From a virus (taxonomy: Duplodnaviria > Caudoviricetes), in the IMG/VR virus record IMGVR_UViG_3300021495_000004, positions 1 to 33,737 of that record: DNA of 33,737 nucleotides; one strand, given 5' to 3'. The position numbers and the translations under genes were made by a program. The stretch's first letter is position 1. The number at the start of each line of letters is the position of its first letter. Of the stretch, positions 1 to 33,737 are shown piece after piece. The notes below the pieces were generated by a model, which worked only from the letters and a program-made list of their open reading frames with translations, searched no databases and was not told the origin of the DNA.

Positions 1-111
1 ATCATCTGAATCTCCTGGAATCAGTTCTGTAGCTTTGCGTAATGCTTCTTTAATTTCATCAGACAGGAAATCAGCAGGGTCATAGAATCGATAATCTATG
101 TCGTGTTCATA
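1..111. repeat. Terminal direct repeat, copy 1 (circular assembly overlap)
   Basis: Bases 1-111 are identical to 33627-33737, and an ORF reads through the junction. Confidence 0.97.
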
Positions 112-222
112 CCAGGTTCTCCCGCAGACAGGACAGTAATATTTCTCTGGTTCTAACGGTGATAAATTTACCATTTTGATTAAGTCCCTGTGGCAATAGG
201 GACATTTAGGGATGGGTTTCAT
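1..222 (-). CDS. Small Zn-ribbon protein (77 aa) spanning the circular junction; continues at 33626..33615
   Basis: Not in the ORF track. Manual translation from ATG at 222 (RBS AAGGGGAG upstream) gives MKPIPKCPYCHRDL...YYCPVCGRTWYEHD...DSDDVDE*, with two CxxC motifs and stop TAG at 33615-33617. Confidence 0.8.
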   Translation of the reverse strand, partial: MKPIPKCPYCHRDLIKMVNLSPLEPEKYYCPVCGRTWYEHDIDYRFYDPADFLSDEIKEALRKATELIPGDSDD

Positions 223-240
223 GGTTTATTCTCCCCTTCG

Positions 241-316
241 TGGAGCTGGGGGGAATCGAACCCCCGTTCTGGTGTGTGATGTATCAATCACTGCACCAGC
301 GACACCAGTCAGCCCC
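241..316 (-). ncRNA. tmRNA-like tRNA-like domain (mini-tmRNA, Ala acceptor, no tag reading frame)
   Basis: Minus strand reads GGGGCTG ACTGGTGTCG CTGGTG CA GTGAT TGATAC ATCAC A CACCAG AAC GGGGG TTCGATT CCCCC CAGCTCC A. It has a 7-bp acceptor stem with G3-U70 and discriminator A, a perfect T arm, a stemless D loop with GG, and an extended helix in place of an anticodon arm. Confidence 0.7.
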
Positions 317-325
317 ACCGTCATT

Positions 326-1288
326 TTATTCTTCCAAAACTTCAATTTTTCGTTTCCAGTATTTGTATTTAATTGCGTATTGCTCTTTGACAGCATTGGG
401 AATATTGTATTTAGTAGTTTCAATCCATTTTCCTGAGACATAGAACTTGCCAATAATAGCAGTTTGACCCTCAAGCTTCTTTTTGAGTGCTTTGTCAAGA
501 TGTTTCCACTCGTCAGCGTAGGGTTTTAGCTCCATATATCGCTCGATTTCGCCTTCAAGTTCAGGGTCTTCTTTAATGTCAATTGTTTCTTTCAGATGTT
601 GCTCGGGGAGACAGATATGCCTGAATTCACAGCGTCCGCAGATTTCATGCTGGTATTCAATTCGTTTAGGGAGTGTTCCCTCTGCAACATGTTTATTGAC
701 TTGTTCTGCTTTCTTGACTGCTTGTTCACACACATCATAATCAAGCTCCACTTCAAGCACTTTGATTTGACCTGATGACTTATTTTTCAGAATAAAAAAT
801 CCCTTTTCCTTTTCCTCTAACAAGAGATAGAGATTCATCTGGATATAGTATCCTCTAATATGGTGATATTTGTGGAATTTTAAGTCATCGAGGATATTGA
901 TAGAATCAAAGATGTAGGGAGACATTGATTTTACTTCAATAGGATATGTCTTGCCATCTATGAGGATTTTGCCATCTATCTTTCCGGTAATTTGATATTT
1001 CGGCCACGAGAGTGCTTTCTGTTCTTCAATAACATCAAAGCCTGCTTCCCTGAGAGCTTCGAGGACTGCTTTTTCTTGGAGATGCCCCTCGTCAAAAATG
1101 AATTGCAATTCCACATCCGGAAGCGTTTTCTCCTGCCAATGCGTTCTCTGGTAGACAAGATAACGGAGACAGGGATGACCGAGCAGGCTCGCACGATTTG
1201 AGTTAACAGGCCAAATTTGTCTCTTTTTTGCCTTTGCTTCATAAATCTTGTCCTGGATGTATTCTGCAAGGGAGAGTTTGACTGTCAT
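326..1288 (-). CDS. Cas4-like PD-(D/E)XK exonuclease with Fe-S cluster ligands
   Basis: GKIDG...PIEVKS nuclease motif, QMNLY motif, N-terminal Cys (HPCLR) and C-terminal CGRCEFRHIC. Confidence 0.85.
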   Translation of the reverse strand: MTVKLSLAEYIQDKIYEAKAKKRQIWPVNSNRASLLGHPCLRYLVYQRTHWQEKTLPDVELQFIFDEGHLQEKAVLEALREAGFDVIEEQKALSWPKYQITGKIDGKILIDGKTYPIEVKSMSPYIFDSINILDDLKFHKYHHIRGYYIQMNLYLLLEEKEKGFFILKNKSSGQIKVLEVELDYDVCEQAVKKAEQVNKHVAEGTLPKRIEYQHEICGRCEFRHICLPEQHLKETIDIKEDPELEGEIERYMELKPYADEWKHLDKALKKKLEGQTAIIGKFYVSGKWIETTKYNIPNAVKEQYAIKYKYWKRKIEVLEE

Positions 1289-1680
1289 GATTGCCCCTCC
1301 AGTAAGTCAGGATTGTCATAGATATTGCCAATAACCTTGATACTACTTTCACTTATCATGCCTTCGCCATAGTACCAATAGAAAGTTTCCATATCTACCT
1401 TTTGAGGCGGATGACCAAGTCCATAATCAGCTTTCACAATGTCTCCCTCGTAAATTTCTTGACCATTCATGACTGCGAGCAATTGTCCAACTGTTTTGGG
1501 GTCTACTTGAAAATATTTACTACCTATTGCTACCCCAGCCTCTCCATTGTGTGTTGTAAAAGGAAGTTCAAACACCGGAGTAACTAAAATAAAGATGTTA
1601 TTCTCTTTTGTTTTTATCAAGAAGCCATATACCCACTCTTCGTTATCTATTCTCTTACCCCTGAATTTTATCTCCCTCAT
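1285..1680 (-). CDS. YopX family protein
   Basis: MREIKFRGKRID..WVYG N-terminus, TVGQ, EIYEGDI and VIGNIYDNPDLL motifs. Confidence 0.9.
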   Translation of the reverse strand: MREIKFRGKRIDNEEWVYGFLIKTKENNIFILVTPVFELPFTTHNGEAGVAIGSKYFQVDPKTVGQLLAVMNGQEIYEGDIVKADYGLGHPPQKVDMETFYWYYGEGMISESSIKVIGNIYDNPDLLEGQS

Positions 1681-2333
1681 GTCTTATTCTCCTTTTTAGT
1701 CTTAAACTTCACACTTGCCGCTTTGTCTCTTTTGAATCCGATAGCTTCAAGCTGTTCCCAAGTGAGATTTCGCATTCCCAACACTCTCGTAACTCCGTTC
1801 ACAATAAGATTTGAATATGCAGCCTTCTTGACATTACCCACATCAATATCATCAACAGGTAAAAGGATTTTCTTTTTCTCCTTTTTGCCATCCGGTGTGG
1901 TGTGCCATTCGTATCTGACTTGAAAAAATTGGTCTTTTGTGGAACAGGTTCCCATAGCAGTCAATTTAACTCTTCCAAACTCGAATGTAGCAGTATAGTA
2001 AAAGACTTTATGACCATCGGGTAGAACTTCCTCCCAGCCTTTCAAGTCATACATAGAAATCCCAAGCCGAGACATGAGCCTTTCGGCTCCGGGGCTTGCA
2101 AGGTAAGGTTTCCCCTGAAAATCTACCCAATCCTGTTGATAAGTCAATTTCGGGATTAACATCATCAGTTTGCGATATTTGTCAATCCTTTTCTCTATGA
2201 GTTCTAAATCGATTTCCTCGATGGCCTGAGAGGATAAGGCTCCAACTATCTCTTTTGATTCCTCTTCTTTTTTAGGAGCCTCTTTTGGAGCCGTGAAAAT
2301 TTCAGGTTCCAGGGTTTCTTTTTCTTCGGTCAT
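1677..2333 (-). CDS. Putative phage recombination / ssDNA-annealing protein
   Basis: KPYLASPGAERL motif typical of phage proteins found beside exonucleases. The function is inferred from context. Confidence 0.45.
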   Translation of the reverse strand: MTEEKETLEPEIFTAPKEAPKKEEESKEIVGALSSQAIEEIDLELIEKRIDKYRKLMMLIPKLTYQQDWVDFQGKPYLASPGAERLMSRLGISMYDLKGWEEVLPDGHKVFYYTATFEFGRVKLTAMGTCSTKDQFFQVRYEWHTTPDGKKEKKKILLPVDDIDVGNVKKAAYSNLIVNGVTRVLGMRNLTWEQLEAIGFKRDKAASVKFKTKKENKT

Positions 2334-2602
2334 TATTTCTCCTCCTCTATTTGTTCTATCAAAATAGGCTTTATACCGTCTGCGGAATCAGGGTCAGATT
2401 GGTCTGCTTGATTTTTCGCTGACATCTTTAAAAACAAATCTGCAAGTGCATTAACAAGGATTTGAATTTGTTCGAGGTCATCAAAGTAAATGGTCAGGGA
2501 GTTTCCTTTATTGTTTAGTTCAATGTAGCCTGCTTCACAGTCGTCCAGTGTGTCTGTTTCGATTTGCTTGACATAGTTGAAATGAAAATGTATGTTCATC
2601 AT
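2333..2602 (-). CDS. Hypothetical protein
   Basis: Start moved to ATG 2602 (RBS GGAGGTGG, ATGA overlap with the upstream stop). Confidence 0.65.
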   Translation of the reverse strand: MMNIHFHFNYVKQIETDTLDDCEAGYIELNNKGNSLTIYFDDLEQIQILVNALADLFLKMSAKNQADQSDPDSADGIKPILIEQIEEEK

Positions 2603-2841
2603 GACGCCACCTCCTCTACAAAATAAACACCTTTTCTGAGAGGTTTGTAGGAGATATGTCCTTCCTGCCGTAGCTCTCTGACACGCCTTGCGATTGTTTC
2701 TTCTGTTATCCACTTATCCAGCGTTTCCTCTACCCGTCTTCTAAGCTGACGAATAGATATATCTCTCCCTTTGTAGTGGGAGAGTATATCCAGGATTACC
2801 CTCTTGATTGAGGGTTTTTTGAGAGTTGTTAGGGTTTGCAT
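2599..2841 (-). CDS. Small winged-helix DNA-binding protein
   Basis: 80 aa basic protein with TEETIARRVRELRQEGHI recognition helix and GVYFV wing; RBS AGGAGG. Confidence 0.6.
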   Translation of the reverse strand: MQTLTTLKKPSIKRVILDILSHYKGRDISIRQLRRRVEETLDKWITEETIARRVRELRQEGHISYKPLRKGVYFVEEVAS

Positions 2842-2842
2842 T

Positions 2843-3067
2843 TTACACCTCCTGTTTTATTAAAGTGTCCAAAATCCTTTTTATTTCTAAATCTGTGAGG
2901 ATTGGTCTTCTTTTTATGGTCTCAATGACCTCTTGAGGGTCAAAAAATATTCTCCTGCCCATGACATAGGCAGGGATTTTGCCCTCTTTTGCCCAGCGGA
3001 GCAAAGTAGTAGGTTTTACATCAATCAATTGGGATAATGTTTTCGCCGTTATGAGTCTTTCAGGCAT
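2843..3067 (-). CDS. Excisionase-like HTH protein
   Basis: LITAKTLSQLIDVKPTTLLRWAKEGKIPA..GRRIFF matches the HTH_17/Xis pattern. Confidence 0.75.
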   Translation of the reverse strand: MPERLITAKTLSQLIDVKPTTLLRWAKEGKIPAYVMGRRIFFDPQEVIETIKRRPILTDLEIKRILDTLIKQEV

Positions 3068-3489
3068 TGTTTCAGCTCTTGAATTTCTTTCTCAAGCTTA
3101 GACAATGATTTCAGGATTTCTTTTTTCTCGTAAGGGACTAATTGACCATCTTGCAATGCTTCTGAGATTGTAGTAATAGTTATGCCTGCTTCTTGCAAAA
3201 CATCAAGGGATTCTTTGATTTCATTTCCGGTATGCTCATATTGGGATTGAACTACTCTATAGCCTTCTGGTAAAAGCCAAGATAATAAAATATCAATAGA
3301 TTCTTGCTGTTTGTGGTCATGCAAGACATGTAGTAAAGCTCTGAGATGATAAACATTCATTGCCCGTTCGCCCACTCTTACCTTCCAGAAATAGGACTCC
3401 CCCATATTGATTCTTTTCAGGATTTCGTGATAGGGGAGTTCTTTTTTACACCTTTCTAAAGCAGTTTTGAGATAATCGTGGAAATCCAT
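3049..3489 (-). CDS. CII-like phage regulatory protein
   Basis: Directly after cro. The C-terminal EALQDGQLVPYEKKEI resembles the phage CII (CP76)-type motif. Confidence 0.5.
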   Translation of the reverse strand: MDFHDYLKTALERCKKELPYHEILKRINMGESYFWKVRVGERAMNVYHLRALLHVLHDHKQQESIDILLSWLLPEGYRVVQSQYEHTGNEIKESLDVLQEAGITITTISEALQDGQLVPYEKKEILKSLSKLEKEIQELKQCLKDS

Positions 3490-3755
3490 CCCTTAAACCT
3501 CCTGTGTAAATTTTTACTTTTTTCTTCCTTGCTTTTATCCTCATTTTTGTGTATTTTATCACCATGAGTAAAAATATCTTCAACATTCAAATTGAATGCC
3601 TGAGCGATACGCAAAGCACTATAAATAGAAGGGGTTCGCAAACCTCTTTCCACTCGGCTCAAATAAGAAGCAGACAAACCTGTAAGCTTAGCCAAATCTT
3701 TGAGGGTCAAGCCTTTTTGTATTCTGAGTTTTTTAATTGTAGTGTATTTTGTCAT
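3456..3755 (-). CDS. cro: Cro-like XRE HTH regulator
   Basis: IKKLRIQKGLTLKDLAKLTGLSASYLSRVERG HTH, divergent from the cI-like gene. Start moved to ATG 3755, just downstream of the promoter. Confidence 0.85.
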   Translation of the reverse strand: MTKYTTIKKLRIQKGLTLKDLAKLTGLSASYLSRVERGLRTPSIYSALRIAQAFNLNVEDIFTHGDKIHKNEDKSKEEKSKNLHRRFKGWISTIISKLL

Positions 3756-3761
3756 GTTATT

Positions 3762-3790
3762 ATTATACACCAAAAAGTGAATTTTGTCAA
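3762..3790 (-). promoter_or_regulatory. Lytic (PR-like) sigma70 promoter, probably leaderless
   Basis: Perfect TTGACA-17-TATAAT followed by 6 nt and then the cro ATG; no SD sequence. Confidence 0.85.
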
Positions 3791-3835
3791 GGGGCAATTT
3801 CACATTTTAGGATATAAAGGATACCAAAACTACCA

Positions 3836-3864
3836 TTGACAAGGAGGCAAAAGGTGAATAAAAT
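3836..3864 (+). promoter_or_regulatory. Repressor promoter candidate
   Basis: TTGACA-17-TAAAAT upstream of ATG 3893. Confidence 0.6.
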
Positions 3865-3892
3865 TACTACAATCGCAACAAGAGACAACATT

Positions 3893-4510
3893 ATGGATAT
3901 AGGACAAAAATTAAAGATACTAAGACAGATGCGAGGCTTTACTTTAGAATCTTTAGCTGAAGCCTGTGGTGTTTCTAAAACACATTTGCACAGAATTGAA
4001 AAAGGAGTTTCTAAGCCTGCTATTGACACATTGGAAAAAATCTTGCGAGTTTTAGAGATGAGTATATCAGAATTTTATGACTGGAATCCCTTACAGCCGA
4101 CAGCATCGACCACTTCTATGAATGAATCTATAAAAATCCCCATCCTGAATTATGTCCCAGCGGGTTATCCTGCTTTGATTCCAGACCCCAACTATGTCGC
4201 TGGTTACATTGAAGTTCCGCACACATTCAGAGAAAAAGGATTGTTCGGCTTCAAGGTGTGGGGCAACTCTATGGAGCCTGAGCTGAGAGAGGGGGATATT
4301 GCTATTGTATCACCGAACAAGGCACCTGTAAAAGGCGATATTGTGGTCTGCACTTACAATGAGGGGGAGACTGCGATTAAAAAGTATTATCCAAGTGAGG
4401 ATTATGTGAGTTTAGTCTCTATCAATCCAGAATACGAGCCGATTATTATTGCGAAAAATCGCATAAAGTTTATTGGCAAAGTCATAATGGTTATGAGACA
4501 TTATAAATAG
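3893..4510 (+). CDS. cI: CI/LexA-like repressor (XRE HTH + S24 peptidase)
   Basis: N-terminal HTH, VPAG cleavage site, GNSMEP catalytic Ser and AIKK catalytic Lys. An alternative GTG start at 3854 with AGGAGG is possible. Confidence 0.93.
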   Translation: MDIGQKLKILRQMRGFTLESLAEACGVSKTHLHRIEKGVSKPAIDTLEKILRVLEMSISEFYDWNPLQPTASTTSMNESIKIPILNYVPAGYPALIPDPNYVAGYIEVPHTFREKGLFGFKVWGNSMEPELREGDIAIVSPNKAPVKGDIVVCTYNEGETAIKKYYPSEDYVSLVSINPEYEPIIIAKNRIKFIGKVIMVMRHYK

Positions 4511-4519
4511 GAGGGGGTT

Positions 4520-5113
4520 ATGGCTAAATCTAAAGGGCGTTTAATTTTGATAATTGTAGGAGGGGTTTTGTTATTATTAGTGATTATTGGAGGCAATTTA
4601 TATCAAGCTTCGCAATCTACTTCTACTAAGACACGGACTAAACGCCCCATAGAGGTAAGGATTTGTGCGAAAAGTGGAGTTAATGTGCGTAACGGTCCGG
4701 GATTGAACTATCAAGTTTTACACCAATTAAAAAGGGGACAAGTGCTATATGTTTTTGAAGAAAAAAATGGTTGGATTCGTTATAGCGGCACTCCTAAGGA
4801 TTGCGGTTCTCCCTTGTGGGTAAAGAAAAGCTTAACTATTTCAGAATTGCAATATTATACAAATTGGGTAAATACTCTAATACAAAGCGGTATTGTTACG
4901 AAAGTTAATCCAGAATTCAACGAAGCATTTGTCAATCCTTATCCCTGGAGTGTGGCAAGCTACAAACAAAAGAAAAGCATTGGTTATGTGCTGGCTCATT
5001 ATTGTGGTTTAGTAAAGGGAACAAATTTGTATTGGGTAGATATTAAAGACCACTATACCGGAAAACGAGTAGCTAAATATAGTGAAGCTTGGGGATTTAA
5101 AGTATATCGATAA
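4520..5113 (+). CDS. Membrane-anchored bacterial SH3 domain protein (lysogeny module)
   Basis: N-terminal TM helix (LILIIVGGVLLLLVIIGG), then VNVRNGPG...L.RG.V...NGW SH3b pattern. Confidence 0.8.
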   Translation: MAKSKGRLILIIVGGVLLLLVIIGGNLYQASQSTSTKTRTKRPIEVRICAKSGVNVRNGPGLNYQVLHQLKRGQVLYVFEEKNGWIRYSGTPKDCGSPLWVKKSLTISELQYYTNWVNTLIQSGIVTKVNPEFNEAFVNPYPWSVASYKQKKSIGYVLAHYCGLVKGTNLYWVDIKDHYTGKRVAKYSEAWGFKVYR

Positions 5114-5119
5114 GCAGTT

Positions 5120-6172
5120 ATGCGTATCTTCAAAAGGGGTAAATATTACTGGATTGACTTTACTTTTCAGGGAAAAAGATACAGACGAAGCCTTAAAACT
5201 ACAAGGAAAGAAGTAGCAGAGCAGTATAAGGCAGAGCTTGAGCTTAGAATATTCAGGGGGGAATTTTTCGGTATTATCGAGACTCCAGTTCCCACTCTCA
5301 AAGAATTCGTAGAGAATACATACTTACAGTATGAACGCACCCACAAAGCATCGGGGACACAGAAAAGAAATAAATTGTTCTACAAAAATTTGCTAAATGC
5401 TTTCGGAGATACGAAGCTTTCAGACATAACTTTAGGAAAAGTTACACATTACTTGAATGTAAGAGGCAAAATAGCTGCAGCGAACAGGGAAATTTCTCTT
5501 TTAAGAGCTATTTTGAATTATGCCGTCAGATTGAAAGTTATTCCCTACAATCCCATCAAAGGGATAAAACTCCTAAAAGAATCCCCTGGACGGGTGCGAT
5601 ATTTAACCCAAGACGAATTTGTCAAGCTTGTAGAAGCCGCCTCATCGCACTTAAAAGCTATTATCCAAATTGCAGTTTTTACGGGGTTAAGAAAATCAGA
5701 CTTATTAAAATTAAAATGGTCAAACATCGATTTTGAAAATAAAAGAATCAGGGTGCATGTAACTAAAACAAATGAAATCAGATTTGTTCCCATGAACGAT
5801 TTAGTAATAGAGATATTGCAAAATCTCCCCCGCAACGGTGAATATGTATTCACTTACAAAGGTAAAAGGATAAAAGACATCAAAAGGGCTTTCACTACAG
5901 CCTGTATCAAGGCAGGTATCAGAGATTTAAAATTTCACGATTTAAGGCACACTTTCGCAAGCTGGCTGGTTATGTCAGGTGTGGACTTGCGAACTGTGGC
6001 AGAACTTATGGGACACAAAACGCTCAGAATGGTGCAGAGATATTCACACCTGAGTCCAGGACATTTACAGGACGCAGTCAATAAAATTGGCACGCTTGTG
6101 GCACAAAAAAATCAGGAAAAAGACAGCGGGGCGGTTAACATATTGAAAGACAAAAAGAAAGATGGAGCATAA
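5120..6172 (+). CDS. int: Tyrosine integrase
   Basis: TGLRKSDL, FHDLRHTFASW, LMGH and QRYSH catalytic motifs, plus an N-terminal arm-binding domain. Confidence 0.96.
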   Translation: MRIFKRGKYYWIDFTFQGKRYRRSLKTTRKEVAEQYKAELELRIFRGEFFGIIETPVPTLKEFVENTYLQYERTHKASGTQKRNKLFYKNLLNAFGDTKLSDITLGKVTHYLNVRGKIAAANREISLLRAILNYAVRLKVIPYNPIKGIKLLKESPGRVRYLTQDEFVKLVEAASSHLKAIIQIAVFTGLRKSDLLKLKWSNIDFENKRIRVHVTKTNEIRFVPMNDLVIEILQNLPRNGEYVFTYKGKRIKDIKRAFTTACIKAGIRDLKFHDLRHTFASWLVMSGVDLRTVAELMGHKTLRMVQRYSHLSPGHLQDAVNKIGTLVAQKNQEKDSGAVNILKDKKKDGA

Positions 6173-6347
6173 ATTTAAACCTTCTCCCTTACAAGCAGGA
6201 GGTCGGAGGTTCGAATCCTCCATCGCCCATTTGTTTTTTCTTAAGAAATTCAGGTTTTTGAGCAATTTTAACAATGTATGTAAAACCTTATTCTTCCCCA
6301 TTTTGGCACACTTAAGGTGCAAAAACATGGCACAAATATGGCACAAA
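6088..6347 (+). other. attP region with arm-type integrase sites
   Basis: TGGCAC(A) repeats at 6088, 6099, 6304, 6328 and 6339 flank the tRNA core; the tandem pairs are 11 bp apart. Confidence 0.75.
6188..6229 (+). other. attP core = 3' half of tRNA-Val(TAC)
   Basis: CTTACAA GCAGG AGGTC GGAGG TTCGAAT CCTCC ATCGCCC A runs from the anticodon loop to the discriminator, with no 5' half, immediately after int. Confidence 0.9.
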
Positions 6348-6375
6348 ATAAAAAGCCCCGCCACGAGGACGGGGC
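6345..6375 (-). terminator. Rho-independent terminator of the accessory operon
   Basis: GCCCCG-loop-CGGGGC followed by TTTTTATTTT on the minus strand. Confidence 0.8.
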
Positions 6376-6397
6376 AGGTTTGGGGGTGCAATTGGAT

Positions 6398-6613
6398 TTA
6401 AATACTTCTGACTTTGGTGGGGGTGTAAAGCTCTTTGACAATTTCAGTTGGACAGAGTTCGAAAAATCTTAATACTACTCCCTTGTAGCTGTGCTGGAGT
6501 GTGGAGATTGTAGCTCTTTTCATCTCAGGGGGAATGAAACCCAACTCGGCTTTGATTTTCTTGAGGGTCTCAACAGCCCTCTCGACTTGGTCATAGCTAC
6601 TCCATACTTTCAT
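6398..6613 (-). CDS. Hypothetical protein (71 aa), accessory operon gene 3
   Basis: Start moved to ATG 6613 with RBS AAGGAGGT. Confidence 0.75.
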   Translation of the reverse strand: MKVWSSYDQVERAVETLKKIKAELGFIPPEMKRATISTLQHSYKGVVLRFFELCPTEIVKELYTPTKVRSI

Positions 6614-6632
6614 TTTTATACCTCCTTTTTGG

Positions 6633-7397
6633 TTAATCAATACTATTATATGGTTCGGGATGAGCAAAGAGGTATGCCCCTGCCCGCAGAAAAACGGGCT
6701 CCCACAGGTGGTCGGGGGATGTAATAATCCCCCTCCACACGACTGCAGGCATGTAGAGAGTATTATGGATACGGAATCTCAGTAGTGGCAAGACATTTCC
6801 TCCCAGGAGAGTATGGTTGAGAAATGCCTTTCGGTCACGGGCAATGTTGCGGTAATTGTCTTCTCTTAGTTCGTCTTCTATGTCCGACTCCAGCTTGTAA
6901 ATATTCAGGTTCCCCTGTGTGAAAGCAGGGGAAACCTCGTCTTCCCGTAGGGTCTGAGCTATCTGAATCAGCTTGGTTCTCAGCGGTAAAGAAGAAATCG
7001 AGTCAGATATGACAATAATTTCACGGGTGAAGGGATTGTAGCCTGGTAGGAAGGTCTGCTCGATGAGATTCTCTTCTCCTTCAGCATTGTGTGAGCATGA
7101 CATCCGATGACCCCAGAAAATCATGGGGTTTTCTATGAGGGCGATGAGGGTGGGATTGTAGCGTCCGAACGACAGTAACTCTGGTAAATCTCCCCCAGGG
7201 GCGGTTTCCTTTTCGTCGATGCGAACTCTCCAGTCCGCACCGCCTCCACGAGTTGATTGGAGTCTGAAAACTAATCTCCAGACTCCTTTGAGACAAATGA
7301 TATTATCAGGGGGGACTACCCCCTGACGATACTCATCCGTCTGGATGAGCTTGGGGGCATCGCCCCCATAGCCGATTTTGATTAGTCTCAATTCCAT
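6633..7397 (-). CDS. Hypothetical protein (254 aa), accessory operon gene 2
   Basis: RBS AGGAGGT; C-terminal SPDH...L.AGAYLFAHPEP His motif; GC richer than its neighbours. Confidence 0.8.
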   Translation of the reverse strand: MELRLIKIGYGGDAPKLIQTDEYRQGVVPPDNIICLKGVWRLVFRLQSTRGGGADWRVRIDEKETAPGGDLPELLSFGRYNPTLIALIENPMIFWGHRMSCSHNAEGEENLIEQTFLPGYNPFTREIIVISDSISSLPLRTKLIQIAQTLREDEVSPAFTQGNLNIYKLESDIEDELREDNYRNIARDRKAFLNHTLLGGNVLPLLRFRIHNTLYMPAVVWRGIITSPDHLWEPVFLRAGAYLFAHPEPYNSID

Positions 7398-7399
7398 TT

Positions 7400-7756
7400 T
7401 TACACCTCCTGTGCTTTTAAAACTTTTTCAATTAATTGTTTGATTTCTTCGAAAGCAGGGAGCATTTTATCGAGAGTTGTAATATTGTAAGACTTCTCCC
7501 ATGCCGTTCCTGTCCAGTAAAACCTACCGAAGGACTTTATAACATCCTTCACGGGGTAGGTTTTACCTGCAATCACAACTCTTAACCAAATTGATTTTTC
7601 AGAGAATTCATCAAAACTGAGACGGAATTTAATAGGGGAGCTCTCAAGAAGGTCTTTTCTACTCTCCCAGTCAAGCCCTTTGATGCGAGTAGACCAGACT
7701 GGGTATTGCTTTATCTCCTCTACGAACTCTTTGATTTTCTCTATTCTCTCTCTCAT
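7400..7756 (-). CDS. Hypothetical protein (118 aa), accessory operon gene 1
   Basis: RBS AAGGAGGAG before ATG 7756. The GKTYPVKDVIKSFGRFYW...W motif recalls small DUF5710-like domains of phage early genes. Confidence 0.8.
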   Translation of the reverse strand: MRERIEKIKEFVEEIKQYPVWSTRIKGLDWESRKDLLESSPIKFRLSFDEFSEKSIWLRVVIAGKTYPVKDVIKSFGRFYWTGTAWEKSYNITTLDKMLPAFEEIKQLIEKVLKAQEV

Positions 7757-7795
7757 TTTCTCTCCTCCTTTTTTATTATCTTTTTTCATGTTTAT

Positions 7796-7824
7796 ATTAT
7801 AAAGCATTTTCTCTCTTTTGTCAA
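7796..7824 (-). promoter_or_regulatory. Consensus sigma70 promoter P2 of accessory operon
   Basis: Perfect TTGACA-17-TATAAT. Confidence 0.88.
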
Positions 7825-7876
7825 GTTTTTTATTCTGATTTTTATTTTCTATTTTAATTATCTTTTTCATGTCTTT

Positions 7877-7905
7877 ATTATACACTTTTTTATAAAATTT
7901 GTCAA
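7877..7905 (-). promoter_or_regulatory. Consensus sigma70 promoter P1 of accessory operon
   Basis: Perfect TTGACA-17-TATAAT, 81 bp upstream of P2, with a shared downstream ACATGAAAAA(A)GATAAT. Confidence 0.88.
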
Positions 7906-8354
7906 GTCTTTTATTAAAATAGTATGATTTTGCTATGTCTACAGTTTCAAGGGATTTAAAATATGCATAAAATTAAATATAAATATGACTGATTAATCAT
8001 CATAAGAAAATGTGATATAGAAATGGAGCTTTACTTAGAGACACAAGAGAAAGCGAAATCAGGGAAATGGTTTTAATTAAGGGTATTTCCTGATAATTAT
8101 AACAATAGAGCAATTTCCTTATGTTTTCAAGCCTTGTAGGTAGGCTTTTTAAAATAGTTCGCAATACGAATACCCCCCTTTTTAGATGGAGTGAGTCAGG
8201 GAAATCTGACTTATATCTGTTCTAATATTTTAAGACTGGAAAAACTGACTTACAAGGTAAAATTTCACTGGGAAAAATTAACTTTTATGCACTATACTGA
8301 ACAATTTTGGCGATTTTTGTGCAGTATAATAGACAAAATTGAACAATTTTGTAG

Positions 8355-8384
8355 AAAATAAAACAGGCGGGAGGTTATCCCGCC
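8355..8384 (-). terminator. Rho-independent terminator (late operon / small RNA)
   Basis: GGCGGGA-TAACC-TCCCGCC followed by TGTTTTATTTT. Confidence 0.8.
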
Positions 8385-8451
8385 GTTAGTTTTGGGGTGT
8401 CTCCCCGTTAGTTTCTATTTACCCGCATGCGGGCGGGTGGCCACCTTGAGT
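8355..8451 (-). ncRNA. Candidate structured small RNA (~97 nt, three hairpins)
   Basis: GC-rich island in AT-rich intergenic DNA, bounded by a promoter and a terminator. AAACTAACGG is repeated before hairpins 2 and 3. Confidence 0.45.
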
Positions 8452-8457
8452 ATCAAT

Positions 8458-8486
8458 ATAATAAATAAAACATTTGGAATGGTCAA
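8458..8486 (-). promoter_or_regulatory. sigma70 promoter candidate for small RNA
   Basis: TTGACC-17-TATTAT immediately after the stop of the spanin-like gene. Confidence 0.55.
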
Positions 8487-8489
8487 GTT

Positions 8490-9092
8490 TTAATGTCTCC
8501 ATAATCTATACCCAATTCCCACCCCCCATCTGTAATATTGCGTAGTTACTTCTATTTTTCCCGTTAAGTAAAAATTACCCCTGCTGATTTTCCCTTCCAG
8601 AAAAATTCTGCTCCACTCTAAAGGATACAAAACAACTCCTGAATTAATCTCAATGTTCACTAATTTTCTCTGTTCACGAATCATGAACGCCCGTGAAGGC
8701 AATAATGATTTAGTCTGTATTATCTCCACAGACCTTGATAAATCGCCGTGAAGAGGGGTCTGGAGAGCAAAAGGTATAAAACCATTAACACCTTTGACAA
8801 AGCCTTTAATATGAAGACTTTTCGGGGTCATTTTAACATAGAGAATTCCTTTTTTAATGCTGTCAGCAGGGATGGGGTGGGAAGTATCAACATAAACCGT
8901 CTCAGGCTTAATTTCTTTATATCTTATCTTCTCGTGCCATTTGATTATTGTATCATGAATGGGAATTTGAACGGTATCGTGAATGATTTGCGTTTTTATT
9001 GCCCCATTTTTGCCCCTTTTTCCCAATCTGTAGCTCATTACTGCAATAGTTATGAGAATTATAAGATAGAATGCAAGTTTAATTTTGTTCAT
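8490..9092 (-). CDS. Spanin-like membrane protein
   Basis: N-terminal TM helix, HDTV/ETVYVDT extended repeats, and a C-terminal amphipathic beta strand GVGIGYRLW; last gene of the lysis region. Confidence 0.5.
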   Translation of the reverse strand: MNKIKLAFYLIILITIAVMSYRLGKRGKNGAIKTQIIHDTVQIPIHDTIIKWHEKIRYKEIKPETVYVDTSHPIPADSIKKGILYVKMTPKSLHIKGFVKGVNGFIPFALQTPLHGDLSRSVEIIQTKSLLPSRAFMIREQRKLVNIEINSGVVLYPLEWSRIFLEGKISRGNFYLTGKIEVTTQYYRWGVGIGYRLWRH

Positions 9093-9277
9093 TTTCTTCT
9101 TTTTCTGTTCTTTTTCTTAAACTTATAGATAAAATTCCCGCACTCACCCCCGTCAAAGGGTCCGTTTATCGTGCATTTGCCTTTTTTATAATCAAAAAAC
9201 ACGCACAAATGACAAAGTGTAGTTCGTTGTAGAGGATGAGGTTCAGGGATTCGTTCTCTCTCAATAAATTTCTCCAT
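9089..9277 (-). CDS. Small Cys-rich protein (62 aa)
   Basis: CHLC...C...C with a basic tail. RBS GGAGG precedes ATG 9277, and the stop overlaps the next ATG. Confidence 0.65.
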   Translation of the reverse strand: MEKFIERERIPEPHPLQRTTLCHLCVFFDYKKGKCTINGPFDGGECGNFIYKFKKKNRKRRK

Positions 9278-10163
9278 CCACAATCCTCCGTAATTCTGCC
9301 TTGAAACTCCCATCTTGATTGTATTTTATTACAGCAAACCCCTGTGTCCAGTTGTTTAGGGGTGCGTAGTCCAGTTCTTTCGCCAGATAACCCACAGCAC
9401 CGCCCCAATAGTTTTTGCCGTCGATCCGTTTGAAAGTCTTGTCTTGGGCCCTATGAAAGTGTCCCACAATAAAATGGTCGTGGATATACTTCCACATCAC
9501 ATTTGTAATGTATTCTGGAGCATACAAGCCCCTGCTCCGTTCGTGTCCGTGCAGGTGCCATAATTTGCCGATTCGGAATGGTTGAGTAATATATTCTATA
9601 TTAAGCCCCTTCAAATTTAACTTTGTTTCCAGCAAGTCATCAACAAGGTCATAGATTTCTCCAGCATTCTTCATAATGTATTTATTAAGCCTCTCCTCGT
9701 GATTGCCTTGATAATAGATTATCCTTACCTTTTTAAATCTGTCTCGCAAATCCTCTAAAAAGTTTTTAGCCTCTTTCATTTCCTGTTTTACGCTCTTTTG
9801 TGTAGGATTTTTAACAAAGACAGAAATTTTATGAAAATCAAGCAAATCGCCCAAGATTGTGATTATATCAGGTTGCAACCTATCTGCATATTCCAATACT
9901 GATTGAACCGCAAGGTCATCCTGAAAGGGTATGTGTAAATCAGCAATGAGCAACTCTGTTTGATGAGGTTCTGTTATATCAAAGCTCACAGGTTGCAGTC
10001 TGATTATATCTCTATTCTCTAAAGCAAACAATAAAAGCTTTGCTGTGTTTTCATTGACTTGTAAAGCGTCAGATAACTTTTTCCTCGATAATTGCTCTCC
10101 CCTTCTAATAAATTCCTGTTCGAGCAGGAGAGCCTTATTCCAAAGGTTTCTGTCAATCTTCAT
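9261..10163 (-). CDS. Calcineurin-like metallophosphoesterase with N-terminal extension
   Basis: DLH, GDLLD, GNHE, HGH and GHFH motifs. Confidence 0.92.
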   Translation of the reverse strand: MKIDRNLWNKALLLEQEFIRRGEQLSRKKLSDALQVNENTAKLLLFALENRDIIRLQPVSFDITEPHQTELLIADLHIPFQDDLAVQSVLEYADRLQPDIITILGDLLDFHKISVFVKNPTQKSVKQEMKEAKNFLEDLRDRFKKVRIIYYQGNHEERLNKYIMKNAGEIYDLVDDLLETKLNLKGLNIEYITQPFRIGKLWHLHGHERSRGLYAPEYITNVMWKYIHDHFIVGHFHRAQDKTFKRIDGKNYWGGAVGYLAKELDYAPLNNWTQGFAVIKYNQDGSFKAELRRIVDGEIY

Positions 10164-10492
10164 TCATCCTCCTTGTTTGTCACCCAATCAGGGATACCAA
10201 AACTTTCCCTGACCAGTTGTCTAAATTTTGGATTAATGAAAGCCTCTGCGGCGATATTGTCTGCGTGTGTTTCGCCTACATCGGGGAAAACCCAATGGAC
10301 TACTTCATGTGCAAGAATGAAATAAAAATCGTCTATGCTCCTGATGTGTCGAGGATTCATCTCTATAGTGAAAATTTCAGGCAGGATATACGCCTCAACG
10401 GGTAATCTCTCATTCGGAACTATATCCCAGGGTTCTTGCAAGAAATCCTTTTCAAAAAGCTCCATAAAAGTTTTTAAATCTGGTGTTCTCAT
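10160..10492 (-). CDS. Small HExxH zinc metallopeptidase-like protein (ImmA/IrrE/zincin-like)
   Basis: FILAHEVVH followed by ETHADNIA. Confidence 0.7.
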   Translation of the reverse strand: MRTPDLKTFMELFEKDFLQEPWDIVPNERLPVEAYILPEIFTIEMNPRHIRSIDDFYFILAHEVVHWVFPDVGETHADNIAAEAFINPKFRQLVRESFGIPDWVTNKEDE

Positions 10493-10728
10493 AGTAATGA
10501 CCTCACCGTTAAACTAATCAAAGCTATTGCAATAGCTGTGATGAACCACCATTGAATTCTTACCTGCGTTTTTAGTCCTGCGAAGTTATCAATCTTCTGA
10601 CTTAACTCCCTGACAGCCTGTTTGATTTCATCAATATCCTGTGAAAGTCCGTTGTTTATTTTTGTATCCAGCTTAATCACTAATTTTTGTAATTCATCTA
10701 TTTTTTCACTATTTGTCTTTCGTGCCAT
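10489..10728 (-). CDS. Coiled-coil protein with C-terminal TM (XhlA/holin-like)
   Basis: Heptad region plus WWFITAIAIALISL, next to the endolysin. Confidence 0.55.
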   Translation of the reverse strand: MARKTNSEKIDELQKLVIKLDTKINNGLSQDIDEIKQAVRELSQKIDNFAGLKTQVRIQWWFITAIAIALISLTVRSLL

Positions 10729-10729
10729 C

Positions 10730-11218
10730 TTACTTCACCTCCTGTAATGCCCTGTAAACTTTGTTTACATAGTCTTGATTGCGATATTTTCCATTTATTA
10801 GACGAGGAGACCCTGCATTGTAAGCTGATATAATCCCGCTCAACCCAAACCGTTTATACCGTTTTTCGAGTGTCAAAAGATGTTTAACTGCGTATTTGAT
10901 ATTTTGATAAGGTTCTAACAATCTTGTCAGCCAACCTTCAAAACCATACTCCCGTGCCACAGCCCCCATAATCTGACACAGGCCCCAAGATGTTTTCTGT
11001 GCGATAATTTCGGTTTCAACAGGACAATCAGGTGGTTTGACCTTGCGAGGATAATAAAGATACTTGTAATTTTTCTCATACCGGATTGCCCAGATGTTCC
11101 AATTGCTCTCCACTTTAGCAATTGCAACAATAAGTTCAGGAGTGATAAGTGTTTGTTTTTCGGTTAGTTCAGCACTTGCAAAGTCATAAATCATTTTGGG
11201 TGTTTTAATTCTTGTCAT
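10730..11218 (-). CDS. Endolysin, lytic transglycosylase (SLT domain)
   Basis: AIAKVES (catalytic Glu), GLCQIM and SAYNAG motifs. Confidence 0.92.
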   Translation of the reverse strand: MTRIKTPKMIYDFASAELTEKQTLITPELIVAIAKVESNWNIWAIRYEKNYKYLYYPRKVKPPDCPVETEIIAQKTSWGLCQIMGAVAREYGFEGWLTRLLEPYQNIKYAVKHLLTLEKRYKRFGLSGIISAYNAGSPRLINGKYRNQDYVNKVYRALQEVK

Positions 11219-11399
11219 TATTCGCCCCCATCTTCACTTTGATTTTTTGATACACATTTACAGCTCCATATACGCCCATTGCCGCAATAAGAATTGAAGC
11301 GAAAACTGTATCTGACATTTTGCCCATCAATAATCCTACAAAACTTAACAATAAACATTCCTGTATGATAATAAATTTACGACTTAAAAACTTTTTCAT
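11205..11399 (-). CDS. Holin (two TM helices)
   Basis: MKKFLSRKF N-terminus and two hydrophobic segments, directly upstream of the endolysin. Confidence 0.75.
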   Translation of the reverse strand: MKKFLSRKFIIIQECLLLSFVGLLMGKMSDTVFASILIAAMGVYGAVNVYQKIKVKMGANNDKN

Positions 11400-11950
11400 T
11401 CCCTCACCTCCGTAACAAAATTAAACCTCAAAGCTTCCTCCCCCGTGAGCCAGCTCTCCCTGACGGAAAGTGAATCTACCACATCAACATCAAGTCCCGT
11501 TCGTTCAGCAATGAACCTATTTATGACATTCTGTATCTTCGCCATATCCTCCGCCTGTTTACGGGAATCGTTTGAGGATAAGAATCCTATTGTGAGTGTT
11601 TTAATATCGTGTATCAAGAACAATGTATATCTTGAAGCTATCCTTTTGTCTCCGCCCAAAAATAAGAGCAATCCCGCACTCGCCACCAAACCGTTGGATT
11701 GAGTTATCAATTCGTATTTTTCCCTAACTGTTAACACAAAATCCATTGCCGAGAAGGGGTCTCCGCCGTAGGTTTCTACCCGTAGCCATACCACCGCAGG
11801 TTGGTATCTGTCCACAATATCAAGATAATACTTTAAATAATCCTCGTTTACTGCGTGCCAGTAATTAATAAACAAAGTATCATTTCTAAATGTATAAGGT
11901 TTTAAACTATCAGAACTGAAAACTAACAGTAACAATAATATCTTTACCAT
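11396..11950 (-). CDS. ClpP-like (S14) serine protease with hydrophobic N-terminus
   Basis: TYGGD, GLVASAG (Ser), FLIHD (His) and ESWLTGEEAL motifs. Confidence 0.88.
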   Translation of the reverse strand: MVKILLLLLVFSSDSLKPYTFRNDTLFINYWHAVNEDYLKYYLDIVDRYQPAVVWLRVETYGGDPFSAMDFVLTVREKYELITQSNGLVASAGLLLFLGGDKRIASRYTLFLIHDIKTLTIGFLSSNDSRKQAEDMAKIQNVINRFIAERTGLDVDVVDSLSVRESWLTGEEALRFNFVTEVRE

Positions 11951-12308
11951 TTTGCCTCACCCTTACTCTTTTTGAGGTTTTGGTATTGATATACCAAGTC
12001 AAAATTCCCCATAAGTTCGCCCCTATATCGCTCCGTGACGCTCCCCTGGGGTCTTCAAAATAAGTTCCATCTACGAGGTTCTCATATAACCAGAACAGGG
12101 TAAAACTAACAATCGCTGACTGTTCTATGTTCAGTTGCGTGTGTTTGTGTATCATATCAGCTGTAATATAGGAAGCTCCGTAATGCCCAAGTGTCCAGAT
12201 GTCTACACATTCCTGTTCAAAAGGCATAGCATTGTAAAGAGGCACGATGTAGCCTGTGTAGAAGAAGAAGGTTAGTAAGTATTTCGCCAACGGTAAACTA
12301 TTAAGCAT
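11910..12308 (-). CDS. Membrane protein, YfiM/DUF2279-like
   Basis: D....HY..SY, YE...D and G.S.SDI.AN.WG pattern within hydrophobic helices. Confidence 0.55.
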   Translation of the reverse strand: MLNSLPLAKYLLTFFFYTGYIVPLYNAMPFEQECVDIWTLGHYGASYITADMIHKHTQLNIEQSAIVSFTLFWLYENLVDGTYFEDPRGASRSDIGANLWGILTWYINTKTSKRVRVRQNGKDIIVTVSFQF

Positions 12309-13183
12309 TACCCGATTCCCGCCTTGTCGAGTTCGGCTTGATTAGAGCTTTGACTGTCAACTGCATATATTTTTATGTCTGTGCTATCAGCTGTTACTTT
12401 TAATCCCGCGCGAGCGTCATAGTGTTCGATTACGCCGATTTTTTCTAAACGGGCGTTGTCAAAGTAGATGGATTGGGAAGATGCATTAGCACCACGACAC
12501 AATTTGATACTAATTTCTGTTGATGCAAACAATGAAAAAATAATAGAGATATATTGCCAATCTGTATTCTCAAAGTTATATGCAATATAATTGCTTTGCC
12601 ATGTTTGCGTATTGGGATTCCAATATAATCCATTATCTACATCCTGAATAACAATGTATCCCTTACCCCCTGTTGTTTTTGCATAGATGCCTAATTGATA
12701 TATTCCCACATCGAGATTAAAATTTTGATGCACATCTACATATGAATTATTACTATCCGCATCTAATCTCACCGCATAATCGCCATCTATTACATCCGTT
12801 GATTCCTGATTTATCGTAGAGCTACCGCTTGTATATTTCACCCAGTGCGTCAAATTGTGTTCATCATCCCATTCTTCAAAAGAGCCATCTGTGAGCAGAT
12901 TATCCCCCGTTACCCTGTGAGCGTTGATATTATCAGAAATTTTCAAGCTGTCCCTTATTCGCTCTGACTTGATTTTGCCATAAAGTTGACTGGTATCGAG
13001 AACATCAAAATTCGTTCGGATTAGAGAGATAATCGCTTTATTCTTGCTGACCGTGAATTCCAGATTATCGCCGTTCACGGTAGGGGTTATTTGTTCAAAT
13101 GTGCGTCCGTTGAAGAAATACCAATTGTCAGTTACAGAACCAGGAACAATCATCTTTGAATTCTCGTTAAGTCGCCATTTCAT
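12308..13183 (-). CDS. Virion/tail-associated protein with carbohydrate-binding-module-like domain
   Basis: NLLTDGSFE...IYFDNARLE beta-sandwich signature; end of the tail module. Confidence 0.7.
   Translation of the reverse strand: MKWRLNENSKMIVPGSVTDNWYFFNGRTFEQITPTVNGDNLEFTVSKNKAIISLIRTNFDVLDTSQLYGKIKSERIRDSLKISDNINAHRVTGDNLLTDGSFEEWDDEHNLTHWVKYTSGSSTINQESTDVIDGDYAVRLDADSNNSYVDVHQNFNLDVGIYQLGIYAKTTGGKGYIVIQDVDNGLYWNPNTQTWQSNYIAYNFENTDWQYISIIFSLFASTEISIKLCRGANASSQSIYFDNARLEKIGVIEHYDARAGLKVTADSTDIKIYAVDSQSSNQAELDKAGIG
12437..12901 (-). repeat. Duplicated CBM-like domain, copy A
   Basis: Protein and nucleotide similarity to 17704-18174 (TDGSFExWDDEHNLTHW, DGxYAVRLD, SQSIYFDNA). Confidence 0.9.
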
Positions 13184-13184
13184 T

Positions 13185-13556
13185 TTAGCTCCTCGTTGTT
13201 ATCCAGAGTTCAACATCGTAATCGGGAGCAGTTCCAGAGACTTCCGCTCTGACACGGTATTTCGCACCACTCAGCTCAAATGGAGCAGGTAATACCACGC
13301 CGTCTACATTTGTTGCAGTCAGTTCTATTCCCGTGTCCGCCCAATCACTACCGTTTGCACTTTTTTGCAATTTTAAGGTTATGCTTTCATTGTCGTATGT
13401 TTCCCCTTGAAATGTTACTTTTGCCTCTAACTCTGCCACTCCTTTGTAGTCTGTTAAGTCTAAAGTGTCCGTGTTGGTATTAGATGTGATCCCCGTGAGG
13501 GATTCGTGCCAGATTGCCACTCCTATTTTATGCGAAACTAAATCTGTCCATGCCAT
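13185..13556 (-). CDS. Putative virion structural protein
   Basis: Acidic beta-rich 123 aa ORF in the tail module; RBS AGGAGGT. Confidence 0.6.
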   Translation of the reverse strand: MAWTDLVSHKIGVAIWHESLTGITSNTNTDTLDLTDYKGVAELEAKVTFQGETYDNESITLKLQKSANGSDWADTGIELTATNVDGVVLPAPFELSGAKYRVRAEVSGTAPDYDVELWITTRS

Positions 13557-13576
13557 TTCCCCTTACCTCCTTTTAT

Positions 13577-14236
13577 TTATGCATCTCCTGTCCCGCCTGT
13601 ATGGGGCGGGATTTCAAAAACTCGTTTGCTGATAAACCTTACTACTAAAATCTGTCCCTTCCAAACTCCACCGGGATAATCAAAATGAAAATCCGAATCG
13701 GGTATTACCTCGTAGCCGGGCCAATTCCCAGGACGAGGATATAAAATCACCCTTCTGTCCGCCCCCCTCCACAAATATGCCATCCTTATAAAATCCGTTG
13801 CTGAGTAAACATTTATTTCTGTAATGCGTATCGTGCATACTAAACGCTCCCCCAGTTTCCATTCCTTTATCTCTCCGCTCTGTGTTACCATCTGTCCCAA
13901 TATCACTCTTTTCCAAGTTGTGTCAATATTCGTTCCTGTGTCAGCTCCAAAAGTTCGCTCCTGATATACATATTCGTAATCGATTTTGTAAGTTGTATCA
14001 GGTTGCATACCCCCCGTATCCAGAACCGTGATTCTACCTTTCCCGTAATCTATTGTGTAATCCGTATCTCTTTTATAAGTTACTGTCCCGTCGAGGTTTG
14101 TAACTGTTTCCGAGTCTTCCACGATAGAATCGTGAGCCAGTAAAATCATATCGGGTAGACTTGACCCCGTTGTGAATTCCTCATCCCAAATTTGTTCTCG
14201 GAGTTGCATTTTAGGATAAGTATTACCTCCAAACAT
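13577..14236 (-). CDS. Putative tail protein
   Basis: TYKRDTDYTIDYGKGRI motif common in tail proteins; follows the large tail gene. Confidence 0.6.
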   Translation of the reverse strand: MFGGNTYPKMQLREQIWDEEFTTGSSLPDMILLAHDSIVEDSETVTNLDGTVTYKRDTDYTIDYGKGRITVLDTGGMQPDTTYKIDYEYVYQERTFGADTGTNIDTTWKRVILGQMVTQSGEIKEWKLGERLVCTIRITEINVYSATDFIRMAYLWRGADRRVILYPRPGNWPGYEVIPDSDFHFDYPGGVWKGQILVVRFISKRVFEIPPHTGGTGDA

Positions 14237-14247
14237 AGTCTACCTCC

Positions 14248-17200
14248 TCATACTTTCGGTGTTTGTTTTGTCTTGATTGTAATCCATCCGTATGCAGGCA
14301 TATTAATATTCCCCATACACACCTGAATATCTTGATAGTAGTAATTGTCATCTTCATAGTTATAGAGAATCATCATACCCACATTTGAGGCATTGCATGT
14401 AGGACGGTTGCTGGAATCGTATTGTTTTAAGGTAGGGTCATAGTTCTGTATCGTAGTGTCTACATAGTTCTTTGTTGCTGCGTCCTGCGAGCTGGTGGGG
14501 TCGGCAAGATTAATTATCTTTTTGTCATTTATATCAAAGTCTTGATTGACATATAATGCATTGATAGGATATTGCTGAGTTATATAGAAATAAGAAACAT
14601 TAACTTCTAAATCATCTGAATTTGCTTCATTATCAATATCAAAATATAGCCCAACTTTGACATATCTAGTGCTGGAATTAAGAGTAGGGCTTACATTGGT
14701 TGCTTTGACTATGTAAGATGATTGGGCTGTTGCATGAATAAGTTCAATATCCTGTGTAGTAATAAGATTTTTATCTTTGTCATACTCCGCTATTCGCAAA
14801 TATACAAAAATATCAAAATGTGCAGAAAGGGATGTATCTGCTTTGTATGCAAAATACACATATTTATGAAAACTTGCACTATTTGCAGGCAGAAAACCAT
14901 CATTTTGAATATGAGCCGTCCCATTGTCTCCTGCAGCCACATCAATTCGAACAGCATTTTTGCCCATAAAACTATCATCAGACAGTTGCCAACTGCAATT
15001 TGAAGTGCTTATATTCCAGCCATCAGGTACCCCATCGCCGTCCTCATCATCAAATGCAGGATTGTAAATATCAGAAATGCCGATTGTATTTTTGATAGTT
15101 TCTCCCATACTTTTCACTGTCACTCCCCTCTGCACAAGTCCATCTTTGATAACCTCTTCTCCTGCATTGTCTACTACTTCTTTTACTTTGCCGTCTTCTG
15201 TGAGAGTTGTTTGTAATACTCCCCTATAAACAGGCGTAACTCCACTCACCGTAAAGGTTTCCGCTGTCGTATTCCTGCCTAATCTATCAAGCCCATAGAC
15301 AGCTCCGAAAATCTTGTCATCGTATCGCACATTTATAGCAAAAGTAACTTTCTTATGTCCACTTCCGGGATTCGGCACTTGAATATATCTCACATCTTCT
15401 TCGTCAATTCCCACCGTGTCATCGTGCAGTTTCCCAATGCGGGTGATTTTTACCAGCAACTGTTCAACAGGTAAGCCACCTATATCATCAAATGTCACCG
15501 TCACTCTGATGGTGTTTTGTGAGTCAGGCCACAACCGTTTAGTCGTGATGTTCACATTTTGCCATGCAGGAGGTGAGGGTTCAGGAGGGGGTAGGTCAGG
15601 TTCTGTTGCTTCAGTCTCAACTGTTTTAGAATGCACGATAATTGTATATTTATGAGGATATTCATATTGTGTACCTATGACCACACCTGACTGTTCCCTG
15701 CCAAGATGGTCAGTAAAACTGATTACATCCATTTCCTCAATGGAAACAATATTGGGAGTGGTGAGTCTAAATATCCCGTTCGGCTGTCCGTAATTGTCTA
15801 TATACCATTGTGCTACAAAAATAGATTGCCCCAAAATTGCAAAAGGATTATCAAGATTGAGTCTATATCTCAAACTACCGCAATCTCCAAGTTCATAATC
15901 ACCTTCACCGTAATAAGTCTTAATCTTCACACCCTTAATCAGTCTGTCATACTGCATTTCTGGAAGACGGGCATAATCGTCTTGTGTTAGAGACAATACA
16001 GGACTATCGCCTATAATTCTTTTCCTTGCCTTGATAGATGTAACACTGTCATATTCAATCAGATAACCACCATAAAGAACGGCAAGCTCGACAAGTCGCC
16101 GTGTGCCTTGATTGACATTATCTTTGTGAATAATAAACCAGGGCAATCTTTTCGAAGTGGAATAAAAGCCCACGAATGGTCTGACTGCTTCATATTCGTC
16201 AGTTTGATATTGCAATAAGCCTATGCAGTAAGCATAAGTGCCGTAAGCCACAGGGAAAGCCATAATTTTTATATTTTCTTTATCAATCCATTCTATTTCT
16301 GTGTGCGTAACAGTATCAGACACCTTGACAAGCCGTTTGCCACTATAATTTGATAATTGTGTATTGAGAATTAAAACATAGCTTGATATGTCACCAATAG
16401 AATCATCACTCCAGCCCAAAACCGTATCATCGTCAGTTACCCTCACTCCCAAGTCCGTAACCGTGCTGTCGCTTACCTTTAATTTTTTATAGCTATAACC
16501 ATAATCGCCTACGAAATAAAGCTCACTACTTTTGATAAAAGCTCTTGTATTCGTATCTACGCCAAAGCCTGACAGTTCTAAAAAAGTCCAGCTCGTGCCG
16601 TTAAATTGAAATCGTCCAGCCCACCAGGGAGTGCCAAACACATAATAAAAATTCGATTCTCCGTAATCCCGTGAACCCCAGGCATAACTACCCCATACGC
16701 CATTTGAATAATCAACATAAGCAGAGCTGACTTGATTGATAGTCATTGCACCAGGATTTTCCAGGGTGAATAATTTGAAGTAAGTCTTGCCATTGCTTGC
16801 ATTATATACAGAAGTTACGAATATGAATTTCTCAGTAGTTGTATCAAAAGTTATCGTATCAAGCAGGACTTTTGCCCCTATCGATTCACCTGTATTATCT
16901 ACATAAGCATTCTCATTCGCCCAGCCCACACTTGTGTAAGTGTAAGTTGAAGTATCAATATAGCCCATTTCCACTGTCGAATAAGAATCTGCTTTAACAT
17001 ACGCCAGATATAACTTTCCACTCTTATAGCCCAACAGCTTGATTCGTTCAGGTTCTGGTGTGTCTGAAATGCCAACTACCCCTAAAAATGTTACACAAGG
17101 CTTATCTCCTTCAGCTGTCCAGGTCTCGATTTTGTAAAACTCTACAGTTTTCTTGTGAGCAAACGCAACATAATAAGTGCCTGAAGGGTCGTAACCGTAT

Positions 17201-18267
17201 ATCCAGATTGAGCTTTTCTCTCTCGATAACTCAGGATTCTGAGCCGTTGACCAGTTCGGAGAACTCTCTATGATTGATAAAATCGCACGGCTGGAATCTA
17301 TATCATATAAAGGTTGCTCTATATCTGTGCTGTCAGGGAAAATGTCTTCAAGTAATTTGTCCACACTACTTGCCCAGGGTAGGCTCTCAGCCTGTGAAAA
17401 GTAATCAGTCAGTTTATTATCTTCAAGTGCTTTCAAATAAGTTACGCATTTGACTGCAAGTTTTTTGCCTTCTCGTTGTAACATATCAGGGAGAGTAATC
17501 CCTTTAAAGAGTGTTACTTCCTCAGAATCAATCCCAAGCTGTAAACAAATATCCTGAGGACTGGCATTCAATTGTGATTCAATTGAACCGTCAGGGTCAT
17601 AGAGATATAAAGTTAAGTCCTGAACTTCAAGCTGACCGACTACGCTTTCAAGTTTTTTATCTATTCTAAGATTTTGAACATCAATAAGCCTATCCGAAGA
17701 GTCAATTCTTTCGAGTTTTGCGTTGTCGAAATAGATGGATTGGGAGTTAGAGGCTGTTGAACGAGCGAATTCTATCTTTAAACAAATAGGAGAAGATTGC
17801 ATAACTACAAATATAGTATCGTGCTGTTCCCAGTCAGTATTTCCAAAGGGCTTTGACTTGGGCGTGTCTATCCAGGTTTGATTCTCCCAGTTCCAATATA
17901 GATTATTTGTAGTATCCCATAAAGTTAGCTTATATGCCCCATCCGTAATTTTACCCAAAAAACTAAAACGATATATACCTGTTATTATATTCACCTGTTG
18001 CGACACAGAACACCAACTACCGTCAGCATCCACATCCAACCTCACCGCATAATTACCATCTACCACATCACTTGATTCCCTATTTACCGTTGAACTTCCG
18101 TTTGCCATTTCATTCCAATGCGTCAAATTGTGCTCATCATCCCACTGTTCAAAAGAGCCATCCGTTAAGAGATTACCACTTTCCCCTATATCACCATTGC
18201 CAATTAAGAGCAAGAGTTGAGGAACTTCGCCCTCTTTAAACTTGCGTATGTTAGTAATATTCCTCAT
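14248..18267 (-). CDS. Large tail tip / receptor-binding protein (1339 aa)
   Basis: Follows the TMP. It has two CBM-like domains, a Pro-rich linker and a KIINLADPTSSQDAATKNYVD fibre/stalk motif. Confidence 0.8.
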   Translation of the reverse strand: MRNITNIRKFKEGEVPQLLLLIGNGDIGESGNLLTDGSFEQWDDEHNLTHWNEMANGSSTVNRESSDVVDGNYAVRLDVDADGSWCSVSQQVNIITGIYRFSFLGKITDGAYKLTLWDTTNNLYWNWENQTWIDTPKSKPFGNTDWEQHDTIFVVMQSSPICLKIEFARSTASNSQSIYFDNAKLERIDSSDRLIDVQNLRIDKKLESVVGQLEVQDLTLYLYDPDGSIESQLNASPQDICLQLGIDSEEVTLFKGITLPDMLQREGKKLAVKCVTYLKALEDNKLTDYFSQAESLPWASSVDKLLEDIFPDSTDIEQPLYDIDSSRAILSIIESSPNWSTAQNPELSREKSSIWIYGYDPSGTYYVAFAHKKTVEFYKIETWTAEGDKPCVTFLGVVGISDTPEPERIKLLGYKSGKLYLAYVKADSYSTVEMGYIDTSTYTYTSVGWANENAYVDNTGESIGAKVLLDTITFDTTTEKFIFVTSVYNASNGKTYFKLFTLENPGAMTINQVSSAYVDYSNGVWGSYAWGSRDYGESNFYYVFGTPWWAGRFQFNGTSWTFLELSGFGVDTNTRAFIKSSELYFVGDYGYSYKKLKVSDSTVTDLGVRVTDDDTVLGWSDDSIGDISSYVLILNTQLSNYSGKRLVKVSDTVTHTEIEWIDKENIKIMAFPVAYGTYAYCIGLLQYQTDEYEAVRPFVGFYSTSKRLPWFIIHKDNVNQGTRRLVELAVLYGGYLIEYDSVTSIKARKRIIGDSPVLSLTQDDYARLPEMQYDRLIKGVKIKTYYGEGDYELGDCGSLRYRLNLDNPFAILGQSIFVAQWYIDNYGQPNGIFRLTTPNIVSIEEMDVISFTDHLGREQSGVVIGTQYEYPHKYTIIVHSKTVETEATEPDLPPPEPSPPAWQNVNITTKRLWPDSQNTIRVTVTFDDIGGLPVEQLLVKITRIGKLHDDTVGIDEEDVRYIQVPNPGSGHKKVTFAINVRYDDKIFGAVYGLDRLGRNTTAETFTVSGVTPVYRGVLQTTLTEDGKVKEVVDNAGEEVIKDGLVQRGVTVKSMGETIKNTIGISDIYNPAFDDEDGDGVPDGWNISTSNCSWQLSDDSFMGKNAVRIDVAAGDNGTAHIQNDGFLPANSASFHKYVYFAYKADTSLSAHFDIFVYLRIAEYDKDKNLITTQDIELIHATAQSSYIVKATNVSPTLNSSTRYVKVGLYFDIDNEANSDDLEVNVSYFYITQQYPINALYVNQDFDINDKKIINLADPTSSQDAATKNYVDTTIQNYDPTLKQYDSSNRPTCNASNVGMMILYNYEDDNYYYQDIQVCMGNINMPAYGWITIKTKQTPKV
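17704..18174 (-). repeat. Duplicated CBM-like domain, copy B
   Basis: See copy A at 12437-12901. Confidence 0.9.
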
Positions 18268-20030
18268 AGCTCAGTCTCCATCTGTGCAGGTTTGATTACT
18301 TCTCTGTAAAATTTTTGTCTGCCTGTAGGACTCCACTTTGTGAATACCTCTACATAAGTATCAGGATTCGCATTGTGAACAGTGACAAAAATTTCAGGTT
18401 TCGGAAATTTGCTTTCTGGTATGATGTATTCCTTTTCTCCACCTTCACCCACAAGTGCAAGAGTGGGTCTTGTAACTACGCCACCCTCTTGGAAAGCACC
18501 CATAAGAGGTTTAAAGCCTTGAACTATACCGCCTTTTTTGAATCGCAAGCCGAACAATTGCAATATGCTTGTCCCAGGAATAGGCAAACCAACAGCCGCG
18601 GGTCCGAAAACTTCAGGTAATATAGCTTTTAAAAGTTTCACTTTTACTATTGTCTCAGTAATAAATATCGCCAAGCGTTTTGCCATATTGATAAACGCCT
18701 TTTCCCAATTAACCTCAACGCCTGAAATAGCATTTATTAAGGTATTAGCAAAAGTGGAAGCAAAATCAGAAGCAACATCCTGCACAAAATAAAGTTGCTC
18801 TGTAAATTGATTCCACGCTTCAACAAATGATTGCACCTGTGTAGGCAATTCGGGTTCTATAATAAAATCCATTTTGTTTCTGAGTTCGCTATATTCCCTA
18901 CGCAGTTGAGGGAGAATAGGAAGTAACATTTGAAAACCTGTTAATAGGTAATTAGTCGCATCTGCTGCTTCTCTTATTTTTTGATTAACTTGCTGCTGTG
19001 ATTGCTGGACTTGCTGTAACTGCTTGTCAAGATTCTCAAATTCTTGCCCTATTGCCCTGATGTCTTCTTTCCAAGCTTCCCAAACTGCTTTGACTCCTTT
19101 TAAATCTCTATGGATTAAACGGTCGAAAACAGCTCCCAACATGCCTGCGAATGAACCAAACACCTTAAAGAGGTCCCAAACTCCCGTGCCTAAAACACCA
19201 ACAATTTTCGCAATAGAAGGCAATCCTTGAATCATCTGATTAACAAAATCCGCAGCCGTATTTGATAAATCAGACCACGCACCTTGATTATTTACCAGCT
19301 CATCTTGAATCTCTATGAGAGCATTTTTAAGATTGCCGAGTGTTGTAGTCCAGCCTTCTGACTTAATAATAGCATCTCCAATTCGTTCTTTAAGGTCTCC
19401 AAAGAGGTTTTTAATTTGTTCAAGGCTTCCCGCAAAAGTAGCAGCATAAGCAGCTTCTGCTCCTCCGAATTTCTTTTCTACTTCATCAAGAATTGCCGCA
19501 AATCCTTTCGTCTCAAAAGTAGCTCTGTCAATTCGCACGCCATATCGCTGTAACATCATCAAGTTACCTTCTGCAGCCTTTGCCATATCAAGAGCTGCAG
19601 TCCGCAAATCCTTTCCAACCGCACGAGCATAATCCATCGTGGCTTGAACTGCCTTACCAATTAGTTCAGGAGCAATATTGAATCTCAGGAAAAGTGCCTC
19701 AATTGATTCAATCGTTTCATCACCATATGTGGTTGTCATCTGGAGAGCAGAAGCCAAATCAGTTAATTTTTTATAGGTTTCATCTGAATACGCTCCTACA
19801 TTCTTAAGAGCTTCAGCAAGTGCAAAGTCCGCCTTCTCCTGCTCCATCGCCTCTTCGGTTGCACTCTTGAGCCACTTGATTACTTCGTAAGAACCGAAAG
19901 CTAAGCCGAAAGCACCTGCAAGTTGTTTTGCACTCTTAGCCAATCCGCCGAGTCGATTATCAATGCGTGACAGGTCTTTCGACATTTTGTCTACAAGAGC
20001 AAAGACTACATTTATTCTTTTCTCAGCCAT
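18264..20030 (-). CDS. Tail tape measure protein
   Basis: Ala-rich helical 588 aa protein after the chaperones, with C-terminal GGVVTRPTLALVGEGGEKEYIIP motif. Confidence 0.92.
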   Translation of the reverse strand: MAEKRINVVFALVDKMSKDLSRIDNRLGGLAKSAKQLAGAFGLAFGSYEVIKWLKSATEEAMEQEKADFALAEALKNVGAYSDETYKKLTDLASALQMTTTYGDETIESIEALFLRFNIAPELIGKAVQATMDYARAVGKDLRTAALDMAKAAEGNLMMLQRYGVRIDRATFETKGFAAILDEVEKKFGGAEAAYAATFAGSLEQIKNLFGDLKERIGDAIIKSEGWTTTLGNLKNALIEIQDELVNNQGAWSDLSNTAADFVNQMIQGLPSIAKIVGVLGTGVWDLFKVFGSFAGMLGAVFDRLIHRDLKGVKAVWEAWKEDIRAIGQEFENLDKQLQQVQQSQQQVNQKIREAADATNYLLTGFQMLLPILPQLRREYSELRNKMDFIIEPELPTQVQSFVEAWNQFTEQLYFVQDVASDFASTFANTLINAISGVEVNWEKAFINMAKRLAIFITETIVKVKLLKAILPEVFGPAAVGLPIPGTSILQLFGLRFKKGGIVQGFKPLMGAFQEGGVVTRPTLALVGEGGEKEYIIPESKFPKPEIFVTVHNANPDTYVEVFTKWSPTGRQKFYREVIKPAQMETEL

Positions 20031-20337
20031 TTCGCTTACTCCTTAGTTCTTCTACAATCCTGTCTATTAACATCATTGCCTCAATAATCCACGCTGCCGT
20101 ATCTTCGCCAAGTCTGACATATCCTTTCTTGTGTGCTGCGTAAAGTGCCAGGAGCGATTCGTATTCGCCAACATATTTCGTATCAAACGGGCATCCTTCA
20201 TAGCGTTCTCCGTCTATCTCTACCCATAACGGTTGCGGTATGTCGCCTACTTCTCTGTCGCATATCTTGCATCTATGCTGCGTGAAGACTCCCCAGATGA
20301 AGTATTTGAACCCTTTCCACCAGTCTGTGTAAAAAAA
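20023..20337 (-). CDS. gpT-like -1 frameshift extension of tail assembly chaperone
   Basis: Slippery T-TTT-TTT at 20337-20331. The -1 frame stays open (YTDWWKGFKYFIWG...EELRSKRNG*) until a TGA overlapping the TMP start. Confidence 0.8.
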   Translation of the reverse strand, partial: FFYTDWWKGFKYFIWGVFTQHRCKICDREVGDIPQPLWVEIDGERYEGCPFDTKYVGEYESLLALYAAHKKGYVRLGEDTAAWIIEAMMLIDRIVEELRSKRNG

Positions 20338-20657
20338 TCTATCTTATTTTCCTCCAGTGCATGTCGTGAAATGTCTATGATGTCAGGCATCTGTAATCCC
20401 TGCACTATCCTGTCAAGGCTCTCTACTGACAGTATTTTTATATCCCTGCCTAAGTGCTTGACATATTCATATTGTGCATTGTCAAATTCAACGCAGGATT
20501 CCAGAACAACGCTGACAAATTCCATTAGAGTAACAACATCTTCTACTTCATTCAGTTCTAACTTGCGTAATTCTTGCAGGATAGGAGTGATTCGCTTAAG
20601 AAAATACAGTTTTTCCCAATAATTCAGCGTTCTTATCTTAATATCTTCTTTCTTCAT
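20247..20657 (-). CDS. Tail assembly chaperone (gpG-like)
   Basis: Between the tail tube and TMP genes; TAATG overlap with the tube gene stop. Confidence 0.8.
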   Translation of the reverse strand: MKKEDIKIRTLNYWEKLYFLKRITPILQELRKLELNEVEDVVTLMEFVSVVLESCVEFDNAQYEYVKHLGRDIKILSVESLDRIVQGLQMPDIIDISRHALEENKIDFFTQTGGKGSNTSSGESSRSIDARYATEK

Positions 20658-21583
20658 TATGAACTCCAATTAAACTGTATGCTTATTTCGTCATTGCCTG
20701 AGGATGGTGTGGTCGATAAGCAACGAAATGCTACATTATATCTTTCAACACCATTGTCATCTACTATATCTGTTTCTTGTACTTCGACTCTGGGAGCAGT
20801 AATCACTATCTGATTATCCTGTGTCGCATCACCTACTGTAATACTGAAATCAGCTATCTGAAATCCGGGATAATATGCACTTGAGGACACTAACGGATTA
20901 AATTCACCAGTAATTTCCCGACCCACGATGTAGAATCCTGCTATGCCATATTCGCTCGCAGCATCGCTTAACTCAAAATCAGCATTCTCTATATTTACGC
21001 TGAGCTCAGAGAAGTAAGTATCTTGCAGTCCACTACTCAGAGTAGCATTTGCCAGAATCAAGGGGTCTGTAGATTCGAAGGTAGGTGTGAGAGATGTCAC
21101 GGAGAATTGTTCATTTGAGAACATTCCTATACCAGCAACATCCAACACCAATTCCTTACCTACAGTCCCCAAGATAGAACATTTTGTCACTATCGCATAA
21201 GTCAATTGCACCTCATGACCATCATCAGTCTGTGCAAGAATCGTCAGGGGTGATTGGTCGAGTCCCGGAGTATAAGTCGCAGAAGTAGCAGCAACTGTCT
21301 CATCAAAACCCGCCGCCTTTAGAATCCTGCCTATTCTGGGTGCTGCATTTGTGCCCCTCACCATTGTTTTGAATGCGAAGCTGCCCCACCTTTTGCCTTC
21401 ATAAATAGCACTAATTACATGCAAGTATCGACCACTACCGGGAAGTTGTATTATGCTATGTTGGGGTTTTACTACTATGTCATATGCAAAGATTGCGTCC
21501 GAACCGCTCAAGGTCTCCGGAGTCCCCGGAGTTGTTTCGTTTTTCAGATATAAAGTTCTAATTGTTCTTATAGGCATAGACAT
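20657..21583 (-). CDS. Major tail (tube) protein
   Basis: LKNETTPGT N-terminal motif, GRILKAAGF and DEISIQF C-terminus; RBS AAGGAGGT; canonical position. Confidence 0.8.
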   Translation of the reverse strand: MSMPIRTIRTLYLKNETTPGTPETLSGSDAIFAYDIVVKPQHSIIQLPGSGRYLHVISAIYEGKRWGSFAFKTMVRGTNAAPRIGRILKAAGFDETVAATSATYTPGLDQSPLTILAQTDDGHEVQLTYAIVTKCSILGTVGKELVLDVAGIGMFSNEQFSVTSLTPTFESTDPLILANATLSSGLQDTYFSELSVNIENADFELSDAASEYGIAGFYIVGREITGEFNPLVSSSAYYPGFQIADFSITVGDATQDNQIVITAPRVEVQETDIVDDNGVERYNVAFRCLSTTPSSGNDEISIQFNWSS

Positions 21584-21597
21584 TTTATCTACCTCCT

Positions 21598-22032
21598 TTA
21601 AATTTCCCACTCGTTTGTGAGGTATCGAATAAAGAATTCAACCCTCACAACCGTATAAATTTGTCCTTCTTCTTTTGCCATAATTTCATCCCGTGCGGGA
21701 ATCGTGTTTACAGCAAGTCCTCCCCAAGTTATGTCTTGAGAAAGAGCCTTGTAAATGTCTGACAAATACGAATTGATACCTGCAGGAGTTATATCTCCCG
21801 CTAAAACTAAATTAGCTTGAACAGTAATTTGCCAGAAAAATTTATTTGCCATCCTTTCTATCAATTCATTTGAGACATCTTGAAAAAGCAGACAGGGGAT
21901 TTCGCTTTCACTCAGAGAACCAGTTTCGTAATAACGCACATTATTTCCCAAATTCGTATTGTAACCGTTTGCAGTTGTGATGTTTTTAAACCCTGTCTCA
22001 ACGGCTTCCATTATTTGCTCTCTTTTAGTCAT
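21598..22032 (-). CDS. Tail terminator-like protein
   Basis: REQIMEA..ITTANGYNT and D.TWGGLA motifs; upstream of the tube gene. Confidence 0.7.
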   Translation of the reverse strand: MTKREQIMEAVETGFKNITTANGYNTNLGNNVRYYETGSLSESEIPCLLFQDVSNELIERMANKFFWQITVQANLVLAGDITPAGINSYLSDIYKALSQDITWGGLAVNTIPARDEIMAKEEGQIYTVVRVEFFIRYLTNEWEI

Positions 22033-22328
22033 GATACCTTCCTCAGACTTATTACTAAAATGCCTGCTTCCTCGTGGAATGTTGCAACTTCGTAATTTTC
22101 AGAGTTTATCGTAATCGTGTCTCCCTTCTGTAAATTGGGGAGGTCTGCTTGTTTTGCGTAAAGTGTATAATCAGTTACCTCAATCGGAACATCGAAAACG
22201 AACATAATTTCATAGGGTTCTACAAAAATGCCTGAATAGTTTTCACTGTCATAGGTGAATGTAGTTGCAAACTCGTCAGTATTAAACAGCTTATCTAAAT
22301 CGTTTAGAATATCGTCTTTCAGTGCCAT
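22029..22328 (-). CDS. Head-tail joining (head closure) protein
   Basis: FNTDEFA...GDTITINSENYEV pattern and position. Confidence 0.7.
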   Translation of the reverse strand: MALKDDILNDLDKLFNTDEFATTFTYDSENYSGIFVEPYEIMFVFDVPIEVTDYTLYAKQADLPNLQKGDTITINSENYEVATFHEEAGILVISLRKVS

Positions 22329-22361
22329 AATTATGTGAGGGGGCAGTTAGCCCCCTCCCTC

Positions 22362-22553
22362 CTATTTGCTCTTGTTTTTGTCATCTTTCTTGCTTTCGTC
22401 TTTAGGCTTGGATTCAACTATTGCAGCATGTCCGGTTAAAATCAGTTCTCGTGCAAGAGCTTCTTCTACTGTCACAGTTGCACCGGGGAAGTAATCTTTA
22501 CCTTTGATGATTACGCCCCTGAGGACTTTAATTTTCTGCATCTTAGGCTTCAT
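22362..22553 (-). CDS. Small capsid-adjacent protein
   Basis: KIKVLRGVII.G..YFPG.TV.V...A..LI..G.A pattern; RBS AGGAGGT before ATG 22553. Confidence 0.65.
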   Translation of the reverse strand: MKPKMQKIKVLRGVIIKGKDYFPGATVTVEEALARELILTGHAAIVESKPKDESKKDDKNKSK

Positions 22554-22594
22554 ACCCTTACCTCCTATTAAAAGTTTAACAGGCATTCTGTTTT

Positions 22595-22624
22595 AAAGTG
22601 GGCAGGGGAACATCCCCCACCCAC
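22595..22624 (-). terminator. Hairpin / partial terminator after capsid gene
   Basis: GTGGGTGGGGG-loop-CCCCTGCCCAC followed by TTT. Confidence 0.55.
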
Positions 22625-22645
22625 TCAGTCACCATTTTATGAATT

Positions 22646-24787
22646 TTATGAAGTTGCAGCATCTTTAATAACTGCGAAAGCAGCAGGATACCTCACGCCT
22701 ATATCCACATCCTGGAAGAGGGTCACGGTGATGATTCCGCTCTTGCTGTTGGTGTATGGGTCAACAACAATATCAAGCACGCCCCAATGAGCTATCAGAA
22801 GTTCATCCCATTTCCCGAAAAGAATTGCGGAAAGATTGCTTCCAGTTCCTTTCGTAAGATTGGAAGGCACACAGTTAGTCACAAGGGCATTGTAACCGTT
22901 CAATCTATTGTCTTCGCCCCAAATAAACAATGGATAACCGGAGACTTTTGGAGTAACCTTCAGATAGCCCCTGACTTTCGCATTCGTTACATAGGCAAGA
23001 GTTCCTATATCTGCGTTATCCACAGCCACCTCTGTTTCGAGCTGGACTATATGACTCCAAGTAGGATTACCTCCATTTGTGCCAATAGAAACGACATTTA
23101 CACCTGAAGTATTGAGCAATCCAGTAGGCTCACCACTTGAACCAGAGCCGTTTATAGCTGCAGTCTCTACACCGATTGCAATATTGGATATGAGGTCATC
23201 CTTTATCAGCTGTTCAACATCCATTGAGGTCTGATTGAGCAAGTTTCTTGTGTAATCCATAGTCCCCGCTATAGTCTTGGGGGACAGGGTTATCTTGCCA
23301 ATCGTGAGGTCGGTTTCAGTGGGAGCGTTGCCCTCAGTTACCCAATAGACAGTTCCAGTTGCGGTCTTTTTAGGTATATCCACATTCCCTATAAGATTCC
23401 TGAGGATTCTTGCACCTGCTTTGGAAAGCACTAACTTGTTTTTGAGCATATCTATGAAGTCAGAAGTGAGTAGTTTTGTCTCAACAGCACCCGCAGCGGT
23501 TGTGGTTGTTACATCACGGGTCAGAACTTGCACGGGAACATAAAAGCCCCTTGCAGGCTTACCGAACTTCTTTTCGAGCTCCTCGTGTATTTCTCTCTCG
23601 AAGCCGTCCACCAGTTTCCCGTTGTTTCTTACGGCTTGCTGTATCGCTCTGAGCAGGGAGTATTCTTTTATCTCTCTTTCATTCATATCAACCTTAAGGG
23701 GCAATGCTATAGGTTCAGCTTTGATTTTCTCCAGCACATACGCTCTGAACTCTTCGAGAGATTTGCCTTCGTCTATGAATTTCTCGGCATCTTCGAGCAT
23801 GTTAAACTCTCTGCCGAGCCTGTATATCTCCTTTATCTCTTTTCTAATATCCTCTGATTTGTTTTTGAGGTCTTTGTCTTCCATTTTTCTTTCCTCCTCC
23901 TTTTCTGTTTTTTGTTCTATAACTGATATATCAACATCCTCATTCTTTTTACGCCCCACACCAACGCTGATGTCAGCGGGGACTGCAACAAATGAGATTT
24001 CAAGCGGTGTCCATCTATCGATAAGGTAAACAGGGACACCGTCTCTCTCTTCGAGAAGCTTTGCTGAATGTATCTGGTATCCCACAGATACATTCTTGCG
24101 GATGCCATCCCTGACATCCTGCAAAACTTCCCGCGCGAGAGAATTCTTAGAAAAACGCACTCTGGCTCTCCCTTTTCCTTCAGAGAGCCACGCATTCTCC
24201 ACAACTCCAATTAACCTGTTCGGGTCGTGCTCCAGCAATAAGGGAGCACTATTTTTCAGATAGCTCCAGTCTATTGCCTCTTCATTATGCGAAAGCACCT
24301 CTATACCAAAAAACCGCTTGACTTCCTGCTCTGAACTGAAAGATAACTCCAGCACATCTTCTCTGTTCTCGATTTCCCTGACTTCTGCAATCTGAAAGTT
24401 TCTGTATTGCATATCCTTCACAACTGGAAGACTTTTCTCCTCTTTCTTGCCTAATTTTTCGTCTATTTTCTGTAGCAGTTTATCCGCAGCTTTAACTATA
24501 TCACCGTGACCTTGCTGAGCTGCCCTTGTCTTTGCAGCGATCACACCTCTGCGATAGATTTTTCCGTTTTTGCCGAACGGATATTTCCAATGCTGCTTGG
24601 TTTCCTCGTTCTCCACATCAGGGTCGTAGCCTAAAAACCACTTTTTGTATTCTTTCCAGCCACCTTTTTCTAATAGTTTGTTCCCGTCATCAGCCGTGAA
24701 GCTCCAGTCACTCTCTGCATCTATCTTACCCTGTGAGATTAATTTCAGGGCATGCTTATATCCTGTCGTATTAAGTTTTACAGCCAT
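22646..24787 (-). CDS. Major capsid protein (HK97 fold) fused to prohead protease and an extra N-terminal domain
   Basis: Protease motifs LLLEHD, VSVGY and EISFVAVPAD; capsid motifs WVTEG, AINGSG..GEPTGLLN and DIGVRYPAAF. Start moved to ATG 24787 (RBS GGAGGTG). Confidence 0.92.
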   Translation of the reverse strand: MAVKLNTTGYKHALKLISQGKIDAESDWSFTADDGNKLLEKGGWKEYKKWFLGYDPDVENEETKQHWKYPFGKNGKIYRRGVIAAKTRAAQQGHGDIVKAADKLLQKIDEKLGKKEEKSLPVVKDMQYRNFQIAEVREIENREDVLELSFSSEQEVKRFFGIEVLSHNEEAIDWSYLKNSAPLLLEHDPNRLIGVVENAWLSEGKGRARVRFSKNSLAREVLQDVRDGIRKNVSVGYQIHSAKLLEERDGVPVYLIDRWTPLEISFVAVPADISVGVGRKKNEDVDISVIEQKTEKEEERKMEDKDLKNKSEDIRKEIKEIYRLGREFNMLEDAEKFIDEGKSLEEFRAYVLEKIKAEPIALPLKVDMNEREIKEYSLLRAIQQAVRNNGKLVDGFEREIHEELEKKFGKPARGFYVPVQVLTRDVTTTTAAGAVETKLLTSDFIDMLKNKLVLSKAGARILRNLIGNVDIPKKTATGTVYWVTEGNAPTETDLTIGKITLSPKTIAGTMDYTRNLLNQTSMDVEQLIKDDLISNIAIGVETAAINGSGSSGEPTGLLNTSGVNVVSIGTNGGNPTWSHIVQLETEVAVDNADIGTLAYVTNAKVRGYLKVTPKVSGYPLFIWGEDNRLNGYNALVTNCVPSNLTKGTGSNLSAILFGKWDELLIAHWGVLDIVVDPYTNSKSGIITVTLFQDVDIGVRYPAAFAVIKDAATS

Positions 24788-24803
24788 ATCTGCACCACCT
24801 CCT

Positions 24804-26189
24804 TCATTTTGTTTCTGTCGAGAAGTAAAGCCCCTTCTCAGCAAGGAGCTTTTTCTCGTTTTCTATTTCTTCAAGCAATTCCTCTAAGTCTCGCCCTCTG
24901 TTAGCAGCAAGCTCGGTTCTGGATATAAGACCAGCACTTAGAGCCAAGATGTTTGCATTCACATCTTTCAAAGGGTCAACCCAATCCCATCTACGAGGAT
25001 GCCAACTGGGGGCATTGAATTTGTCAAACTTGCCCGCAGGTAGATTAATCAAGCCGAAATTAAGACAGTGCTTTAACCACCTTTCGAATACAGGTTGACA
25101 AAAAGTATTTATCATCCACGCCTGTATGGATTTCCAAGTCTCTCTTTCTTCGAGTGAGCCTGCTCGTATGCTTGAATAATTCACGCTTTCAAGGTCTCCA
25201 CTCAGGGAATGATAACTCACATTCATGCCTGCTGCGATTGTTCTCAGCTTTGCTTTGATAAATTCGGCAAAAGTAGTAGGGGGATGTTTAGGGTCAAACA
25301 TTTCGAGCTTTACGCCTGCAGGTAGCTCCTCGAAAATCCCGGGTTCTACTTCTCTCACTAACGCCTGTTTTTCCTCTGTTTCAGTGAATTCGTCTCCTGA
25401 CTCGGTAACATAAAATCCCATTTTTGAAGCGGCAATGCGTGCAGCAATCAATTCCGCTTCTTCGTATGCGTCGAGATGTTTTAAATCCAAGATTGCCGTA
25501 GTAAACCAGGGATAACCCCTTACCTGTCCAGGGCGTTCTGGTATAAAAGCAAGAAAAGCCTCATCTGCAGAAATCCTTTTGCGTCCGCTCTGTTTATCCT
25601 CTTTAATCCAATACGCAACTGGCTTATTCCACTTGTTTACTTCCACCCCCATTATAACTTTATTGCCATTGTCGAATTGCTGATTGTAATTGACATCTAT
25701 GATGTCTGCTTCCAAAACTTGTATAGCGAATTTGAAAGAGTTTGAATAACCGGGTATAAATCTGACAAACACCTCTCCGTCCCTTGCCACTGTTTCTATA
25801 AAAATCCTCTGTAAATCTACCCAACTGTATAATCCTGTTACATCACACTCACCACGCCTTGTCCATTTACGCCATGCCCTTTCAATTAAATCGTTCGCAA
25901 CCTTGTCAGGTTTGCCGTTCTGGTCTATTACTTTCATCTGTAACAGAATACCTTGATGTCCCACTACATTTGTGGATACCAGCTTGATGTATTTTTTGAC
26001 ATAATCGTTGTTCTGAAATAAGTCCCTTGCCCGTGCCTTTAATCTCGGTAACCCTGCTTTTAAGTCTTCATTGATACTCCTCAGCTCCTGTAGCCACATG
26101 TAAACAAAACGATTTATGTCTGCAGCATCAAATCCTCTTTTCTTTTTCCTTTCTCTTTTTTTGCGTTTAAAAATGTCAAACAAGCCCAT
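24804..26189 (-). CDS. Portal protein, lambda family
   Basis: RARDLFQNN, RPGQVRGYPW, VNYSSIRAG and WVDPLKD motifs. Confidence 0.95.
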   Translation of the reverse strand: MGLFDIFKRKKRERKKKRGFDAADINRFVYMWLQELRSINEDLKAGLPRLKARARDLFQNNDYVKKYIKLVSTNVVGHQGILLQMKVIDQNGKPDKVANDLIERAWRKWTRRGECDVTGLYSWVDLQRIFIETVARDGEVFVRFIPGYSNSFKFAIQVLEADIIDVNYNQQFDNGNKVIMGVEVNKWNKPVAYWIKEDKQSGRKRISADEAFLAFIPERPGQVRGYPWFTTAILDLKHLDAYEEAELIAARIAASKMGFYVTESGDEFTETEEKQALVREVEPGIFEELPAGVKLEMFDPKHPPTTFAEFIKAKLRTIAAGMNVSYHSLSGDLESVNYSSIRAGSLEERETWKSIQAWMINTFCQPVFERWLKHCLNFGLINLPAGKFDKFNAPSWHPRRWDWVDPLKDVNANILALSAGLISRTELAANRGRDLEELLEEIENEKKLLAEKGLYFSTETK

Positions 26190-26190
26190 T

Positions 26191-26721
26191 TTACCTCAAC
26201 CTCGTTTTAATAACATTCGAAATACCCAATCCCTTTCTGAGCTTCTCCGCTTTCTTTTCTCTCGCCACTTCCTTCTTGAGATAATCTCTCAATGTGATAA
26301 GTTCTTCTACACTCCTATATCTCAGTGACCTTCCTGCTATCTGATATTCAAGTTGTTCTTTAGAAGCAGTGCCTCTTATAACAGCTTCGACTGCTTCAAG
26401 GGCTTTCTGTGCTTCTGAACGCCCATCATAAGTAGTTTGGTCAAGGAAATCCACAACTTCGAGAGAGCCCTCACTTACTTTATAACGCTCACCATCTGCT
26501 TCACAGAAAGCGTAATACCAGTAAGTGCCTGCTGTGAGTGCGTCAGTCTCCGTTGCACTGAAAGTAATTTTGTATCCTGTTCCGTTTGCTGTAGCTGTCT
26601 TCTCAAAAGCCGCAGGTCCCCTGAAATAATACTTAAGCGTGTAATCTGTAGCAGGATACGACGCAAAGCTTTCTTCCCATTCTATTGTTTCACCTTTAAT
26701 AATTTCTTTAGGTTCATTCAT
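26191..26721 (-). CDS. gpW-like head completion protein with N-terminal domain
   Basis: C-terminal EYQIAGRSLRY...EL..LRD; between TerL and portal. Confidence 0.7.
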   Translation of the reverse strand: MNEPKEIIKGETIEWEESFASYPATDYTLKYYFRGPAAFEKTATANGTGYKITFSATETDALTAGTYWYYAFCEADGERYKVSEGSLEVVDFLDQTTYDGRSEAQKALEAVEAVIRGTASKEQLEYQIAGRSLRYRSVEELITLRDYLKKEVAREKKAEKLRKGLGISNVIKTRLR

Positions 26722-26733
26722 AAAGCACCCTCC

Positions 26734-28581
26734 TTATTTCAAACCCCGCCATACAAACGAGGTCTTTTTCTGTCTCTGTTTTTTAATTCGTTGAATTCTG
26801 TTGATTGCCTGCTCAGGGGGTTGTGTCTGTGGTGTCTCCTGTTCTTTGCTCTGTTTCTCTATTCGCTTGCTCAGCTTTTGCAGATTGGGGTCTAAAATAT
26901 ACCTTGCCGCTATTGCATATACAGAACAGTCAAGCACCTCATTGCGATCACGAATCTTTTTCCATTCCCGTGTAGGAACGCCTTTTTTGAATCTGGTAAT
27001 CATCTTTTCAGCTGTAAGTTGCATAAAGAACTCCTCAGGCAAATGCATAGGGAAATGGATATAAGCTCCCCCTGGTTCTGTAATTTGCATTCTCGAAAAC
27101 AAAAGCTCTTTCGCTGTGTCAACACCTATCAGGAAAACAGGCACTTTCGCTTTATTGCGTCTCGATACTGAATAGACAATAGGCAAGCCCTTCTGACTTG
27201 CTCCCTTGATTGCAAAAATTCTTCTGATAGATTTACCCTTGACAAAATTGTAAACATTTTGCGTATACGAACCTGAGTCGATTGCAGTGCAGGCAATCTT
27301 CATTACGATACCTTTTTCGTGCGTGAAATCTTTAGATAGGTAAATGTCAAGCTGTTCCCACACCGCAGGCTCTATAACATTGCCGTAAAAAGTTTTCCAA
27401 TCTATCACCCACGCCTCGTCATTTTTACCCCAGCCCCATACTACGCACTCAAGTCTGTCTTTCTGAACATCAACGCCTGCAGTTAATACCAATACGCCAT
27501 CAGGGACTTCAGCACGATAGGCTTCTTTTCTTGCCACCAGTTCGTGTGTTTCCACCACTTCTCCAATATCTTCCCAAGTTTCCGCCAAGACCGTATTAAC
27601 GAAAACCTTTAATTTTTCAGGCTGTTTCTTTACTTCAAAAAATTCTCTGACAAGGTCAGGAATTTTCACCCAGGGGGAATAGAGGGCATTTAACCAGAAG
27701 CCCGCCACTTTAGGTTTTTCTCTCTCTGCCCGCCACTCTCCGAACCTGACTGCTTTTAACCTATCTGCTTCATTCCATTTCGTTTTACAGTTCTCGCATA
27801 CATAACCCGCCGTTTCGGGGTCTCCGTTCTCCCATTGCACATTCTTCCAATACAAAACCTGATAATGTTCACAATAGGGGCATCTTGCGTAATATTTTCG
27901 CCTGTCTGAATGCTCGTATTCCTGCTCTATGCGAGATAAGCCCTTTAAGGTTGGTGTAGAAGCCATAACAATCTTTCTGTTCCAATAAGTCATAGTTCGC
28001 TTAATCGCCAACATAATAGGGTCTCCCTCAGCTCCTGCTGAGAAAGGAAATCTGTCCACCTCGTCCATTAACAAAATTCTGACAGGTTTTGCAGCAAGAG
28101 AAGCAGGGGAATTCGCTCCAGCAAGCAGAATATAGCCTCCAGGGAATACTTTACGCAACTGTGTGTTATCTGGATTTCTCGAACTGAAATCGAATTTTTC
28201 AGATAAGCAAGGAGTATCTCTCAGCAATGGCTGTAATCTTGTCTTTGAAAAATCTTTTGCAACTTCGATTGTGGGCAAGACTACAAAAATGGGGGAAGGG
28301 TCTTGCTCTATGAAATATCCAATCGTGTTTAGAATTATCTCCGTTTTTCCCACCTGTGAGGAGGTCATGATCACCACTTTTTCGATTGTGGGGTCGGTAA
28401 TTGCGTCCATAATGCCCCTCTGATATTCAGCACGCTCGGTATACCAGCGACCGGGCTCGGCACTTGCTTCTGGAGACAACACTCTTTTTCTGTCAGCCCA
28501 TTGTGATAGACTCAATCTGGGAGGAGGTTTGAGAATATCTACACTCTGTTTGAGAATCTCACGCACTTGTAGTGAAGTCAT
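26734..28581 (-). CDS. terL: Terminase large subunit (lambda gpA family)
   Basis: SSQVGKTE Walker A, LLMDEVD Walker B, STPT, GVDVQ and RNEVLDC motifs. Confidence 0.97.
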   Translation of the reverse strand: MTSLQVREILKQSVDILKPPPRLSLSQWADRKRVLSPEASAEPGRWYTERAEYQRGIMDAITDPTIEKVVIMTSSQVGKTEIILNTIGYFIEQDPSPIFVVLPTIEVAKDFSKTRLQPLLRDTPCLSEKFDFSSRNPDNTQLRKVFPGGYILLAGANSPASLAAKPVRILLMDEVDRFPFSAGAEGDPIMLAIKRTMTYWNRKIVMASTPTLKGLSRIEQEYEHSDRRKYYARCPYCEHYQVLYWKNVQWENGDPETAGYVCENCKTKWNEADRLKAVRFGEWRAEREKPKVAGFWLNALYSPWVKIPDLVREFFEVKKQPEKLKVFVNTVLAETWEDIGEVVETHELVARKEAYRAEVPDGVLVLTAGVDVQKDRLECVVWGWGKNDEAWVIDWKTFYGNVIEPAVWEQLDIYLSKDFTHEKGIVMKIACTAIDSGSYTQNVYNFVKGKSIRRIFAIKGASQKGLPIVYSVSRRNKAKVPVFLIGVDTAKELLFSRMQITEPGGAYIHFPMHLPEEFFMQLTAEKMITRFKKGVPTREWKKIRDRNEVLDCSVYAIAARYILDPNLQKLSKRIEKQSKEQETPQTQPPEQAINRIQRIKKQRQKKTSFVWRGLK

Positions 28582-29047
28582 CAGGCTTTACCTCCCTTAA
28601 TTCATTCAAAGCTTCGTGAATTTCCTGCTCCAAACGGGCTTCGAGGGCGTTCACATCTGTATAGCTGATTAAGATAGGTGCCAGCTTTTTCGGTAAAACA
28701 AGCAATTTCTGTCTGAAATTCACAAGCAAATTTGACCACACTTTTATCACTGCTTTAGTTTCTACAAGTTCGCCCTTCATTTTTTTGACCATGAGCTCAA
28801 TCTTGTCGGCACTTGCCTTTGCAATTCTGATTTTTTCTTCCATCAACGCTGAGCTTCCGCCAGCTCGTGCAAGCTCCTGATAATACTTGACAAGCTCTTT
28901 TGTAGCTTTAATAAACCAGATTTGTCCCTTAACAGGTGCATGGACTTTCTTTTCTTTTGCTAATTGCCTGTATCTCCGTGTAGTGATACCGAAAATGGGC
29001 TCTGCAACGCTACTTAAATTCACTTTGAAATCCTTTACTTCAGACAT
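28559..29047 (-). CDS. terS: Terminase small subunit (Nu1-like)
   Basis: N-terminal wHTH (FGITTRRYRQL), coiled coil and GELV motif; overlaps terL. Confidence 0.88.
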   Translation of the reverse strand: MSEVKDFKVNLSSVAEPIFGITTRRYRQLAKEKKVHAPVKGQIWFIKATKELVKYYQELARAGGSSALMEEKIRIAKASADKIELMVKKMKGELVETKAVIKVWSNLLVNFRQKLLVLPKKLAPILISYTDVNALEARLEQEIHEALNELREVKPDDFTTSA

Positions 29048-29087
29048 CGCTCACTCCCTCAGAAATGAAGACCTTCCAAAACCGTAA

Positions 29088-29147
29088 AACTGTGGCGGGT
29101 TTTCGCAGTCGGCGGGCCCATCGCAAAGCTTGTCTTAATAAGGACCC
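29088..29147 (-). other. Candidate cos site (cosQ + cosN)
   Basis: GGGTCCT (the lambda cosQ heptamer) at 29147-29141, then GC-rich GGGCCCGCCGACT 21 nt later, just upstream of terS. Confidence 0.65.
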
Positions 29148-29148
29148 A

Positions 29149-29709
29149 TCAACGCATTTTCGCCAACATCCAGTCAATTCTCCTCCCCAAGTTTTTAATC
29201 ATGAATTCCTCAGCTTTTTTGTGAGCTGCATTCCAAATTTCGGGATGTTGAATAAATGTAGTCATACCCGGGCCTAACAATCTCTGCACGGGATATCGTC
29301 CCACTCTCCTTCCACCTATAACCTTCCTGATAAACACATGTGGTCTCCCACCTGCATGTTGAATAAAAGCATGAGGGATTAATACTCGTCTACCACGCAA
29401 AACTTGAGCACTGACCCCTTTTCTGGTCTGACGCACAGGGTAATGAATCAAACTTACTCCTTTTCCTCCTTTAGCAACTAAAACTGCATACAGTCTTGAA
29501 GGTGTAGCTCTCTTAATCGAAAAAGCTCTTTCTCTGAGATAAGAGGCTTTAATTGCATATCGTTCTCTTATTTTTTTAACTAAAAAACTTTTAGTCTGCT
29601 TAGCAGCATCGTTCAGTGTTCTAACCATAATCGTGTTTAATTCTTTCTTGTTAAAAACCCTTCTAAGCTCCTCAAGCCCTTCAAATTTAATTTTTAGGTA
29701 TTCAGGCAT
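29149..29709 (-). CDS. Lambda gpZ-like minor tail / tail completion protein
   Basis: Basic protein with RTLNDAA..., HAFI...VFIR and YPVQRL.GP motifs; start uncertain. Confidence 0.7.
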   Translation of the reverse strand: MPEYLKIKFEGLEELRRVFNKKELNTIMVRTLNDAAKQTKSFLVKKIRERYAIKASYLRERAFSIKRATPSRLYAVLVAKGGKGVSLIHYPVRQTRKGVSAQVLRGRRVLIPHAFIQHAGGRPHVFIRKVIGGRRVGRYPVQRLLGPGMTTFIQHPEIWNAAHKKAEEFMIKNLGRRIDWMLAKMR

Positions 29710-29764
29710 CGTGGATATAAATAAACAATAGGGTTCGAACAAACAGGTAACACAGTGTTACTTA

Positions 29765-29801
29765 CAAAGAAAACCCCCAAAGGTAACCTTTTTAGGGGTT
29801 T
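29765..29801 (-). terminator. Terminator between middle and late genes
   Basis: AAACCCCTAAAAAGG-TTA-CCTTTGGGGG followed by TTTTCTTT. Confidence 0.65.
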
Positions 29802-29879
29802 AATGCAGTATGCTTAATTTAATAATTTTATGTTGAAATAGGGATATGCCTTAAGCTTATGAAAAAATTTTTACTGTTG

Positions 29880-30161
29880 TTATTCTTCTGTATCTTTCTC
29901 CCCAGTTTTCTTTTCCCTGTAATAAGCCCATTGATTTTCTTTGTTGATGCCAACCAGTTCATACATAATTTTTTTATATCCAGGAAAATCTATGTCATCT
30001 TGCTTCAAATCTCCTGTATTTAAAAAAAGAGCAGGATCTATTGTAACGGGCATAGAAAAATAAACAGCTGAAGGCGGATACCCCTCCCATTCCAGGATTA
30101 ATCCTTCTTTACAACCATCCAGCATGATTAGCAAATATTTTGTTATTCTTTGTTTACCCAT
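29880..30161 (-). CDS. Hypothetical protein
   Basis: ORF with RBS AAGGAG, co-oriented with the operon. Confidence 0.65.
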   Translation of the reverse strand: MGKQRITKYLLIMLDGCKEGLILEWEGYPPSAVYFSMPVTIDPALFLNTGDLKQDDIDFPGYKKIMYELVGINKENQWAYYREKKTGEKDTEE

Positions 30162-30180
30162 AATAGTTCTCCTTTATAGA

Positions 30181-30477
30181 CTATATATCTTCCAGACCGA
30201 TTAAAAGAGTTTCTTTTTTATTATAGCCTACATCTTCAGGCACTTCAAGCACCTGATAAACATTGATTGACCTTATACGATAGCCTTTATCTCTCAATTC
30301 TGATAATCTGATTCTGAGTGATAAATATGACATTCCTGTCAGCTCCTGCAACTTCTCTGTGGTAATCACTCTCCTTGTTCTGTGTAACTCTTTTAATACT
30401 TCTTTCAATCGTTCGATTTTCTGTTTGTTTTTGAATTCTTTTGAGAAGTAATAAGTTTTATCTTTCATTTGCTTCAA
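30181..30477 (-). CDS. HTH DNA-binding protein (possible late regulator)
   Basis: ITTEKLQELTGMSYLSLRIRLSELRDKGY winged HTH near the end of the middle operon. Confidence 0.65.
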   Translation of the reverse strand: MKQMKDKTYYFSKEFKNKQKIERLKEVLKELHRTRRVITTEKLQELTGMSYLSLRIRLSELRDKGYRIRSINVYQVLEVPEDVGYNKKETLLIGLEDI

Positions 30478-30880
30478 AATAAATCTTCCCCCTATAAATA
30501 TGCCCTATTTTTTTGATTTGATAATTCGAGAGTAATTCGTATATATCAAACCTATCCACACGGTTATTCTGCGTTCTACCTATAACAAGCCATATTCTTG
30601 AAAACGGGAAATTCCACTTAATGTCTTCGAGTTTCAGGAGCTTACGCCTTACATTGGTATCTTTCGTAACCTGAACCCATAAGGTCTTTTCGTTGGGCTT
30701 TATGGCAATAATATCAATGCAGTTAAAAATATCATTCGATTGAGAGAAAATCTTTTTTTTGCCTGTCTTATCTGTGAATTCTCTGAACGAGTATTGAGTG
30801 AGATGGACTGTGTAACCATATTTTTTTAAAATTTCAGCGATTCTTTTTTCTAACCGCCTGCCCGTTTTACGCCTGCTCAT
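30458..30880 (-). CDS. Holliday junction resolvase, Hjc-like PD-(D/E)XK
   Basis: GRRLEKRIAEIL..YGY, DIF..IDIIAI and WVQV motifs; start moved to ATG 30880. Confidence 0.75.
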   Translation of the reverse strand: MSRRKTGRRLEKRIAEILKKYGYTVHLTQYSFREFTDKTGKKKIFSQSNDIFNCIDIIAIKPNEKTLWVQVTKDTNVRRKLLKLEDIKWNFPFSRIWLVIGRTQNNRVDRFDIYELLSNYQIKKIGHIYRGKIYFEANER

Positions 30881-31070
30881 CTCTCTCCCCCTTTGTTTCA
30901 TCAATAGGTTCATAGTCTGCACACGCATCCATCCACCATTCGTCTACTATTATAGTTAAATCTTCTCCAACCATTTCTCCCGTCAAAGCACATACCCATA
31001 CACGACCCAACTCATTACGCCCACCCAAAACCCGATTTTTACAGGTTTCACAGGTTCTTTCCTGCTTCAT
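30867..31070 (-). CDS. Small Cys-rich protein
   Basis: CETC...C...C; overlaps both neighbours in the operon. Confidence 0.6.
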   Translation of the reverse strand: MKQERTCETCKNRVLGGRNELGRVWVCALTGEMVGEDLTIIVDEWWMDACADYEPIDETKGERDEQA

Positions 31071-31566
31071 CTCTCTCCTCCAAATACCCGTGTTCTTTTA
31101 GCCATAGCCATAAATGGGCGAGGGCGTTAGAGAGTTTAGCGTCTTCTTCTATTATCCATTCTTCGCCCACAGGAGTTTCGTATTTAACCCATATCCAAGG
31201 TTGTCCTTTATCATCCTCTCCTCTTTCAATAGTGAGATAATACAAATGAATTACATTGTCTCTTGTTTCTATATTAACAGGCAACTCCCCCAAAATTTCT
31301 TCGGCAAGGGGAGCTTTAACAAAATCTACAATATTCGCAGGAAATCTGAATTTGTAATCCCAAACTGATAGATAAAGAAGTGAATATTTTTTGAATACAG
31401 GGGCATCAGGATTGACAAGAGGGTCAGCAAAATGTTCATCTTCTGGGCTTGTGTCAATATCCTCAAGGCGATATTTTACCCAATAGAATCCTCCGCCACC
31501 CTGAGGAAACCCCGCCTCTTTCAACTTTTTAGCGAGGTCTAATGAAACAACATATTTCTCAATCAT
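31048..31566 (-). CDS. Conserved-type phage hypothetical protein
   Basis: SLDLAKKLKEAGFPQ and AP...EI..ELP motifs seen in phage middle genes. Confidence 0.7.
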   Translation of the reverse strand: MIEKYVVSLDLAKKLKEAGFPQGGGGFYWVKYRLEDIDTSPEDEHFADPLVNPDAPVFKKYSLLYLSVWDYKFRFPANIVDFVKAPLAEEILGELPVNIETRDNVIHLYYLTIERGEDDKGQPWIWVKYETPVGEEWIIEEDAKLSNALAHLWLWLKEHGYLEERDEAGKNL

Positions 31567-31972
31567 CTTTGCCCTCCTCTAATAAATATTTATGTTCATA
31601 AATATTGCCGATAACTTCTATATCGCTTGCATGGAAATAGCCCAGCTCTCTCAGATTCTCAATAAACCAACAGCCCAATCGCATAAATACTTTGCCAATG
31701 CCCCACGGGGTTTTTATTATATCTCCCTCATATATCTCTTTCCCATTCCTGTCTTTGAGACCTGTGTATTGCATAATCCCTTTTACAACCTCATTCCACT
31801 TTTCTGAACCATAATCATAAGATAACCATTGCGTATAACCATCGCCTAAGGGATATTCTACTAATATATTTTTTAATTTGCCTTCACCATCAAAATCCAT
31901 TAAATGAATTGGTAAGATTTTGGGCTGACTGCCTATCAATTGTATACATACTTTAAACTTTATCTCTCTCAT
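31559..31972 (-). CDS. YopX family protein
   Basis: MREIKF, MQYTGLKDRNGKEIYEGDI and EVIGNIYE motifs. Confidence 0.92.
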   Translation of the reverse strand: MREIKFKVCIQLIGSQPKILPIHLMDFDGEGKLKNILVEYPLGDGYTQWLSYDYGSEKWNEVVKGIMQYTGLKDRNGKEIYEGDIIKTPWGIGKVFMRLGCWFIENLRELGYFHASDIEVIGNIYEHKYLLEEGKDD

Positions 31973-32015
31973 ACCTACCTCCCCATTAACTTACGCCAAT
32001 GGTTCCAAGCATTAT

Positions 32016-32243
32016 TTATTTTGGGTCAGGCAGAATAATCCCCTCGTCAGCTTCTACGGGGTCGCACAATACCATTAAAGTTTCATCATTATTACGCCAG
32101 ATATATCCCATATAACCGAGTTTAATGTTGTAGCGAGGGATGAGTTTGCCTATATGCACCTTGATATAATGCCCTTTATGCCTGAATCTTACATACTCTC
32201 CCTCTTCTCCTATTACTTCCCACCAAAATTTTGAGGTATACAT
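32016..32243 (-). CDS. Hypothetical protein
   Basis: Start moved to ATG 32243 (RBS AGGAGGTG). Confidence 0.65.
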   Translation of the reverse strand: MYTSKFWWEVIGEEGEYVRFRHKGHYIKVHIGKLIPRYNIKLGYMGYIWRNNDETLMVLCDPVEADEGIILPDPK

Positions 32244-32254
32244 ATCTACACCTC

Positions 32255-32671
32255 CTATGGTGAAGCGGGTGGGTTGGGATCTTGCCATTCTTTATCACTA
32301 TCATCCAGCTTTTTGTATTCAGGCCATAATCCAAGATGACAAAGCAATCCTATAACACCATAATTCGCAAGGTCTCTCCAAGTATCTTCAACAGGCTCAT
32401 TTTGAACTTCACGGTTCTCCAGTAATAATGTTCCCAATCGCTCAATCTTATCATTCGCTCTGACCATGACTCCCAACTCACCGAAACGGGCGATATTACC
32501 AGAACCGTAATCAAGTTGTTTTTGAACGAAGATAAGATAATTAACGAGCATTTGACTAAAGAAGTCCTCTACCACCTGCCAGGATTCATCATTGAGTTGA
32601 TAAACATAATCTTCAAGTTTTTCTCTTATACATTCCCAATGATAATCAAGTTTTTTTAATCTGCCCATCAT
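32255..32671 (-). CDS. Nucleotide-modification-associated domain protein (DUF1599/Nmad1-like)
   Basis: KQLDYG, VRANDKIERL and EPVEDTWRDLANYGVI motifs. Confidence 0.8.
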   Translation of the reverse strand: MMGRLKKLDYHWECIREKLEDYVYQLNDESWQVVEDFFSQMLVNYLIFVQKQLDYGSGNIARFGELGVMVRANDKIERLGTLLLENREVQNEPVEDTWRDLANYGVIGLLCHLGLWPEYKKLDDSDKEWQDPNPPASP

Positions 32672-33605
32672 TCCCTCCTTTTTTTATCATTTTTTCTACC
32701 ATATCCATTAACTGTTCGCTCGATTCCTTCCACCCCCAATATTTACGCCACTGTTTTACTAAAGAAAACCACTGGGGGCGGGGAACTTTGTTTTTGATTA
32801 AAAACCTCACAAAAGACTCAATGGTCGTAATTTTTCCAAAATCCACCTTAATCGGCTCCTTAACATTCACAAGCCAATCCCAATTCTTTGCAATCGCCCA
32901 CAGTCCTGGAAAACCGTTCGCAAATAGCATGATTCTATCTTTGTGTTTAACTATATGCTCAAGTCCAGCTTTCACTTTTAACCAGTCATTTTCACACTTA
33001 ATCAGAATCTCGTTGAGTGCCTCCTGGTCGGTTTTACTTCGTAGGGTTTTTCGTGGGAAACCTAACTCGTGCAGGAGTTTTAAAATCTCGTCTTTAACAA
33101 TGATAAAATCAATCGATTTTTCTTGCTCTATAATAGAGTGTGTATTATTATTTATATTCTCTTTCTCTTTCTCTTTCTCTTTCTCTTTCTCCCTGTTACT
33201 TTTGGATGTAACTTTATTTTGTAACTTATCATTGTAACTTTCATTTGTAACTTTTGATTGTAACTTTTCACGATATTTTTTCTGTCTCATATATTCTGAT
33301 TGATATTTAAGCCAATTTAGGATAATGATTTCATTGTTATCAGTGACTTTGATTCTTTCAGTTTCAATCAGTCTTTGTTTCGCTCTTTGCCACAGCTCAT
33401 TATCAATATTTAAAATCACGCAAATTTGTTCATCGGTTAAGCCACATCCAGGGGCAAGCCTGATAATACCCTCATCACCATAAGCACTATCGCCTGCAAG
33501 TGTAAGCAAATCAATCCAGATGCCCCGTATTTCGGGAGGCTCTTCTCTTATGGTGCCTCTTAGCCATTTATCTGCATAAATTTTTACCCAGGTGCGTCTT
33601 CCCAT
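32646..33605 (-). CDS. Replication initiator (replisome organizer / O-like)
   Basis: WVKI..., IWIDLLTLAG and ILNWLKYQ N-terminal domain, EKEKEK linker and internal iterons. Confidence 0.85.
   Translation of the reverse strand: MGRRTWVKIYADKWLRGTIREEPPEIRGIWIDLLTLAGDSAYGDEGIIRLAPGCGLTDEQICVILNIDNELWQRAKQRLIETERIKVTDNNEIIILNWLKYQSEYMRQKKYREKLQSKVTNESYNDKLQNKVTSKSNREKEKEKEKEKENINNNTHSIIEQEKSIDFIIVKDEILKLLHELGFPRKTLRSKTDQEALNEILIKCENDWLKVKAGLEHIVKHKDRIMLFANGFPGLWAIAKNWDWLVNVKEPIKVDFGKITTIESFVRFLIKNKVPRPQWFSLVKQWRKYWGWKESSEQLMDMVEKMIKKGGNDGQIKKT
33158..33266. repeat. Putative replication origin iterons
   Basis: Five TGTAACTT at a 13-bp period (33207, 33220, 33233, 33246, 33259) next to a (TCTTTC)n tract and AT-rich DNA. 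Confidence 0.8.
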
Positions 33606-33626
33606 TATTTCCTCCTATTCGTCCAC

Positions 33627-33737
33627 ATCATCTGAATCTCCTGGAATCAGTTCTGTAGCTTTGCGTAATGCTTCTTTAATTTCATCAGACAGGAAATCAG
33701 CAGGGTCATAGAATCGATAATCTATGTCGTGTTCATA
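33627..33737. repeat. Terminal direct repeat, copy 2
   Basis: Identical to 1-111. Confidence 0.97.

Follow-up and report, generated by a model that had tools for sequence, protein, structure and literature searches.

Genomic setting of the element

The window, by which we mean the whole 33,737-nt stretch of DNA that was analysed, represents the complete record of a temperate phage and carries a terminal repeat of 111 nt. It encodes an integrase, CI-like and Cro-like regulators, a lambda-like terminase and portal, and capsid and tail genes. The element considered here is a 76-nt stretch on the minus strand, at 241-316. Upstream of it lies a gene for a Cas4-like exonuclease of the PD-(D/E)XK type (326-1288, minus strand; PHROG 1990, E 2e-37, with the Pfam PDDEXK_1 match below cut-off), and the element starts 9 nt past the exonuclease stop, which ends at 326. 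Downstream is a small open reading frame with a weak zinc-ribbon profile match (1-222, minus strand), which runs off the start of the window; the purine-rich, RBS-like run of this gene begins 4 nt beyond the discriminator base of the element. Two YopX-family genes (1285-1680 and 31559-31972, minus strand) flank the element in the circular early region.

A putative promoter matching the sigma-70 consensus at 12 of 12 positions (3762-3790, minus strand) heads a leftward run of same-strand genes, which encode an HTH regulator, a CII-like protein, an excisionase-like protein, a YopX protein and the exonuclease. No promoter consensus was found within 600 nt upstream of the element, and the sole terminator-like match on its strand is at 2974-2954. 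The promoter is the likely source of the element's transcript, and the element would be co-transcribed with the operon early in lytic growth.

The tyrosine integrase gene (5120-6172, plus strand; PHROG 1, E 1.6e-83) is followed directly by half of a tRNA, the 3' half, with UAC (Val) in its anticodon loop (6186-6229, plus strand; partial tRNA match of 17.6 bits), which is likely to be attP. Because the integrase adjoins this tRNA-Val half, the element would not be the attachment site of the phage, and integration of the phage at ssrA is unlikely. A search for the tRNA-Val half gave no match in IMG/VR, nor, at up to two mismatches, in 802 genomes (401 each from two phyla). Those relatives of the integrase and the exonuclease for which an organism is named share only about 40-51% identity with them and belong to mixed phyla. 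The phage has no smpB gene detectable by a search that found smpB in all ten bacteria among 14 genomes, so any SmpB partner would be that of the host.

An ATG directly past the exonuclease stop, 8 nt before G1 of the element, opens a 32-codon frame that crosses the whole element (226-324, minus strand) and ends just before the next start; it has no Pfam match. A similar frame runs through the RNA of a related viral contig, L390 (3235-3345, plus strand). We rejected a reading frame through the RNA as a general feature of the wider family described below, as an ATG 3-15 nt upstream is not enriched (21 of 155 members, against 23 of 155 at a control distance, among the matches listed, with the frame open through the RNA in 12). 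The ATG frame appears to be what remains of the beginning of a gene that, in L390 and in a second related contig, L391, comes after the exonuclease.

Sequence and predicted fold

The element runs from G1 to discriminator A73 and was delimited, as a tag-less tmRNA made of the tRNA-like domain (TLD) only, with the Rfam tmRNA model, a family model and the sequence itself. The 5' strand of the acceptor stem (310-316, with G3 at 314) pairs with 248-242 in seven base pairs, including G3.U70, and the 3' strand together with the discriminator A at 241 occupies 241-248. Next comes a stemless D loop of 10 nt (300-309), which in the Rfam and family-model alignments ends with U17-C18-G19 (E. coli numbering), A20 being absent. 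The P2 hairpin (269-299) is predicted to comprise six base pairs (299-294 with 274-269), a 2x1 internal loop, five base pairs (291-287 with 280-276) and a 6-nt loop. It is joined by a 3-nt linker, AAC in place of the canonical GAC (266-268), in which the Rfam alignment shows the equivalent of A334 kept at 267, to a T arm of five base pairs and a 7-nt loop (249-265). The trailer reads CGA (238-240) where CCA would be expected, with C74 present, in agreement with the remark in the initial annotation that CCA is not encoded.

The P2 hairpin closes the site where the pseudoknots and the tag ORF would stand, 24 nt replacing 312 positions of the Rfam model. Between the P2 strands there are neither pseudoknots nor a tag ORF, so that the tag frame and pseudoknot ring of a standard tmRNA are both lacking.

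At 59% G+C the element stands out from the genome (40%), and its folding z-score is -3.3, with one of 200 shuffled sequences equally stable. Positions 303-308 of the D loop duplicate the 6-nt 5' strand of P2a (294-299, minus strand), giving two near-equal predicted folds. Because of this duplication an alternative pairing in which the D loop is buried is predicted to lie 0.7 kcal/mol below the TLD form at 37 C; at 60 and 75 C the lowest predicted energy belongs to the TLD form.

Assignment to an RNA class

The comparison with Rfam models that the initial annotation had proposed gave a clear separation. The tmRNA model RF00023 matches the element at 50.2 bits (E 1.4e-18) where 47 bits is the gathering score, and this is the sole gathering-level RNA match in the window. 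The tRNA model RF00005 gives 22.7 bits, below its cut-off of 29, and the mt-tmRNA model RF02544 does not match the element at E <= 1. ARAGORN calls no gene for the element. Model R1, a covariance model built from 113 other family members with both this element and that of mycobacteriophage DS6A excluded, scores the element at 50.8 bits (E 1.1e-10, on a rough calibration) and the DS6A RNA, which is listed as a 'TLD only' tmRNA (PMC4131195), at 63.3 bits.

Two competing identities raised in the initial annotation, a decayed tRNA and an att remnant of the host ssrA, were examined, and neither fits. The combination of D stem, 7-nt anticodon loop and RF00005 score above 29 bits that marks a canonical tRNA is not found, and a decayed tRNA was rejected on the score of 22.7 bits and the missing ARAGORN call. 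Remnants of att sites retain one end of the gene. Here both ends are present and paired, and the element lies 4.8 kb from an integrase that itself abuts the tRNA-Val half.

From these comparisons and the family data below we conclude that the element at 241-316 (minus strand) is genuine and conserved, a TLD-only tmRNA like that of DS6A, and belongs to a small sub-lineage in which elbow and cap are altered.

Close relatives

Relatives of the exonuclease are encoded by three viral contigs (L390-L392), none of which matches the integrase region. In L390 the exonuclease is 96% identical, and one additional gene separates it from the RNA, which carries three substitutions, each at a base unpaired in the window's fold, and has a run of C's one base shorter; the flanks of this RNA are unrelated to those in the window beyond a few bases. 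In L391, a 26%-complete contig whose exonuclease is also 96% identical, no copy of the RNA was found in the 2 kb downstream of the exonuclease. As one of two close relatives is thus without a copy in this interval, the element looks accessory.

A metagenome scan returned nine loci, namely the window's own contig, L395, L396 and six of a related 84-nt form. L395 and L396 have the same RNA ends and a different outer P2 helix. The near-identical 84-nt form, known from L122, L323, L327, L394 and L397-L401, has the same joint (no A20, AAC linker); its copies have a common TA-rich, promoter-like stretch upstream and differing downstream flanks.

The best match among sequencing runs is a hydrothermal vent metagenome, which may itself be where the window comes from; no RNA run is among the matches listed. 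We compared contigs from four other runs (three vent, one sediment; DNA contigs only), in which the matches end at the ends of the RNA; two of the runs have loose ends at 240 and 318. Seventeen substitutions at 16 positions were listed from the four runs, counting differences away from contig ends, all of them in P2 (273-296). The majority change loop bases or give G.U wobbles; the pair 291/276 is changed on both sides in one contig, and pairs are broken at 287 and 296. The acceptor, D loop, linker and T arm are free of listed substitutions. Among close relatives, then, the RNA is retained while its flanks change at its ends, and even its neighbouring genes differ.

At the junction of T stem and acceptor, the run of six C's is reduced to five in three JGI contigs (L390, 3243-3317; L395, 804-882; L396, 1412-1490), and the acceptor-T helix would lose one pair as a result. 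The missing C may be a homopolymer error, since it is seen in none of the Logan contigs of the four runs. A contig of 84 nt in run X5 (depth 3.3; window positions 235-264), with an exonuclease-like flank, apparently joins the 5' acceptor strand straight to the T arm, leaving an acceptor-plus-T-arm minihelix with the D loop and P2 deleted; this may be an artefact or a natural deletion.

Conservation across the wider family

A TLD-only search pattern that demanded no P2 pairing and allowed a P2 region of 13-43 nt gave at least 119 loci in 29 of the 64 parts of IMG/VR, 92 of them unique, from which we estimate about 260 in all. Pairs 1 to 7 of P2a form in 88, 90, 91, 86, 85, 81 and 73 of the 92 unique sequences among the matches listed, against 20-46 of 92 in slid-register controls, save for one control cell of 73. 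In 75 of the 92 listed, the P2 region measures 30-34 nt.

In a second pattern the acceptor was left unconstrained, and 120 loci gave 101 unique parsed sequences. Requiring GG in the D loop and at least five of six P2a pairs left 49, and a paired acceptor 48; the 53 rows dropped comprise tRNAs, the 3' ends of longer tmRNAs and some family members that fail the filter. Among these 48 the alanine identity is almost invariant (G3.U70 in 46, A73 and G1-C72 in all 48), and pair 4:69 covaries (GC 25, CG 13, UA 4, GU 3, AU 3).

Over nine pairs in 113 non-redundant members the covariation score is 0.855, against 0.153 for shuffles and 0.07-0.15 for slid controls, a value biased by the pre-filtering of these members for pairing; the P2a count over 92 sequences is unfiltered. 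The acceptor was left out of this score and of the structure of model R1, because the MAFFT alignment staggers its 5' strand; acceptor pairs were counted by script instead. The UCG and xAC motifs were built into the search patterns, and their family-wide conservation is therefore not independent evidence.

All scans pooled, the family has at least 155 unique parsed sequences, at least 121 of them from viral contigs, and ARAGORN does not call these members as such. CCA is encoded in 31 of 155 and C74 in 134 of 155, among the matches listed. A short CCGCAYG cap is found in 47 of the 155 listed, and the element is without this usual family cap. Very short forms also occur, with 62 nt (L283, L310, L329), 61 nt (L072) and 59 nt (L062), in which P2 has only 5-6 bp and a small loop; three of them are in Saccharibacteria assemblies. 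Many matches in genome contigs (Acidobacteriota and Rokubacteria groups) proved to be the 3' portions of full-length tmRNAs, the apparent 5' end being false and unpaired, and were rejected; a filter for seven of seven acceptor pairs removed them. Among 50,697 phage records none covers 80% of the element, and in cultured phages a typical family member was matched once, weakly, at 73%.

The initial annotation had read the element as a tmRNA tRNA-like domain without its mRNA-like domain, and had taken the intact pairing as a sign of selection. Rfam, the covariation in the family that its suggested search for homologues has now turned up, and the close orthologues bear out both points.

Genomic context and hosts of the family

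For the flanking genes we scanned 76 of 118 ORFs with profiles, the other 42 being mostly opposite-strand ORFs and near-duplicates. No integrase was found among the 76. Six loci adjoin a head protease or major capsid gene, two lie between terminase and portal genes, and others are near replication or regulatory genes; tRNA genes lie within 1.5 kb at 15 of 60 loci. A position in the late head operon, as at L002, L012, L028, L033, L134, L137, L047 and L056, would result in high expression or in a processing site.

These positions bear on the possibility that the element acts in cis, as a signal at which RNase P and 3' nucleases cut the polycistronic transcript and so set the stoichiometry of its parts, the RNA being a by-product. 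The element fills its intergenic gap, 9 nt from a stop and beside an RBS, with no promoter consensus in the 600 nt upstream, and the family is often found inside operons (the six head protease or major capsid loci and the two terminase-portal loci). We consider this account unlikely, however, as any tRNA-like fold would suffice for cutting, which requires neither G3.U70, A73 nor a tmRNA-type elbow; the RNase P signal mentioned in the initial annotation thus leaves the kept G3.U70 unexplained. The variable neighbouring genes, even in close relatives, and the 15 of 60 loci near tRNA genes also argue against it.

Copies occur in assemblies titled Actinomycetota, Bacillota, Chloroflexota, cyanobacteria, Patescibacteria, Spirochaetales and Desulfobacterales. 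A full-length tmRNA is also present in eight of nine checked bacterial genomes with a true family member; in a tenth genome, G010, the supposed member was false. In four genomes both RNAs can be read from the 5' end, and there the short RNA differs from the genome's own ssrA in P1 and P2 and has the family's A-rich bulge and short cap. Because of these differences and family features, the short RNAs look like an old phage-borne family and not like fresh deletions of host genes. One Pseudonocardia genome (G004) has two different short RNAs (L409, L413) besides ssrA, and one Gracilibacteria assembly has two 68-nt forms (L279, L374).

That the element is a non-functional relic, whether of a tRNA that has decayed or of a host ssrA left as an att remnant or by deletion, is exceedingly improbable in the light of these results. 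A relic might show the departure of the joint from the canonical form, the C missing from the T-stem/acceptor run in three JGI contigs of the subtype, and the low-depth contig without D loop and P2. Against this stand the sub-threshold tRNA score (22.7 against 29) without an ARAGORN call, the two paired ends and the integrase abutting a tRNA-Val half, the absence of integrase genes among 76 neighbouring ORFs of the family, the dissimilarity of short RNAs to their own genome's ssrA, and the restriction of listed substitutions in relatives to places outside the acceptor, D loop, linker and T arm.

The putative SmpB joint

We place the element's residues in E. coli tmRNA numbering by anchoring them on the Rfam consensus. 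In the structure described in PMC8363625, A15, U17 and A334 form a pocket for Trp122 of SmpB, and C18 and G19 stack on SmpB. Of the SmpB contacts named in that source the element keeps U17, C18, G19 and A334, and it departs from the canonical elbow in having U for A15, no A20, and A for G333 (linker AAC and not GAC). With A20 missing, G333 replaced by A and A15 by U, its binding to SmpB may be weaker than that of members with A20 and GAC, which account for 107 of the 155 matches listed.

The AAC linker occurs in 10 of 155, and this joint, in which P2 directly follows UCG and is combined with AAC, in 7 of 155, among the matches listed; three of those seven are parsed one base out of register owing to the missing C. 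Position 20 covaries with the first base of the linker (A/G 107, U/C 12, A/C 12, C/U 7, A/U 4, among the matches listed), and this suggests a non-canonical pair between them at the elbow. The TLD identity given in the initial annotation thus stands, while its description did not mention that the joint for SmpB departs from the canonical form in lacking A20 and in having AAC as the linker, that the family cap is missing, or that the D loop duplicates the P2a 5' strand.

Comparison with known systems

The RNA of DS6A (tmRNA Website tmID 11587; Phage__Mycobacterium.9; L402, 1979-2058) shares with the element the standard gene order, an alanine acceptor with G3.U70, a stemless D loop, a capped P2, a T arm, the lack of a tag ORF and an unencoded CCA; both are phage-borne, unannotated, about 80 nt long and matched by model R1. 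They differ in A20, present in the DS6A RNA and absent from the element, and in the linker, CAC against AAC; an A-rich bulge and the short CCGCAYG cap are found in the DS6A RNA, and a 5-bp outer helix ending in a 6-nt loop in the element. The element lies in a likely early operon, the DS6A RNA between gene 33 and the DNA polymerase III gene.

With standard bacterial tmRNA (RF00023) the element has the whole tRNA-like domain in common and is missing the pseudoknots, resume codon and tag. Full-length phage tmRNAs, those of the mycobacteriophage Bxz1 group and of Streptomyces phages, are likewise phage-encoded and have the 3' T arm and acceptor in common with the element, but they carry a tag ORF. 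Organellar tmRNAs without a coding sequence (RF02544; about 65 bp in the Mallomonadaceae plastid) resemble the element in having a TLD without the tag region, as described in PMC11915505. They replace the tmRNA of the organelle, whereas the phage family co-exists with a full host ssrA in eight of nine genomes, and RF02544 does not match the element.

Among 97,179 tmRNAs curated in 2025, nine standard-order genes lack a coding sequence, and one phage example is named in the accessible text (PMC11915505). Our literature search covered mostly main texts outside the subscription journals, and in these the wider phage family is not described beyond mentions of DS6A. In the accessible text of PMC10690425, tmRNA appears only in the title of a reference; the 10,006 candidate RNAs in its supplement could contain the family unnamed.

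A proposed function in ribosome rescue

We lean towards the reading that the element is an alanine-charged competitor for SmpB that dampens SsrA tagging by the host. It is favoured because of the match to Rfam and model R1, the kept alanine identity and SmpB contacts, and the precedent of inhibition by RNAs of the DS6A type. According to PMC4131195, citing Mao et al. 2009, 'a similar molecule', whether chargeable or not, strongly inhibits tmRNA, perhaps through titration of SmpB; PMC11915505 attributes the inhibition, in E. coli, to the DS6A form itself, so that the two citing papers differ on the inhibitor. The SmpB decoy put forward in the initial annotation thus has a precedent in print.

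The element would be transcribed with the early operon from the promoter at 3790-3762. By analogy with tmRNA and tRNA biochemistry, it would be released by RNase P and 3' nucleases and receive its CCA by addition; it would then be charged by AlaRS through G3.U70 and A73, and be bound by EF-Tu and host SmpB. On entering a stalled ribosome it would accept the nascent chain and add alanine, with no tag template to follow. Large amounts of it would compete against tmRNA for vacant A sites as well as for SmpB, SsrA tagging would go down in lytic growth, and stalled phage products would as a net effect be less tagged and degraded. Release of the ribosome would be left to back-up rescue factors or to a later round of host tmRNA. 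The non-canonical joint and the competing fold predicted at 37 C weaken the competitor reading.

Plain titration alone fails to explain why G3.U70 is kept, because the inhibition described in PMC4131195 is reported regardless of charging. The kept alanine identity, unneeded for titration, therefore leaves room for active tag-less rescue or alanine tailing, in which the RNA, with host SmpB, would add one or more untemplated alanines and free ribosomes or alter the fate of the chain, aiding the host system. We regard this as possible but doubtful. TLD and SmpB are described as making polyalanine in vitro without a template (Shimizu and Ueda 2006, via PMC3929946 and PMC2481249), mitochondrial tmRNAs without a coding sequence are said to co-occur with SmpB (PMC11915505), and an alanine identity kept in 46 of 48 members exceeds the needs of a plain sponge. 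An RNA without a stop codon, on the other hand, cannot by itself release the ribosome, the sole in vivo test of a similar RNA reported in the sources consulted gave inhibition, and full tmRNA is kept in eight of nine genomes that host family members.

The element might instead be a decoy for host defence proteins that recognise the elbows of tmRNA or tRNA, such as the SmpB-like domains of CoCoNuT systems, which we think very unlikely. The CoCoNuT helicases have SmpB-like OB folds, for which binding to tmRNA is predicted (PMC10542128), and a patchy, accessory distribution is typical of counter-defence genes; the interaction of these SmpB-like domains with tmRNA is itself only a prediction.

Implications for phage biology

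Taken alone, this locus represents a modest gain, as its kind has already been published in the 'TLD only' RNA of DS6A. The family is common in uncultured phages, with at least 155 unique sequences, at least 121 of them viral, against one phage example named in the accessible text of PMC11915505. One could speculate, with little confidence, that phages of many bacterial phyla combine a tag-less tmRNA with the host's SmpB so that a template-free alanine mark on stalled chains replaces the SsrA degron, the joint of this vent lineage having been refitted to the SmpB of its own host. Natural elbow variants like this element are probes of what SmpB binding requires. If the family is functional, RNA mimicry of tmRNA, directly testable at a size of 76 nt, would be a common phage route for retuning ribosome rescue.
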